In this document: positions 1-64,000 of the stretch, piece by piece | Numbering within the stretch: position 1 is the stretch's first letter | Layout of the letters: the number at the start of each line of letters is the position of its first letter | NCBI GenBank assembly: GCA_021201815.1 | Contig: JAJQEC010000090.1 | Coordinates: 107,370 to 171,369 of the forward strand | Source: Candidatus Azobacteroides sp. | GTDB lineage: Bacteria > Bacteroidota > Bacteroidia > Bacteroidales > WRGA01 | Length of the DNA: 64,000 nucleotides | Direction of reading: 5' to 3' | Position numbers and translations under genes: made by a program | The notes under the pieces: model-generated | What the model saw: the letters and a program-made list of their open reading frames with translations, nothing else | Told to the model about the DNA's origin: nothing | Database searches by the model: none

Positions 1-554
1 ATCAGGAATTCGGAACAAAAAACCGGAAAGTTGAACTTTCGGGCGAGGCATATTTCGAAGTATCGAAAAAGATGGATAAGCATTTTATTGTCCATACCAG
101 CATGCTCGATATAATTGATGTAGGCACTGTTTTTAATATAAAATCCTATGAAGAAGATAATGAAATTGTGGTATCCCTGATCGAAGGTGCGCTGAATATC
201 TCGTTACCGGATGACAAAACAAATGCGCTATGATCTGTGAAACCTGATGAAGAGTTTGTTTTTAATAAGCTTACTAAAAAAAACAGCTCAAAGAAAACAG
301 ATTCTTCCTACGCTGCACAGTGGATAAACAGTAAGCTCTATTTTGTAGATGCAAGTATCGAACAGATTACAAAAGACCTGGAACGTAGATACAATGTGAA
401 GATCAACATTGCAAGTGAAAAGATAAAAGGAGAAATCTTTTCGGGTAGTCTGGATTTAAATTTACCTCTGAAAGAAAACCTTTCTTATATGGATGTGGAT
501 AAAAAAATGAAAATAAGCCAATATGCCGATACAATTTATATAACTACAAAATAA
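1..554 (+). pseudogene. fecR: FecR-family anti-sigma factor, 5' end outside the window, interrupted by in-frame TGA at 231-233
   Basis: Frame from position 3 reads QEFGTKNRKVELSGEAYFEVSK...GTVFNIKSY...VSLIEGAL (FecR core), then TGA, then continues in the same frame into the 237..554 ORF (C-terminal domain, ERRYNVKI...FSGSLD). Confidence 0.8.
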
Positions 555-865
555 ATTTATCCTTTCAACATACATTTTTTTAGTTTTTTGATATTAGTTA
601 TACTACCCTGTTCATCCATGCAAATCAAAAAACGAAGGAAACATGTAAAAATAAAAATGCTGTAAACAGCACACATATATTAACCATAGACCTAAAATCT
701 ATTTACAAGTCAGTTTATAAGACAAATAACCAACAGATTCTTTCTGCTTAACTAGTATTTCCTCATTTATTTTTCCGAAAAAAATAAAAAAATATCGAAA
801 CAGGCTAAATGTTTTCGATATGAGAGGTGTATTATTAGTAGAACAGGATAAAAGGGTTTAATAAA

Positions 866-1858
866 ATGGCCGGGAAAATAAAACAATTCGAACTATTAAT
901 GATGAAATATGTATCGGGAAGTCTTTCCGATAGGGAAGCCTCCGAATTGTTGGATATTCTTAACTCAGATAATGAATATATGGTTCGTTATAATGATATA
1001 TTGAAGATACATGCGGTTTCTCACATTCCGGTCATAGCATTAAAAAAAGATTCCAATTACAAATCCGTACTAAACCGGATGGATAATCGTCCGGGTTTTA
1101 ACAGGCATCATACTTTTAGTAAATACTTATTCAGAGCGGCTGCTATTTTTATTTTGTTGTTAACTACCTCCATTTCTCTCTATTATATTCATGCCGATTA
1201 TAATTCAGGAAATAATTTATCAGGCTATGAGATGGTGGTTCCACATGGCTCCCAGTCTAAAATTATCCTGCCCGACGGAACCGTCGCATGGCTGAATTCA
1301 GGCTCGACACTTAAATATACTAATTCCTATGGAAAACGGAACAGAACAGTTTTTCTTACCGGAGAAGGGTATTTTGATGTGAAGGAAGATAGGAAGAACC
1401 CTTTTTTTGTACATGCCGGAAAAATCGAAATAAAAGTATTGGGAACCATATTTAATGTACGTGCCTATTCGGACGAGAAAACGTTGGAAGTGGATCTGTT
1501 GGAAGGAAAAATAGAGATTTTCCACGAAAATGACCATCCGTTGATTCTCCTGCCGGATAAAAAGCTGGTATATAATAAAGATAATAATACGGTTTTTTCC
1601 TATAAAACCGATGTTTCCAGATCTACGGCGTGGACTACGGGTAAACTTCGTTTTGTGGATGTATCCTTACAGGATATATCGAAAGACCTGGAAAGAAGAT
1701 ATGATGTAAAAATCGTGATCGGATCACAACACATCAAAGACGAATTGTTTTCAGGTACCCTGGATTTAAATCAACCCATTGAGAAAATACTTGAATACAT
1801 TGATGTCGATAAAAAATATACAAGAAATTATTATGGAAAAGAAATCCATATTGATTAA
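866..1858 (+). CDS. fecR: FecR-family anti-sigma factor
   Basis: TM segment, then LPDGTVAWLNSGSTL, LTGEGYFDV, VLGTIFNV motifs and C-terminal ERRYDVKI domain. Confidence 0.92.
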   Translation: MAGKIKQFELLMMKYVSGSLSDREASELLDILNSDNEYMVRYNDILKIHAVSHIPVIALKKDSNYKSVLNRMDNRPGFNRHHTFSKYLFRAAAIFILLLTTSISLYYIHADYNSGNNLSGYEMVVPHGSQSKIILPDGTVAWLNSGSTLKYTNSYGKRNRTVFLTGEGYFDVKEDRKNPFFVHAGKIEIKVLGTIFNVRAYSDEKTLEVDLLEGKIEIFHENDHPLILLPDKKLVYNKDNNTVFSYKTDVSRSTAWTTGKLRFVDVSLQDISKDLERRYDVKIVIGSQHIKDELFSGTLDLNQPIEKILEYIDVDKKYTRNYYGKEIHID

Positions 1859-2077
1859 ATCTAAAACCAACAATAAACTAATTTATTTACAGCATATAAT
1901 AAACGTTTAACCTATTCCCATTCACATTTGCAAACAGAGAAGCCGGAAAAGAAATCAGGATTTGTCAGTGCAACGATACATGTTGAAATTAGCTTGATAT
2001 ATATTTCGATCATTAGTATAAAACTTAATTCCCTATAAAATTTTTAATACTCAATTCATAACCTTATAAAAAATAGT

Positions 2078-3508
2078 ATGAAAAAGACACTCTTTCCCAA
2101 AAGCATGTGGATACTTATCTTATTCGCTTGTGTTACATTCAACATACACGCTGTTGTTCATATAACCGCTCCCCTGGCATCCGAATATAGCTGGTATTAT
2201 AACGGGGAACTTATTCCCGGTGAAAATGACCGGATTCTTCGGGCGGAAGATGCCGGAGTTTATATGGTAGAAATGGTGAAAGAAGACGGTTCTCAAACTA
2301 AAGAATTTTATAACCTGTCTGCTTCCGGTACAGTCAGAAAACTGATTTTTATCGGCGACTCTACAGCAAGTATGTATGATATAAATCGTTTTCCCCGAAC
2401 CGGTTGAGCACAACTTCTACCCAAATTTTTTGACGACAGTAAAATACAGGTCCTGAATAAGGCCCGAAGCGGTAGCACTACCGCCTCTTTCTATAGTGAT
2501 AAAGATTGGTTTTCCATTCTGCCTGCCATTGAAGAAGGAGACTTTGTATTTATCCAATTCGGGTTAAATGATGCCGTCCAGGTACCCTTAGAGGAATTTA
2601 AAGGGTATTTAAAAAAATATGTCCATGAAACCCGTGAAAAGGGTGGCATACCTGTGCTTTGTACTCCGATCAGCCGGAATTTCTGGGATCCGGCAGATAC
2701 AACGAAAATCGTTGATAAAATTGGCGACTATCCCCTGTCCATCAAACATGTTGCCTCGGAAGAAGATGTCCCGCTCCTTGATATAGAAACCGCTACGAAG
2801 ACTCATTTTGAATCGTTAGGGAAATATACATGTACCTGGGATGTATTTATGAATCTCAAACCGGGTGAGTATCCTTATACAGAGTGGGCAGATGGGTTGG
2901 TGGATAACTCCCACCTTAAATTATGGGGAGCCATGGAGGTTTGCAAAGTTGCTGTGGAGGTTATGCGGAAACATGCCGATGATAAAGAGATAGCCATCCT
3001 GATTCCTGCGCTGCAGGACGCATTCCTTGTGAATGGAAAAGTGAATATACCTCTTGCAGGAGTTGTAACAGGAAATTCATCGTATGCCCATGGCGAACCG
3101 GTATCCCTGAGAGCTGTTGTGAAAAATCCGGACTATGTATTTGAGAACTGGACGCTGGACGATGAAGTAGTTAGTACTTCAGCCAATTATAAATTTGTTA
3201 TGGGAGACTCGGATATATCTCTGTCTGCCAATTTCCGGCATATTACCTCTTCCATTGATAAAGAGAAGAATAAAAACTTTGTTCTTTCCCCCAATCCGGC
3301 TAATGATTTCTTACATATCCGTGCTCAAAGTAATATCCTTTCATGCAGATTATTTGATTTGGCAGGAAAAAACATATTGTCGTCCACGCATAACGACCAA
3401 CAAATAACTCTGCCTGTGACGGAATTACTCGATGGGATGTATATCATCCATATTGAAACAGAGAAATATATCGTGAGCAGAAAGTTTATTGTAAAACATG
3501 AAAGATGA
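2078..3508 (+). pseudogene. SGNH/GDSL esterase (rhamnogalacturonan acetylesterase/CE12-like) with T9SS C-terminal domain, split by in-frame TGA at 2405-2407
   Basis: Signal peptide; IGDST, RTG*AQ (family GWGQ-like), NKARSG, IQFGLND and DNSH motifs all in one frame; C-terminal LSPNPA...RKFIVK sorting domain. Confidence 0.85.
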
Positions 3509-3552
3509 ATTAACCGGAATAAATCGAATATATAACCTAAAATAAAATTAGT

Positions 3553-4899
3553 ATGAATTACCGAATAGCAATGATCATTATCTGTACACTATTTTCTTTG
3601 TGCCTTAGTGCACAGGTAGAGTATACGACTCCGGCCAGCCGTAATCCCTTAAAATGGCCTTTCAGTTCAACATCAATCTGGAATACGCCCATCGGAAGCG
3701 ATGCGGTATATGTGCATGCATATATCGAAAAATCGACGGGCGCAGGTATGACAATCGATGAAGATTTAATTATCCTGCGTCCCCATGAACCTTTTATGGA
3801 TGTATATTACAGTGATGCGGCATGGAACAGGAATAAAGACCGCTGTGTGCCTACCGGCGGGAGAATGGTTTCGTTGCCTATACCCGGTGATTTTGTTGTA
3901 AGCCGTGAAACATGGATTGCAAATACCCCTAATTCGGCCATGTCTGTTTTGATGCCGGATATGCGGACTATTAAGCAGAACCAGCCGTTTGCTTACTGTG
4001 AGGAAGGTGGAGTAGCAACAACCGGTTTTTTATTTGATGATGTGGATCTTTACGGGGATGGATACTATGGGGCACATGGCGGTTCTAAACTTTCTGCCAT
4101 CGGAGGGACGCTTCGTGTGGGAGAACTTACAAAAGAGTCGGGACCCATACGCCACGCATTGAAAATAAACCTGAATGCCGCCAACAATCTATACTACGAT
4201 GAAGAAACAAAAGGCTTCCGTTGGCCTGCGTTGCGTGCGGATGCCGTTGCTGCCACCGACTATTATAAAGACCGGAAAAATCCTGTAGTACCTGCTTGCA
4301 GAATGGGGGCGTTGTTGGCTTTGCCCTCCTGGATGGACCTGGATTTAATGGAGTTTGAAACAGAACCTGCAAGAATCCTGGCACAAGCTTTTCAGGATTA
4401 TGGAGCCTATGTCGTGGATAATACAAATTGGGATGTGTATAGTATTATAGTAGAATGGGGTCTTGACGGGCGATTTTCCGAGGAGTTTGAAAAAAACTGG
4501 GGATTCAGCATAAACCCGCCCCTGAAAAGTAATCCCTGGTCCAGGGACATGGATCGGATTTTTATGAATTTGCATGTGGTCGACAACAATTCCCCTACAT
4601 CCATTGGTGGCGGTGGTACTCCCAGAGCTCCTTTAGCGCCCGATCACTTTGATGATATAACCGGAATAAAGGAACTTTCCCAACATACGCTGAATGTCTA
4701 TCCAACCGTTGCCCGAGATATGATAACAGTCGAGGGAATCGGAAGGAATGAAACCATTAAAATATACAACAGCTTAGGGATGATGGTCGATACGACATCT
4801 TCTTTGCACGATAAACAGACGATTGATATTGCCACATTTACGTCCGGATTATATTTCTTGACTACCCATAAAGAGTCCATCCGTTTCATTAAGGAGTGA
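3553..4899 (+). CDS. Uncharacterised secreted protein with T9SS C-terminal domain
   Basis: Signal peptide; WPFSSTSIWNTPIG, IRHAL, FQDYGAYVVD blocks; ends VYPTVA...GLYFL...RFIKE. Confidence 0.8.
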   Translation: MNYRIAMIIICTLFSLCLSAQVEYTTPASRNPLKWPFSSTSIWNTPIGSDAVYVHAYIEKSTGAGMTIDEDLIILRPHEPFMDVYYSDAAWNRNKDRCVPTGGRMVSLPIPGDFVVSRETWIANTPNSAMSVLMPDMRTIKQNQPFAYCEEGGVATTGFLFDDVDLYGDGYYGAHGGSKLSAIGGTLRVGELTKESGPIRHALKINLNAANNLYYDEETKGFRWPALRADAVAATDYYKDRKNPVVPACRMGALLALPSWMDLDLMEFETEPARILAQAFQDYGAYVVDNTNWDVYSIIVEWGLDGRFSEEFEKNWGFSINPPLKSNPWSRDMDRIFMNLHVVDNNSPTSIGGGGTPRAPLAPDHFDDITGIKELSQHTLNVYPTVARDMITVEGIGRNETIKIYNSLGMMVDTTSSLHDKQTIDIATFTSGLYFLTTHKESIRFIKE

Positions 4900-4967
4900 A
4901 GACAGGAAAAACAGCTAAGCGGGAGAAAAAAACGCTTACTAATATACTATATCTTAAATCTACTAAC

Positions 4968-7900
4968 ATGAAAAATTTCTTTTTAAACAAAATGCAAATT
5001 TTACTCTCCGGAAGAAGGTTATCGTTGATGGTTATTTTTTGGTCCTTTTTAGGCATAGCGGCCTATGCGCAGGAAAGTAGAATAACCATTAAGCAAAGTA
5101 ATACGCCATTAAGCCGGGTACTGAATGAAATAGAATCTAAAAGCGGATACTCTTTCCTGGTGCGAAGTTCTGACTTCGATTTAAATCAGGTAGTTTCCAT
5201 CCATGCAGAGAATAAAACAATAGGGGAAATACTTTCCATGCTTTTCAGGGACAAGGATGTGAAATATGAAATCAATGATAAGAGTATTTCCATATACAAA
5301 CCACAACAGGCCGTACCCCCCAAAGGGTTAGAGATAACAGGTACTGTGGAGGATATAAACGGGGAAGCAATAATTGGTGCCAATATTTTAGAAAAGGGAA
5401 CAAGCAATGTTACCGTGACCGATGTGGACGGCCGTTTCTCTTTGAAAGTGAAAGGCAATGCCAGGTTGGTCGTTTCCTACCTGGGCTATATCCCGAAAGA
5501 AGTTGCTGTGAATAATAACTCCAGATTGAAAATCGTATTATCCGAAGACGAGATAAGCCTGAATGAAATAGTGGTAGTTGGGTATGGGAGTATGAAAAGA
5601 AGGGATTTGACAGGTTCGGTTTCTTCGGTAGGACAAGATGTATTGAAAAATTCTCCCGTCACTTCAGTCGCTCAAACGCTGGCAGGCAGAATGCCAGGGG
5701 TACAAATTACACAAACCGATGGTTCGCAGGAAGCCGAAATGAAAATAAGGATACGTGGAGGCGGGTCCCTGACTCAGGATAACTCCCCGTTGTATGTTGT
5801 CGACGGTTTTCCCGTAGAAGATATCAATAACATTGTACCGGGTGATATCGAGAGCGTGGATGTATTGAAAGATGCTTCCTCTACAGCAATATACGGCGCC
5901 CGTGGTGCTAATGGCGTGATTCTGATAACAACGAAGGGGGGTGTCGAATCGAAACCAAAAATAAACTTCAACAGTTACTATGGCGTAAAGAAGATGACTG
6001 ATTTTTATGATGTCATGGATGGGTACGAATACGTAAACTGGCAATGGGAATACCAGATGCTTACCAATCAAAACAATTACAATAGCCTCAGAAGGTCCTT
6101 CGGCGAATTCCAGGATATGCATCTTTACAGGCAAATGAAAGGGGAAGACTGGGTAGATCAGATACTCGGAAAAACAGGCACTGTTTTCAATAATAATCTT
6201 TCTGTCAACGGAGGGAATAAGATGGTAAGATACAATGTGAGCCTGACTCATAACAACAACAAAGAGATTATGATGGGACAGAGTGCCGAAAGGCTAAATC
6301 TTTCAGGTAAAACCCTTTTTAATCTTACCGACAGGCTTTCGTTAGATGTAAGTGTACGGGTAGCCGATTATTCTTTCAAGGGAGCCGGAACAGGATCTGC
6401 GCGGTTGAATAACATTGTCCAATATCGTCCGGTTGACGGTATAACAGGATTTGTAGACCCTACGGACGGTTTTGATATAGACAACGAATTTGTATTGAAT
6501 CCTTATTTACAGACACAGGATGATTATCGGCGCAGGGAACAATTGACTTTAAATGTTGACGCTGCCGTGAATTATAAAATAACGAAAGAATTAACTTTCC
6601 GGATCGAGGCAGGACAGCAATATGCAAAGAATACGTACAAACGGTTTTATGGGTTGAATACGTTCGAATCCATTTTATGGGGAGCCCAACCCCTTGCATA
6701 TAATGAGAAGAGGGACGGGGAAAGTTTCAGGGTTGCCAATACGTTCACCTACAGTAAGTCCGATTTTATAAAAGACCATACCCTGACATTGATGATAGGG
6801 CAGGAGTATCTTGAATCTAAGAACGAAATTATATATGCTGAATCCAGGTATTTTCCTAAATATATAGATGCCGTGAGTGCATTGTCAATGATGCAGTTGG
6901 GAGTTGCCCAGCCTGTTAAAACATCCGATAGTCAAACAAAGACCGCATCCTTTTTTGGCCGGGCAAACTATGATTATAAAGGGAAATACCTGCTTTCGGC
7001 AACATTAAGAACCGATGGCTCCAGCAAATTTGCCAGGGGGAACAGGTGAGCATCGTTTCCTTCTCTTGGGATAGGTTGGAGGATATCCGATGAAGGATTT
7101 ATGGCTCCTGCATCGCCATGGTTGTCACACCTTAAGCCGAGGCTCAGCTTCGGTCAGGCCGGAAACGACCGTATCGGCAATAATTTATCGGACAGGATAT
7201 TTGAAATTTCCGCCGAAAGTATGCTCTACATGGAAGGGAATGAAGAAAATCCTACGGTATTCATCGTACCCGGAAGTGTATTATCCAATCCCGGTTTGAA
7301 ATGGGAAAGGACCATCACCCAAAACGTAGGGCTGGATTTCGGTTTTTTTGACAACAGGCTAAGCGGTTCTTTCGAATTGTATCATAATAAGACAAAAGAC
7401 CTGTTGATTAAATCAACCATCCCCTCCAGTTCCGGTTATTCACAACAAATGCAGAATATCGGCCAGACCTCCAATAAAGGGTTAGAACTGGCCCTGAGTG
7501 GGGTAATTATAAAAAAACAAGATTTTTCATTATCTGCCAATTTTAATATTGCCTTCAATAAAAACAGGATCGACAAGCTGGATGAAACCAAAGAATGGTT
7601 GCAAAGTACGACATGGACTGCCGATTCAGGAGGTCCTAACGGCGAATTCATAATTAAAGAAGGGGGCCAGGTGGGAACGATGTACGGGTATGTTACCGAC
7701 GGAATGTATACCTATGATGATTTCGACTATGTCAATGGAAAATATGTCTTAAAACCTGACGTTCCAAGCAATCAGAAAATTACGAATCCAAGATTCTTCG
7801 GACCTGGCTCGTTGAAATTCAAAAATCAGAATGATGATCTGGTGATTGACGAAGAAGATAAAGTGGTCATAGGAAATGCAAATCCGAAACATACCGGAGG

Positions 7901-8438
7901 TTTTGGCATGAACGCGACACTAAAAGGGTTCGATTTCTCAGCATTCTTCAACTGGGTATATGGGAACGATATTTATAATGCCAATAAAATGGAATATACC
8001 AGTACCCGTGCAGGCCGTACCTATAAAAATCTGATAAATATGATGAACTCGGAAAACAGGTTTACTTATCTTGATCCGACTACAGGATATATTGCAACCG
8101 ACCCTGAACAATTAAAAGAAATGAATCGGAATGCAACCATGTGGTCGCCCGGTATGTCTTTGGTGCCACTTCATTCATGGGCGGTCGAAGACGGTTCTTT
8201 TTTAAGGCTTAATACTCTGACGCTTGGCTATACATTACCAACACACTTATTGAAAAAAGCAAGAATAGATAATTTGCGTGTATATGTAACAGGCTATAAT
8301 TTATGGACATGGACAAACTATTCGGGCAATGATCCCGAAGTGGACACACAACGTACAACACCCCTTACTCCGGGAGTAGATTACAACGCTTATCCTAAAA
8401 GCCGTTCATTCATTGTTGGTCTAAACTTAACACTCTAA
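4968..8438 (+). pseudogene. susC: SusC/RagA TonB-dependent transporter with N-terminal signalling (STN) extension, split by in-frame TGA at 7047-7049
   Basis: VVVGYG, DLTGSVSSV, KDASSTAIYGARGANGVILITTK motifs; DGSSKFARGNR*ASFPSLGIGWRIS continues in frame into the 7101..8438 ORF ending YPKSRSFIVGLNLTL; start placed at the ATG at 4968. Confidence 0.9.
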
Positions 8439-8450
8439 ATTAAAATATTG

Positions 8451-8560
8451 TGAAATAAAGCATGAGAAGGTATTTCACGCCACAGGATAATGATGTTTAA
8501 ACGCATGCTGCGTTCTATATGACCTTAATGTAAAAAATAAAAAAATAACGTATGAAAAAA
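8451..8560 (+). repeat. Conserved leader, copy 1 (upstream of susD)
   Basis: Colinear with 19235-19343: shared tgaaataaagcatgagaa ... catgc ... gaccttaat ... aaaaataacgtATGaaaaaa. Confidence 0.85.
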
Positions 8561-10360
8561 TATATTTCTATTCTATTTGCTCTCGTAGGTATAGTTGGGG
8601 TAACTTCCTGCGATGACATACTGGATACAGATTCCAATTCCGTATTCACGGAAGAAACGGTATTTAAAAACTACGATTTTGCCCTGAAGGCAGTAAATGG
8701 TATTTATGCCGAGTTTATGTCGGTCTATATGTATGGTAACAACCTGATATTTTTCAAATTAGGAAACGATATTGAAGTCAGGACCGGTGCCCTCAACGGC
8801 GAGCGTGTCGATTTGGCCCAGTATGCCGCCGACCCCGGAAATTCGGCTCTTGCTCCTGCCTATAGAAGGTTTTATCAAAGTATAGAAAGGGCTAATATCT
8901 GTATCGAAGGACTTCCTAAAAGTCCGGTCTGGACTGGCGATTATGCTAAAGAAGCAAGAGTTCTATACGCTGAAGCCGTTGCTTTACGGGCATTTTGTTA
9001 TTCGGAACTTATTTCTTTCTGGGGAGATGTCCCTTTTAAAACGAAACCCACTCAGGCCGGAGATAATTTCTATCTTCCCAAAACCGACCGGGACGAAATG
9101 TATGAATATCTGATTCAGGATCTCAGGGACATTCAGGATGACATTCCATGGATGAACACAAGTGCAGAAAGGGTTACAAAGGGATTTGTAAAAGGCCTGA
9201 GGGCGAAAATGGCCCTTGCATATGCCGGGTATTCGCTTCGTAATGGCACTCTTGAAACCAGGAGAGGCAGGCATTGGGAAGAATATTATAAGATTGCGAA
9301 TCAGGAGTGCTTTGAATTGATAGAAAGTGGCGTTCATAAGATGAATCCTGATTACGAAAATATATTCCGGTTACTTCATACCTATGCACAAGATGCTTCC
9401 AATAAAGAAATTTTATGGGAACTAGCGTTTGGCAGAGGGTCAAGTGGACGTCTTGCGCAGGCTTTCGGGATGACATTTTCTACCAATCCTGCCGATCCGA
9501 AATACGGAAGAGCTGTGGCTGAGCCTTCTGTTCCTTTCAGCTACTATTATTCCTTTGACCCAACAGATTTGAGAAGATCCGTCAACGTGGAACTCTATAA
9601 CTATTCGGATCCCGCTTATCCCGGACAACAAAGACTCGGAGGCGCTACAGCGCTGAAACCATGTAAATGGCGTCGTTCGTGGATCGTACCTAACCTGGGT
9701 GGCGATAACAGGCAGATGCAGGCTACGGGAGTCAATTTTCCGGTTATGCGGTATACCGATGTATTGCTCATGTTTGCGGAAACAGAAAATGAAATTAACG
9801 GAATGCCCACAGAAGCCGCAAAAGATGCATTGCGCCAGGTAAGGGAAAGAGCTTTCCCGCGGGAAGTGTGGCAGGAGAAAGTCACGGATTATATAAACCG
9901 TGTTTCCGGAAGTAAAGAAAGCTTCTTTAACGCCATTGTAGACGAAAGGGCATGGGAATTTGGCGGAGAGCTTATCCGTAAGAACGATTTGATACGCTGG
10001 AATTTATTGGGCGAAAAAGTAGAAAAAATGAAATCGGATTGCTGGAAAATACTGGATGACCATCCGGATTTCAGTTGGGTGCCGGATGTGATTTACTGGA
10101 AATATAAAAATGATAACGAAACCCTTGATATATTAAATCCCGATTATCGCTGGCCTGAAGACGAAGAGGCACCCGAGGGTTATTTCAGCTCGGTATGGGG
10201 ACCTGCCTTTTCAGAGGCGAACAGAATTAAACTTGAAGATTTTCTGAATGAATGTATATCCGGATACCGCAAAGAAAAGAATAATCATTTATTTCCGTTA
10301 AGTGCCACAACGATAACCGACAGTAATGGGGTATTGTCTAACGACCAGATACCCGATTAA
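8552..10360 (+). CDS. susD: SusD/RagB lipoprotein
   Basis: Lipobox TSC; ALRAFCY...WGDVP, MRYTDVLLMFAE, ERAWEFGGE, DLIRW motifs; follows susC. Confidence 0.95.
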   Translation: MKKYISILFALVGIVGVTSCDDILDTDSNSVFTEETVFKNYDFALKAVNGIYAEFMSVYMYGNNLIFFKLGNDIEVRTGALNGERVDLAQYAADPGNSALAPAYRRFYQSIERANICIEGLPKSPVWTGDYAKEARVLYAEAVALRAFCYSELISFWGDVPFKTKPTQAGDNFYLPKTDRDEMYEYLIQDLRDIQDDIPWMNTSAERVTKGFVKGLRAKMALAYAGYSLRNGTLETRRGRHWEEYYKIANQECFELIESGVHKMNPDYENIFRLLHTYAQDASNKEILWELAFGRGSSGRLAQAFGMTFSTNPADPKYGRAVAEPSVPFSYYYSFDPTDLRRSVNVELYNYSDPAYPGQQRLGGATALKPCKWRRSWIVPNLGGDNRQMQATGVNFPVMRYTDVLLMFAETENEINGMPTEAAKDALRQVRERAFPREVWQEKVTDYINRVSGSKESFFNAIVDERAWEFGGELIRKNDLIRWNLLGEKVEKMKSDCWKILDDHPDFSWVPDVIYWKYKNDNETLDILNPDYRWPEDEEAPEGYFSSVWGPAFSEANRIKLEDFLNECISGYRKEKNNHLFPLSATTITDSNGVLSNDQIPD

Positions 10361-10404
10361 AGGAAAATAGTAAAATTTATTTCAATCAAAAAAATTAAAC
10401 CAAT

Positions 10405-10803
10405 ATGTTACTGAATAGAATAATAGCCAACTATTTAATCGCATTAGCAGCTCTGGTAATGCTACCGGTATTGTGTGTTTCCTGTGACGATGATGATGAT
10501 AAAACAGGGGATGAACCCGGGCAATTGTTTCGCCCGGTCCTGTTTTCCGTAGAATCCAGGACTGAACCCGTTATATTGACATGGGTGCCTATAAAAGATG
10601 CCTCTTATTTAATGGAAATAAGCCGGGATAGCCTGAAATTTGAAGTTGAACTGCAAAGGGAATCCCTGCAAACCGGAACAAAAGAATTAGAACTATCCGG
10701 TTTGATGAAGGGCGAAAGGTATTCCGCCCGGATCAAATCCATAAGTAATAACCCTGCAATACGGGATTCCGAATTTGCAACCCTGTCTTTTGTAGCACCA
10801 TGA
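10405..10803 (+). CDS. Small lipoprotein with fibronectin type III-like domain
   Basis: Lipobox VSC followed by acidic run; LFRP, LTW, YSARIKS pattern; SusE position. Confidence 0.7.
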   Translation: MLLNRIIANYLIALAALVMLPVLCVSCDDDDDKTGDEPGQLFRPVLFSVESRTEPVILTWVPIKDASYLMEISRDSLKFEVELQRESLQTGTKELELSGLMKGERYSARIKSISNNPAIRDSEFATLSFVAP

Positions 10804-10835
10804 TGCTACCTGTTACAGCCAAATAAAAGAAAATA

Positions 10836-12479
10836 ATGAAGAAAACATATTTATTTATCCTCCTGTTTTGGTCTGCCTGTTCAATGATCGTATTTGCGAA
10901 CGAAGCGAAGCTCCTGTATGACGTATATGATTATGGTGCAAAAGGAGATGCTTCGGCATTGGACACGAAAGCGATACAGGATGCGATCAATGCCTGCCAT
11001 CAGGGAGGCGGAGGGCGGGTAGTTCTCCATAACGGTAAATTTTTGTCAGGAACTATTTATCTGAAAGATAATGTCACCCTGTTTATCGAAAACGGCGCAG
11101 TCCTTTTAGGAAGCAGGCATCAGAAAGATTATCCTGTTACCGGATCTGAATTTCCGTCCTATCATGGAACCTTTCTTACCAACCGTATACTTATATATGC
11201 GGAAAACGCTTCTAACATTTCCATCCGGGGGAATGGGACAATCAACGGGCAGGGGGAAGAATTCTTCGGAATAGATGAACTGGAAGCCTTGAAGGAACGC
11301 CCCAGGATCATTCATTTCCGTAAATGCAGGAATGTAAAAATAAAAGATATTACCCTTTATAATTCAGCATCGTGGGTGCAGAACTACTGGGCTTGTGACA
11401 ATCTGGTTATTGATGGTATAACGGTCGATAGCAGGGAAAATCCGGATTTGTCAAAACCTCGTTTTGCAGATGCGCCAGGACGAAATACCGATGGCCTTGA
11501 TATTGTGGATTGCAGGAATGTGCGCATTTCAAACTGTTTTATCGACAGTGGGGATGATGGGATATGCTTCAAAAGCTTTTCCCAGAAAGAAGGTTGCCAT
11601 CATATTACGGTTACCAATTGTGTGATTACTACCAATGCCTCCGGAATAAAAATCGGAACCGAATCGGTAGGTGCGTTTAAGGATATCACCATATCCAATT
11701 GCGTTATCTTCGATACGCGCCTGGGTGGAATCGACATTATGTGTGTCGACGGGGCACAGGTAGAACAGATACTTGTTTCGGGAATAACCTTGAGGAATAT
11801 TAACGGAACGGCAATCTTTGTGCGCCTGGGTAACAGGGGCAGAATGCACCGTGAAGACGAAACACCCCGTGACGGGTATGTAAAAGATATTTCTTTTCGC
11901 GACATCTACGGAACAAATATAGACCGCTATGGCTGTTCCATAACCGGCATACCTGGCAATCCGGTCGAAAATATCGTATTAAGCAACATACACCTGAAAT
12001 TCAAAGGAGGCGATTCCCCCTTCTATTTTCAGGGAGAACCCGGTAATCTTGTAAAAGAGCACACCATCGAATCAGTTCCTGAGATTCCCGGCAATCATCC
12101 CCGGGGCGATATGTTCAGAAAACTTCCTGCGTATGGATTTTACGTTCGTCACGTAAATAATATCCTGTTTGATGGAGTGCGCCTGGATACACAGGAAGAG
12201 GAAAAGCGTTATGCGCTTGTAGCTGACGATGTAAACCGTTTAGCTTTAAACCGCTTTTCGGCAAGATCATCCGCAGTTGCCCCCGCTTTAATCCACCTTC
12301 TCAACGTAAGGGATGCTGACATAAGTCATTCCCATGTGCTTTCACCGGCAAATATATTTGTTGAAATATCAGGAAACAATACGAAGAATATCCGGTTGCT
12401 GAACAACGATCTATCCGAGGTAAAGCAGGCATATACCACTAAGGAAAAAGCATTGGAAAAGCAGGTGACAAATAAGTAG
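10836..12479 (+). CDS. Glycoside hydrolase family 28 (polygalacturonase-like beta-helix)
   Basis: YGAKGD, NTDGLD, GDDGICFKS, GIKIGTES motifs. Confidence 0.9.
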   Translation: MKKTYLFILLFWSACSMIVFANEAKLLYDVYDYGAKGDASALDTKAIQDAINACHQGGGGRVVLHNGKFLSGTIYLKDNVTLFIENGAVLLGSRHQKDYPVTGSEFPSYHGTFLTNRILIYAENASNISIRGNGTINGQGEEFFGIDELEALKERPRIIHFRKCRNVKIKDITLYNSASWVQNYWACDNLVIDGITVDSRENPDLSKPRFADAPGRNTDGLDIVDCRNVRISNCFIDSGDDGICFKSFSQKEGCHHITVTNCVITTNASGIKIGTESVGAFKDITISNCVIFDTRLGGIDIMCVDGAQVEQILVSGITLRNINGTAIFVRLGNRGRMHREDETPRDGYVKDISFRDIYGTNIDRYGCSITGIPGNPVENIVLSNIHLKFKGGDSPFYFQGEPGNLVKEHTIESVPEIPGNHPRGDMFRKLPAYGFYVRHVNNILFDGVRLDTQEEEKRYALVADDVNRLALNRFSARSSAVAPALIHLLNVRDADISHSHVLSPANIFVEISGNNTKNIRLLNNDLSEVKQAYTTKEKALEKQVTNK

Positions 12480-12500
12480 TAAATCCAGGTAATAAAGCGT

Positions 12501-14360
12501 ATGAAAATGATAAAAACAGAAAACAAAACCATCATGCACAAGATAAAATATCTTCTGTTCATCTGCCTGCTATCCGTTTGTTATACAAATGGTGTTTTCG
12601 CACAGGGAACAGAGCATATAAGCATATTGAATGCCTATAACCGCGCCTCTGTTTCGCTTGACGGGCAGTGGCAAACCATTATCGACCCGCAGGAACAGGG
12701 TTATTACGACTACCGTTACCTGCCTAAAAACAATGGTTTTTTCCAAAACCGGAAAGCGCGGAACAAAACGGACCTGGTGGAATATAACTTTGACACCGGA
12801 CTTCCCTTACATGTTCCCGGTGACTGGAATAGCCAGCAACCGGAACTGTTATGGTACGAAGGCACCATATGGTATGAAAAGAGTTTTTCCTATATGCGTA
12901 AGGACGGACAACGGACTTTCCTGCATTTCGGAGCAGTAAACTACGAGGCAAAAGTATATCTGAACGGTAAAAAACTGGGAGAGCATATCGGTGGGTTTAC
13001 CCCGTTCAGCTTCGAAGTAACGGATGACCTGAAAGACGGAGATAACTTTATCGTGGTAAAGGTAGATAATAAACGCCGTATAGATGGCATACCTACCATC
13101 ATCTCCGACTGGTGGAATTACGGCGGGATTACCCGCCCGGTAAAGCTGGTTGAGGTGCCGCAAACCTTTATTCAGGATTACCTGATTCAATTGAAGAAAG
13201 GCGAAAATAACCGGATTGACGGATACGTAAAAGTAGCCGGTTCGAACGCTTCACAGGAAGTTCGGATAAGCATCCCCGAACTTAAGCTAACCAAGTCGTT
13301 TAAAACCGATATCGATGGATACGCCAAAATTGAATTTTCACAGAAAGTGGACGCATGGTCTCCCGAAAATCCCCAATTATATGATGTGCAAATATCTATG
13401 GGAGAAGATAGTATATCAGACAGAATCGGCTTTCGTACCATAGAAACAAAGGGACAGGATATTTTACTCAACGGGAAACCGGTATTTCTCCGCGGTATCT
13501 GTATTCATGAAGAAGCGGCATACCGGGGAGGGCGTGCCCACTCTCCCGAAGATGCCAGGGTATTACTTACATGGGCAAAAGAAATGGGATGCAACTTTGT
13601 ACGGCTCACGCACTACCCGCACAATGAACACATGATTCGTGAAGCCGAAAAAATGGGGCTTTTGATATGGTCTGAAATTCCGCTTTACTGGACTATTCAA
13701 TGGGAAAACCCGGAAGTATTGGCAAATGCAAAGAATCAGTTTACGGAAATTTATCAACGTGATAAAAACAGGGCTGCCGTTATCCTCTGGTCGCTGGCAA
13801 ACGAAACGCCATTAGGTGATTCCCGGTTGAAATTTCTTTCCGGTCTGGCTGAATATGTACGTAGTATGGATGATACACGTTTGCTGACGGCTGCCATGGA
13901 AATGCACGAAAAAGAGGACGACCCTGGTACAATAATAATCAACGATCCGCTGGGCGAATACCTCGATGTACTCGGATGCAATGAATATTACGGATGGTAT
14001 GGTACTTTACCTGACAAATGCAGAAACCTAACCTGGACTATGGAATATGACAAACCATTAATCATGAGCGAATTCGGCGCAGGTGCAGTATATGGTATGC
14101 ACGGAGAGAAACCGGACAGGTGGACGGAAGAATACCAGGAATATTTTTACGAAGAAAACCTTGATATGCTCAGGAAAATTCCATTTCTGAGAGGTACGGC
14201 ACCATGGGTGTTGATGGACTTCCGATCACCACGCAGGCCACTTGGTGGTGTTCAGGATTATTACAACCGGAAGGGGGTGATTTCGGATCAGGGAAATAAG
14301 AAAAAAACCTTTTATACCCTGAAAAATTATTATCAGGAAGTGAAGAATACCTTTAAATAA
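12501..14360 (+). CDS. Glycoside hydrolase family 2, beta-glucuronidase-like
   Basis: DWWNYGGI, RLTHYPH, WSLANE, MSEFGA, YNRKG (NxK) motifs; exact start uncertain. Confidence 0.9.
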   Translation: MKMIKTENKTIMHKIKYLLFICLLSVCYTNGVFAQGTEHISILNAYNRASVSLDGQWQTIIDPQEQGYYDYRYLPKNNGFFQNRKARNKTDLVEYNFDTGLPLHVPGDWNSQQPELLWYEGTIWYEKSFSYMRKDGQRTFLHFGAVNYEAKVYLNGKKLGEHIGGFTPFSFEVTDDLKDGDNFIVVKVDNKRRIDGIPTIISDWWNYGGITRPVKLVEVPQTFIQDYLIQLKKGENNRIDGYVKVAGSNASQEVRISIPELKLTKSFKTDIDGYAKIEFSQKVDAWSPENPQLYDVQISMGEDSISDRIGFRTIETKGQDILLNGKPVFLRGICIHEEAAYRGGRAHSPEDARVLLTWAKEMGCNFVRLTHYPHNEHMIREAEKMGLLIWSEIPLYWTIQWENPEVLANAKNQFTEIYQRDKNRAAVILWSLANETPLGDSRLKFLSGLAEYVRSMDDTRLLTAAMEMHEKEDDPGTIIINDPLGEYLDVLGCNEYYGWYGTLPDKCRNLTWTMEYDKPLIMSEFGAGAVYGMHGEKPDRWTEEYQEYFYEENLDMLRKIPFLRGTAPWVLMDFRSPRRPLGGVQDYYNRKGVISDQGNKKKTFYTLKNYYQEVKNTFK

Positions 14361-14456
14361 TAGCTGAAAAATTATCTTAATCTCAAGTTATAACAAACTA
14401 AGGTTGTATTATCTAACAATGTAATAATTATAAAGCCTTAGTTCTAAAAAAATAGT

Positions 14457-15785
14457 ATGACAGTATTTAAAAATCTATGCATGCTGGCAATTTCCTCCTT
14501 CCTGATCTTGTCATGCAACACAAAAAATGATGACCTATTTGCTAACCCTGATAATGAGAAAATTGAATCCTGGGATGGCAAGACGAAACTGTATGTTCCG
14601 ACAAAAAAACTCACATCGGAACCCGGTCATCATTGGTTTGCCTATTATGACAAGATAGAGTGTGACCCGACAAACAGGTATGTCCTGTGCATGAAGACCA
14701 CCTTTGAGCACCGTTCACCCACACCGGAGGACGTAATAGAAATCGGAATGGTCGATTTGCATAACGACTGCGCATGGATAAAGCTTGGCGAATCCCGTGC
14801 ATGGGGGTGGCAGCAAGGCTGCCAACTCCAGTTCGTTCCCGGTTCCGATGGCGAAATAGTATGGAACGACAAAGAAGGCGAACGATTCGTGTGTCATATC
14901 CTGAATATCCATACACGGGAAAAAAGAACCATCCCATGGGCAATATATGCCTTAAGCCCCGATGGAAAATGGGCGGTAACAGTAGACTACCGCCGTGTAA
15001 ACGATACCCGTCCCGGGTATGGGTATGCAGGCCTTTCCGACCCCTATGCCAATGAGCTGGCACCGGAAAAATCCGGTATCTGGAAAATAAATATGCAAAC
15101 CGGAGAATCGGAACTCATTATTTCCTTAGCACAGGTAGCAGGATTGGAAAATCCCTACGATACCCAAACCCGTGATGCCAAGCATTGGTTCAACCATTTA
15201 TTAATCAATCCCGACGGAACCCGCTTTATATTCCTGCACCGCTGGCGTTATTCCGACGAAGAAAGGACAGCAAAATACAAAGACGTAGGAGGCTGGGGAA
15301 CCCGCATGCTGACGGCATCCGAAGACGGTTCCGACATTCGCATAATAGACCCGTACAACTATACCTCCCATTTTATCTGGAGAGATCCGCAACATATCCT
15401 TGCATGGACAAACATCCCCGGAAAAGGAGACGGCTTCTTCCTGTTCGAAGATGCCGTGGGCGGTAACATCGAACAGGTCGGAGAAGGTATCATGACTGAA
15501 AACGGACATTGCACCTATCTTCCCGGTAACCAATGGATATTGAACGATACCTATCCCAATACCGAAACAGGCTTGCAATCTGTATATCTCTATCATGTAG
15601 CCACAAATACGCGGGTGCCTTTGGGTGATTTTTATTCCCCCCTGAGCCGTGGACTCGAATGGCGCTGCGATACACATCCGCGCAGTACAATAGACGGACA
15701 GTATGTAATCGTCGATTCTCCGAATTGGGAAGGACGCCAATTGTATATGATGGATATCAGAGGAATTATATCTAATACTAACTAA
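14457..15785 (+). CDS. Beta-propeller lipoprotein, oligogalacturonate lyase (PL22)/TolB-like
   Basis: Lipobox LSC; HHWFAYYD, AWGWQQG, HWFNH, GHCTY, RCDTHPR motifs. Confidence 0.6.
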   Translation: MTVFKNLCMLAISSFLILSCNTKNDDLFANPDNEKIESWDGKTKLYVPTKKLTSEPGHHWFAYYDKIECDPTNRYVLCMKTTFEHRSPTPEDVIEIGMVDLHNDCAWIKLGESRAWGWQQGCQLQFVPGSDGEIVWNDKEGERFVCHILNIHTREKRTIPWAIYALSPDGKWAVTVDYRRVNDTRPGYGYAGLSDPYANELAPEKSGIWKINMQTGESELIISLAQVAGLENPYDTQTRDAKHWFNHLLINPDGTRFIFLHRWRYSDEERTAKYKDVGGWGTRMLTASEDGSDIRIIDPYNYTSHFIWRDPQHILAWTNIPGKGDGFFLFEDAVGGNIEQVGEGIMTENGHCTYLPGNQWILNDTYPNTETGLQSVYLYHVATNTRVPLGDFYSPLSRGLEWRCDTHPRSTIDGQYVIVDSPNWEGRQLYMMDIRGIISNTN

Positions 15786-15812
15786 CAGTTTTACTATTAA
15801 AATTAACCAATT

Positions 15813-17384
15813 ATGAAACATGTAACCTTTTTCTTATTGGCAATTATGTTTGTATCCTTTTCCTTGTCGGTAAAGGCACAAAATGTGTATTATGTGGCGG
15901 ATGACGGCAATCCGTCCGCTGATGGCCTTTCCTGGGCTACTGCCACTACGCTTGAAGCTGTGATACCAAAACTTGCATCGGCAAATAATAACCGCGATCA
16001 TGTTTTTGTAAAGAAAGGAACGTATATAGCGCCGGAGGGGAATGGCTTTTATTTTTCAAGCGCTCCAAGCAAGAAATATGCTACTTTTTATGGTAATTGT
16101 GACGGAACGGAGTCTTTGACCCATTTACCCAATCCTACCGGAACAATAGAAACGTATCTGAAAGCGGCAAATTCAGGTTCGGAAGACCTGGACAGGGTGA
16201 TGAGTATTGATGGTGGCATTCTTAATTTCACCGGATTTGATCTTTCCGGAGGGGATGCCTCTAAAGCCACCTTCACAAAAGGCTATGGAGGAACTATCTA
16301 TAATTCGGGTGGTACGGGTGCTTTTAAATATTGTAAGATTCATGGAGGCAAAGCCACTCAGGGTGCAGGAGCGTATATTGTCTTATATGGGGCACCGGTA
16401 GACTGGACGTTAGAAAATTGCGAAATATATGACAATGAATCATCCGATATGGGGGGAGGTCTTTACCTTGGTAGTTCCACTAAAATAAGTAACTGCCTGA
16501 TAAGAGATAATATATCCGGTAAAAGCGGTGGGGGTATCCGCATGAACAATTCCAATCAGGCTGCGATATTTAATTCTACCATAATAAATAATAATGCCGG
16601 AGGTGCCGGAGGGGGCATATATCACATGCAAGGAGACATTGTCAATTGTCTTATCGCAAATAATACCGGATCTTCCGGTGCCGGGGGTATACAGTTTCAT
16701 GCATCGGGAAGAGGGCGATTGATTAATTCTACCATTGTAAATAACAAAGTGATTGCAGGAGGAGAGCAGGGCGGTGGAATTTCTGTAGCATCAGGAATAG
16801 TGAAAAATTGTATTGCATGGGGAAATACTATTGGGGATGGAGCTACAAAAAATGATATATATGCGGTTGGGAACAACGACTCCGAAAATAATACCAGTAT
16901 GGTTGAGTATTCCTGTTTTGAATCCATTTCTGTTAAGAGTGGCTTCAACTATGCAGCTACCGTACAAAACAATCTGGCGGAGGGTACTGATCCTTTGTTT
17001 ACAGATGCCGGGAGTAATGATTTTACACTACAACCCATGAGCCCGTGCAAAGATGCAGGGGATAATGATGCTTACGATGCGGAATACCCTGATAAAGACC
17101 TGAATAACCAGGACCGTATTATAGACTCCATCATTGATATGGGTGCTTATGAAGCAACGGAAAACACAGTCGGCATGCAGGGCCCGGCATCCGGAACGGT
17201 ATGTGTGTATTCTTCAGATAAAGGATTGCTTACTGTAAACTCTAATGGGAATGTTGCCATATATGATATGTGTGGAAGAGTACAATTTGCAAAAGCTCTT
17301 TCCGGTGCTACTGATTTCCAATTACCGGCAGGACTTTATATAATAACCATCAACGGTCGTTCTTATAAAGTCATTGTAAAATAA
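15813..17384 (+). CDS. Secreted parallel beta-helix protein with choice-of-anchor Q-like and T9SS-like C-terminus
   Basis: DGLSWATA, repeated NxxxxxGGG(I/L)Y turns, IDMGAYE, GLYII...KVIVK. Confidence 0.8.
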   Translation: MKHVTFFLLAIMFVSFSLSVKAQNVYYVADDGNPSADGLSWATATTLEAVIPKLASANNNRDHVFVKKGTYIAPEGNGFYFSSAPSKKYATFYGNCDGTESLTHLPNPTGTIETYLKAANSGSEDLDRVMSIDGGILNFTGFDLSGGDASKATFTKGYGGTIYNSGGTGAFKYCKIHGGKATQGAGAYIVLYGAPVDWTLENCEIYDNESSDMGGGLYLGSSTKISNCLIRDNISGKSGGGIRMNNSNQAAIFNSTIINNNAGGAGGGIYHMQGDIVNCLIANNTGSSGAGGIQFHASGRGRLINSTIVNNKVIAGGEQGGGISVASGIVKNCIAWGNTIGDGATKNDIYAVGNNDSENNTSMVEYSCFESISVKSGFNYAATVQNNLAEGTDPLFTDAGSNDFTLQPMSPCKDAGDNDAYDAEYPDKDLNNQDRIIDSIIDMGAYEATENTVGMQGPASGTVCVYSSDKGLLTVNSNGNVAIYDMCGRVQFAKALSGATDFQLPAGLYIITINGRSYKVIVK

Positions 17385-17446
17385 CATATGCTAAAAACAA
17401 ATTACTATTAAACAGTTTATTTATTAACTAAAATTGATTAATTATC

Positions 17447-19081
17447 ATGAAAAAGAAAAACTTTTTTGGACTTGCAGCCATGCTTCTGGGCTTTTTTCTG
17501 ACGCTGAATGCTCAGAATGTATATCATGTAACTCCTGATGGTACGGCAACTGCTGACGGACTTAGCTGGGAAAACGCAACGACCCTGCAACATGCAATCG
17601 AGCAATCTGCCGAAGGTACCGCCGAAGTTGGAGACGTTATCCTTATAAAAAAGGGAACCTATACTGCCCCTGAAGTGGACGGTTTTTATTTTGACGACAA
17701 AAATGTAACCCTGTATGGGAACTGCGAAGGAACAGAGACATTAAATAGTCTTCCGGGATATACGGATGCAACCGTTATCGAAACCTATTTAAAAGCGGCT
17801 GTTGATGAGAATCAGGAAGCGTTGGGGCGTGTCATGACAATCGCTAAAAGAGATGTGACCCTAATGGGTCTTGACCTGTCGGGAGGGGACGCCATGAAAG
17901 CCAATATTTCAAAAGGTTTTGGTGGTGTCATTCATTCCGAAGCTAATAAAGGGGTTATAAAGTATTGTAAAATACACGGAGGCTCTGCAAATTCGGGTGC
18001 AGGAATTTATCTTGTGGTATATGATTCCTATGCAGGCCCTCATATTGACCATTGCGAGGTATATGAAAATGAATCTACCGGAATGGCAGGCGGAATTTAT
18101 GTGGGAAATTATGTCCTGATTACAAATTGCATTGTCAGGAATAATATGGCAGAGACCAGTGGCGCAGGAATATACAATAACGACACACGAACGGGTACTA
18201 CCACCATATTCAACTGTATTATAAAAGATAACATAGCCAAAAAGCAGACCGGTGGTGCTTTCATTAAATCAGGCTATCTTGTCAATTCTCTTATTTCCGG
18301 AAATTCAGGGGGTACTATTTGCGGTGGCGTGATGCTGGATGGGTCAGTAGCCGATGTAGACTGCCACATTGTGAATTGTACGGTAGTTAATAATACGGTT
18401 GACACAGGTATTACTACAGATGCAGGAGGTGTGCGTCCCGGTGAAGGTCATGTGTACAACTGTATTATCTGGGGTAATCTGAAAAATATGTTAGGGGAAA
18501 ATGAGGATACTACTGAACCAATGGAGAGTGATATATTTATTCAGGCAAGAGGAGATAGATTTATCGGGTCAAGCACGGTGAAAAACAGCTTTTATAACGC
18601 ATTCTTCATAAATCCTGACGGCTCATACGAACCGGATATGGCAGATAATATAGAAGGAACGGATCCATTCTTCCTGGATGATACGGAAGGTGATTTCAGA
18701 TTGCATGAATTAAGTATGTGCATAAACAAAGGAAACAACGATTTTTATAATAATGCTGTAAAAGCATTTCCTACATTGAACGCACAAAAAGACCTGAAAA
18801 ACCAGGCCCGCATTGTAAATTCCACCATTGATATGGGTGCTTACGAATATACTACCGAACCCCTGAGCATTAAAGAACAAAATGCCGGAGATAAAACGAT
18901 GGTGTATTCTTCAGGAAAAGGAATATTGACGGTTGAATTTGACGGGGAAACAGCCATATATGATATCGCAGGTAAGATGCATTACCACCAGAGAGTGGCC
19001 GGTTCAGCAGATTTTAAATTACCTGGCGGCATTTATCTGGTAAAACTACCTGCTAAAACTCACAAAGTAATCGTTTACTAA
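17447..19081 (+). CDS. Paralogous secreted beta-helix protein with choice-of-anchor Q-like and T9SS-like C-terminus
   Basis: DGLSWENA, YGNCEGTE, DLSGGDA, IDMGAYE, GIYLVK...KVIVY; colinear with 15813..17384. Confidence 0.8.
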   Translation: MKKKNFFGLAAMLLGFFLTLNAQNVYHVTPDGTATADGLSWENATTLQHAIEQSAEGTAEVGDVILIKKGTYTAPEVDGFYFDDKNVTLYGNCEGTETLNSLPGYTDATVIETYLKAAVDENQEALGRVMTIAKRDVTLMGLDLSGGDAMKANISKGFGGVIHSEANKGVIKYCKIHGGSANSGAGIYLVVYDSYAGPHIDHCEVYENESTGMAGGIYVGNYVLITNCIVRNNMAETSGAGIYNNDTRTGTTTIFNCIIKDNIAKKQTGGAFIKSGYLVNSLISGNSGGTICGGVMLDGSVADVDCHIVNCTVVNNTVDTGITTDAGGVRPGEGHVYNCIIWGNLKNMLGENEDTTEPMESDIFIQARGDRFIGSSTVKNSFYNAFFINPDGSYEPDMADNIEGTDPFFLDDTEGDFRLHELSMCINKGNNDFYNNAVKAFPTLNAQKDLKNQARIVNSTIDMGAYEYTTEPLSIKEQNAGDKTMVYSSGKGILTVEFDGETAIYDIAGKMHYHQRVAGSADFKLPGGIYLVKLPAKTHKVIVY

Positions 19082-19123
19082 TTTCATTAAAAGTAAAATC
19101 TTACGATAGATACAGACTTCAAC

Positions 19124-19167
19124 AAAAAACGGGTGCGAACGAGAATGCTTCCGCCGTACCCGTTTTT
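19124..19167 (+). terminator. Rho-independent terminator-like hairpin
   Basis: aaaaacgggtgcg ... cgtacccgttttt downstream of the 19081 stop. Confidence 0.6.
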
Positions 19168-19234
19168 ACTTAACAAAAGAAATATTCATAGGATAATCAA
19201 CAGAAAGTGAAACGAACTTCACATCTTCTCAATA

Positions 19235-19343
19235 TGAAATAAAGCATGAGAACAGAGTTCCCTCCACAAGATGATGTTATTTTTTCTCATGCGGCATTCC
19301 ATACGACCTTAATTTAAAAATTAAAAAATAACGTATGAAAAAA
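19235..19343 (+). repeat. Conserved leader, copy 2 (upstream of GH31)
   Basis: Colinear with 8451-8560; contains gcatgagaa...ttctcatgc inverted pair. Confidence 0.85.
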
Positions 19344-21755
19344 ACATTTATTTATTCCATACTCCTTTTGTTTTTATGTATTGCTGGTGTACAGGCGCAG
19401 GCAAAAACAGGGAATCTATTAACATTGGAAGATTCAGGAAACGAAATAAAGATTTTCAATAGCCGGTTGTCAGCATTAGTGATCAATAAATCAAGCTGGA
19501 AATTGCAATTGTATGGTCCGGACAAAAAAATACGTACCTCGGATGTTGTTGCACCATCTTTTAAAATAAACAAGGCCTGGGTTTCCGTAGAAAGGATTAT
19601 TCAGGCAGAAAAGCGGAAAGATGATTCAATAAAATTGGATATCATCCTTTCAAATGGAGAAAAAGGAAATGTGATGATCACTGCGGCAGGAGAGTCCGGT
19701 TTCAAATTGCTGATAGAATACGGCAATCCGGGAGTTGTGGCAATAAAAGGTGTTTTTTCGTTGAGTGATATAGAAGAAATCTATGGTTTTGGAGAAATGT
19801 GGAACGGGCATGTAGCTCAACGGGGACGTTCGTTCGATTTATGGGATAAATCGGGAACGCCGGATGAATGTGCCTATATGCCGTATTTTGTTTCAACAAA
19901 CAATTATGGGTTCTTTTTGAATTATGGAGGGAGAGTCAGTTTCGATGTAGGGCAAACCAATGCTTCCAAATTAGTGTTTGAAGCTCCGGTTGCTACATAT
20001 GAATTTACGCTTCTGACCGGAAGCAGCGTGGCAAATACCGTGCAGAATTTTTCCCGTATAACCGGTATGCCTGCCCGTCCGCCCCGCTGGGCATACGAGC
20101 CCTGGTTCTGGCTGATGAGTGATCCCGACCAGCCGGCAGCGGATATAAACACATTGACAGGGGAACATTCGCTTCAGATGGTACAACGATTGAAAGAACT
20201 CAATTATCCTGTTGGCGTAACCTGGTTCGAACCCCCATGGCAGGATGCCCGTACATCTTTTATTCCCAACAGGGAATTCAGTCCTGATATCAAAAAACTG
20301 ATACAGGAAATAGAAAAGCTCGGAGTAAAATCGCTGGCGTGGTCGGTTCCCTATACGACAAATGAGGCTTCTAACTGGAAAGAGGCTGTTGAAAAAGGCT
20401 ACCTGGTTCGTAAGCCGGAAGGGAAACAAATGGATGAGAATTTTATAATAACCTCCACAGGCGAACTGGAAGGGAATTTTTATACTGCTATCGACTATTT
20501 CAACCCTGAAGCAGCAGCGTGGTGGCAAAAGCAGATTGAACATTCGGTAGAGTTAGGGTTAAAAGGGTATAAGGCAGATGCAGGGCAGGATATTCCCGAA
20601 GATGCCATTTTGCATGGAGGTCTGCTTGGAAAAGATATTCACAATTCGTATGCATTAGAATATAATAAAGTATATTACAATGCGCTGAAAAATAAATTGG
20701 GAGATGATTTCTTACTTATACCCCGTGCGGCATGGATAGGATCGGCTCCCTATCTGAATTTCAAATGGCCGGGAGATTTGACCACTGACTATGCGAATAA
20801 CGGATTGCCGTCATCGGTCTATTCTTCTCTAAGTCTGGCGTTGAGCGGAATCCCTTTTGTATCGACTGATATCGGGGGATTTGAAAACAGACCGGCACCC
20901 GAAGAAGTATGGATACGGTGGGCACAATTCGGCGCATTCCTGCCGGGTATGCAAACGTTGAATATGCCGTGGTGGTATTCGGAAAAAGCACAGGATCATT
21001 TCCGTTATCTATGCTGGTTGCATAACGATCTGATCCCATTCTGGGAAAGCCTCGGCTTCGAAGCCCAACAGTCGGCTACTCCTATCATCAGACCTCTGGT
21101 GTGGGATTATCAGTCCGATATGAAATGCTGGCGCGTTGATGATCAGTTTACCGTAGCCAATGCTTTTCTTGTGGCCCCGGTTATAAATGCGAATCTGAAC
21201 AGGGATATTTATCTCCCCGAAGGCAAATGGTTCGATTTTTGGGATGAAGATATTATTATAACCGGTCCCCGGAAAATGCGCTGGTCAAAAGACAGAAGCG
21301 AGGGAATCTACAAATTTCCTCTTTATATACGCGAAGGTTCTATTATCCCGATGGAAATATCAAACAATATATCAGGTTTCGGGACCGAGTGGTCAAAGGG
21401 GTACACAACGTTGGCCATCTGGCCTGCATCCGATAAAGAAAGCGGATTTAAATTACAGGATGAGAAAGAAGTGGTATGGATAAAAGTGAATAACCCTGTA
21501 AAAAACAAGATTAACATTACATGGGATAAAACCGGAAAGAAATACCTCTTACGAGTGCATCTGACAGAAAATCAACTCCCTGAGACGGTGGCGTGGAATA
21601 CTAAAACGAACCTGCCAAACAAATACAATAGCATCGATTCCTTTAGAAAAGATGATAAAGAAGGCTGGTATTTTGATACTGCTACCAAAAACCTGTGGAT
21701 AAGAACATTGAAAAATGAATATGGAGGAACACTGGCAATTACTTTAAAACAATGA
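19335..21755 (+). CDS. Glycoside hydrolase family 31
   Basis: YGFGE, PPRWA, DYFNPEA, GYKADAG (nucleophile region), WPGD, TDIGGF, RWAQFG, YLPEGKW. Confidence 0.9.
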   Translation: MKKTFIYSILLLFLCIAGVQAQAKTGNLLTLEDSGNEIKIFNSRLSALVINKSSWKLQLYGPDKKIRTSDVVAPSFKINKAWVSVERIIQAEKRKDDSIKLDIILSNGEKGNVMITAAGESGFKLLIEYGNPGVVAIKGVFSLSDIEEIYGFGEMWNGHVAQRGRSFDLWDKSGTPDECAYMPYFVSTNNYGFFLNYGGRVSFDVGQTNASKLVFEAPVATYEFTLLTGSSVANTVQNFSRITGMPARPPRWAYEPWFWLMSDPDQPAADINTLTGEHSLQMVQRLKELNYPVGVTWFEPPWQDARTSFIPNREFSPDIKKLIQEIEKLGVKSLAWSVPYTTNEASNWKEAVEKGYLVRKPEGKQMDENFIITSTGELEGNFYTAIDYFNPEAAAWWQKQIEHSVELGLKGYKADAGQDIPEDAILHGGLLGKDIHNSYALEYNKVYYNALKNKLGDDFLLIPRAAWIGSAPYLNFKWPGDLTTDYANNGLPSSVYSSLSLALSGIPFVSTDIGGFENRPAPEEVWIRWAQFGAFLPGMQTLNMPWWYSEKAQDHFRYLCWLHNDLIPFWESLGFEAQQSATPIIRPLVWDYQSDMKCWRVDDQFTVANAFLVAPVINANLNRDIYLPEGKWFDFWDEDIIITGPRKMRWSKDRSEGIYKFPLYIREGSIIPMEISNNISGFGTEWSKGYTTLAIWPASDKESGFKLQDEKEVVWIKVNNPVKNKINITWDKTGKKYLLRVHLTENQLPETVAWNTKTNLPNKYNSIDSFRKDDKEGWYFDTATKNLWIRTLKNEYGGTLAITLKQ

Positions 21756-23971
21756 TGAAAACCATGAAACGAAACTTAATTTTATTTTTTATTGTTGTAT
21801 TTGCTGTCATTCCGGCATATACTCAGAAGAGCAATATTATATACAAGCAAAAAGATGCTCCGGTCGAAGAGAGGATTAAGGATTTATTATCCAGGATGAC
21901 TTTGGAAGAAAAGATTTATCAGTTAAACCAGTATACCATCGGGGAAAATACCAATGTAAACAATATCGGAGAAGTCACGAAGTCCATTCCGTCTAAAATA
22001 GGTTCGCTGATATATTTCAGCGCAGATCCGGTCCGGAGGAATACCATTCAGAAAAAAGCCATGGAAGAATCCCGGCTGGGAATCCCGATACTTTTTGGTT
22101 TTGATATAATTCACGGTTTTCGTGTCGTTTATCCCATTCCTTTGGCACAGGCTTGCTCATGGAATCCCGAACTGGTAAAGTCCGCAGCGGAATTTGCCGC
22201 TAAAGAATCCAAATTATCGGGTGTGGACTGGACTTTTTCTCCCATGATAGATATCGGCCTTGATCCCCGCTGGGGGCGTGTTGCCGAAAGTTACGGGGAA
22301 GACCCGTATACCAATGCCGTATTTGGAGTTGCTACGGTGGAAGGATACCAGGGTACTGATTTATCATCCCCTTATTCTGTTGCGGCTTGTTTGAAGCATT
22401 ACGTTGCTTACGGTATGTCGGAGGGAGGAAGGGATTACCGTGCTTCAAACGTTTCGCAGCAGTCCTTGTGGGAAACATACCTTCCACCTTATCAAGCATG
22501 TATAGAGGCAGGTGCGGCAACAGTAATGAGCTCTTTTAATGATATAAGCGGCATTCCGGCTACCGCCAATCATTATATGCTGACTGAAATCCTAAAACAA
22601 AAATGGCAATACGACGGTTTTGTTGTGTCCGATTGGAATGCCGTTTCCCAGTTAATTCACCAGGGGGTTGCCAAAGACGGGAAAGAAGCTGCATTAAAGT
22701 CCATTATGGCAGGATTGGATATGGATATGAAAGATAACATTTTCCTTGAAAACCTGGCAGACCTGATAGAAGAAAAAAAAGTGCCGGTGGAAAGGATTGA
22801 TGACGCAGTTACACGTATATTGCGTGTCAAATTCCGCCTGGGACTGTTTGATAATCCCTATACTAACATAGTAGATGAAAAAGACCGCTATCTTAAAAAC
22901 GAAGACATCCTGCTGGCACAAAAGCTCGCCGAAGAGTCGATGGTACTGCTAAAAAATAAAGAAAATACCCTTCCGCTTCCTTCTCCGGTAAAAGAAATAG
23001 CAGTGGTAGGACCCATGGCTAAAGACAAGTCAAATATGTTGGGTTCCTGGTCTTACCATGGAAAAGAAGAAGAGGTGGAATCAATCTACGAAGGTCTTGA
23101 AAAAGAGTTCGGGAAAAATGTCCGGTTGAATTATGCGAAAGGATGTGATTTCGATGGTACGGACGAATCGTTGTTTGCGGAGGCAGTTCATATTGCCCAA
23201 CACTCGGAAGCGGTGATTATCTGCCTGGGTGAATTGAAAACATGGAGTGGTGAAAATGCCTCCCGGTCAACTATATCGCTGCCTGTAATTCAGGAAAAGT
23301 TAGTTTCCGAATTGAAAAAAACAGGAAAACCGCTCATCCTTATTCTATCGAACGGTCGTCCGTTGGAGTTGGCCCGCCTGGAACCACTGGCGGATGCAAT
23401 AGTAGAAATATGGCAGCCGGGAATAGCCGGAGGAACACCGTTGGCGGGCATTTTATCGGGAAGGATAAACCCGTCGGGAAGACTGGCCATCACTTTTCCT
23501 TATACCACAGGGCAGATTCCTATGTATTACAACATGCGCCCTTCCTCCCGTCCTTTCCGTGAAATGGGTAATTATCAGGACATCCCCAACGACCCTTTGT
23601 ACTGGCTTGGATATGGGTTAAGCTATACCGATTATGAATATGGAAAAGCAACCCTTTCCTCTGAAAAAATTTCAAAAGACCAGAAACTTAAAGTGGAAGT
23701 GGCGGTCACCAATACAGGGGATAGGAAAGGTTCGGAAACTGTTTTCTGGTATATTAACGACCCTGTTTCCACTATTTCAAGGCCGGTAAAAGAATTAAAG
23801 CATTTTGAGAAAAAAGAACTTAACCCCGGTGAAAAGAAAGTCTTTGTTTTTGAGATTGACCCACACAAAGATTTAAGTTATGTGGACAGCAATGGAGACC
23901 GTTTCCTGGAAGCCGGTGATTATTATGTGATGGTGAATGACCAGAAATTGAAATTCGAACTTACTGAATAA
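21752..23971 (+). CDS. bglX: Glycoside hydrolase family 3 beta-glucosidase (BglX-like)
   Basis: SRLGIP, DPRWGR, CLKHY, VVSDW, SGENASR motifs and C-terminal FN3-like domain. Confidence 0.9.
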   Translation: MMKTMKRNLILFFIVVFAVIPAYTQKSNIIYKQKDAPVEERIKDLLSRMTLEEKIYQLNQYTIGENTNVNNIGEVTKSIPSKIGSLIYFSADPVRRNTIQKKAMEESRLGIPILFGFDIIHGFRVVYPIPLAQACSWNPELVKSAAEFAAKESKLSGVDWTFSPMIDIGLDPRWGRVAESYGEDPYTNAVFGVATVEGYQGTDLSSPYSVAACLKHYVAYGMSEGGRDYRASNVSQQSLWETYLPPYQACIEAGAATVMSSFNDISGIPATANHYMLTEILKQKWQYDGFVVSDWNAVSQLIHQGVAKDGKEAALKSIMAGLDMDMKDNIFLENLADLIEEKKVPVERIDDAVTRILRVKFRLGLFDNPYTNIVDEKDRYLKNEDILLAQKLAEESMVLLKNKENTLPLPSPVKEIAVVGPMAKDKSNMLGSWSYHGKEEEVESIYEGLEKEFGKNVRLNYAKGCDFDGTDESLFAEAVHIAQHSEAVIICLGELKTWSGENASRSTISLPVIQEKLVSELKKTGKPLILILSNGRPLELARLEPLADAIVEIWQPGIAGGTPLAGILSGRINPSGRLAITFPYTTGQIPMYYNMRPSSRPFREMGNYQDIPNDPLYWLGYGLSYTDYEYGKATLSSEKISKDQKLKVEVAVTNTGDRKGSETVFWYINDPVSTISRPVKELKHFEKKELNPGEKKVFVFEIDPHKDLSYVDSNGDRFLEAGDYYVMVNDQKLKFELTE

Positions 23972-23995
23972 CGTAAATCATTCTTTCAAAAATAA

Positions 23996-25153
23996 ATGCT
24001 GATACAGATGAAAAAAATCACACCTATATTCCTCTTTTGTTTTCTGGCTTTCCTTGTTCCTGTTAACGCGGAAAACACCCCGGACGGCATACGTCCGCTT
24101 ATGGATGGCTACATAGCGCAGAACGCGCTGCCCGGGGTGGTGTATATTATAGCTGACAAAGAGAAGATTCTTGAAATAGAATGTCTCGGATATCATGATA
24201 TTGCCAACAAAAGGAGCATGGCTCCTGACGTTTTGTTCTGGATTGCATCGCAAAGTAAACCGGTTGCGGGAGTTGCCGTTATGATGCTTGTTGAAGAAGG
24301 AAAACTGGATTTGGATGAATCGGTAACCACGTACCTGCCCGAACTGGATAAGGTCATGGTTAGCCGTATAAAAAAGGATAGTATCCAGGTATTGGAAAAA
24401 CCAACGCGCCCCGTCACGTTACGTCATTTACTGTCGCACACAAGCGGAATGACATTTTTGGGAGGAGTACAGGCACAAACCGGTAAAATAGATATGCTGT
24501 CATTAAGCAATAGCGTATATGTTTCGGCAATCACGCCGCTTTCTTTCGAGCCGGGCGAAGGGGAATTATATTCCAATCAGGGAATTAATCTTGCCGCCGC
24601 CATAGTAGAGCGGGTATCGGGCTTGAAATATGAAGCGTTTTTGCAAAAGAGGCTTTTCGACCCTTTGGAAATGAAAAGCGCCACATTCTTTCCCGACAAA
24701 CGACAACTGTCAAAATTTGCTATCCCATACAGCATGAAAAAGAATGGAATGGAGGAAATTCAAATACATCACCTGCAATATCCGTTGGACGACAGGGATA
24801 AAAGATACGCGGAAGCGGGAGGTGGAATCTTTTGTACTCCCGAAGACCTCCTGAAGTTTTATCAGATGATAGCTTCGGGCGGCTTTTATAAAGGAAAAAG
24901 ATACTTAACCGCATACTCTGTGAAAGTGTTGGGCGAACAGCAGGAAATGGCGAACGGTAGGAAAGTCAACGGATTGGGATGGAATGCGAATGACCTGTTT
25001 ATGGGACATGGAGGTGCTTACGGAACAAATACTAAAATCTACAAAAAAGAAGGATTAATCGTCATGTATTTTGTTATGGGTGATCTGCCTGAACAAAAAA
25101 AGATTTTCGGAGAATTTGAAAAGTTAGTCCGTGAAAAGTATAACATAAAATAA
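23996..25153 (+). CDS. Serine hydrolase, beta-lactamase/PBP-like fold (probable esterase)
   Basis: IASQSK (SxxK), LLSHTSG, YSN, GHGGAYG; signal peptide. Confidence 0.85.
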   Translation: MLIQMKKITPIFLFCFLAFLVPVNAENTPDGIRPLMDGYIAQNALPGVVYIIADKEKILEIECLGYHDIANKRSMAPDVLFWIASQSKPVAGVAVMMLVEEGKLDLDESVTTYLPELDKVMVSRIKKDSIQVLEKPTRPVTLRHLLSHTSGMTFLGGVQAQTGKIDMLSLSNSVYVSAITPLSFEPGEGELYSNQGINLAAAIVERVSGLKYEAFLQKRLFDPLEMKSATFFPDKRQLSKFAIPYSMKKNGMEEIQIHHLQYPLDDRDKRYAEAGGGIFCTPEDLLKFYQMIASGGFYKGKRYLTAYSVKVLGEQQEMANGRKVNGLGWNANDLFMGHGGAYGTNTKIYKKEGLIVMYFVMGDLPEQKKIFGEFEKLVREKYNIK

Positions 25154-25237
25154 GGTCAATGAGTTACAGCGTTCGGATAAAAAACAGCTATTGGCAAATG
25201 AATTAACAACATATTATAAAATCTATCCATTACTTAT

Positions 25238-27226
25238 ATGAAACCCCTGATATTACTTATTGCCTCTTTAACTTCTATCTGTGTGTATGCCCAAATTCCC
25301 GTAACGGGAGTACATTTTGATACCGGATCAGCCGTATTACCGGTAAAGAACACATTGCAGCTGGCACCTGTTATTACGCCAGCGGATGCGACCAATCAAA
25401 AGCTTACTTATACGTCAGATAAACCGGGCGTTGCCACCGTGAATTCTTCGGGATTAATCACCGGAGTTGCAGTCGGTGAAGCCACCATCACAGTAAAAAC
25501 GGAAGACGGAGGATACGAAGCAGCCTTTACAATCAACCTTTACACAGAAAACCTGACCCTATCCGGCATCATTTCGTCGGGTATGGTAGTGCAGCAAAAT
25601 ACTCATGCTAATTTCTGGGGGTGGGGACCTCCCAACGAACAGGTTTCTGTTACTGCCAGTTGGGGAGAAACCGCCGAAACCACTACCGACAACAAGGGAA
25701 GATGGGCTATTTCCCTTCAAACTCCCAACGCTGTAAAAGGGGACGACCAGACAAAACACACGCTGACCTTTACGGGTAAAGATGATAGCGTTACCTGTAA
25801 TGATATATTTATCGGAGATGTGTACCTCTGTGCAGGGCAATCGAATATGGCGTATGTGATGAAACCTACAAATACAACCGACGGAGTACCGGACTACGAA
25901 TCAGAAAAAATAGCAGCCAATTATCCGAATATCAGGTTTAACACAAGGTCGGCGTACAACCTCAGCTATGTTCCTTGTGACAATAATTCCAGCGTATGGT
26001 ATCCCTGCATTCCTTCGACAATAGGCAATAGTTCTGCTGTCGCTTATTATTTTGCAAAGGAGTTATATAATAATCCGGAGATAAATATTCCTATAGGATT
26101 AATAATCACGGCTATTGGCGGAGCTTCCTGCCAATCGTTCATAAGCCGCGAGGGAATGCTTGCCGACCCGGAAGTTAAAAGGATGGTGCTCGATCCGTTC
26201 GACCGGAAGCCTGACTTAGAGGTTGCCACTGCTTCTACCATATTATTCAACGGAGTAATAGCACCCATTGTTCCTTTTTCATTGAAAGGGTTTCTCTGGT
26301 ACCAGGGAGAGGCAAACAATAGGGTTGCGACGTATTCAAACATATATGCGAAACTGAATACAGCTTTAATAAATGATTGGAGAAGGCTATGGGGAAAGGA
26401 CGATCTGCCATTCCTATACGTTCAGTTACCTGCGTATAACGGTTTCACGGCCGGGTTCAGGGATCAGCAAACCGAACTTCTTACGTTGCCGGATACAGGA
26501 ATGGCTGTAACATTGGATCTGGCAGATGAAGACAAAACAAATATTCATCCCCGGAATAAGAAAGACGTCGGGATACGTTTAGCCAGGATAGCCGAAGCCA
26601 GAATATATGGTCAGGACATCACATACGCAGGACCGGTTTTAAAGTCTATGACCATTGAAGGCAGTAAAATCCGCATCTCTTTCCATCCGGCAAGTGTAGG
26701 TTCGGGATTAGCAAGCCGGGATGGCCTGCCTCTTACTGATTTCCGGATAATAGGAAGCGATAATGGGTTTTATCCGGCGGATGCCGAAATCGATGGCGAT
26801 GATGTGCTGGTTTCATCCGTACGGGTAACATCGCCTGCAAATGTTGCATTTGCTTATGAGAATGCTCCTGTTCCTAATTTGATGAATAAGGAAGGGTTAA
26901 CTGCTTGTCCGTTCAGGACAGATACGTGGAATTATAATGTAATCATTGAACCCGTATCTACCGGTATGGTCCGGATGAAAAAAACGGACAATATACATGT
27001 CTTTCCAATACCGGCAAAAGAGGTGCTTAATATAGTATTCCCCGAACCCATGGATAATGTCTGGCTGGAAGTGTTCGACGTATCGGGTAAATTATTTTAT
27101 AAAGCAAATCCGGGCAGCCATATTGTACAGGAACAGGTGAATGTAAGCAGGCTGCCTGAAGGCGTATACATTCTTAAAATTCATTCCCGGAATACAAGTA
27201 TTTCAAAAAAACTGATTATCCAATAG
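25238..27226 (+). CDS. SASA-family O-acetylesterase with Ig-like (Big_2) domain and T9SS C-terminal domain
   Basis: GQSNM, WYQGE, IHPRNK, PFRTD; N-terminal PADATNQKLTYTSD...KTEDGG; C-terminal VFPIPA...GVYILKI. Confidence 0.88.
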   Translation: MKPLILLIASLTSICVYAQIPVTGVHFDTGSAVLPVKNTLQLAPVITPADATNQKLTYTSDKPGVATVNSSGLITGVAVGEATITVKTEDGGYEAAFTINLYTENLTLSGIISSGMVVQQNTHANFWGWGPPNEQVSVTASWGETAETTTDNKGRWAISLQTPNAVKGDDQTKHTLTFTGKDDSVTCNDIFIGDVYLCAGQSNMAYVMKPTNTTDGVPDYESEKIAANYPNIRFNTRSAYNLSYVPCDNNSSVWYPCIPSTIGNSSAVAYYFAKELYNNPEINIPIGLIITAIGGASCQSFISREGMLADPEVKRMVLDPFDRKPDLEVATASTILFNGVIAPIVPFSLKGFLWYQGEANNRVATYSNIYAKLNTALINDWRRLWGKDDLPFLYVQLPAYNGFTAGFRDQQTELLTLPDTGMAVTLDLADEDKTNIHPRNKKDVGIRLARIAEARIYGQDITYAGPVLKSMTIEGSKIRISFHPASVGSGLASRDGLPLTDFRIIGSDNGFYPADAEIDGDDVLVSSVRVTSPANVAFAYENAPVPNLMNKEGLTACPFRTDTWNYNVIIEPVSTGMVRMKKTDNIHVFPIPAKEVLNIVFPEPMDNVWLEVFDVSGKLFYKANPGSHIVQEQVNVSRLPEGVYILKIHSRNTSISKKLIIQ

Positions 27227-27235
27227 AAAGTATCC

Positions 27236-29203
27236 ATGATTAAAATGATGAATAATTTAAACGTTTCCTTTCTTATCCTGCTTTTTTCTGTTATGGCAGG
27301 ATACAATTGCCGGGTCCGGGCAGATGTAAAAACGGCACGAATCTTCGGCTCGGATATGGTCATGCAGGAAGGCATTGAAAATCCGGTGTGGGGTTGGGCA
27401 GAAAAAAAGGAAACCATTACTGTTTCTCTGGCAGGAAAAACCGTAAAAACGAAAGCAGACAGTGACGGAAAGTGGATGGTAAAATTACCTTCGATGGATT
27501 ACGGTGGGCCCTATTCCATGACAATAAAAGGGAAAAAAGATATCATTGAGTTTACAAACGTAATGGTCGGAGAAGTATGGTTTTGTTCCGGCCAGTCGAA
27601 TATGGAATTTCCTGTAAACCGTGTTATTAATGCAAATGAAGAGATGGCAAATGCTGATTATCCGGATATCAGGCTGTTTACTGTTCCCAAAAAAATTGCT
27701 CAGTATCCGTTGAGTGATTTGCAGAAAGGTGAATGGACAGTCTGTTCTCCACAGACCATACCAAATTTTTCAGCAGTCGGTTATTTTTTCGGCAGGGAAA
27801 TTCAGCAGGAAATGAATGTTGCCGTAGGTCTGATACACTCCTCCTGGGGAGGAACGAATGCCGAAGCATGGACAAGTCCGGCAACCATTGAAAAGAATGC
27901 GGACCTGAGCGGAAAACTGGAGGAATTGCAAAAAATAGATTTTGCCAATTATGGAAAAACTGAAAAAGAAAAGATAAAAAAGAAACTGGGAGCATTTCCT
28001 ACCGGATACGATGGATTGAAGAGAGGGTATAACCAATGGAATTTCGACGACTCGGCATGGAAAACGGTATATGCTCCCCGGTTCTGGGAAGAACAGGGGT
28101 ACGAAAATATGGACGGGGTTGCCTGGTATAGGAAAGCATTTGAACTGACGGAAGAACAGGCTTCCCAAGAATTAACCCTGTACCTGGCAAAAATCGATGA
28201 CAAAGACATTTGTTGGGTGAATGGTGTGGAAGTGGGCACTACCACTATGAGAAGTCTGGACAGGATTTATAAAGTGCCTCCGACAGCACTCAGGGCAGGT
28301 AAAAACATAATAGCAATCAGAATAACGGATGAAAGAGATAATGGTGGGATATATGGAAATCCCGAAGATGTATTCGCAAAATCAGGAAAGTCGAAAATCA
28401 ATTTATCCGGTGAGTGGAAAATCAAATTTACACAAGTAAAAGGACCCCTGTTTGAAATTCGTCCGAATGATTATCCTACGCAGCTGTTCAATGCAATGGT
28501 ACATCCGGTTTTGCCTTATGGCATCAAAGGTATCATATGGTATCAGGGGGAAGCAAACGTTCCCAGGGCAAAACAGTACCGGGAGGTATTTTCGAATATG
28601 ATTATTGACTGGAGGAACCATTGGGGAAAAGATGATTTACCTTTCTTATGGGTACAATTGGCCAACTATTTGAAACCTGCCGAACAACCCAGGGAAAGCG
28701 ATTGGGCCGAACTGCGCGAAGCTCAGGCTATGGCGTTAAAGTTACCCTATACGGGAATGGCTTCTGCCATAGATATAGGCGAAGCAGAGGATATTCATCC
28801 CGGGAACAAACAGGACGTAGGAAAACGTCTGGCTCTGAACGCCTTGAAAATCGCTTATAATCACGATGTTGTTTGTTCAGGCCCTACCTATAAAAGCATG
28901 CGGATAGAAGGGCAAAAAGTATACATCTCCTTCGATAATATTCCTAACGGATGGAAAGTAAATAATAAATACGGATATGTAAATGGATTTTCTGTTGCCG
29001 GGGACGATAAAAAGTTCTATTGGGCAAAAGCTGAGGTACTATCCGACAATACCATTGTTTTATATTCCGGGAAAGTGCTTCATCCGGTCGCGGTAAGATA
29101 TGCCTGGTCCAATAATCCGGGAGACCTTAACCTATATAATAAAGAAAATCTCCCTGCAAATCCGTTCAGAACAGATAGCTGGGAAAATAATCCGAAAAAG
29201 TAA
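27236..29203 (+). CDS. SASA-family O-acetylesterase with inserted sugar-binding domain
   Basis: GQSNME, WGGT, WYRK insert, WYQGEAN, IHPGNKQDVG, VRYAW, PFRTD. Confidence 0.9.
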   Translation: MIKMMNNLNVSFLILLFSVMAGYNCRVRADVKTARIFGSDMVMQEGIENPVWGWAEKKETITVSLAGKTVKTKADSDGKWMVKLPSMDYGGPYSMTIKGKKDIIEFTNVMVGEVWFCSGQSNMEFPVNRVINANEEMANADYPDIRLFTVPKKIAQYPLSDLQKGEWTVCSPQTIPNFSAVGYFFGREIQQEMNVAVGLIHSSWGGTNAEAWTSPATIEKNADLSGKLEELQKIDFANYGKTEKEKIKKKLGAFPTGYDGLKRGYNQWNFDDSAWKTVYAPRFWEEQGYENMDGVAWYRKAFELTEEQASQELTLYLAKIDDKDICWVNGVEVGTTTMRSLDRIYKVPPTALRAGKNIIAIRITDERDNGGIYGNPEDVFAKSGKSKINLSGEWKIKFTQVKGPLFEIRPNDYPTQLFNAMVHPVLPYGIKGIIWYQGEANVPRAKQYREVFSNMIIDWRNHWGKDDLPFLWVQLANYLKPAEQPRESDWAELREAQAMALKLPYTGMASAIDIGEAEDIHPGNKQDVGKRLALNALKIAYNHDVVCSGPTYKSMRIEGQKVYISFDNIPNGWKVNNKYGYVNGFSVAGDDKKFYWAKAEVLSDNTIVLYSGKVLHPVAVRYAWSNNPGDLNLYNKENLPANPFRTDSWENNPKK

Positions 29204-29244
29204 TCGCCTGCTGAAGAATTCTTACACCCTATAATGAATACGGC

Positions 29245-29668
29245 ATGCATAATACTGATATTACAGGTACAGTGCATTTCAAAGCGACCATTCAGAACTA
29301 TTTGGAGCAAAAAGCCCAGCCTGATGAATTGTTTGCATCCTCATACGCTAAAGAGAACAAGAATATTGAGGAGTGTGTAACCTATCTTCTTAATTTCGTT
29401 CAGAAAAGCGGTATAAACGGTTTTACAGCAGATGATATTTAATCAATGGCGCTACACTATTACGATGAAGACAACATCAGTATAGAAAACCCTGAAAAAT
29501 GTTAAGTAATAGTAAACCATACTATGGTCTTGTCCGAAGAAGAAAAAGCAGAAGCAAGGCGATAAGGAATTCAGAAAATACAGGATGAAACCTATTCCAA
29601 GATGAAACAATTCAGAAAGAAAGCAAACAAGAGTATAATTAATTCACCTTCCTTATTTGATTTTTGCT
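29245..29668 (+). pseudogene. PcfK-like protein of Bacteroidales conjugative elements, several TAA stops
   Basis: HFKATIQNYLEQKA..DELFASSYAKENKNIEECVTY..VQKSG.NGF..DI*SMALHYYDED..C*VIVNH..PSLFDF. Confidence 0.8.
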
Positions 29669-29712
29669 ATGAAAGCGCAACATAAATTCCAAAAGGCAGT
29701 TTTAATCTATGC
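29669..29712 (+). pseudogene. Possible truncated 5' stub of a PcfJ-like gene
   Basis: MKAQHKFQKAVL begins directly after the pcfK-like end, matching the usual pcfK-pcfJ order; very short. Confidence 0.4.
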
Positions 29713-30267
29713 CTTTACCTTTTTTAAGGGTACCCTATCTGTCGGATTTAAGGGGTCAGTTTCAATCGGGAAAACTGGACTGTTTATATCGGATTCAGGA
29801 GGCTATCTCCAGTAGGATTTTCCACATAATAACATAGTATGATACCTGTATTGGATATCACACAGTTACTCACGAGTTTTGACCGGGAAAATTTAAAGTA
29901 GCAAATAATGGGTAACTTCAAGTAAATCTCCTAATAAACACTGCACTAAAATTGGTTACCTGATCGGTACAGGCAATCTTTTGAAGATTTGGATTTAAAT
30001 TTTTAAATAGTAGATTTGTAAAAAAATTAATATCCACGTAAGTTCAATATAATTAAACAATTTAGCCTCCGTACGGCTATCAAATAAATAAGCAATTTTT
30101 CATGAAACAATTACTTACTTTTTGGTTAACATTCTTACTTTCTATTCCAGCTTTGAGTCAAGACAAAAACATGCCTCAGAGAGTAAAAAGCCCATAAAAC
30201 GAAGTCAATTTAGTAAAAGAATCAAAAATAAAACATTATTATAAATCTTATATAATATTTAAATTCA

Positions 30268-31374
30268 ATGAAAAAGTTATTTATCACTTTTGTTATCTGC
30301 CTGGGGTGTGCCAGTTTCAGCGAAATAAATGCAGTCAATTTTTCAGAAGCAAAGACCCAACAAGGTTCCGCCAGATCCATCGGCGATGGCTATTCAAAAG
30401 ATTCACGAAAAGTGTATTTCAGGCAAAAAGAGGTAAAATATGCCGACCCCAGTTCGTTTCGTAATTTAGGAAGTGGGTATGCTAAAGATAATTTTGCAGT
30501 ATTTTACAATGGTGTCAAAATACCGGGTGCTTCGGTAAGTTCTTTCCGTCCGACACAAGATGGGTATGCAAAAGATAACATGAGAACGTATTACAGAGGT
30601 AAAGACGCAAGCAAGATGGGGACGATTACAGAAGATGATTACCCACAAATTTCACCTGAAGGTTATTGCCTGCATGAGTCTAAAGTATATTATAATGCGG
30701 TAGAAATGGAAGAAGCTGATTTCGATTCATTTTTAGACAGAAGTGCCGAATATGCCAAGGATGCAAAAAACGTATATTACAAAGGGAAAGTATTACCCGG
30801 AGCTGAAACCGATTCATTCGAATGCTTCTATGATGGCTATGCTAAAGATGACAAAAACGTATATTACAATGGGGAAAAGATAGCTAGTGGCTTATCAGAT
30901 TCTTTTGATTGCCTCACTCATGGGTATGCTAGGGATGCTGAAAGGGTATATTACAATGGAAAAGAAATAAGAGGTGCCGTTCCATATTCATTTGAAACTA
31001 CTAAGGACGGTCATGCAAAAGATTCAAAACAAGAATATCAGAATGGAGAACCGGTAGCGGGTTCCACTGGTTCGTTTACAGATTTGGGTGATGGATATAC
31101 AAAGGACGATTATAAAGTATTTTATAATGGAAAAGAGATAGAAGACGCTATGAAAAATTCCTTTGTAAACTTAGGTGAGGGTTATGCAAAAGACGCTATG
31201 AGTGCATATTACAAAGGCGTAGAAATTGAAGATGCATCTCCTTCCACATTTGAAAATGTAGGGAAGGGATATGCAAAAGACAACCAAAATCGCTATTACA
31301 TGGGTAAAAAAGAAGAAGGAAAAGAAGGAAAAGAAGAAAAAATAAATAAAGTACGCAATAAATTAAAACTATAA
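30268..31374 (+). CDS. DKNYY-family repeat protein, secreted
   Basis: Signal peptide and many GYAKDxxxVYYxGxxIxxAxxxSF repeats. Confidence 0.88.
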   Translation: MKKLFITFVICLGCASFSEINAVNFSEAKTQQGSARSIGDGYSKDSRKVYFRQKEVKYADPSSFRNLGSGYAKDNFAVFYNGVKIPGASVSSFRPTQDGYAKDNMRTYYRGKDASKMGTITEDDYPQISPEGYCLHESKVYYNAVEMEEADFDSFLDRSAEYAKDAKNVYYKGKVLPGAETDSFECFYDGYAKDDKNVYYNGEKIASGLSDSFDCLTHGYARDAERVYYNGKEIRGAVPYSFETTKDGHAKDSKQEYQNGEPVAGSTGSFTDLGDGYTKDDYKVFYNGKEIEDAMKNSFVNLGEGYAKDAMSAYYKGVEIEDASPSTFENVGKGYAKDNQNRYYMGKKEEGKEGKEEKINKVRNKLKL

Positions 31375-31559
31375 TTAAACCTTTGCCAGTAAAAAGGCTT
31401 ATTCGGTAAATGATATAAAATCACATAAAAATTTACCCTTCATGTGTAAAAGTCAAGGCTTGATCTGATAGTCGGACAAAATTATCAGATTTGTATATTT
31501 GTGTTTTCCAAGCCATAATTTTTTGGAATAGGAAGATATTAGAGGGGGATTCTCGTCCC

Positions 31560-31791
31560 CCTTTACCATTGCAGCCAGTTAGATCTTACAAATACCTGAT
31601 ATATCATAATCATCCTTAATGAATTATGCCATACATTTACAGGCAATTTCATATTTGTGGAACAGTTCTTAGTAAACATATCCCTGCAATTTGACCTTTC
31701 ATAGTAATTCGTACAATAATAAGTGCTTCTCCATTTTTCAATAATCTCGTTTTTTGATGAAGAACATCCCTCTAAAAGTTTCCCGTTTCAT
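31560..31791 (-). pseudogene. 5' relic of a Bacteroidales tyrosine integrase (arm-binding domain), frameshifted
   Basis: Minus strand from ATG 31791: MKRETFRGMFFI then shifted frame TRLLKNGEALIIVRITMKGQIA. Confidence 0.65.
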
Positions 31792-32037
31792 AAGTTTTTC
31801 TTTTGAATTAAGTGTTTGTAAAAGTATTCCTGACTTATGAAATCTCAAATAGCAAAAATGTGAAGATCAATGAATTACAAGTAGTGTCGTAGGACATTTT
31901 TCGGACTAAAAAAAAAGTCCCACGAATAGCACCACTTTAGTTGCCGTATTTTGCCTGTTTTTTGGGAGGTAATGATAAAAAAAATCCCTGAAAACACTTC
32001 ATTTTCAGGGAAATTCTCAAATTTAGTCTTTATAGCT

Positions 32038-32080
32038 GCTCTTCCTCTTAGACTTGAACCAAGGACCCTCTGATTAACAG
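32038..32080 (-). repeat. att site: duplicated 3' part of tRNA-Asn
   Basis: gctcttcctcttagacttgaaccaaggaccctctgattaacag matches 51786-51828 with 2 mismatches in 43 bp. Confidence 0.93.
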
Positions 32081-32215
32081 ACATAACCTCAGTATTTTCA
32101 AAGATTAGCATAACCTTTCATTTATCTTCCAAACATTTGTATTACAACGATTTACTCGTAAATACATAAAGGTTTATTAACATCTCAAAATCATATATTT
32201 TCAACGAATAGATAG

Positions 32216-32238
32216 TTTTGTGTGCAAATTGTGTGCAA
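32216..32238 (+). repeat. Putative integrase arm-type site (tandem TGTGTGCAA)
   Basis: ttttgtgtgcaaattgtgtgcaa, repeated with one mismatch at 51715-51737. Confidence 0.7.
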
Positions 32239-32288
32239 GTAAAACTATCGATATTTTCGTGTAAAACAGATAAGTGAATTGTTCAATT

Positions 32289-33527
32289 ATGCATAAATAT
32301 ACAAAAGAGAAAGTTTCAGTAACATCCAGGTTAGATAAACGCTTTCAAAATAAAGAAGGTAAATATCCGGTAAAAATTGAAATATCCCATAATAGGATTA
32401 GAAGATATCATGGAACCGGAAAGGATTTAAGTCAAGAAGAATGGAATGAATTACCGAAAACAAAAAGTAAAAATCTTATTAAAATCAGAAATGAGATAAA
32501 AGATTCTTTTGATAAGGTACAAAATATAGTAAAGACCCTTATCGATGAAAAAGAATTCACTTTTGAAATATTATTTAACCGGTTAGGCTACTCAAAAGGC
32601 TATATTAATGACGCTTTTCAAAATAAAATTGATAGTGATATAGAAGAAAAAAGAGGCGGAAATGCTCAGGTTTACGAATGTGCATTAAACAATTTTGAAA
32701 AATATGCAGGAAAAAATGTATCATTCAAAACTATAACAATAGATTGGTTAAAAAAATATGAAAATCATATTGTAATAACCGAAGGAGGGTCATATAATAC
32801 TGTTGGAATGTATGCACGGTGTATAAGACATCTAATGGTAAAAGCCAGGGAAAATGGAATAATAACTAAAGCCGAGTATCCTTTTGGTAAAGAAAAATAT
32901 CAGATTCCCTCTCAAGATGGGAAAAAGAAAGCATTGGATAAAGAAACGCTTAAAAAGATTATGGATTATGATGATGGTTCCGAAGCCACGGCAAATTATA
33001 GGGATTTATGGATTTTCCTTTACTTATGCAATGGAATGACCATGTATGATTTATTGCTATTAAAATTTAAAAATATAGATTATGAGGACAAAGAAATAAG
33101 TTTCTTTAGAATAAAAACAATAAGAACGGCTGTTACTAAAAAACATATTCATGCTATATTACTTCCCGAAATGGAGACTATAATAAATAAATGGGGCAAT
33201 CCGGATAAAAAGCCTAATAATTATATATTTCCTTATTTAGTTGGATATAGAGAAGATCCTATAAAGGAAAAAAATAGGGTAAAGGATATAACAAGAAGAG
33301 TAAACAGAAGAATGGCAAAAATAACTAAACAATTAAACCTTCCTCATGCAAGTACATATTCCGCAAGACACACTTTTGCAACTGTCTTAAAAAGAAAAGG
33401 GATTCCAACATCATTTATTGGGGATAGTCTGGGACACACAAATTCAAAAACTACGGAAGCATATCTTGCAGATTTTGAAAAAGAAACCCGTTTAGAAAAT
33501 GCCAATCTATTGACGGATTTTGCCTAA
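32289..33527 (+). CDS. Tyrosine site-specific integrase
   Basis: Arm domain GKYPVKI, YLCNG, YSARHTFAT, SLGHT, TTEAYL; adjacent to att; ATG 32289 or GTG 32274. Confidence 0.93.
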   Translation: MHKYTKEKVSVTSRLDKRFQNKEGKYPVKIEISHNRIRRYHGTGKDLSQEEWNELPKTKSKNLIKIRNEIKDSFDKVQNIVKTLIDEKEFTFEILFNRLGYSKGYINDAFQNKIDSDIEEKRGGNAQVYECALNNFEKYAGKNVSFKTITIDWLKKYENHIVITEGGSYNTVGMYARCIRHLMVKARENGIITKAEYPFGKEKYQIPSQDGKKKALDKETLKKIMDYDDGSEATANYRDLWIFLYLCNGMTMYDLLLLKFKNIDYEDKEISFFRIKTIRTAVTKKHIHAILLPEMETIINKWGNPDKKPNNYIFPYLVGYREDPIKEKNRVKDITRRVNRRMAKITKQLNLPHASTYSARHTFATVLKRKGIPTSFIGDSLGHTNSKTTEAYLADFEKETRLENANLLTDFA

Positions 33528-33565
33528 AACTAATTCCCATAATGAAAAGAGAATGTATATAATTA

Positions 33566-33610
33566 AAGTACATCCTGAAAGTTAAACAAAAAACTTTCAG
33601 GGATGTACTT
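33566..33610 (+). terminator. Hairpin downstream of integrase
   Basis: aagtacatcctgaaagtt ... aactttcagggatgtactt. Confidence 0.6.
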
Positions 33611-33635
33611 CAACTATAAAGAAAACGGTTTTTAT

Positions 33636-35007
33636 GACACAGTCCATAAGATTGTTTAAATGAAAACTACAGGGTTTAAATCTTGTAGTTTTTTATTTAT
33701 GTATAACTTTGAAAAAAGGAATAAATTATGGACATTGGCTCTGTCGAACGTTGTTTCCAAAAGATTTACTCAGTAAAGAGTTTTTGAGCCAGTTTAAAAC
33801 AGCCGACGACGTAGATTCCTTCCTTAAAAAGCTTCATGCTAAAGTATATGAAGGCATGTTGGAAGGTGAAATGGAAAATCACTTAGGTTATGAGAAAAAT
33901 GCTCCTGAAGGTAAAAACAGTGGCAACTCTCGTAATGGATCTTATCCTACAACTATCCAGACCGAGTATGGTGAATCCAGCATTGAGATACCCCGTGATC
34001 GTAGTGGTAATTTTGAGCCAGTGGTAGTTCCCAAACACCAGAAACGGGGATTATCTATTGAATGTTTGGTGATCTCCTTATACGCAAAAGGAATAAGTGT
34101 CTCTGATATAGAAGAGGAAATGAAGGAGATTTATGGTATAACTCTTTCCACTTCTGCTAGCTCTGTTATCACCTCAAAAGTATCCCAGTCTGCTATAGAG
34201 TGGCAAAACCCTCCCCTGGAAAGCCTTTATCTGATCGTTTGGATGGATGGTATCGTTTTTAAGGTCCGGGAAAATGGTAAGGTGATAAATAAAACGGTCT
34301 ATCTCTGTGTTGGTTTAAACAAAGAAGGACTCAAAGAAGTGTTAGGCATGTGGGTTGGTAAAACAGAGTCCGCTTCCTTCCGGATGGGAGTCCTTACGGA
34401 TCTGAAGGCTCGTGGTGTAGAAGATATCCTGGTTACCGTGACGGATAACTTATGCGGTTTTACAGACACGATAAAGAGTGTTTTCCCTGATTCCACTACT
34501 CAAATCTGCGTAGTACATCAAATCCGTAACTCCTGCCGGTATGTGGTGTGGAAGGAAAAGAAAGAGTTTACAGCTGATTTGAAGAATATCTACAATGCAC
34601 CCACTAAAGAAGGTGCAGCTTTAGAGCTGGATCAGTTTGAAAAGAAATGGGGTTCAAAATATCCTTATGCAATCCGGTCATGGCGACAGAACTGGGATGA
34701 ACTGACTGCCTTTTTTGATTTTCCTGTAGAAATCCGGAGGATTATCTATACTACTAATCTAGTAGAAAATCTCAACGGCAAAATCAGAAAGTATACCAAA
34801 AACAAGCTTTCTTTCCCTAATGATGACGCCCTGAAAAAGTCGGTATATCTGGCTATTGCAGAGATCGAAAAGAAATGGTATCAGCCCGTCTGGAACTGGG
34901 GAATGATTTTTAATCAATTTCTCACTATATTTGATGGCAGGCTCCGGGTTTAAACCCGGAGCCTGCAACCTGTAGTTTTCTGTTTACACAAAATTATGGA
35001 TAGTCCC
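33636..35007 (+). mobile_element. IS256-family insertion sequence
   Basis: Imperfect terminal IRs (gacacagtccataagattgtttaaa / tttacacaaaattatggatagtccc) and 8-bp target duplication GTTTTTAT at 33628-33635 and 35008-35015. Confidence 0.92.
33709..34953 (+). CDS. IS256 (Mutator) DDE transposase, possibly degenerate
   Basis: GNSRNG, IPRDR, WMDG, QICVVH, IYTTNLVE motifs; TTG start uncertain. Confidence 0.9.
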   Translation: MKKGINYGHWLCRTLFPKDLLSKEFLSQFKTADDVDSFLKKLHAKVYEGMLEGEMENHLGYEKNAPEGKNSGNSRNGSYPTTIQTEYGESSIEIPRDRSGNFEPVVVPKHQKRGLSIECLVISLYAKGISVSDIEEEMKEIYGITLSTSASSVITSKVSQSAIEWQNPPLESLYLIVWMDGIVFKVRENGKVINKTVYLCVGLNKEGLKEVLGMWVGKTESASFRMGVLTDLKARGVEDILVTVTDNLCGFTDTIKSVFPDSTTQICVVHQIRNSCRYVVWKEKKEFTADLKNIYNAPTKEGAALELDQFEKKWGSKYPYAIRSWRQNWDELTAFFDFPVEIRRIIYTTNLVENLNGKIRKYTKNKLSFPNDDALKKSVYLAIAEIEKKWYQPVWNWGMIFNQFLTIFDGRLRV

Positions 35008-35082
35008 GTTTTTATTTTTATTTGCAAGAAGAACAATTTTAATTTATTTACCCTTCCAACCCACATACATGCTTTTATTCTT

Positions 35083-35382
35083 TCAAAAAAACAATTCCGG
35101 TGAGCGGTAATTCCGGCGCAATACCTTTTCCAATTCACTTTCAGGATAGAGTATCTTTCCCCCAATAGTTGTATATCCGATTATACGCTTGTCCCGTAAA
35201 GTCTGGAGAGTACGGGGTGAAATATGTAGGTATTCCATGACTTCTTCCCCGTTCAGGTGCCGTTTATCTGCCAACAAAGGACGATATCCCTTACGAACGC
35301 TCTGCACATCTTCAAGGGCCTGTTCTATTTCTTTTGATAGTTCCCTGAACTCTAAGGAGTAAAATCCTATAAACTTATCCAT
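35083..35382 (-). CDS. HTH_17 excisionase-like DNA-binding protein
   Basis: LNGEEVMEYLHISPRTLQTLRDKRIIGYTTIGGKILY. Confidence 0.88.
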   Translation of the reverse strand: MDKFIGFYSLEFRELSKEIEQALEDVQSVRKGYRPLLADKRHLNGEEVMEYLHISPRTLQTLRDKRIIGYTTIGGKILYPESELEKVLRRNYRSPELFF

Positions 35383-35666
35383 TACAATCTTCTTTTTATT
35401 CCTGATTGAAGTATCTTCTCAATATCGGACTGATGGTAATAGACTTTACCTCCCAGCATGGAGAATGGTATTTTGCCATTATTTTGCCATGTCTGAAGGG
35501 TTCTCTTTGAAATATCCAGTACCCGGCAGACATCGGCCGAGTCCATTCAGCCGTCCCGGGGATTAGAAGCACATAGTGCCTTCAAAGTGGCAACCTCCGA
35601 GGTCAGTTTTCTTACCTTTGTCTTTAAATTTTCCCATGCAAGGGAATCAATACAAACAATTTCCAT
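35382..35666 (-). pseudogene. Second HTH_17 excisionase-like gene, in-frame TGA at 35547-35549
   Basis: MEIVCIDSLAW...NPRDG*MDSADVCRVLDISKRTLQTWQNNGKIPFSMLGGKVYY; TAATG overlap with next gene; absent from ORF track. Confidence 0.85.
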
Positions 35667-35674
35667 ATGTTTTA

Positions 35675-36058
35675 TTATTTTTCTTTGTCATTATTAAACG
35701 TATTTGCCAGTGAGCGTTTCAGCCCTTCACTGGCTGCACGGGTTATCAGTTCACGGTTTACCGAAAGGTGGTCGGCAAGGATATTGGACAGTAATATGGT
35801 CGGGGTAATTTCCGGCACGATATGCTGCAGGGAGGAAACAAGAGTTTGCAGTTTCTCTTTCATCCTGATATCAATATATACCGGGGTGTAATCCTTCACC
35901 TTATTAACTGTCAAAAACCTACGGGCATAGTCATCCTCATCTTTTTTGCGGGACTGTTTTGTCCTGACAGAAACAGGCGTTCATGTACTATCCTCTAAGA
36001 AATCTTCTATCACCTTCTTTTCTGTTTCCCCCTGGCTGTTTTCTAATTCATTACTCAT
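35675..36058 (-). pseudogene. DUF3408-like mobile-element protein, in-frame TGA at 35981-35983
   Basis: ATG 36058 MSNELENSQ...EDST*TPVSVRTK...DYARRFL...VYID...NILADHL in one frame. Confidence 0.65.
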
Positions 36059-36496
36059 ACAATTAGTTTTTTTTAGTTGTTAATAATGCACCGCAGATAT
36101 TGCGGTAATAATTTCCCCTTTTTTGTATATTCCGGGAAACTCATTCATCTCTTATACGGTTTGTTTTATCCATACGCTTAAAAATTCAGTAAAAAGGATA
36201 AGCTGTCTGCAACATCACACACGGAGCTGTTTTTTCCAAAACCGGGTGCAAGGTACAGCCTCCCGGCTGCCTGCGCTGTGAGCATAACAGCCTTACCTAA
36301 CAGGATAGGCTTGTATACTATTGACTACCAATACATAATAAGTATGCGCAGTAAGAAAAGAAAGGAGACAAAGGCAATAAACATGCCCTATCAAATAAAT
36401 ATAAGTATTTGATATACAAGTAAAATATATGGCTCAATTTATAACAGGAATAATTGAAAAAAAGAAAGAAATATTTTTAAGGCATATCACCCAGTC

Positions 36497-37471
36497 TTAT
36501 TTATCCCGGTTTTCTTCTATTAAATCCATCATATCTTCTATCTCAATAAGTCCATGTATCGCTTCCTTCTGGTTACGGGCCCGGTTGTTAAGAAATTGCT
36601 GCATGGTGATATAGTGCGGTCCACTGCCATATCGTTGTTCATTCCCGGCAGTACGGAAGGAGATAAAGTCCATGTTTCCTTCGGCAACAGATATCCAAGT
36701 TTCTTTGATATAGTGGTTTTCTTTGAGTAGGTCAAAAAGGTAAACCAAAGACTTTTGGTTGGCAACCTGCAAAGGCCCGGATAATTTTCCTTTTAACAAC
36801 TTCCTTAATTCAGCTACTTTTACCGGGCGGCGGAAAAGCTTAATCCTTTCTATACATTCTGCAAGCAGGGCATACTGTTTATTATTAAGTTTAGGCTCAT
36901 AGGAGCGTTTTCCGGAAATCCGTTTTATTTTAGAGGTTGGTTGAGTTGTGGCTGCAGTTTCTATATTTTCCCTACCTGATTTCTCTTTATCTGGTAATTT
37001 ATCCGATGTTCCCTTCCCTTCTTTTTCTTTTTTGGGAATTCTATTTTCGTAATGCTGGCAAAGCCGTTCCAGGCTGATAAGGTCTACCAGTTCCTTAAAG
37101 TAAGGTAAATCTATCTTTACCAGTTCTCTGGCATAGCTGGCTGGCGTTATTTCATTTGTATGTGGAGTAAAGGCTCGGTAGCGGCGGTAATCCTCTTTAC
37201 TTATATCATCGTAAAAGTCGCTGTACCAGAGAAAATTCGCCCTGTTATCCCGGCAATACCGGGGCACACTTGCAAGGGGAGGATTATGACGGATAATATC
37301 CTGTATTTTCCCTTTGAGCACAGCTATATTTTCCAGTGTAGGATGCAGGCTTTCTTCCATGGATAAGGCTGTATTGTAAGCAATGCTTACAAAGCTGTCA
37401 ATGCTTTGCTGGATTAGCCGGAACTCCCTGGGCATATCCATTTCTTCGCTATATTCATCAAATTCGTACAT
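36497..37471 (-). CDS. Hypothetical mobile-element protein
   Basis: Long open frame; likely start MYEFDEY at 37471 (track extends to 37633). Confidence 0.7.
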   Translation of the reverse strand: MYEFDEYSEEMDMPREFRLIQQSIDSFVSIAYNTALSMEESLHPTLENIAVLKGKIQDIIRHNPPLASVPRYCRDNRANFLWYSDFYDDISKEDYRRYRAFTPHTNEITPASYARELVKIDLPYFKELVDLISLERLCQHYENRIPKKEKEGKGTSDKLPDKEKSGRENIETAATTQPTSKIKRISGKRSYEPKLNNKQYALLAECIERIKLFRRPVKVAELRKLLKGKLSGPLQVANQKSLVYLFDLLKENHYIKETWISVAEGNMDFISFRTAGNEQRYGSGPHYITMQQFLNNRARNQKEAIHGLIEIEDMMDLIEENRDK

Positions 37472-37779
37472 ACATAAATGAGTATAAAAGAACCTGAGTT
37501 TAAAAATAATAATTTCTTTTATAATATAGGTAATATTACTAAGCAGAGTAATAAAAGTTACTTTACTTACCCATAGTAAGCAGCAAATAAATGCATCCGG
37601 CTGCAAAGGTGCCACAAGGTATCCAATTATCACAATTACAGGCTATATTTGTTGCCGGCATTTATATCAGATGCATAATAATACCTATATAATATGGACA
37701 TATTCTCAAAACTTATCCTGTTAAACAGTTCTTTGTACCAACCATGAAGAGCTGCAGGCAGTACCTTTAATGTATTGCT

Positions 37780-38180
37780 CAACCCGGGCTCCTTGTATCC
37801 GGTATTTCCAGTATTCGGCATTGCCGCCGTCCAAAGAAATGCAGACGCTCCCGCTTCTTCATTTTTTCTCCTGCGTCAAAGGAGCAAGGTAATCGCACGG
37901 GTAACCCGAAATTCGCCTCCGGCTTTTTCGTGTTTCCCCGGTGCATACCTTGCCCTGCGGGGCTGTGACCACGCAAAAGATAAATCCGGCGTACCTTGAA
38001 TTTCCCTTTTGCTTCAAAATCTTCTCCCGCTGGTCGCAAATCCTGAGGTCACTCCGCAGTCTTTCTGCCTGTCTCCCGTTGGTCGCTCCGGCTGTAGACT
38101 GCGGGGGCAAGCCTGCGCTTTATCTCCCGCTGGTCGCTTCCGCTTTGGCTTGCCCGGGTGGCAGAATGTGCCAAATAGTT
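37780..38180. other. Probable oriT region
   Basis: GC-rich noncoding tract with ccctgcggggc hairpin and repeated tctcccg(c/t)tggtcgc immediately upstream of mobC; nick site not identified. Confidence 0.45.
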
Positions 38181-38202
38181 TTCCATACTTTTAAAAGCCT
38201 GT

Positions 38203-38556
38203 ATGATGGAAAATAGGAAAAACAGGAAACCAAAAAGAGGACGACCCGTGAAGGAAAAAGAAAAGCTGACAACTTCAATTAATCTGAAACTGACCGGAAC
38301 GGATTTTAATTCCGTGAAGGAAAAAGCAGAAAAGATGGGCATGAAAGCAACGCAATATGCACGGGAAATGACGCTGAAAGGCAGTATTAAATCCCGCTTT
38401 ACCCTCGAGGAACTTGACCTGATACGTAGACTTGCTGGCATGGCAAATAACCTCAACCAGATTGCCCGCCAAGCCAATAAGGCAGGTTTTGCCCGGGTGG
38501 GTATAGACATCATAGATATAATCTCCCAAATCAAAAAACTACTGGATGATAGCTAA
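38203..38556 (+). CDS. mobC: MobC plasmid mobilization relaxosome protein
   Basis: RGRP, RHH-like segment, LAGMANNLNQIAR; overlaps relaxase start. Confidence 0.9.
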   Translation: MMENRKNRKPKRGRPVKEKEKLTTSINLKLTGTDFNSVKEKAEKMGMKATQYAREMTLKGSIKSRFTLEELDLIRRLAGMANNLNQIARQANKAGFARVGIDIIDIISQIKKLLDDS

Positions 38557-39748
38557 AAATATAAAAGGAAAATCGTTTAAGGGATGTGTCTCTTATGTGA
38601 TGCATGAAGGGGCAACCTTACTGGAAGCGGAAGGAGTCTAGGCAGAAACGACAAAAGATATTATCAGGAGTTTTGCCATACAACGTTCCGGCAGGAAGGA
38701 GATAAAACAACCTGTCGGACATATCCCTATTGCTTTTTCACCGGAAGATAAGGAAAAGTTGATCGATGAATTTATGACAAAGCTGGCAAAGGAATATATG
38801 AAGGAAATGGGAATTGGTAATACGCAATATATTATTGTAAGGCACCATAACACGGAAAATCCCCATATGCATATTGTCTACAACCGGATCAATAATGATT
38901 TGAAATTAATATCCGTCAACAACGATTACAAGAGTAATATTAAAGTTTGTAAGAAACTCAAAGACAAGTACCGCTTAACTTACGGTGAAGGAAAAAAGAA
39001 AGTGAAGCGGGAAAAACTCAATAATCCGGATAAGGTAAAGTATAGGATTTATGATGCTATTAAAGCAGTTTTACCTTATTGTAAGACTCCCAATGAATTA
39101 AAATCTTTACTTAGACAGGCAGGTATTGAAACGTACTTTAAGCTTCAAAGGACTACCGGTGAGATTCAAGGGATATCCTTTAGTTATAAGGATATCTCTT
39201 TCAAAGGCTCACAGGTTGACAGGAAACTTAGTTTCGGCAATCTTAAAAAAGAGTTTGAAAAAACTAAGGAATTACAGGAAAAACAAACTAAAAAAACACA
39301 GCTGCAATCCACCACTAAGCCGGAAAAAGAAGATACTTTTATAGTTGGAGGAATTAAACTAACTCCCGGACAAGTGAAAATATTGAAGAATGGGGAGGCT
39401 ATTTTCCTTGAAAATATGCGAAAAAAAGACGGCTCAGAATTATCTGCTTACCTGTTCTTTGATGACCAGATGGAGCGTCCTTTTTATTCAACTCGAGACC
39501 CAGAATCTTTTATCCGACATGGCAAATATGAAATGCGTCTTATGGATAAAATCAGGCTTGAGGCGGGTTGCGTAACCCATGCTAAAGTAAGATGGTATGG
39601 TGGAGGCTATGCTTATCCGTATTTGTGGAAAGAGAATAATGAGTATAAAGAATCGTGGGGTGATCTGAGGATACTTAAGACTCAGAAAATTGAAAACAAG
39701 GCTAAACAACACATAATCCCGAAGAAAAATGGAGGAAGGAAATTATAA
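38546..39748 (+). pseudogene. MOB_P-type relaxase, in-frame TAG at 38639-38641
   Basis: MIAKNIKGKSFKGCVSYV...EGV*AET...VGHI..AFSPED...RHHNTENPHMHIVYNRI (HUH motif) in one frame. Confidence 0.88.
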
Positions 39749-39943
39749 TCTAATTTAAAGACACTTTTATATTATTAAATGGTAGATTTTACATATGGAT
39801 AGCAGTTAAACGGGATGGAGTAACTCAAGAATCCTAAATAATTCAATTATTTATTTTAATAGTTTAAGATTTAAATAGTATAAATCAGATTTCAAAGTAA
39901 TAATTTAAAGCTCAACAAACTTATCTTAATAATTATTTTTCAA

Positions 39944-39951
39944 TATATTTG
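39944..39951 (+). promoter_or_regulatory. Bacteroidetes -7 promoter element
   Basis: TATATTTG matches TAnnTTTG, 22 nt before ATG 39973. Confidence 0.5.
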
Positions 39952-39972
39952 CATGAAATACCAATATCGATA

Positions 39973-40179
39973 ATGGAAAAGGAACAAATAAATAGGTTAA
40001 AAGTCGTACTTGTTGAGAAAGGAAAAACAGGTAAATGGTTAGCCGAACAATTAGGTAAAGACCCATCAACAGTGTCAAAGTGGTGCTCAAATAAGATTCA
40101 ACCCTCGTTGGAAATACTTGAAAAAATAGCGCTTCTGCTGGGTATAGATAGGCGTGAACTATTAAATAAAAGCAAATAA
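39973..40179 (+). CDS. XRE-family HTH transcriptional regulator
   Basis: INRLKVVLVEKGKTGKWLAEQLGKDPSTVSKWCSNKIQPSL. Confidence 0.9.
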   Translation: MEKEQINRLKVVLVEKGKTGKWLAEQLGKDPSTVSKWCSNKIQPSLEILEKIALLLGIDRRELLNKSK

Positions 40180-40180
40180 A

Positions 40181-43100
40181 ATGGGTGAGTCAAAATTTTT
40201 TACAAATCATATAGGAAACACCCTTTTTGATAAATTTAAAGGTATTCGTGAAGGAATGACCTCGCTACATAGCTTTCAGGCAGTAGTAGGGTATTTCCGA
40301 AGTTCGGGATATTTCAAAATACGCCAGGAACTGGGGGATATTGAAAAAATTCAGATACTGGTAGGGATCAATATCGATAATATTTTTCGCAACCATAATA
40401 AAAGTCTCCTCTTTATGGCAAACGACACCGTTTGTTCTGAGGCCATGGAGACTTACAAACGTGATTTTATTCAGGACGTAAAAGATGCAGGCTACTATAA
40501 GGATATTGAAGAGGGAATACTTCTCCTTATTGATGATATTCACTCTGGTAAAGTTGAATTAAAAATACATCCCACCAAAGACCTGCATGCAAAATTTTAT
40601 CTGTTTCTACCCGAAAAACATACAAAACATTCTGACGGTTGGGTGATTATGGGTTCCAGTAACTTATCCAATTCAGGATTAGGACTAACTGAACCACCCC
40701 GTTATGAACTGAATGTTTCTATGAAAGATTTTGACGATGTAGACTTTTGTAAAAAAGAATTTGATAAGCTATGGGAAGGAGGCATACCTCTCTCTTCTGA
40801 AGACATCGAACTATTCCGCAAAAAAACCCATTTAGGTCAGAATCCGACCCCGTATGAACTTTATATCAAAGTATTAATAGATTTCTTTCAGGGACAGGTT
40901 GAGGATGATTTTTCCCTTGAAATGCCCGACGGAGTAATGAAATTTAAGTACCAGACAGATGCGGTAGGACAAGGGTATGAAATGCTGAAAAAACATAATG
41001 GCTTCTTTCTGGCTGATGTCGTAGGACTTGGTAAAACTGTTGTGGCAACCATGGTCGCCAAACGTTTTATTGAAGAAAATGGCATACGTGAAACAAAGGT
41101 GCTGGTCATTTATCCCCCGGCTCTGGCCAGCAACTGGAAAGAGACATTTGAAAAGTTTAAAATAGCCAAAAATACAGATTTCTTATCCTGTGGTAGCCTT
41201 GAGAAAGTCTTAGAGGGTGAAGAACAATATAGAAGTGCCGAACAATATGATATGATTTTAGTAGATGAGGCTCATCGTTTCCGGGGAGATTCATCGGCAA
41301 TGTACGATAAACTCCAGCGTATTTGCAAGACCGACAGGGAATATGAAGGACGTGTCGGTGGACGCAAGAAGAGTGTTGTATTAATTTCAGCTACTCCGCT
41401 AAATAACCGTCCTGATGACCTATACAACCTGTTGATGCTCTTTCAGGACAAACGTAAATCCACCATAGACGGAGTAAACAACCTGCAAAATTACTTTGCT
41501 CCTAAAATAGCAGCTTACAAACAGATGATGTCATCCAAAAATCAAAGTATAGATGTACATCAGGTAAATGCATTATACGAGTCTATCCGTAAAGATGTTA
41601 TAGATAAAATAACGGTTCGCAGAACAAGGGAAAACATCTTGCGTAATCCCGATTATGCAAAAGACCTGGAGCAACAAAATATCCAATTTCCCGAAATCGG
41701 GAAACCGAGGCAAGTCGGATATTTACTTCCGGCAGAGCTTAAAACCCTATTTGAAAATACCATGGCAACGCTCACCGAAGAGTTGAAATATGCGCGTTAC
41801 AAAGCGATTGAAAAACTCGAAGGAAAATACAAAAGCCGGTATCCAAACGCAGAGGCAACCTCCCGTTCGTTAGCAACCATTTACCGAACACATATGGTTA
41901 AGCGATTGGAAAGCAGCTTTGAAGCATTTCGTAAATCGCTCTTCAATTTACGCAGAGCTACCCAGGGAATGGTTGATATGTTTGAAGCTGATAAAGTCAT
42001 TATTGCACCGGATTTAAAAGTAAAAGAATTGCAGGACAAAGGCATTGAATTAGATGAAATTATAGCAAGAGGTATTGAAAAATTTAGTATCAAAAAAGAA
42101 GACTTCGTCTATCCTGCATCCGCATTTGTCCCCACTTTTATTGAGGATTTAAGATTTGATATTACCACACTTGATAACCTGATAGAGCTATGGGGAAAAG
42201 TGAAAATAGACCCTAAACTCGACCGTTTTATTGAGTATTTACAAAAGAAAATCTTTGACACAAAAGAGAATCCAACAGGTAAATTAGTCGTCTTTTCGGA
42301 AAGTAAAGACACCATTGGCTACCTTGAAAAAGAGATAAAATCCCGGCTGGGCAGGAAAGATATCTTATCCGTTTCCTCTTCCGACCGAAAACAACAATTC
42401 GCTGTCATCCAGGAAAACTTCGATGCCAATCACACGGTAAAGAAAGACGATTATAATATAATCATCGCCACCGATGTACTAGCTGAGGGAGTAAACCTAC
42501 ACCGTGCCAACGTCATAGTTAATTATGACACGCCCTGGAACGCCTCACGTTTAATGCAGCGAATAGGACGTGTAAACCGTATAGGGAGTATCGCCGGAGT
42601 CATTGTAAACTATATGTTTTACCCATCCGCCGAAGGAGATGCCCAAATACGTCTCTACAAAAATGCATTAGCAAAACTACAGGGGTTCCACTCCGCCTAT
42701 GGAGAAGATTCACAGATTTACTCACTCGAAGAAATAGTACAGCAGTTCGAATTATTTAATCCGAATATTGGAGATGATGTAGATAAAACACTAGCTTTTT
42801 TACGGGAAATACGGGAATTCCGGGCTGCCAACCCCGAAGAATATGAACGTATCAAAAAGTTACCATTCAAATCCCGCACAGGAAGAGAGGTCGCTATAGC
42901 CAATAAAAAAGGCATTCAGCCAAATATGTCATTAGTATATATAGCAGCTCCATTCAAACACGAATTTTACCTAGTAGAAGGACAAACAGCCAAAGATATA
43001 GGATTTCTGGAAGCAGCTGAACTATTTAAAGCAACTCCGGAAGAACCCGTTGCCGGTATTAATGACATCCACTATCAACAGGTAGCCGCAGCACAGTCCA

Positions 43101-43459
43101 AATACGATAAAGAGGTGATCCTGATGAAAGATGAAACCATCTCAACCGCAAGTGACAAAGATACTCATACTGATGCCGCACGCACATTACTCAAAAAAAT
43201 GAAGCGTGAGTGCCCCAACCATGAAAACAGGACTCATTGCGATATCCTGATGAAATATGTAGAATTAGGCACCTATGTGCAACTCACACGCGAATTGCAC
43301 AGACTGGAACGAAAATTACGCAACAAAGTCCTCACTTCGGAAGAAGTGGAAATAAAACTCAGGAAATTTGTGGCCAAATACCACAAAGCACAAAATGCTA
43401 AAATTGTGGAAGCAGAAGACAACACACCACAAATTGTTTTATCTGAAACATTTATTTAA
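40181..43459 (+). CDS. PLD nuclease-SNF2/DEAH helicase fusion
   Basis: LHAKFY...GSSNLS (HKD), LADVVGLGKT, VDEAHRFR, SATP, TDVLAEGVNL, QRIGRVNR. Confidence 0.92.
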   Translation: MGESKFFTNHIGNTLFDKFKGIREGMTSLHSFQAVVGYFRSSGYFKIRQELGDIEKIQILVGINIDNIFRNHNKSLLFMANDTVCSEAMETYKRDFIQDVKDAGYYKDIEEGILLLIDDIHSGKVELKIHPTKDLHAKFYLFLPEKHTKHSDGWVIMGSSNLSNSGLGLTEPPRYELNVSMKDFDDVDFCKKEFDKLWEGGIPLSSEDIELFRKKTHLGQNPTPYELYIKVLIDFFQGQVEDDFSLEMPDGVMKFKYQTDAVGQGYEMLKKHNGFFLADVVGLGKTVVATMVAKRFIEENGIRETKVLVIYPPALASNWKETFEKFKIAKNTDFLSCGSLEKVLEGEEQYRSAEQYDMILVDEAHRFRGDSSAMYDKLQRICKTDREYEGRVGGRKKSVVLISATPLNNRPDDLYNLLMLFQDKRKSTIDGVNNLQNYFAPKIAAYKQMMSSKNQSIDVHQVNALYESIRKDVIDKITVRRTRENILRNPDYAKDLEQQNIQFPEIGKPRQVGYLLPAELKTLFENTMATLTEELKYARYKAIEKLEGKYKSRYPNAEATSRSLATIYRTHMVKRLESSFEAFRKSLFNLRRATQGMVDMFEADKVIIAPDLKVKELQDKGIELDEIIARGIEKFSIKKEDFVYPASAFVPTFIEDLRFDITTLDNLIELWGKVKIDPKLDRFIEYLQKKIFDTKENPTGKLVVFSESKDTIGYLEKEIKSRLGRKDILSVSSSDRKQQFAVIQENFDANHTVKKDDYNIIIATDVLAEGVNLHRANVIVNYDTPWNASRLMQRIGRVNRIGSIAGVIVNYMFYPSAEGDAQIRLYKNALAKLQGFHSAYGEDSQIYSLEEIVQQFELFNPNIGDDVDKTLAFLREIREFRAANPEEYERIKKLPFKSRTGREVAIANKKGIQPNMSLVYIAAPFKHEFYLVEGQTAKDIGFLEAAELFKATPEEPVAGINDIHYQQVAAAQSKYDKEVILMKDETISTASDKDTHTDAARTLLKKMKRECPNHENRTHCDILMKYVELGTYVQLTRELHRLERKLRNKVLTSEEVEIKLRKFVAKYHKAQNAKIVEAEDNTPQIVLSETFI

Positions 43460-43476
43460 AACTTATCAGCACAACA

Positions 43477-46400
43477 ATGGACAAGCAACAGTTACAAAAT
43501 ATATTCAAGAATCCATACAGTACTACAAACTGGCAACAGGTATTACAGGATTTATTCAAAGCAACAGAGTTACGCCGCGAACCCAAATCCTTGGAGAACG
43601 AAGGAAATGAAAATGTGGAAGGCTTTGAATTAGGACGCATCGTTACATCCGACGGGTACGAAATAGGACTTTATGAGTTTGAGATTAAATCCAGACATAA
43701 CATAAAGATGAACCGCGTAGGACTTCGTGGACTTGTAAAAAACTTTTTGAAATTCAAAGTAGAAGCAGCCTTAGTCGTGTACTACAATAGCAACGAATGG
43801 CGGCTATCATTTATATGCGATTTGCAGGACGAAAAGACAGCCCCCAAACGGTTCACTTACCTTTTTGGTAACGATACCGAAACATATCGTACACCCATTG
43901 AACGTTTCTTAACCCTTGCAGAAGGCAAAGTAGATTTTACAGCCATCCGTGAGGCCTTCTCAGTAGAAAAATTAAGCAGAGAATTTTTTAAAGATTACAA
44001 ATCACAATATGATAAATTCTTAAAATATCTGGGAGCAGAGCAGAAAAAGAACCGGGATTATGTAAAAAAACTACTCGGACGGTTAGTATTCCTGCAATTT
44101 CTGCAAAAGAAAGGATGGATGGGAGTTCCTGCCACAAATGCAGTAAATGATTGGAACGGTGGCGACAAAAACTACCTGTTAAACCTTTTCAGAAACACTC
44201 CTTATCAAGACATTTTTTTGAATAAGGTACTGGAAATACTTTTTTTTGACACCTTAAACAAAGAACGGCCCGGTGATTTGGCAGACCCGGTTTTGGGCGA
44301 AAATATCCGTATTCCCTATCTCAACGGAGGACTATTCGAACCGGACATAACAGATAAAAACGCTGTAAACTTCCCTGCTGAATACTTCCGTGGACTATTA
44401 GAATTTTTCGGACAATATAACTTTACAATCGACGAAAACGACCCAAGTGATGCAGAGGTAGGGATTGACCCGGAAATGCTCGGGCATATTTTTGAAAACC
44501 TGCTAGAAGATAATAAAGATAAAGGCGCATTCTATACTCCCAAAGAAATCGTACGCTATATGTGCCAGCAGAGTTTGATAGAATATTTACAAACCAAACT
44601 CGGTAAACATCCCCAGATAGAAGAATTTATAAAAACAGGTTACATAGAAAACCGCAACAACAAAATGAACTTCATTGTTGCCAATGCCAAAACAATAGAA
44701 CAACTCCTCGACACCGTAAAAATATGCGATCCGGCCATAGGTTCAGGCGCATTCCCTATGGGTATTTTAAGTGAAATTTTCAGAGCCAAAATGGCTTTAA
44801 ATCTAACACTCGACCCGGCTGAAGTTAAAAAAGAGATTATCCAAAATAGCATTTATGGAGTTGACATCGAACAGGGAGCTGTTGATATTGCACGCCTTCG
44901 CTTCTGGTTATCATTAGTAGTAGATGAAAAAGTACCTCAACCGCTCCCCAACCTGGATTACAAGATTATGTGTGGAAACTCACTATTGAGCCGTTTTCTA
45001 CTTGATACACCTATCAATGAGGTTTTTGCCCAATACAATAAAGAACACAAAACCAATTTCACCTTAGACAGTTATAAAAAATTAGTTTTGGACTATACTA
45101 ACACCTCTTTACCTGATAAGAAAAATGAATTCAGAAAAACCATCGAAGAGATAAAAGGAGCATTCAAGACAGAACTGGCAGATAGTAAAATAAGAGACCG
45201 TCAAAAATTAGAGAATAAAATCAAGGAATTAGAAAGTCCCACCCTGTTTGGAGGCCCATCAAAAGAAAACCTGAAAGAGGCGAAAATTCTTCGTGCTAAG
45301 CTGGATAAAATGTTGCATAGCGAACAGGATATCATAAACAACAAACTCTACGAAGATAGCTTTGAATGGCGCTTTGAACTACCCTGTATATTAGATGAAG
45401 AGGGTCGGTTTATGGGATTTGATATAGTGATAGGAAACCCACCCTATTTAAGAATTCAGGGAATCAGAGAGGGCAATCCTGCTTTTGCAGACGAATTAAG
45501 CGATAAATATGATGCAGCAACAGGTTCTTTTGACATGTATGCTTTATTTGTAGAAAGAGGTTTGCAGATAATAAAAGAAACCGGCCTTGTTAATTACATT
45601 ATGCCTGTGAAGTGGACAAATGCAGCTTTTGGCAAAGGATTGAGAGACATTGCTTCTAGAGAGAAATCAGCCAACAGAATTGTAAATTTCGGAGCCTATC
45701 AGGTATTCAATGCTTCCACTTATACCGGGTTGCAATGGTTCAAACCAAACAGTGAGATTCTATCATATATTGAACTCGACCGTAATTTGGATACCAATCA
45801 GGATTTAGGAGTTTATCTGGATACATTAGAAGAGGATAGTTTTGCAAAATTACCAGCAAATAAACTTACGACTCAGCCTTGGGTATTGACTGTCGGGAAC
45901 ACTACAACTATACTCAATAATTTAGATGAACACCCCCGGAGAATGAACGATATTTTCGATAAAATTTTTCAGGGATTAGCTACAAGTAAAGACGATGTTT
46001 ATTTTCTGCATAAATGCAGTGAGCAAAATAATATAGTAATAGGATACTCAGAGTATTTAAAGAGGGAGATACATATTGAACGGGGATTGGTAAAACCTTT
46101 GTTAAAAGGAAAAGATGTGCATCGTTATGATACAATATCAACCAACCGATTTGTTATTTTTCCATATATTTTAGCCGGAGGTAACCCCATTCTTTATACA
46201 GAGAATGAGATTGCTGATAAATTTCCTTTGGGTTATGCATACCTTAAAGAGTGTGAACCAGCAATTCGGGGACGAGAAAAAGGACGTTTAATAAATGATA
46301 AGTTTTGGTATAAATACATTTATCCTAAAAACCTTGTTTTATTTGATAATGAGAAACTGGTAGCACCTGATATTTCATTGGGAGGTAATTTTGCTTATGA

Positions 46401-46971
46401 TTTACATGGGAAGTTTTATCAAACAACAACCATATATGGCTACATAAAAAAGCCTCATATTAAAGAAAGCTATAAACTACTAATGGCATTATTCAACTCG
46501 AAGTTATGTTGGTGGTTTTTAGTTAATACAGGTACAACACTTGCTAATGGCTTCTTCCGTTTCAAACCGGACTATATTAAACCATTCCCGGTTCCTAAAG
46601 AAATTTCACTTGAAGTCGATAAGCTTGTATCCCGGTTAGTAGATTTCCAAATCTACTTACACGACAGCACACATCCTGATATCTTTGGGCATACTTCCAA
46701 CGAAAGACTGATAACACATATCGATGATATCCTTAACATGGTCATTTATGAGCTCTATTTTGAAGAGCACATGAAAGAAAAAGAGATAAACGTAATCAAC
46801 TATCTTCAGTCCTATTTATCAGCTAATATGGATAAAAATGACTTAACCAAAGAGATTGAAAAACTTTATTTATGGTATCAGGACTCAGATAATATGGTAC
46901 GTCAGCGCATCATGTTAATAGAAACACGAAGTAAAAATATGCTTTATGAAATAAATAAAACTACATTATGA
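43477..46971 (+). CDS. Eco57I-like (Type IIG-like) amino-methyltransferase with C-terminal target recognition domain
   Basis: PYLNGGLF, GAFYTP, DPAIGSGAF (motif I), IGNPPY (motif IV), TaqI_C-like end. Confidence 0.92.
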   Translation: MDKQQLQNIFKNPYSTTNWQQVLQDLFKATELRREPKSLENEGNENVEGFELGRIVTSDGYEIGLYEFEIKSRHNIKMNRVGLRGLVKNFLKFKVEAALVVYYNSNEWRLSFICDLQDEKTAPKRFTYLFGNDTETYRTPIERFLTLAEGKVDFTAIREAFSVEKLSREFFKDYKSQYDKFLKYLGAEQKKNRDYVKKLLGRLVFLQFLQKKGWMGVPATNAVNDWNGGDKNYLLNLFRNTPYQDIFLNKVLEILFFDTLNKERPGDLADPVLGENIRIPYLNGGLFEPDITDKNAVNFPAEYFRGLLEFFGQYNFTIDENDPSDAEVGIDPEMLGHIFENLLEDNKDKGAFYTPKEIVRYMCQQSLIEYLQTKLGKHPQIEEFIKTGYIENRNNKMNFIVANAKTIEQLLDTVKICDPAIGSGAFPMGILSEIFRAKMALNLTLDPAEVKKEIIQNSIYGVDIEQGAVDIARLRFWLSLVVDEKVPQPLPNLDYKIMCGNSLLSRFLLDTPINEVFAQYNKEHKTNFTLDSYKKLVLDYTNTSLPDKKNEFRKTIEEIKGAFKTELADSKIRDRQKLENKIKELESPTLFGGPSKENLKEAKILRAKLDKMLHSEQDIINNKLYEDSFEWRFELPCILDEEGRFMGFDIVIGNPPYLRIQGIREGNPAFADELSDKYDAATGSFDMYALFVERGLQIIKETGLVNYIMPVKWTNAAFGKGLRDIASREKSANRIVNFGAYQVFNASTYTGLQWFKPNSEILSYIELDRNLDTNQDLGVYLDTLEEDSFAKLPANKLTTQPWVLTVGNTTTILNNLDEHPRRMNDIFDKIFQGLATSKDDVYFLHKCSEQNNIVIGYSEYLKREIHIERGLVKPLLKGKDVHRYDTISTNRFVIFPYILAGGNPILYTENEIADKFPLGYAYLKECEPAIRGREKGRLINDKFWYKYIYPKNLVLFDNEKLVAPDISLGGNFAYDLHGKFYQTTTIYGYIKKPHIKESYKLLMALFNSKLCWWFLVNTGTTLANGFFRFKPDYIKPFPVPKEISLEVDKLVSRLVDFQIYLHDSTHPDIFGHTSNERLITHIDDILNMVIYELYFEEHMKEKEINVINYLQSYLSANMDKNDLTKEIEKLYLWYQDSDNMVRQRIMLIETRSKNMLYEINKTTL

Positions 46972-48863
46972 GTAAAATAGATACACTACACCTGCATAAC
47001 TTTAAATTCTTTGACGAGCAACCACCCATAAAATTAGAAGGAAAACATTGGTTGTTATTTGGTGAAAACGGGAGCGGAAAAAGTTCAATATCCTGGGGAC
47101 TTTATACCCTGTTAGAAGCATCCATGAAAACCGCAAATAAAACGGATGCCTATTTTTTGCCACTTACCGCAAGTCCGGAGTCCCTGGTTAATATATACGC
47201 ACTTCAAATGTCATGTATGATAGCCAAAAAAGCTCATCACAACTCATTTATTGAAGTAACAACAGACAACCCTTCAAAACAATACAAAATATCTTTGTTA
47301 GATACCGCTATTTGTGGGGATAGTACTGCCCAGGAATCCAGAAAAGCATCAGACTTTATAAACTATCAGGCACTCTTCAAATTTCAGGAGTTCAGAAATA
47401 GTGATGAACCCAATCTTTTTGAAGTGTTTAATTATTCCGTTTTACCGTATGTTAGTTTCGCCGAATTTACGTTACGAGGCCGAAAACTCTCCAACGCCAT
47501 GGAACAGTGGAATGCCTACAAAAAAGGTCCCGGCACTACAACCAATGCAAAAGGGGATATTATTCAAGCATATAAACACAGTGCCGACTACCAGAATTTC
47601 CTGAACTTTGAAAAACACTTTATAAGTGAATTTAATAAACTGATAGATACAATTAATGTAGCAGCTCCGGAAATGATGAAAAAGCTGGGATATGAAATTG
47701 AATTTAACCTTAAACTGATATCCCCAACTCATAAAAAAAGGGATAAAATATTTGAACATACCCCCTATAAAATTGAATTCACCATAACAAAATATAATGG
47801 CATGGCTGTACATATCACCCGGCCTCATTCCTTTTTGAATGAAGCCAAAATGACTGCAGTCGCCATATCCATACGCCTATCCATATTAAAACATCGTATT
47901 AGTAAAGCTGCACCGGATGCTTTAAAAGTATTAGTATTGGATGATACAATGATAAGCCTGGACATGAGTAACAGAGATACCTTCATTACTCTGTTATTGA
48001 AAGAATTTACAAATGATTACCAGATATTATTTCTAACGCATGACAAAAGCCTTTATAAATTTGTCAATCATAAAATTAGTCAATTAGGTAATAAAACAAA
48101 CTGGTGTATACAGGAGATGTATGTTGGAGAGAAACCTACTATTAAACAGGAATATCCTGTACTAATAGATGGAGAGGATGAACCCTATCAAAAAGCCAGG
48201 AAGTACTATGAAGCGAAAGATTATACTACCAGCGCTTTGTATATAAGACAAACACTTGAGAAAATAGTAGCAAAATCGCTTCCTGATGAAGTGAAACGGA
48301 GTGTTGAGGATAAATTCCTTAGTCTTGATACTCTTTGGCAGAAAGCGGCTGAATATCACAAGATTCCTGATAAGTTGAAAACACTGTTCTCTCGGTCAAA
48401 ATTAATGGTACTTAATCCCTCTGCTCATCATCAGCGACTTTCACAGCCAATATATAAACGGGAACTTCTGGATGCATTTGAACTTGTTGATGGTTTGGAA
48501 AAACTGAATCTACATGTAGAAACTCTATTAATAGAAAAAGCTAAAAAACTTGTTTTCACACATCCTACTGAAAATTATTCTTTTGAATTTGAGCTTATAG
48601 CAGATATGGGGATTGATAAGCAAGGTCAGAAGAACGACCCTAAATGTAAAATTCATACATGGCAATATAATAATATTGATTATTATGATTTTAATACCCT
48701 GAGTGCGAACCCTTCTAATCCTTATGCTAAAAGTAAACCACGGTTTTCAAGATTAAAACAAGGACTTTTGAATTTACCACTACAAATTACTGAAGAGTGT
48801 TTCTTAGAAAATACAATAATTGAAAATGGAGTCCTAAAAGATGCATTAATGGATACAGAATAA
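46968..48863 (+). CDS. ABC-type ATPase with putative HEPN-like C-terminal region (RloC/PrrC-like architecture)
   Basis: NFKFF, GENGSGKSS (Walker A), LVLDD..SLD (Walker B/D-loop), LTHD (H-loop); later YIRQTLE...LNPSAH; ATGA overlap with the methyltransferase. Confidence 0.75.
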   Translation: MSKIDTLHLHNFKFFDEQPPIKLEGKHWLLFGENGSGKSSISWGLYTLLEASMKTANKTDAYFLPLTASPESLVNIYALQMSCMIAKKAHHNSFIEVTTDNPSKQYKISLLDTAICGDSTAQESRKASDFINYQALFKFQEFRNSDEPNLFEVFNYSVLPYVSFAEFTLRGRKLSNAMEQWNAYKKGPGTTTNAKGDIIQAYKHSADYQNFLNFEKHFISEFNKLIDTINVAAPEMMKKLGYEIEFNLKLISPTHKKRDKIFEHTPYKIEFTITKYNGMAVHITRPHSFLNEAKMTAVAISIRLSILKHRISKAAPDALKVLVLDDTMISLDMSNRDTFITLLLKEFTNDYQILFLTHDKSLYKFVNHKISQLGNKTNWCIQEMYVGEKPTIKQEYPVLIDGEDEPYQKARKYYEAKDYTTSALYIRQTLEKIVAKSLPDEVKRSVEDKFLSLDTLWQKAAEYHKIPDKLKTLFSRSKLMVLNPSAHHQRLSQPIYKRELLDAFELVDGLEKLNLHVETLLIEKAKKLVFTHPTENYSFEFELIADMGIDKQGQKNDPKCKIHTWQYNNIDYYDFNTLSANPSNPYAKSKPRFSRLKQGLLNLPLQITEECFLENTIIENGVLKDALMDTE

Positions 48864-49070
48864 AATAGGGAAGGTTATATACGGATTAGAAAACTTTAAA
48901 TTGTAATTTCTATTTTGAATAATAATATTTTATACCTTCGCATCAGAGTTTCTGGCAAGCATGTAAGATAAAGTAATTAACAGCAAAAAGAACTGTTGCC
49001 AAATCGTTACCTCTTTAAAACTAACTCTTTGTAATATCCTGATAGAGAGTTTGAAAATTAATTCTCATAT

Positions 49071-49187
49071 TATTTGATGGAAATTGCCGATTTGTGCGGA
49101 ATCAATAAAAATCTGACTACTCAGTTGGGCCGGAATACTACAGCCATGGTTATCTTTTTTGCAAATGATGTTTCTATGGAAAAGACG
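49071..49187 (+). pseudogene. C-terminal fragment of another tyrosine integrase
   Basis: YLMEIADLCGINKNLTTQLGRNTTAMVIFFANDVSMEK, a decayed YLKEIADLCGIxKNLTTHxARHT block. Confidence 0.75.
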
Positions 49188-49260
49188 GAATTGTCTTTGG
49201 CAGGAAGTTTTAATTTTTAGTTAGATTTATTTTCTGGTTTTAGAAAGATGAATCCGTTAT

Positions 49261-49315
49261 AAAAAAGAAAGGGAATTCTTTAAGCTATTATTTAAAGAAT
49301 TCCCTTTCTTTTTTT
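49261..49315. terminator. Bidirectional Rho-independent terminator
   Basis: aaaaaagaaagggaattctttaa ... ttaaagaattccctttctttttt between convergent genes. Confidence 0.85.
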
Positions 49316-49323
49316 GAAATACC

Positions 49324-50217
49324 TTATATCATCCTTCCGTATTCTTCAATCTTAGCTTCACAAAGCTGTTGAGTAATATCTCTTAATAATTCCACTTTAG
49401 GGAAAAGGGCATCAATATCTTCCTTTGTTACTTTAAAATCAGGATTATATCTCCCATCTACATAAGCCACCTTAATAAGATTAAAAAGTCTTTTTTCTTC
49501 TGCGGTATCACGGGGAAAGACCTTGGCTAAATCCGCAGAATATTTACGTACGGAGGCCGATAATTTTGAAAGGTTATGTTGTTTGTTATTCTTTTGGGTA
49601 TAAACTAAACGAATGGCATAATAATAATTTTCACAGGCTTGATGGAGATTAAAGGCAGCCTTTTTAAAAATATTTTTACTATAATAAAATTCAGCTCCTA
49701 ATACGAATTCATTACCACTCTGAAATTTCTCCTCGAAATGATATTCTGCCTTTTTCTTTGTGTCTTCCATATCAGGCTTCCTTCTACGGGCTAACTTAAA
49801 CTTGCCGCTGTCATATAATACAATACCTTCCTGTTTTATCTGGGTGTAGAAATACTGCCCGGCTGTTAAGTCTTTGTTCAGCTTCTTAATATCTTCATTT
49901 ATAAATTGTAAAGGTGGCTGCCTGTCAGCATCTTTTTCCTTTACACTTCGATAGTAAAGATCTTCCACATGGTCCAAGGCTTTTCCTGCAATTCCGTCTG
50001 AAATACCACTTGTTACTACCAGGATATCATAATCACTTACAAAGAATTGTACTTTGTTAAATTCTTCCTTCTCGTCATATACTACATAATCATTTCGGGC
50101 ATAACTTCCGAAAAGGATAATCATTTCAGTTTGCTTTAACCGTTTCAGGATGTTTTCAACAATGAAATTCAACTCTTTCTGGTTAGAGGGCGGTAGGTAT
50201 GCGATTGACTTTTTCAT
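49324..50217 (-). CDS. Fused minimal nucleotidyltransferase-HEPN protein
   Basis: LFGSYAR...SDYDILV then AAFNLHQACE...HNL...YVDGRY. Confidence 0.9.
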   Translation of the reverse strand: MKKSIAYLPPSNQKELNFIVENILKRLKQTEMIILFGSYARNDYVVYDEKEEFNKVQFFVSDYDILVVTSGISDGIAGKALDHVEDLYYRSVKEKDADRQPPLQFINEDIKKLNKDLTAGQYFYTQIKQEGIVLYDSGKFKLARRRKPDMEDTKKKAEYHFEEKFQSGNEFVLGAEFYYSKNIFKKAAFNLHQACENYYYAIRLVYTQKNNKQHNLSKLSASVRKYSADLAKVFPRDTAEEKRLFNLIKVAYVDGRYNPDFKVTKEDIDALFPKVELLRDITQQLCEAKIEEYGRMI

Positions 50218-50441
50218 CGGGAACTATTTATAGATACAAAATTAAGCACATAAAGATAGATAAAAAAGAAAAATGGGAATTAACTTTTTGCTATTTAATT
50301 GTATATTTGTACCACTTCTGTTATTGTTGGATTTGTCAGTCCATTCAAAGCCAACAAAATAAAAACACAGGTATAACAAGTAATTCATCATTAGTATTTA
50401 TACCGGCCTGGTTTTTTAATCAGGCTTTAAAATGGACGTAT

Positions 50442-50663
50442 ATGGACAATCAGAATATCAATCTTCAACCCCTTATTTCATTTTTAGAAACGGAATGCCA
50501 TTCTACCAATCTTTCAAAATTGCTGGATGGACTATTATACGATTACGTATCGTTGGTTCTGGAATACAGGTTATCGGGCAATGACCTACACAAAAATACC
50601 CTGAGCTTTATTTATTACCTGAAAATGCTGAGGGATTTAACGCCAAAAGGTGAAATAAATTAG
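50442..50663 (+). CDS. Small hypothetical protein
   Basis: MDNQNINLQPLISFLE...YYLKMLRDL; ATG 50442 more plausible than track start 50199. Confidence 0.55.
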   Translation: MDNQNINLQPLISFLETECHSTNLSKLLDGLLYDYVSLVLEYRLSGNDLHKNTLSFIYYLKMLRDLTPKGEIN

Positions 50664-50769
50664 TTTTTGATAATCTACTTTGCTTCTTTTCTGGATAATA
50701 GATCCGGGGAAAAAGATAATATAGTTTTCGATTAAAATAGTATTCAATAAATAATTAATAGATAAGATC

Positions 50770-51204
50770 ATGAAACTTAAAGATAAAATTATTGAAATAG
50801 AACAAAATCAAATTCAAGAGGAAAAAGATGTATGGCAAAAGTTATCAGAATATTTTGAGAAAAATTCAATTCATTCACGGTGTATGTCTTTATACCAATT
50901 ATTGGTTTCCTGTGAACAGACTGATTCCATAAGAAAATTAATAATAAAGGTGGATAAGGTATTACGTGATTATTATACCCAGGAAGTCATTTGTAACTTA
51001 GTCCTATTTTTAGGAATTGCCGAAGACAATATAAAAAGAAACATTGCTGATGAAAGGATAATAAACGAGATTAGTTCTTCCTTTTCCCAGACTATTTGTT
51101 ACTGGCAGCTTCAACACATTGAAATTGAAAGAAGAATAAATAATAGTATAGGAAAAATTGAGGAAGAGGTAGAGCAAACTATTGAAAAAATAAAGAAAAA
51201 ATGA
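50770..51204 (+). CDS. Hypothetical protein
   Basis: 144-aa ORF with ATG in AT-rich DNA; no motif recognised. Confidence 0.6.
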   Translation: MKLKDKIIEIEQNQIQEEKDVWQKLSEYFEKNSIHSRCMSLYQLLVSCEQTDSIRKLIIKVDKVLRDYYTQEVICNLVLFLGIAEDNIKRNIADERIINEISSSFSQTICYWQLQHIEIERRINNSIGKIEEEVEQTIEKIKKK

Positions 51205-51714
51205 TTTTAAGAATAGAAACACGATTCAATTAAGCAACATGCGGATTTGTAAATGGATAAGGAAAGCCTTTGCTTAATTAATACTGGAATTTTATTATAT
51301 TATTAAGTCATAAAGTGAATACAGTATGAGATATATAATAAAATTCCAGTTACATTGTCTTTTATATTGTAATATTAAAAGATGTCCACCTCTCTTTATA
51401 TCAAAGGATTTTGTTTTGCATATAATAATATTATAAAAATTATTTCAATTCCAGTATTAATATTGGAATTGAAAAGTATTTTTCTTTAAAATTTAATTGG
51501 CACTATGTATTTTCATTCATTTTCTTTTATTATTTTTGAATCGGAAAATTTTCCACAATCCTTTTAAAATGAAAACTATAAATTAATTATGAATAATATG
51601 TTAGTAATAATGATACGTTCTCCAATGTATAAATATACAGATTTAATGAATAAATATGCTTATCTATTGAAAATCTTTTGTTGTAAGGGATGCGAGGAAA
51701 AATTGAATATTCAA

Positions 51715-51737
51715 TTTTGTGTGCAAAATGTGTGCAA
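51715..51737 (+). repeat. Putative integrase arm-type site, second copy
   Basis: ttttgtgtgcaaaatgtgtgcaa. Confidence 0.7.
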
Positions 51738-51786
51738 ATAAAAAAAGCAGCTACCGAATTTCTTCTGTAACTGCCTTATTTCTAAG

Positions 51787-51860
51787 CTCTTCCTCTTGGA
51801 CTTGAACCAAGAACCCTCTGATTAACAGTCAGATGCTCTAACCAACTGAGCTAAGGAAGA
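51787..51860 (-). tRNA. tRNA-Asn(GTT)
   Basis: TCTTCCTTAGCTCAGTTGGTTAGAGCATCTGACT-GTT-AATCAGAGGGTTCTTGGTTCAAGTCCAAGAGGAAGAG cloverleaf; TATCTTTG promoter element upstream. Confidence 0.97.
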
Positions 51861-52218
51861 AGGTGGTCAAAAATTTTGACGCGACAAAGATAGATAATTT
51901 TTTTAATACGCATCAATATGGAAAGAAAAAAATTATTTTTTCCTTTTATTTTTTGCAAACGACTCTCGGATTTTGTATTTTTGTATAGGGTTCAGGCTTT
52001 CTGTAAAATGCATGGTATATACTGAAACAGAGTTGTTTCACTTATTTTCCGGAAAATATATGCGATCCGGAAAATAAAAACCAGAAAGAGAAAGCGGCTG
52101 AAAAAAGAAGCATAAAAGAGAGGAAACAGCCTTATTTACCCTCTTTTTTCAGTTAATAAGAACAGAAAAGTACTTTCCTATTTATGTATCAACCGGATAT
52201 ATTAAATTGTTTTTCTAC

Positions 52219-52392
52219 TGAAAGACAATCGAACTTCAACTGAAAAACAATCGGATTACAGATGAGAGACAATCGAACCTGAATTGAAAGACGACCAAGA
52301 TGGACGGTCATTTTTGCTTATACGAGCGTTCATTTTACTTTATATGAGCGGTCAATTTATCTTAACCGGGCGGTCAATTTTATTATTTCTGC
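52219..52392. repeat. Two adjacent arrays of degenerate 22-bp-period repeats
   Basis: tgaaagacaatcg-type units at 52219, 52241, 52263, 52285; cggtcaattt-type units at 52305, 52327, 52349, 52371. Confidence 0.8.
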
Positions 52393-52736
52393 ATTTCGTT
52401 TTCTACTTATGCGCCGGATAACTTCATAACATCTTTTGTTGCAGATAAATAAGCAATACCCTCAACCAATTCTATATGTACGTATCTATTCTACCGCAAC
52501 ACATTTGCAACCGGTCGTGTCCCGGCACCTTTCTTTTCCGGGAAAAAACCGAACCGTAAGATTATTCATAATAGAAAAACTATGCCGGGAGATGATAGGT
52601 GAACGAAAAAAATGAATCTTCACCGAATCGACCTAATTCATTAAGTCTCCCAAACCAGGTAAATCCTTGTTCGTTGCAATTAATTGATTTTACCATATTA
52701 TCCGATAAAGAAGAAAGGAAAGCTTACCTTTTCCTT

Positions 52737-53795
52737 CTAACATATATGCGTCATATATTCCTGAAATTCTTTTGTCAGATCTTTCATGATTAACGAATCA
52801 AAACGATCTGAAAATATTGCCTGACCAGGTGTCAGCGTAATAGTGCATACTAACATTCCTTTCTCATATACAGCAATGGATAGCATGCCAACAACGTTAT
52901 TAATTACTACCTGGCTAAAGGATTCTTTATTCGTATATAGTTCATCCATTAATTTCTCCTCATCCTCATCCAGCGTTTTCATCCTGTAATGATCGAGAAT
53001 GTCAAACAGCAATTTTACATCTCCGGGATTTGCCCTTGCATCAGAATTGATTTCACTCTCTTCTATTTCAACTGAATCCTCCTCTTTGTAATCTTCTCCA
53101 TAACAGAGTGTATGAAACCTATCCATTGCGTCCGAATGATATTCGTCCTCAAATATCTCTTCAAAAAACTCATATACCGAATCGACAGCGGAAGCAGCAA
53201 ACGGACTCACCCATTTTTCCGAGAACCATTTCGCGGTCATTTCAATCAGGATGGCCGCTTCATTGTTTTTTTTCAATGCTTCTTTCAGCTCTTCGTAATC
53301 AAACGCATCCCTGTACTGTCCCGGTGTAAACCAACGTGCGACATATAACATATAGGTTTCCGCACAGAATCCCCAGTTGGAAATGACCGCTAACATATCT
53401 TCATTCTGATAATGAATCTCATGCATAAGATCAGTGGTGGAGATATATCGGGCATATAGCATTACATCCTCTCTGTGGATGAGAGCCAGTTCCCGGGCAA
53501 ACATACCCCCTGCCTGATAGCTGCTGTGCGACCAGATGGTATTCTTTTCCCGATTTAACCCGGTTAATGCCTGCACGGTCCTTCACATCAGACCGTGCAG
53601 TTCCGGATATTTAATCGCATTGACAGCCAATACCCTTTCCCCTACCCTCTCCGGGAATAGTGTGTCATACCAGTGGTAATTATGAAAAGTCCTGTCATTA
53701 CCGGCGTTCGAAACACGCACTAAGAGATTCTCCAACGTTGACTTTACATAAGCCAATGGAAGGCTTTCTGTTTTAACAGAGGGTTTTTCATTCAT
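52737..53795 (-). pseudogene. Hypothetical protein (DUF6138-like segment), probably one gene split by in-frame TGA at 53583-53585
   Basis: ORFs 53583..53795 and 52737..53576 share a frame: PELHGLM*RTVQALTG. Confidence 0.6.
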
Positions 53796-53873
53796 ATTAT
53801 CAAATCATCTTTATCTCTACTTGTATAACAGATCTGTTTTGCACCGACACCTGATATTTCATGCCATGCCCAT

Positions 53874-56201
53874 TCACTCCATTCCAAACATCACATATTT
53901 GCCTCCTTTTTCCTGGATCATATATCCTCTGCTTCCGATCACCTGAAAGTACCGGATGCCTCCAAACTCAGGAACCGGATTCTCTGCCAGTTTCTTTCCC
54001 TGCATATTGAATGCTTGCATTTTTAATCTGCCAGCGTTCTCTTCATCCTCCTGCAGGAGATAGAAAATATCCGGTGTGATGCTTATTTCACCCTCACGTA
54101 TTCCTTTATTTATTTCGCAACAGGAAATCGTATCGTCAGTCAGGTGATACCGGCAGACAAAAGTACGTTCGGTATCACTTAACCAATAGTGCAGTACTCC
54201 GTTTTTTTCCATCATATATTTATGGTGCCAGTAATAATCAGGGAGGTGGTCAAGTTCATTCCCCTCCTCAATCAATTCGGGTTTGTGGTGGGTCTTTGCC
54301 AGTATTTTCCCTTCCTGAAGATCAATTTTATACATATATCCTATATTGGTGAGCAAGTATAACCTATCTCCAATGATATGATGCATGACCGGCTTTTCAT
54401 TATTGAACAATTCGATAATGGTTTTCTCAAACGCCCCGGCAGATGTGTTATACAAATCAATCACAAAACAATTCCGGCGGTTAACCGCAATAGTCACTAT
54501 ATTTTCGCCCCAGAACGACAAATCGGTATAAGTAAATTTACGAACCGGATTTTTTAATGCGATGCGTTTTCCATGCACTTTTCCTTTTTGCTTATCAATC
54601 AATACCATTTTGCCGTTTTCGAGATTCACTGCACAAATAAATTTTTCCGACTGTATGGGATAAGCTCCGAACTGGTAATACGTATTTGCCAGCTTGCATG
54701 TCCATCGTTCTTGACCGGTAGGGATATGGTAGGCAACGATGGAACGGCTATCCTTAATTACTGAGGGGACATACGCTATATCTCCATCAAAGATAGTTAA
54801 TGAACCATTTCCATAATCGTTGTAATTCTCTACCTTCCACTCAACTTTACCGGAGAGGGTATGGAATACTTTCATATTTTCTTCACTTACCACTCCGAAA
54901 TAATTCTGTCCCATACGGAAATAATATCCTGATGAAGTGAATTCCATATCGCCGATCTGAGCGCTGTATAGCTTATTTAACCGGGTAAACTTCCCTTCTT
55001 CTGTGATAGCATGTGGCTGCCAGCTATCTTGCGGAACTGTTTTTCGGGCATTTTCTGCGGCTTCTTTCAATTTCCTCTTATATTTTTCTTCTCTTGATTC
55101 TTTTTCCTCTTTTTCCTCTTCGGGAAAGTTTTCGGAAACTTCCTGGAGTAAATTCATGAGAGGATCGGGCAACCGATTCTCCTCTTTAAGGTAATAGGCA
55201 AAATCCTTTTTAGTCATTATCGCCCCTTTACCCAGAAGGTATTGAATAAATTCGATGTCGTCCCTGTAATCACGCACTGCGAAAAAGAGGGCCAATGGAT
55301 ATTTATCACAACCCGGAGGCTTTATATTCGGGTTAAAACCATGTTCCAGCAGTTCTTTCGCCCGTTTTTTCTGTTCGTCGCCGGCACGGGAATTTCTTAT
55401 CTGATACCAGAAAGCCGGATTATGTTCCACATCTTCTACCAGGTTACGGATATACAAACGGTCTTTTTCAGCCACAGCAAACTGATAGTAATTCTCTAAA
55501 AAATCTTCACCGATATATGGCTTATACCCCGCTTGTTGCAATAACTCAATTGAATCGGCAGGCCATTCATCCGGATCATTAACACCCCATATAGCAAAGT
55601 CAGTCAGGGGAGAATAATTCCCCCTGAATCGGCATGTCACCGAAAAGATATATTTCATCATTTCCACCTGACGGGCTTTTAATGCTTCCTTTATCAGAAT
55701 ATCAGAGTCATATTTCCCGGTTTTTACAGGCAGGGAAAGGTCGAGCCCTTCTTCTTCCACGTAGGATTTAATCACATTAATATCTCCGTTCCGGACTGCC
55801 TGGATTATTTTTTTATTCTGGGGGAATGATTCCGGATTGTAATTAATGGATTTTATTTTATTAATTTTATCATACTGATGAACAGTTTCAAGCAATTGTT
55901 CCAGTTGCTCGCCTCCGAATATAATTTCTTCACTTTTGCTGATAGCTTTTTTGAATTCCAGTTTGAAACCTTTTTTCACTAACTGGCTCACAAAACGCAT
56001 ACATGCCACCAACGCCTGTTTATTTGTTTTGAATGTACGGAAAGTCTCTACTTTTACATGCCGGACCTGTAATCGGCCTGTTTTTCCACCGCTGTTTACC
56101 CATATTTGATAACTATCGCCAGCATAAGAAAACGACATATAAAGTTCGTCAATAGCAAAAGGAAACTGAATTTCCGGTAAGGATTGTTTTTGTATTCTCA
56201 T
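53874..56201 (-). CDS. Multidomain protein: WGR-like N-terminus, ankyrin-like repeats, PQQ-like beta-propeller
   Basis: QLVKKGF; AVRNGDINVIKSYVEE, LLEHGFNPN, YLLGKGA; SGKVEWK, TGQERW. Confidence 0.65.
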   Translation of the reverse strand: MRIQKQSLPEIQFPFAIDELYMSFSYAGDSYQIWVNSGGKTGRLQVRHVKVETFRTFKTNKQALVACMRFVSQLVKKGFKLEFKKAISKSEEIIFGGEQLEQLLETVHQYDKINKIKSINYNPESFPQNKKIIQAVRNGDINVIKSYVEEEGLDLSLPVKTGKYDSDILIKEALKARQVEMMKYIFSVTCRFRGNYSPLTDFAIWGVNDPDEWPADSIELLQQAGYKPYIGEDFLENYYQFAVAEKDRLYIRNLVEDVEHNPAFWYQIRNSRAGDEQKKRAKELLEHGFNPNIKPPGCDKYPLALFFAVRDYRDDIEFIQYLLGKGAIMTKKDFAYYLKEENRLPDPLMNLLQEVSENFPEEEKEEKESREEKYKRKLKEAAENARKTVPQDSWQPHAITEEGKFTRLNKLYSAQIGDMEFTSSGYYFRMGQNYFGVVSEENMKVFHTLSGKVEWKVENYNDYGNGSLTIFDGDIAYVPSVIKDSRSIVAYHIPTGQERWTCKLANTYYQFGAYPIQSEKFICAVNLENGKMVLIDKQKGKVHGKRIALKNPVRKFTYTDLSFWGENIVTIAVNRRNCFVIDLYNTSAGAFEKTIIELFNNEKPVMHHIIGDRLYLLTNIGYMYKIDLQEGKILAKTHHKPELIEEGNELDHLPDYYWHHKYMMEKNGVLHYWLSDTERTFVCRYHLTDDTISCCEINKGIREGEISITPDIFYLLQEDEENAGRLKMQAFNMQGKKLAENPVPEFGGIRYFQVIGSRGYMIQEKGGKYVMFGME

Positions 56202-56512
56202 ATTTCCATATTTAATTAGTAGAAAAAGATCTTCGACAAGCGTATTTTTATCTTCCCTCGTATATATACTGTGTTTAACTAAAAAAGGCAGCGTGATGGT
56301 ACAAATATATGGATTATAAAAAATTTAAAAGATAAAAGAATGTAAAATTTTTTACTATTGGAGCGAGTGGTTTCTTTTTCTTTTCATCTTTAAGCCGATA
56401 GATAGTTTGTAAATAGAGGAAGTAGGGTCCCGCAATTCTCTCAGGTGGATGTTGACTTCAATAGGGTGTAAAATAGAGAAAAATAGTTGATCCTGGCTGA
56501 ATGTAGGATGGA

Positions 56513-56591
56513 TGCAAGTAAAAAAGCAGCTACAAATTTCACTTTTTAACTGTTTCACTTTTACTCTTTTCCTCCTGGACTTGAAACAAGA
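56513..56591 (-). repeat. Degenerate copy of tRNA-Asn 3' end plus downstream hairpin
   Basis: tgcaagtaaaaaagcagctac...taactg...ttcctcctggacttgaaacaag resembles 51733-51811. Confidence 0.7.
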
Positions 56592-56698
56592 GGAAATGAC
56601 AAAAGTAAATTTGAGATGAAATGAGGTTAGGATTCGTAAGTAAACAAGTTGGGAGAAACTGAATGTGAACCAAACCTGCCCCGCCATCAATGCTTCAC

Positions 56699-56746
56699 AG
56701 CCACGGAGTGGCGACATATTATTAGCCGTGCTGCCTCAGCACACGG
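56699..56746 (+). repeat. 48-bp REP-like double hairpin, copy 1
   Basis: agccacggagtggcgaca-N6-tagccgtgctgcctcagcacacgg. Confidence 0.85.
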
Positions 56747-57113
56747 TACTTAAATTAGCTACGCTGAACGGTGTTTGACGGCCCCGAGTTTCACCCGCGG
56801 TTATTAGCTTCGCTGACCGTTGGTTCACATTTGCCCCCGTTCGGGGTCATAGTTAAAAGGTGATAACTTTATAAAAGAACGATTGGACTTTTGACACACC
56901 TTCAACCGAAGGAACTAAGGAAGAGTATTTAAGTCAGCCTATTGCTCAAAGTGTAAGTGCAAGATGAATGCATACTCTCTGATCATGCCCTATCTCAATA
57001 AAAAAATTATCTCTTCTTTCTTTTTCTTCCGGAAAAAAGTATTTAAAGCTTTTCCTTTTAACATCTTATCAGGAATATTATTAATTTTGTTCCCCTATTA
57101 AATTCTACTATCT

Positions 57114-58697
57114 ATGAAAAATCTTGTGTTTACTCTGTTCTTTACAGCCCTCACTTTTATTCCTTTAATGGGGGCCTCTGCCGATGAATGGCATAAAAAA
57201 TTCTCCGGACTGAATTTACCTGGTGTAACCATTGATGAAGTAACTGTTATCTCTGACAGTGTATTTACCCTTCCGGGAAAAAATTTCTATTACACGGATT
57301 TACCACCGTTTCTCAGGGTGTTGCTGACATCAAGACCGACTGACGAATCTGCTATCGGAATTGAAATATGGCTCCCTCTTTCCGGCTGGAACGGACGTTT
57401 TATGGGTACCGGAAACGGAGGAGGGGCCGGAAGTATAAATGTCTGGCCATTAACGGTAGGAATTCAACGGGGTTTTGCCATAGCAAATACCGATATGGGA
57501 ACTTCTCCGGGTGTCAATGAAATAGTAAATTATCCTGAGAAGTGGAAAGATTTCGGCTATAGGGCAACCCACGAAATGACTGTGATTGGAAAAGTTATCA
57601 CTACCTGTTTTTATAATCAAACTCCTTCCTATTCTTATTTTGTTGGCTGTTCTACAGGCGGACAACAGGCACTTATGGAAGCACAACGGTATCCGGAAGA
57701 TTATGATGGCATCCTGGCAGGTGCTCCTGCCAATAACCGTACCCATCTGCATACCCAGTTTCTGTGGAATCACATGGTTGCAAACCAAGATCCGGAGTGC
57801 CGGTTTACACATGAGCAATTGAATCGGATAAAAGAGCTGGTATTAAAAACAAATGTAGGAAAAGACGGTGGCGCACCGGAAGATAATTTTCTGACAGACC
57901 CGAGGACAGCAATAATTAATTATGAAGAGTTAACCTCCTTTCTGAGTGAGAAACAAATAGAGGTATTAAAGAAAATTTACCAGGGTCCCGTTAACCCGGT
58001 AACCGGGCAGCGAATTTATAGTCCTGCCCCTTTAGGCAGCGAATTGTACGGAGGAGGAATCGATGAACAACAGGAATATACATTTACACAACACCATTTT
58101 TATCCTTTTTTCTGGACATGGGGAAAGGAATATGATTTTTCCCGGTTTGACTTTAATAAGGATATGGATAAAATAGATGAAACCCTTGCCCCTATCCTGA
58201 ATGCCAACAACCCGGACCTCACTCCTTTCAATAATCATGGCGGAAAACTTCTTATGTATACCGGGACAAACGATGCGATTGTTCCTTTTCAGGACGCTAT
58301 GTATTATTATGAAAGGGTCGTGGAACATCAGGGCAGCCTGGAAGAAACCCAACGATTTTTCCGTTATTTTATCATTCCGGGGATGGGTCATTGCGGGGGA
58401 GGCCCGGGATTAAATGAGTGTGCCCATACGGCAGCGATAAATGTGCCACTGGATAAGGAACATGATATGGTAACTGCTTTAATGAACTGGGTGGAACATG
58501 ACATGGTGCCGGAACAAATTATTGTAACCCGTTATCACGAAAATCCGGAACAGGGAATAAAAATGCAACGGCCGGTATTCCCTTATCCGTTGTTTCCGAA
58601 GTATACCGGAGGGGATTACACATTGCCTTCCAGTTACCGGGCTGTAGAAAGAGAAAGAGCAAATATTCCCGTACCGGATGCTATTTACCTGAAATAA
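57114..58697 (+). CDS. Tannase/feruloyl esterase family hydrolase
   Basis: WNGRF..GNGG, GCSTGG, YPEDYDGI, PGMGHCGGG, RPVFPYP. Confidence 0.93.
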   Translation: MKNLVFTLFFTALTFIPLMGASADEWHKKFSGLNLPGVTIDEVTVISDSVFTLPGKNFYYTDLPPFLRVLLTSRPTDESAIGIEIWLPLSGWNGRFMGTGNGGGAGSINVWPLTVGIQRGFAIANTDMGTSPGVNEIVNYPEKWKDFGYRATHEMTVIGKVITTCFYNQTPSYSYFVGCSTGGQQALMEAQRYPEDYDGILAGAPANNRTHLHTQFLWNHMVANQDPECRFTHEQLNRIKELVLKTNVGKDGGAPEDNFLTDPRTAIINYEELTSFLSEKQIEVLKKIYQGPVNPVTGQRIYSPAPLGSELYGGGIDEQQEYTFTQHHFYPFFWTWGKEYDFSRFDFNKDMDKIDETLAPILNANNPDLTPFNNHGGKLLMYTGTNDAIVPFQDAMYYYERVVEHQGSLEETQRFFRYFIIPGMGHCGGGPGLNECAHTAAINVPLDKEHDMVTALMNWVEHDMVPEQIIVTRYHENPEQGIKMQRPVFPYPLFPKYTGGDYTLPSSYRAVERERANIPVPDAIYLK

Positions 58698-58864
58698 TGC
58701 GTATCAGAAATAAAATATTCTTTAAAAATATTTATTATGCATCTTTATTAACCGGTGAATGCCTATCTTTACCGAAAATTTAACAAATCGGCTTTAACAA
58801 AACTTTACTTCGGATATCCCTTTGATAATAACCTGTATAAAGGGAGACAAGAGCTTTAAATTAC

Positions 58865-59836
58865 ATGAAACAAATATTAGGAATAGGAAATGCCCTGGTG
58901 GATGTACTGGTACAAATCCAGTCGGATGAAATATTAAATGAGTTGGAATTACCGAAAGGCAGTATGCAACTAATTGATGAAAAGCGGCTGCATAAGATTA
59001 ATCAAAGAATAGAATCCGAGAAGAAAGCTTTTGTTTCCGGAGGTTCCTGTGCCAATACAATGGCCGGACTGGCTCGTTTGGGGAATGCCTGTAGTTTTAT
59101 CGGTAAAACCGGTCAGGACCGTACCGGAGAGATTTTTTCCGAAGAAATCCGGAAATTCGGTGTCAATCCCGTGTTATTAAAAAGCCATACGCCCAGCGGA
59201 ACGGCGATGACATTTATTTCCCCGGACAGCGAACGGACATTCGGCACTTTTCTGGGAGCAGCGGCAGAGTTGTCACCGGAGGATCTGAAACCGGAAATGT
59301 TCGAAGGGTATGAGCTTTTTTATATCGAAGGATACCTGGTGCAGAATCATACATTAATAGAACAGGCTGCCGCACTGGCAAAAGCCCACGAGATTAAAAT
59401 AGCCATTGACCTGGCTAGTTACAATGTAGTAGAAAGTAATCTTGAATTTCTTTTCCATTTAATCAGGGAATATGCGGATATTGTATTTGCCAACGAAGAA
59501 GAGTCAAAAGCGCTGTGCGGAAAGAATCCACAGGATGCCCTTATTTATTTATCGGAAATATGTGATATTGCAATTGTAAAAGTCGGAAAAGAAGGTTCCC
59601 TGATCAAAAACAAAGAAAAGGTACTGCATGTAAATCCGTTAAAGGCTAATCCGGTAGATACGACTGGAGCCGGTGACCTGTACGCCGCCGGATTCCTGCA
59701 TGGGCTGCTTCAGGATAAGCCATTGACCCAATGCGGAGAATACGGTTCCCTGCTTGCCGGAAATGTGATTGAAGTCATAGGGGCCAAAATAGATGAAGAA
59801 AGATGGGTACATATCGAAAACAAGATCAAAGCGTAG
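58865..59836 (+). CDS. PfkB-family carbohydrate/adenosine kinase
   Basis: GNALVD, GGSCAN, ERTF, FANEEE, DTTGAGD. Confidence 0.93.
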   Translation: MKQILGIGNALVDVLVQIQSDEILNELELPKGSMQLIDEKRLHKINQRIESEKKAFVSGGSCANTMAGLARLGNACSFIGKTGQDRTGEIFSEEIRKFGVNPVLLKSHTPSGTAMTFISPDSERTFGTFLGAAAELSPEDLKPEMFEGYELFYIEGYLVQNHTLIEQAAALAKAHEIKIAIDLASYNVVESNLEFLFHLIREYADIVFANEEESKALCGKNPQDALIYLSEICDIAIVKVGKEGSLIKNKEKVLHVNPLKANPVDTTGAGDLYAAGFLHGLLQDKPLTQCGEYGSLLAGNVIEVIGAKIDEERWVHIENKIKA

Positions 59837-59894
59837 CTTGTGAGAGGTTGAACTATGTAATCAGATAATTGTTTTTAATTTTATTTATAAACTA

Positions 59895-61586
59895 ATGAGA
59901 AAAATATTGGCTGTTGGTTTTTGTTTGTTATTCGGGACAGGAATTCTCTGTGCCCAGGAAAACGACAGAAACTTTGAAATAAGTAAAAACTTATCCGTTT
60001 TCAATTCTTTGTATAAAGAGTTGGAAATGTTTTATGTAGACACATTAGATACGGAAAAAACAATCCGTTCGGGAATAGATGGAATGTTAAGGGGATTAGA
60101 TCCTTATACGGTATATATTTCCGATGAAGAAACAAACGATTTTAAGTTCCAGACAACAGGAGAGTATGCCGGTGTCGGAGCCATTATTACTCTTGGAAGA
60201 GATAAAAGAGTAGTGATTTCCGAGCCTTATGAAGGAATGCCAGCTCAAAAAAGCGGGCTGAAAGCGGGAGATGTGATTCTGGAAATCGATGGTGAAAATG
60301 TCACCACAAAAACAGTCTCGGAAGTAAGCAATATGCTGAAAGGAACTCCGAATACGACTGTAAAAATAAAAGTTGAAAGACCGGGAGAGAAAAAGGACCT
60401 CACTTTTAATGTAAAAAGAGAAAATATTCAGATCACTTCTGTTCCTTATTATGGAATGGTAACGGGTGATATCGGCTATATTAACCTGTCCAGTTTTACG
60501 GAAAACACGGCAGGAGAAGTGAGACAGGCAATCCGTGACCTGATTACCAATCACAACGCCGGGAAATTAATTCTGGATGTAAGAAATAATCCCGGAGGAG
60601 TGATGGATGCTGCGGTACAAACCGTTAACTTTTTTGTTCCCAAAGGAAAAGAAGTTGTTTCTACAAAGGGAAAGGTAAGGCAATGGAACCGGGTATACAA
60701 TACCATGTTTGAACCCATTGCCGAAAATATTCCGTTGGTAGTGCTGGTTAATAATAATTCTGCTTCTGCTTCTGAGATTGTAGCCGGAGCGTTGCAGGAT
60801 CTGGACAGGGCTGTTATTGTGGGAAGCCGTACGTATGGAAAAGGACTGGTACAAAGTGCACGGGAAGTCGGTTACAACGGAATCCTGAAACTTACCATTT
60901 CAAAATATTATATTCCAAGTGGAAGATGCATACAAGCCATCGATTATACCCATAGAAATGAAAGCGGATCTGCCGATTATATACCGGATAGCCTGACAAA
61001 TGAATTCTTTACGGCTAACGGGCGGGTTGTCAGGGATGGAAGGGGCATTTCTCCTGATTTCACCGTCGAAAACGAAAAGCCGGGCAACATTACTTATTAT
61101 CTGGTAATGGAAAACATCATTTTTGATTATGCCACAGAATATGTGAATCAGCATAAGGCAATCCCGCCGGTAGAAGATTTCCGTTTTACGGATGAAGACT
61201 ATGAGGGATTCAAAGCCTTTGTAAAAACAAAAGACTTTACGTATGACAGGCAAACGGAAAAGGTTCTTAAAACATTGAGGGAAGTGGCCGAGTTTGAAGG
61301 GTATCTTGATTCTGCATCTGAGGAATTTGCTGCTCTGGAAAGTAAATTAAACCCGGACCTGGACAGGGATCTGGAAAAATTTAAAACAGAAATAGAACAA
61401 CTGATCAGCCTAGAGATCGTAAAAAGGTATTATTATCAGAAAGGAGAAATTATAGAAGGACTGAAAGATGATAATGACCTGAAAAAAGCCATTGAAGTGC
61501 TGAATGATCCGGAGCTTTATACGAAAACCCTCAGTACGCCTGTAGCGGAGAATAACACGTCGGAACCGACCGCCCGGACAGAATAA
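59895..61586 (+). CDS. S41 C-terminal processing peptidase with PDZ domain
   Basis: LDPYT, DVRNNPGG, SASASEI, GKGLVQ. Confidence 0.95.
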   Translation: MRKILAVGFCLLFGTGILCAQENDRNFEISKNLSVFNSLYKELEMFYVDTLDTEKTIRSGIDGMLRGLDPYTVYISDEETNDFKFQTTGEYAGVGAIITLGRDKRVVISEPYEGMPAQKSGLKAGDVILEIDGENVTTKTVSEVSNMLKGTPNTTVKIKVERPGEKKDLTFNVKRENIQITSVPYYGMVTGDIGYINLSSFTENTAGEVRQAIRDLITNHNAGKLILDVRNNPGGVMDAAVQTVNFFVPKGKEVVSTKGKVRQWNRVYNTMFEPIAENIPLVVLVNNNSASASEIVAGALQDLDRAVIVGSRTYGKGLVQSAREVGYNGILKLTISKYYIPSGRCIQAIDYTHRNESGSADYIPDSLTNEFFTANGRVVRDGRGISPDFTVENEKPGNITYYLVMENIIFDYATEYVNQHKAIPPVEDFRFTDEDYEGFKAFVKTKDFTYDRQTEKVLKTLREVAEFEGYLDSASEEFAALESKLNPDLDRDLEKFKTEIEQLISLEIVKRYYYQKGEIIEGLKDDNDLKKAIEVLNDPELYTKTLSTPVAENNTSEPTARTE

Positions 61587-61706
61587 AAAAGTATTACCGG
61601 CCTGCAGGAAAAAATACCCCTGTCTTATCTTCTGCAAAAAGACAAAAAAAATAGCAGAAGATAGGACGATATTTAAAAAATATCATTACTTTTGCACCCG
61701 TTAAAC

Positions 61707-61780
61707 GGCCCCGTAGCTCAACTGAATAGAGTATCTGACTACGGATCAGACGGTTACAGGTTTGAATCCTGTCGGGGTCA
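61707..61780 (+). tRNA. tRNA-Arg(ACG)
   Basis: GGCCCCG..TCTGA-CT-ACG-GA-TCAGA..TTTGAATC..CGGGGTCA; TACTTTTG promoter element at 61687-61694. Confidence 0.96.
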
Positions 61781-61783
61781 CAG

Positions 61784-61820
61784 AAAAGAAGCGGTTACTG
61801 GTAAAGTAAGCGCTTCTTTG
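61784..61820 (+). terminator. Terminator after tRNA-Arg
   Basis: aaagaagcg.ttac ... gtaagcgcttcttt hairpin. Confidence 0.6.
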
Positions 61821-62118
61821 CTTTTCTATAAATTCTTAAATAATAAGAGGTTAATAGTAGTATTTAAATATAATAATACTTTTACTCTATAGATATTTAT
61901 TATAGTAAAATGTTTTATTTTTCAGGAAATAAGATAATTTCAGCTAGAGAATACTGAAAAATAATATTCCTTAAAAAAGAAAAAACAGGTTAGCTTTTAT
62001 GTGTAAAAGCAAGCCAACTGTTTAAAATAAATTAGAAATATAAGAATCTTTATTGAGATTCCCATATCTATCTTTGTAGAAAATATTTTAAAGGAGTAAT
62101 CTAACTGACAACCTACAT

Positions 62119-62529
62119 TTATATGCATAATTTATCCCATACATATAAAAACATAAGGATATAAGAAGGAATTAATGCTACTAATTTCAAAATGAAACAT
62201 ATCCATGAAGGAATATTCCACCATTCTTTTTCATTAACCCTTATTTTTTCGTCATCTACACTTTTATTTTTTTTTCGATTCTTACAGTAAACTCCATACC
62301 AAATAATTGTGGAAATAAAATACTGCATAACATCTAAAAACAAAGAGACAACTAAAAAAATTAATGGCCATAATAATTCTTTTGGAACAGAAGAAGAAAT
62401 TTCATCACTGCCACTTACCCGAAAAATCCAGATAATACCAATACCCGCAAAAGCTAATTGACGATTAATATCACTCAGCTTTCCTGAAATTACTTCATAA
62501 GCATCCCTTATTTCTGATAATTTCATCAT
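62119..62529 (-). CDS. Small membrane protein (about three hydrophobic segments), function unknown
   Basis: LAFAGIGIIWIF, LLWPLIFLVVSLFLDVMQYFI, WICFILKLVALIPSYILMFLYVW. Confidence 0.85.
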   Translation of the reverse strand: MMKLSEIRDAYEVISGKLSDINRQLAFAGIGIIWIFRVSGSDEISSSVPKELLWPLIFLVVSLFLDVMQYFISTIIWYGVYCKNRKKNKSVDDEKIRVNEKEWWNIPSWICFILKLVALIPSYILMFLYVWDKLCI

Positions 62530-62606
62530 TTTGGAGATCTTGGGCCTGTTCCTTTAGTTACTTGGGGTTTAGGGCGTGGTTGTGAATTAGATTGAGATTT
62601 AGACAT
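62526..62606 (-). CDS. Putative 26-aa micropeptide MSKSQSNSQPRPKPQVTKGTGPRSPK
   Basis: ATG after AT-rich leader; stop overlaps next start (ATGA); paralogous to 62654..62803. Confidence 0.65.
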   Translation of the reverse strand: MSKSQSNSQPRPKPQVTKGTGPRSPK

Positions 62607-62653
62607 TTTTATATTATTTAATAAATTTATATTATAGAAATCATTACTATATT

Positions 62654-62803
62654 TTATTTTTTCCTTAACGGAGATCTTGGGCCTGTTCCTTTTGATTCAG
62701 TTATGCGGGTTTTTTGAGATGAGTAGTCCTCTCGTTGACGAACTCTTGGTTTAGGAGCTGGTTGTGATTTTGGTGATGGTTTACTTTTTCCCTTTTCGGA
62801 CAT
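62654..62803 (-). CDS. Putative 49-aa micropeptide MSEKGKSKPSPKSQPAPKPRVRQREDYSSQKTRITESKGTGPRSPLRKK
   Basis: ATG after AT-rich leader; GC-richer than flanks; shares SQPxPKPxV and KGTGPRSP with the neighbour. Confidence 0.65.
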   Translation of the reverse strand: MSEKGKSKPSPKSQPAPKPRVRQREDYSSQKTRITESKGTGPRSPLRKK

Positions 62804-62964
62804 AATTTAGATTTTAATTAATAAATATAAATATAATAATATTTTACATTTAAAAATATATAAAATGAAATGAATTAATGATATAAAATTTCTTTCTTAT
62901 AAATGAGAAAATCACAAGAAATATCTTCAAAGTCCTTGAGCATTCTCTAAGATCTCAATAAGGA

Positions 62965-63012
62965 CCGTGTGCTGAGGCAGCACGGCTAAGGACATGGCGC
63001 CGCTCCGCGGCT
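62965..63012 (-). repeat. 48-bp REP-like double hairpin, copy 2
   Basis: Reverse complement reads agccgcggagcggcgcca-N6-tagccgtgctgcctcagcacacgg. Confidence 0.85.
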
Positions 63013-63163
63013 TGTTGGTGAGATAGCCATACTATGGTTTTAATTCTTCCCTGCCATGAGGGAGGACAGAAATAGTAAAATTTGAAAAGCCAGAAGGAAA
63101 TCAGTTGCAGAAAACGGATCGGATAAAAGGAAGATAGCTTTATATTGATAAGATTATCTTTAA

Positions 63164-63211
63164 AGCCGCGAAGCGGCGACAGATAAATAGCCGTGAGGCC
63201 TCAGCACACGG
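63164..63211 (+). repeat. 48-bp REP-like double hairpin, copy 3 (inverted relative to copy 2)
   Basis: agccgcgaagcggcgaca-N6-tagccgtgaggcctcagcacacgg. Confidence 0.85.
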
Positions 63212-63222
63212 CTCTCTTTATA

Positions 63223-64000
63223 TCAGAACATAAATGTCATTCCTTTATCCTGATTTTTTTTATAATTATCGATTTCTTTTTTAAGGGTTTTCAGAAGCTG
63301 GCCTGTCATAAATTCTCTAAAAGGAATATTTGTTCCTTCGTCTACGGCCTGATTGAGAGATTTTATATAATTATCCCGGTCTTCTTTGTACACCTTACTA
63401 AGAATCAAATCTTTGTAAGCTTGTATGTAATTCATTAATAACCGGGAAGTTCTACCGTTACCATCTAACCAGGGATGGATAGTGACAAGATTCAAATGGG
63501 CATCAAAACTTAAATTATAAATATCTTCTATTCCATCCACCTCCTTTAAACGGATATTCAATTCTTCACACAGTCGGCTTACACTCTCCGGAACCTTTCT
63601 GAAATTCAGATAAGACTGTCCGCTCATACCGGCAGTAACCCCACATAAACGAAATTCGCCTTTAGAGGAATCAAAGTTCCCATTTATCGTATTCATCATG
63701 CTTCCGGTAGATTTCATTACGAAAGCATTTAATTCCATTAAAAACTCAGGCGTTACAGGAGTTTTATCTCTTGCTTTCCGTAAGGCAAAAACATAGGCAT
63801 CTTTCAAGTCTTTAGTCATCAAATGATAGGAAAAAGACTTTCCCTTTGCTACGATATCTTCATCCAGTAGCAGTTGGGTATCCAGCTCCGTTAATGTGGA
63901 ACCTTCAATAGCGGTTGAATGGGCAATAATAGAATATAGATAAAATTTATCATGATCTACTGTATTGTCTATATTAAACTTTTTATAAAGCGCTATTAGT
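63223..64000 (-). CDS. Fic-domain protein, 5' end outside the window
   Basis: HPWLDGNGRTSR Fic motif; frame stays open to the window edge and includes HSTAIEGSTLT. Confidence 0.92.
   Translation of the reverse strand, partial: LIALYKKFNIDNTVDHDKFYLYSIIAHSTAIEGSTLTELDTQLLLDEDIVAKGKSFSYHLMTKDLKDAYVFALRKARDKTPVTPEFLMELNAFVMKSTGSMMNTINGNFDSSKGEFRLCGVTAGMSGQSYLNFRKVPESVSRLCEELNIRLKEVDGIEDIYNLSFDAHLNLVTIHPWLDGNGRTSRLLMNYIQAYKDLILSKVYKEDRDNYIKSLNQAVDEGTNIPFREFMTGQLLKTLKKEIDNYKKNQDKGMTFMF

Follow-up and report, generated by a model that had tools for sequence, protein, structure and literature searches.

Our analysis identified a short C-terminal tail, T-x-x-T-G-P-(R/K), on proteins encoded directly upstream of a gene for a small membrane protein. 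What we conclude most firmly is that this tail and the membrane gene are functionally linked. In the 64,000-nucleotide stretch of DNA analyzed here (the window), the tail is carried by two small peptides encoded in tandem. The gene arrangement, the conservation of the tail at the protein level and its exclusive co-occurrence with the membrane gene were all directly observed. The tail acts like a transferable tag: unrelated proteins gain it solely when they are coded beside the membrane gene. Judging from its distribution, the cassette appears to be a mobile module, with copies in many phyla, in phages and on a plasmid, and it is not peculiar to the tRNA-Arg site of the window.

The cassette and its flanks

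The cassette lies on the minus strand (62119-62803), and its features and those of its flanks are the following:

62804..62870, minus strand: AT-rich leader sequence of peptide 1
62654..62803, minus strand: predicted tail-tagged peptide 1, 49 amino acids, MSEKGKSKPSPKSQPAPKPRVRQREDYSSQKTRITESKGTGPRSPLRKK; 15 K+R, 7 P
62686-62675, minus strand: coding sequence of the TGPR tail of peptide 1, followed by SPLRKK and the stop codon
62607-62653, minus strand: AT-rich leader of peptide 2, resembling the leader of peptide 1
62526..62606, minus strand: predicted tail-tagged peptide 2, 26 amino acids, MSKSQSNSQPRPKPQVTKGTGPRSPK; 6 K+R, no D or E
62549-62538, minus strand: coding sequence of the TGPR tail of peptide 2, followed by SPK and the stop codon
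62119..62529, minus strand: membrane gene, 136 amino acids, predicted three long helices
61973..62023, minus strand: terminator-like hairpin with a U-run, 13 pairs with one bulge, approximately 95 nt past the stop of the membrane gene
61707-61781, plus strand: tRNA-Arg(ACG), downstream of the cassette on the opposite strand
62955-63220: "REP-like doublet", a dispersed genomic repeat
63223 to slightly past the end of the window: Fic gene, matching the SoFic and PDC-S04 defence models

The earlier note had described two paralogous micropeptides encoded by minus-strand ORFs (62803-62654 and 62606-62526), and both ORFs were found there with the sequence features attributed to them. Both products start with MS and have in common the blocks SQPxPKPxV and KGTGPRSP, the latter encoded in both ORFs by the same 23 nucleotides (AAAGGAACAGGCCCAAGATCTCC); they differ by an in-frame gap between these blocks. 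Both are strongly basic and proline-rich in composition, and each ORF is preceded by its AT-rich leader. The stop codon of peptide 2 overlaps the first ATG of the membrane gene (ATGA), and the ORF of peptide 1 ends 47 nt before the next start.

A scan for sigma-70-type promoters returned 9 sites against a shuffle mean of 7.2, which is no excess, and the Bacteroidetes-type TAnnTTTG element was absent upstream of the two ORFs on the minus strand. The hairpin downstream of the membrane gene (-12.4 kcal/mol, z = -2.3, equaled by 3 of 200 shuffles) likely marks the end of the operon. This hairpin was not among the output of a simple terminator scan.

As for the genomic setting, the proposed tRNA-Arg gene was confirmed, and the "REP-like doublet" turned out to be a repeat dispersed over the genome, with 148 blastn matches. 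The cassette is a small chromosomal islet flanked by the tRNA-Arg and Fic genes. No transporter or peptidase was seen adjacent to it at the window locus. A synteny comparison aimed at defining an insertion at tRNA-Arg covered three congeneric genomes, in which separate contigs carry the flanking peptidase gene and the tRNA.

The presence of the tail in both small ORFs exceeds chance. In the 4.2 Mb genome to which the window belongs, only 4 of 31,604 ATG-started ORFs of at least 20 amino acids end in TGP[RK] plus 0-9 residues, and two of the four are these ORFs. The K-G-T-G-P-R coding pattern was found solely in the same two ORFs, and a reversed control pattern had 0 matches.

The membrane protein family

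The 136 amino acid protein has hydrophobic segments at residues 24-41, 47-77 and 105-132, and its AlphaFold model consists of three long antiparallel helices (4-39, 50-87 and 102-135; pLDDT 92), in agreement with its earlier description as a small membrane protein. Together with a basic loop at residues 82-105, the hydrophobic segments support a cytoplasmic N-terminus. Across the family, W34 and K115 are invariant, and S19, R23, D66, Y70 and Y123 are conserved in at least 90% of members.

Homology searches returned 40 close matches, mostly from Bacteroidia, and 1,468 representatives of 50%-identity clusters at E ≤ 0.001 (659 of them at E ≤ 1e-10). We collected 45 genome loci (Bacteroidota, Pseudomonadota, Chloroflexota, Acidobacteriota, Planctomycetota, Nitrospirota, Verrucomicrobiota and Fibrobacterota, among others), 18 family loci on viral contigs and at least 508 confirmed family stretches on metagenome contigs. 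The distribution is patchy: among 401 genomes of the same order, 5 have the module, and none of the 3 genomes from the same genus does.

This is therefore a large family (at least 1,468 clusters at 50% identity) that spans many phyla and matches no curated family or structure. The earlier note had recognized no described system, and this view was borne out, as the 136 amino acid protein had no match in Pfam (E ≤ 1), NCBIfam, PHROGs or PADLOC. In PADLOC-DB v2, 0 families matched the membrane protein or either peptide at E ≤ 1, and the adjoining Fic gene alone gave matches. The sole curated family that the membrane family appears to touch is Pfam DUF7420 (PF24195), which gave sub-threshold matches over the first two helices in 2 of 18 family members; the best of these relatives, P0003, scored 25.6 bits against a gathering cut-off of 27. 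The window protein itself had no DUF7420 match at E ≤ 1, and DUF7420 was not found among 301 Bacteroidota genomes. At the level of structure, Foldseek returned nothing from the PDB at E ≤ 0.001 (its weak top rows include DgkA), and the wide VIA-align search returned generic helical bundles (Z ≤ 9.4). The ESM Atlas returned only unnamed clusters, the nearest cluster with a name being PycTM at 0.79, below the 0.9 level taken as a lead; in the comparison with Pycsar and CBASS effectors (PycTM, SLATT), there was likewise no Pfam match and the folds were generic bundles.

Literature searches found no entry for DUF7420 and none for the combination of histone-like protein, defense island, transmembrane protein and C-terminal tail. 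In the part of the literature covered, a Bartonella transcriptome study was the sole match for DUF2853, and the GTGPR matches listed included no bacterial tails. We rate the module as an undescribed system, with no description of motif or family found in the literature, as far as covered, or in curated libraries.

The tail, the proteins that carry it and its link to the membrane gene

To quantify the tail, we applied a strict definition, x[TSG]GP[RKMLW] with 0-9 residues before the stop codon and the stop lying -23 to +7 nt from the membrane gene. The earlier note had proposed a check for GTGP(R/K) ORFs upstream of homologous membrane genes, and such ORFs are common. A strict-tailed ORF lies directly upstream at 32 of the 45 genome loci; the remaining 13 comprise 8 with degenerate tails (STGSK, STGCK, DTGAG and similar), 4 with none and 1 whose upstream end is lost. 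A gene for a group-II-intron-type reverse transcriptase lies beside this last locus. The metagenome set had 80 loci, 74 of them with enough upstream DNA, and 55 of these 74 are tailed (46 of 60 when distinct upstream sequences are counted). Among the viral loci, 4 of 18 have a strict tail and 2 more have variants. Altogether, 40 of the 112 loci with enough upstream DNA are tail-less, duplicates counted. Ten phage-like loci have a tail-less partner of 77-81 amino acids (phrog_10608) in place of the tailed one.

Conservation was expected to operate at the level of codons, and this is what the tail codons indicate. Threonine is encoded by ACT, ACA or ACC, glycine and proline by all four of their codons, and arginine by AGA, CGA, CGC, CGT or AGG. 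Since third codon positions are free to vary within the tail, selection acts on the protein and not on the nucleotide sequence alone. When the window peptides were aligned with the tailed peptides of other loci, only M1, T40, G41 and P42 of peptide 1 were (nearly) invariant. The extended consensus is T-x-x-T-G-P-(R/K) followed by 0-9 residues, often with a G before it. Of the original proposal of paralogous micropeptides, the idea of protein-level conserved partners of the membrane gene holds, but that of a peptide family does not: the conserved unit is an 8-residue C-terminal tail.

The proteins that bear this tail are otherwise unrelated, and include disordered Lys/Pro peptides, HU, Hc1, HC2-like and AKKP-repeat H1-like proteins, DUF2853 and DUF2188. 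A Pfam scan detected Bac_DNA_binding (HU) upstream of the membrane gene at 8 loci, 5 of which have a strict tail, and tailed DUF2853 proteins with an appended ...GTGPR tail were found at 3 loci. The upstream proteins of two further loci (L036 and L071) are HU-like by reading of their sequences, outside the Pfam scan. One tailed protein was read from its sequence as a Myb-like HTH protein; Pfam found no family in it. Modules have up to two or three upstream partners each, and tandem tailed ORFs precede a single membrane gene in the window and at L008, L015 and L023.

Two-peptide and leaderless bacteriocin operons encode one or more antimicrobial peptides together with a dedicated immunity protein and, in most cases, a transporter. 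The window has a comparable layout, with two tandem genes for small cationic peptides followed by a gene for a small polytopic membrane protein, and several tailed proteins are rich in Pro, Arg and Lys (the window peptides, L034, L133 and L142). It could therefore be proposed that the cassette encodes cationic proline-rich antimicrobial or bacteriocin-like peptides with a small membrane protein for immunity or export. We consider this very unlikely, as many of the tailed proteins are folded, cytoplasmic DNA-binding proteins (HU, Hc1), conservation is confined to the tail, the window peptides are hydrophilic and apparently disordered and not amphipathic, and there is no leader, double-glycine site, or nearby transporter or peptidase.

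The association was also compared within two families, HU and DUF2853. Among the 18 HU paralogues of five module genomes, the tail is present in 5 of 5 adjoining the membrane gene (one of these five membrane genes being cut by a contig end) and in 0 of 13 elsewhere. For DUF2853, it is present in 3 of 3 proteins encoded beside the membrane gene and in 0 of 22 others; these 22 genes come from 301 Bacteroidota genomes, and none has the membrane gene downstream. A search of 8 genomes for the exact tail-coding pattern gave a single match in each of 7, always at the module; in the eighth, the tail is coded as EGTGPR, which falls outside the search pattern. These controls show that the tail and the membrane gene are functionally linked.

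The same controls bear on whether the tail is simply a generic minor-groove DNA-binding extension whose position next to the membrane gene is functionally irrelevant. K/R residues flank the tail, which occurs on DNA-binding proteins and can be likened to SPKK and AT-hook motifs. However, HU and DUF2853 proteins encoded elsewhere lack it, and its association with the membrane gene persists across phyla, phages and plasmids. We strongly disfavor this explanation and give it hardly any credence; like the bacteriocin-plus-immunity reading, it fits the data poorly.

Candidate mechanisms and comparison with known systems

The carriers of the module are diverse. In a temperate Vibrio phage (Vinavirales), the pair directly follows a LexA/cI-like repressor gene and has the same orientation; the tailed ORF, of 88 amino acids, is unannotated there. 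The module is also carried by a 341 kb Vibrio megaplasmid and, on phage-like contigs, lies beside repressor-like genes. Among the proteins encoded in its neighborhood, 25 of 148, at 18 of 44 loci, matched PADLOC models at 1e-8, counts given here without a background rate. These include TIR, type III and IIG restriction enzymes, SoFic, a type I methylase, AriAB-like, RmrA and several PDC families; Pfam also detected AbiU2 and Mrr. Several of the PADLOC matches correspond to generic ATPase, kinase or helicase domains. The order Fic gene, tailed protein, membrane gene was seen both in the window and at L038, two cases to which we attach no evidential weight.

Our preferred interpretation, held tentatively and at somewhat below even confidence, is that the tail serves as a portable tag and thereby couples small proteins, most of them DNA-binding, to the membrane protein within a mobile module of the conflict type. 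The three genes of the window would represent one copy of such a two-component module. The first component would be the conserved three-helix inner-membrane protein of approximately 130 amino acids, with its N-terminus directed to the cytoplasm. The second would be one or more small cytoplasmic proteins, mostly polycationic or DNA-binding, that are encoded directly upstream and translationally coupled, and whose only common feature would be the T-x-x-T-G-P-(R/K) tail with its 0-9 additional residues. The tail may be a short linear tag by which these client proteins influence the membrane protein or are retained by it, and the module would connect a nucleic-acid-binding partner with an effector or receptor in the membrane. 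The membrane protein could be a peptide-restrained toxin or an abortive-infection effector in a conflict or maintenance role; alternatively, membrane-tethered DNA binders might shut out incoming DNA. A role in conflict or maintenance seems the most likely, because the carriers are temperate phages, a plasmid, defense islands and patchy chromosomal islets.

We consider the coupling of tagged proteins to the membrane protein the best-supported interpretation, as it agrees with the exclusivity of the tail, the histone-like clients, the occurrence of multiple clients, the carriers and a natural in-frame fusion of a tailed peptide with the membrane protein (P0082). It should be noted that this fusion could be a sequencing artefact. 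No further fusions were found in 121 loci scanned, and the homologues of 292-2000 amino acids included two C-terminally extended proteins, neither of them an HU fusion. Physical binding, a binding site, and any toxicity or anti-phage effect are what we infer for the proposed pair. In the AlphaFold model of P0082, the tailed extension is disordered (pLDDT 55-67) and undocked. The charge of the residues before TGP was anticorrelated with that of the N-terminal helix (rho -0.58, n = 30; 9 of 38 pairs were left out, with the start of the membrane gene unmatched by the pattern), a correlation that is confounded by relatedness among the sequences and was not replicated in an independent metagenome set (rho -0.16, p = 0.42, n = 29). 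The N-terminal helix is equally conserved in the tail-less clade and in tailed relatives (9 and 5 sequences, respectively), and therefore no dedicated tail site was identified; between tailed and tail-less close relatives, no cytoplasmic position differs. In this close tail-less clade, the tailed partner has been swapped for the protein of 77-81 amino acids.

A further possibility, which we regard as doubtful, is that TGP(R/K) is a portable cytoplasmic address tag of a new kind that hands histone-like proteins (HU, Hc1, H1-like) and polycationic peptides to a dedicated three-helix membrane receptor; mobile elements would employ this connection between nucleoid and membrane as an undescribed immunity device. 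In one version, membrane-tethered DNA binders would catch incoming DNA; in another, the membrane protein would be a lethal effector, freed when a phage disturbs the DNA-bound clients.

A different explanation, unlikely in our view, is control by the nascent peptide: TGP(R/K) would stall the ribosome or slow termination, and would thereby set the translation of the coupled downstream gene. The short peptides would then be leader peptides, and on HU or DUF2853 the leader would have merged with the upstream gene. That tailed proteins are never unlinked from the membrane gene would be expected equally from such a cis-acting translational role and from a dedicated pair. The motif lies 0-9 residues from a stop codon that is itself at most approximately 25 nt from the next start or overlaps it, conservation is at the amino acid level and limited to the last approximately 8 residues, as in leader and arrest peptides, in-frame fusions are nearly absent, and the conserved surface of the membrane protein is unchanged where the tail is absent. 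SecM-type arrest motifs moreover end in Gly-Pro, as the tail does. Nevertheless, a pure cis-regulatory tag would leave unexplained why the upstream proteins are overwhelmingly histone-like or polycationic. In addition, the first tailed ORF of the window stops 47 nt before the next start, with the Pro codon approximately 70 nt away; at L064, the motif lies on the N-terminal side of three repeats, 21 residues from the stop; in P0082, the reading frame continues into the membrane protein; and the upstream proteins have no signal or transmembrane segment through which a pulling force could relieve arrest. Like SecM, MifM and VemP, the module has an upstream ORF with a short conserved Gly-Pro motif at its C-terminus near a membrane-related gene. 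In contrast to these arrest and leader peptides, its upstream ORFs lack signal and transmembrane segments, are sometimes whole folded proteins and can occur in tandem, and its downstream gene does not encode a translocase component. The earlier note had offered two mechanisms, a membrane effector held in check by peptides and leader peptides that control the coupled gene, and the evidence leans toward the former.

Either mechanism would be of interest. Docking of nucleoid proteins to a membrane partner by the tag would represent a new principle for linking DNA binders to the membrane and, probably, a new defense or maintenance system. Were the tag a ribosome-arrest motif instead, it would stand out as unusually short and as phylogenetically universal.

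Among known systems, type II toxin-antitoxin modules have antitoxins composed of a DNA-binding domain and a disordered C-terminal tail that binds the toxin. The module described here is similarly small and tightly coupled, with a variable, often DNA-binding upstream partner that ends in a conserved short tail. As in those systems, the downstream protein is conserved while the upstream domains are swapped, and the distribution over phages, plasmids and islands is patchy. It differs in that the downstream protein is an integral membrane protein outside any Pfam, PADLOC or NCBIfam toxin family, the DNA binders are non-specific nucleoid proteins and not operator-specific repressors, and a module can have up to two or three upstream partners. 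RexA/RexB of phage lambda also consists of a prophage-borne cytoplasmic partner and a small polytopic membrane protein; the Vibrio phage pair directly follows the repressor gene on the same strand. Nevertheless, there is no sequence relationship (0 PADLOC or PHROGs matches), the membrane protein has three helices and not four, and the partner is a small basic protein with a tail tag.

The behavior of the tail recalls the LPXTG/sortase, PEP-CTERM/exosortase and GlyGly-CTERM/rhombosortase systems, in which unrelated proteins bear a short C-terminal motif solely where a dedicated membrane protein is also encoded, often beside them. Sortase- and exosortase-type systems were discovered through this kind of genomic signature, a tag confined to proteins encoded beside one membrane gene. 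Their sorting signals combine a tripartite tag (motif, hydrophobic helix and basic cluster) with an N-terminal signal peptide. TGP(R/K) tails, in contrast, have no hydrophobic stretch, their clients are cytoplasmic DNA binders that lack a signal peptide, and the membrane partner is a three-helix bundle of 130 amino acids with no recognizable catalytic fold. Judged by testable features, the module would belong to none of the type II toxin-antitoxin, RexAB and sortase/exosortase systems, as no family match, hydrophobic sorting helix or signal peptide was found. By analogy, its layout and carriers appear most like those of type II toxin-antitoxin or RexAB modules, and the behavior of its tag most like that of sortase and exosortase systems.

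Surroundings of the Fic gene

Upstream of the cassette, we identified a Fic-domain gene with repeat elements on both of its flanks, followed in the contig by a gene encoding a leucine-rich-repeat protein:

window 62955-63220: the "REP-like doublet", two inverted GC-rich hairpin elements of ~48 nt
window 63223-64000, running on to ~64038 in the contig, same strand as the cassette: Fic-domain gene, 271 aa
G000:C93:171491-171690 (the same contig in its own coordinates), just past the window end: second pair of the repeat elements, past the Fic gene as seen from the doublet
L068 3770-5878 (same contig, outside the window): next gene past Fic, encoding a BspA-type leucine-rich-repeat protein of 702 aa that carries a C-terminal sorting domain of the T9SS kind

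The Fic-domain gene matched the PADLOC models SoFic and PDC-S04, and at another surveyed locus, L038, a tailed HU gene and the membrane gene have a SoFic gene (E 1e-114) in the equivalent position. Since repeat pairs lie on both flanks, the Fic gene is bracketed by repeats. A blastn search of the whole genome returned 148 matches to the doublet sequence, and each of its elements gave a weak match to Rfam Acido-Lenti-1 (22.7 and 20.9 bits), below the gathering score of 37. The BspA-type protein with its T9SS sorting domain is consistent with a Bacteroidota host.

A tail-less partner in the Bacteroides-phage-like clade

On the viral contigs of the Bacteroides-phage-like clade (L052-L058 and L060-L062), a tail-less protein of 77-81 aa, corresponding to phrog_10608, takes the place of the tailed partner; no Pfam family was found for it. 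The 3' end of its gene overlaps the membrane gene start or stops just short of it, and both genes are encoded on the opposite strand, amid DNA methylase genes.

Atypical motif placements and individual loci

At L064 (3581-3980), a single long frame carries three repeats, each opening with M(N/S)QNGTGPR and continuing into a small beta-rich unit; the GTGPR motif is N-proximal here and not C-terminal. At L191 and L192, upstream of the membrane gene, the tail occurs twice in tandem, GTSGTGPRGTSGTGPRR-stop. The membrane-family member at L043 (1-3400) is devoid of the N-terminal part and adjoins a group-II-intron-type reverse transcriptase gene; this copy looks to have been broken by a mobile element.

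Finally, an unannotated ORF was identified in a Vibrio phage:

L113 5728-5994 (record PQ189331.1, 13957-14223): 88-aa ORF, C-terminal end TRSGGPKSPKVVKL

This ORF, flanked by the LexA/cI-like repressor gene and the annotated membrane-protein gene, is probably a gene missed in the public record.
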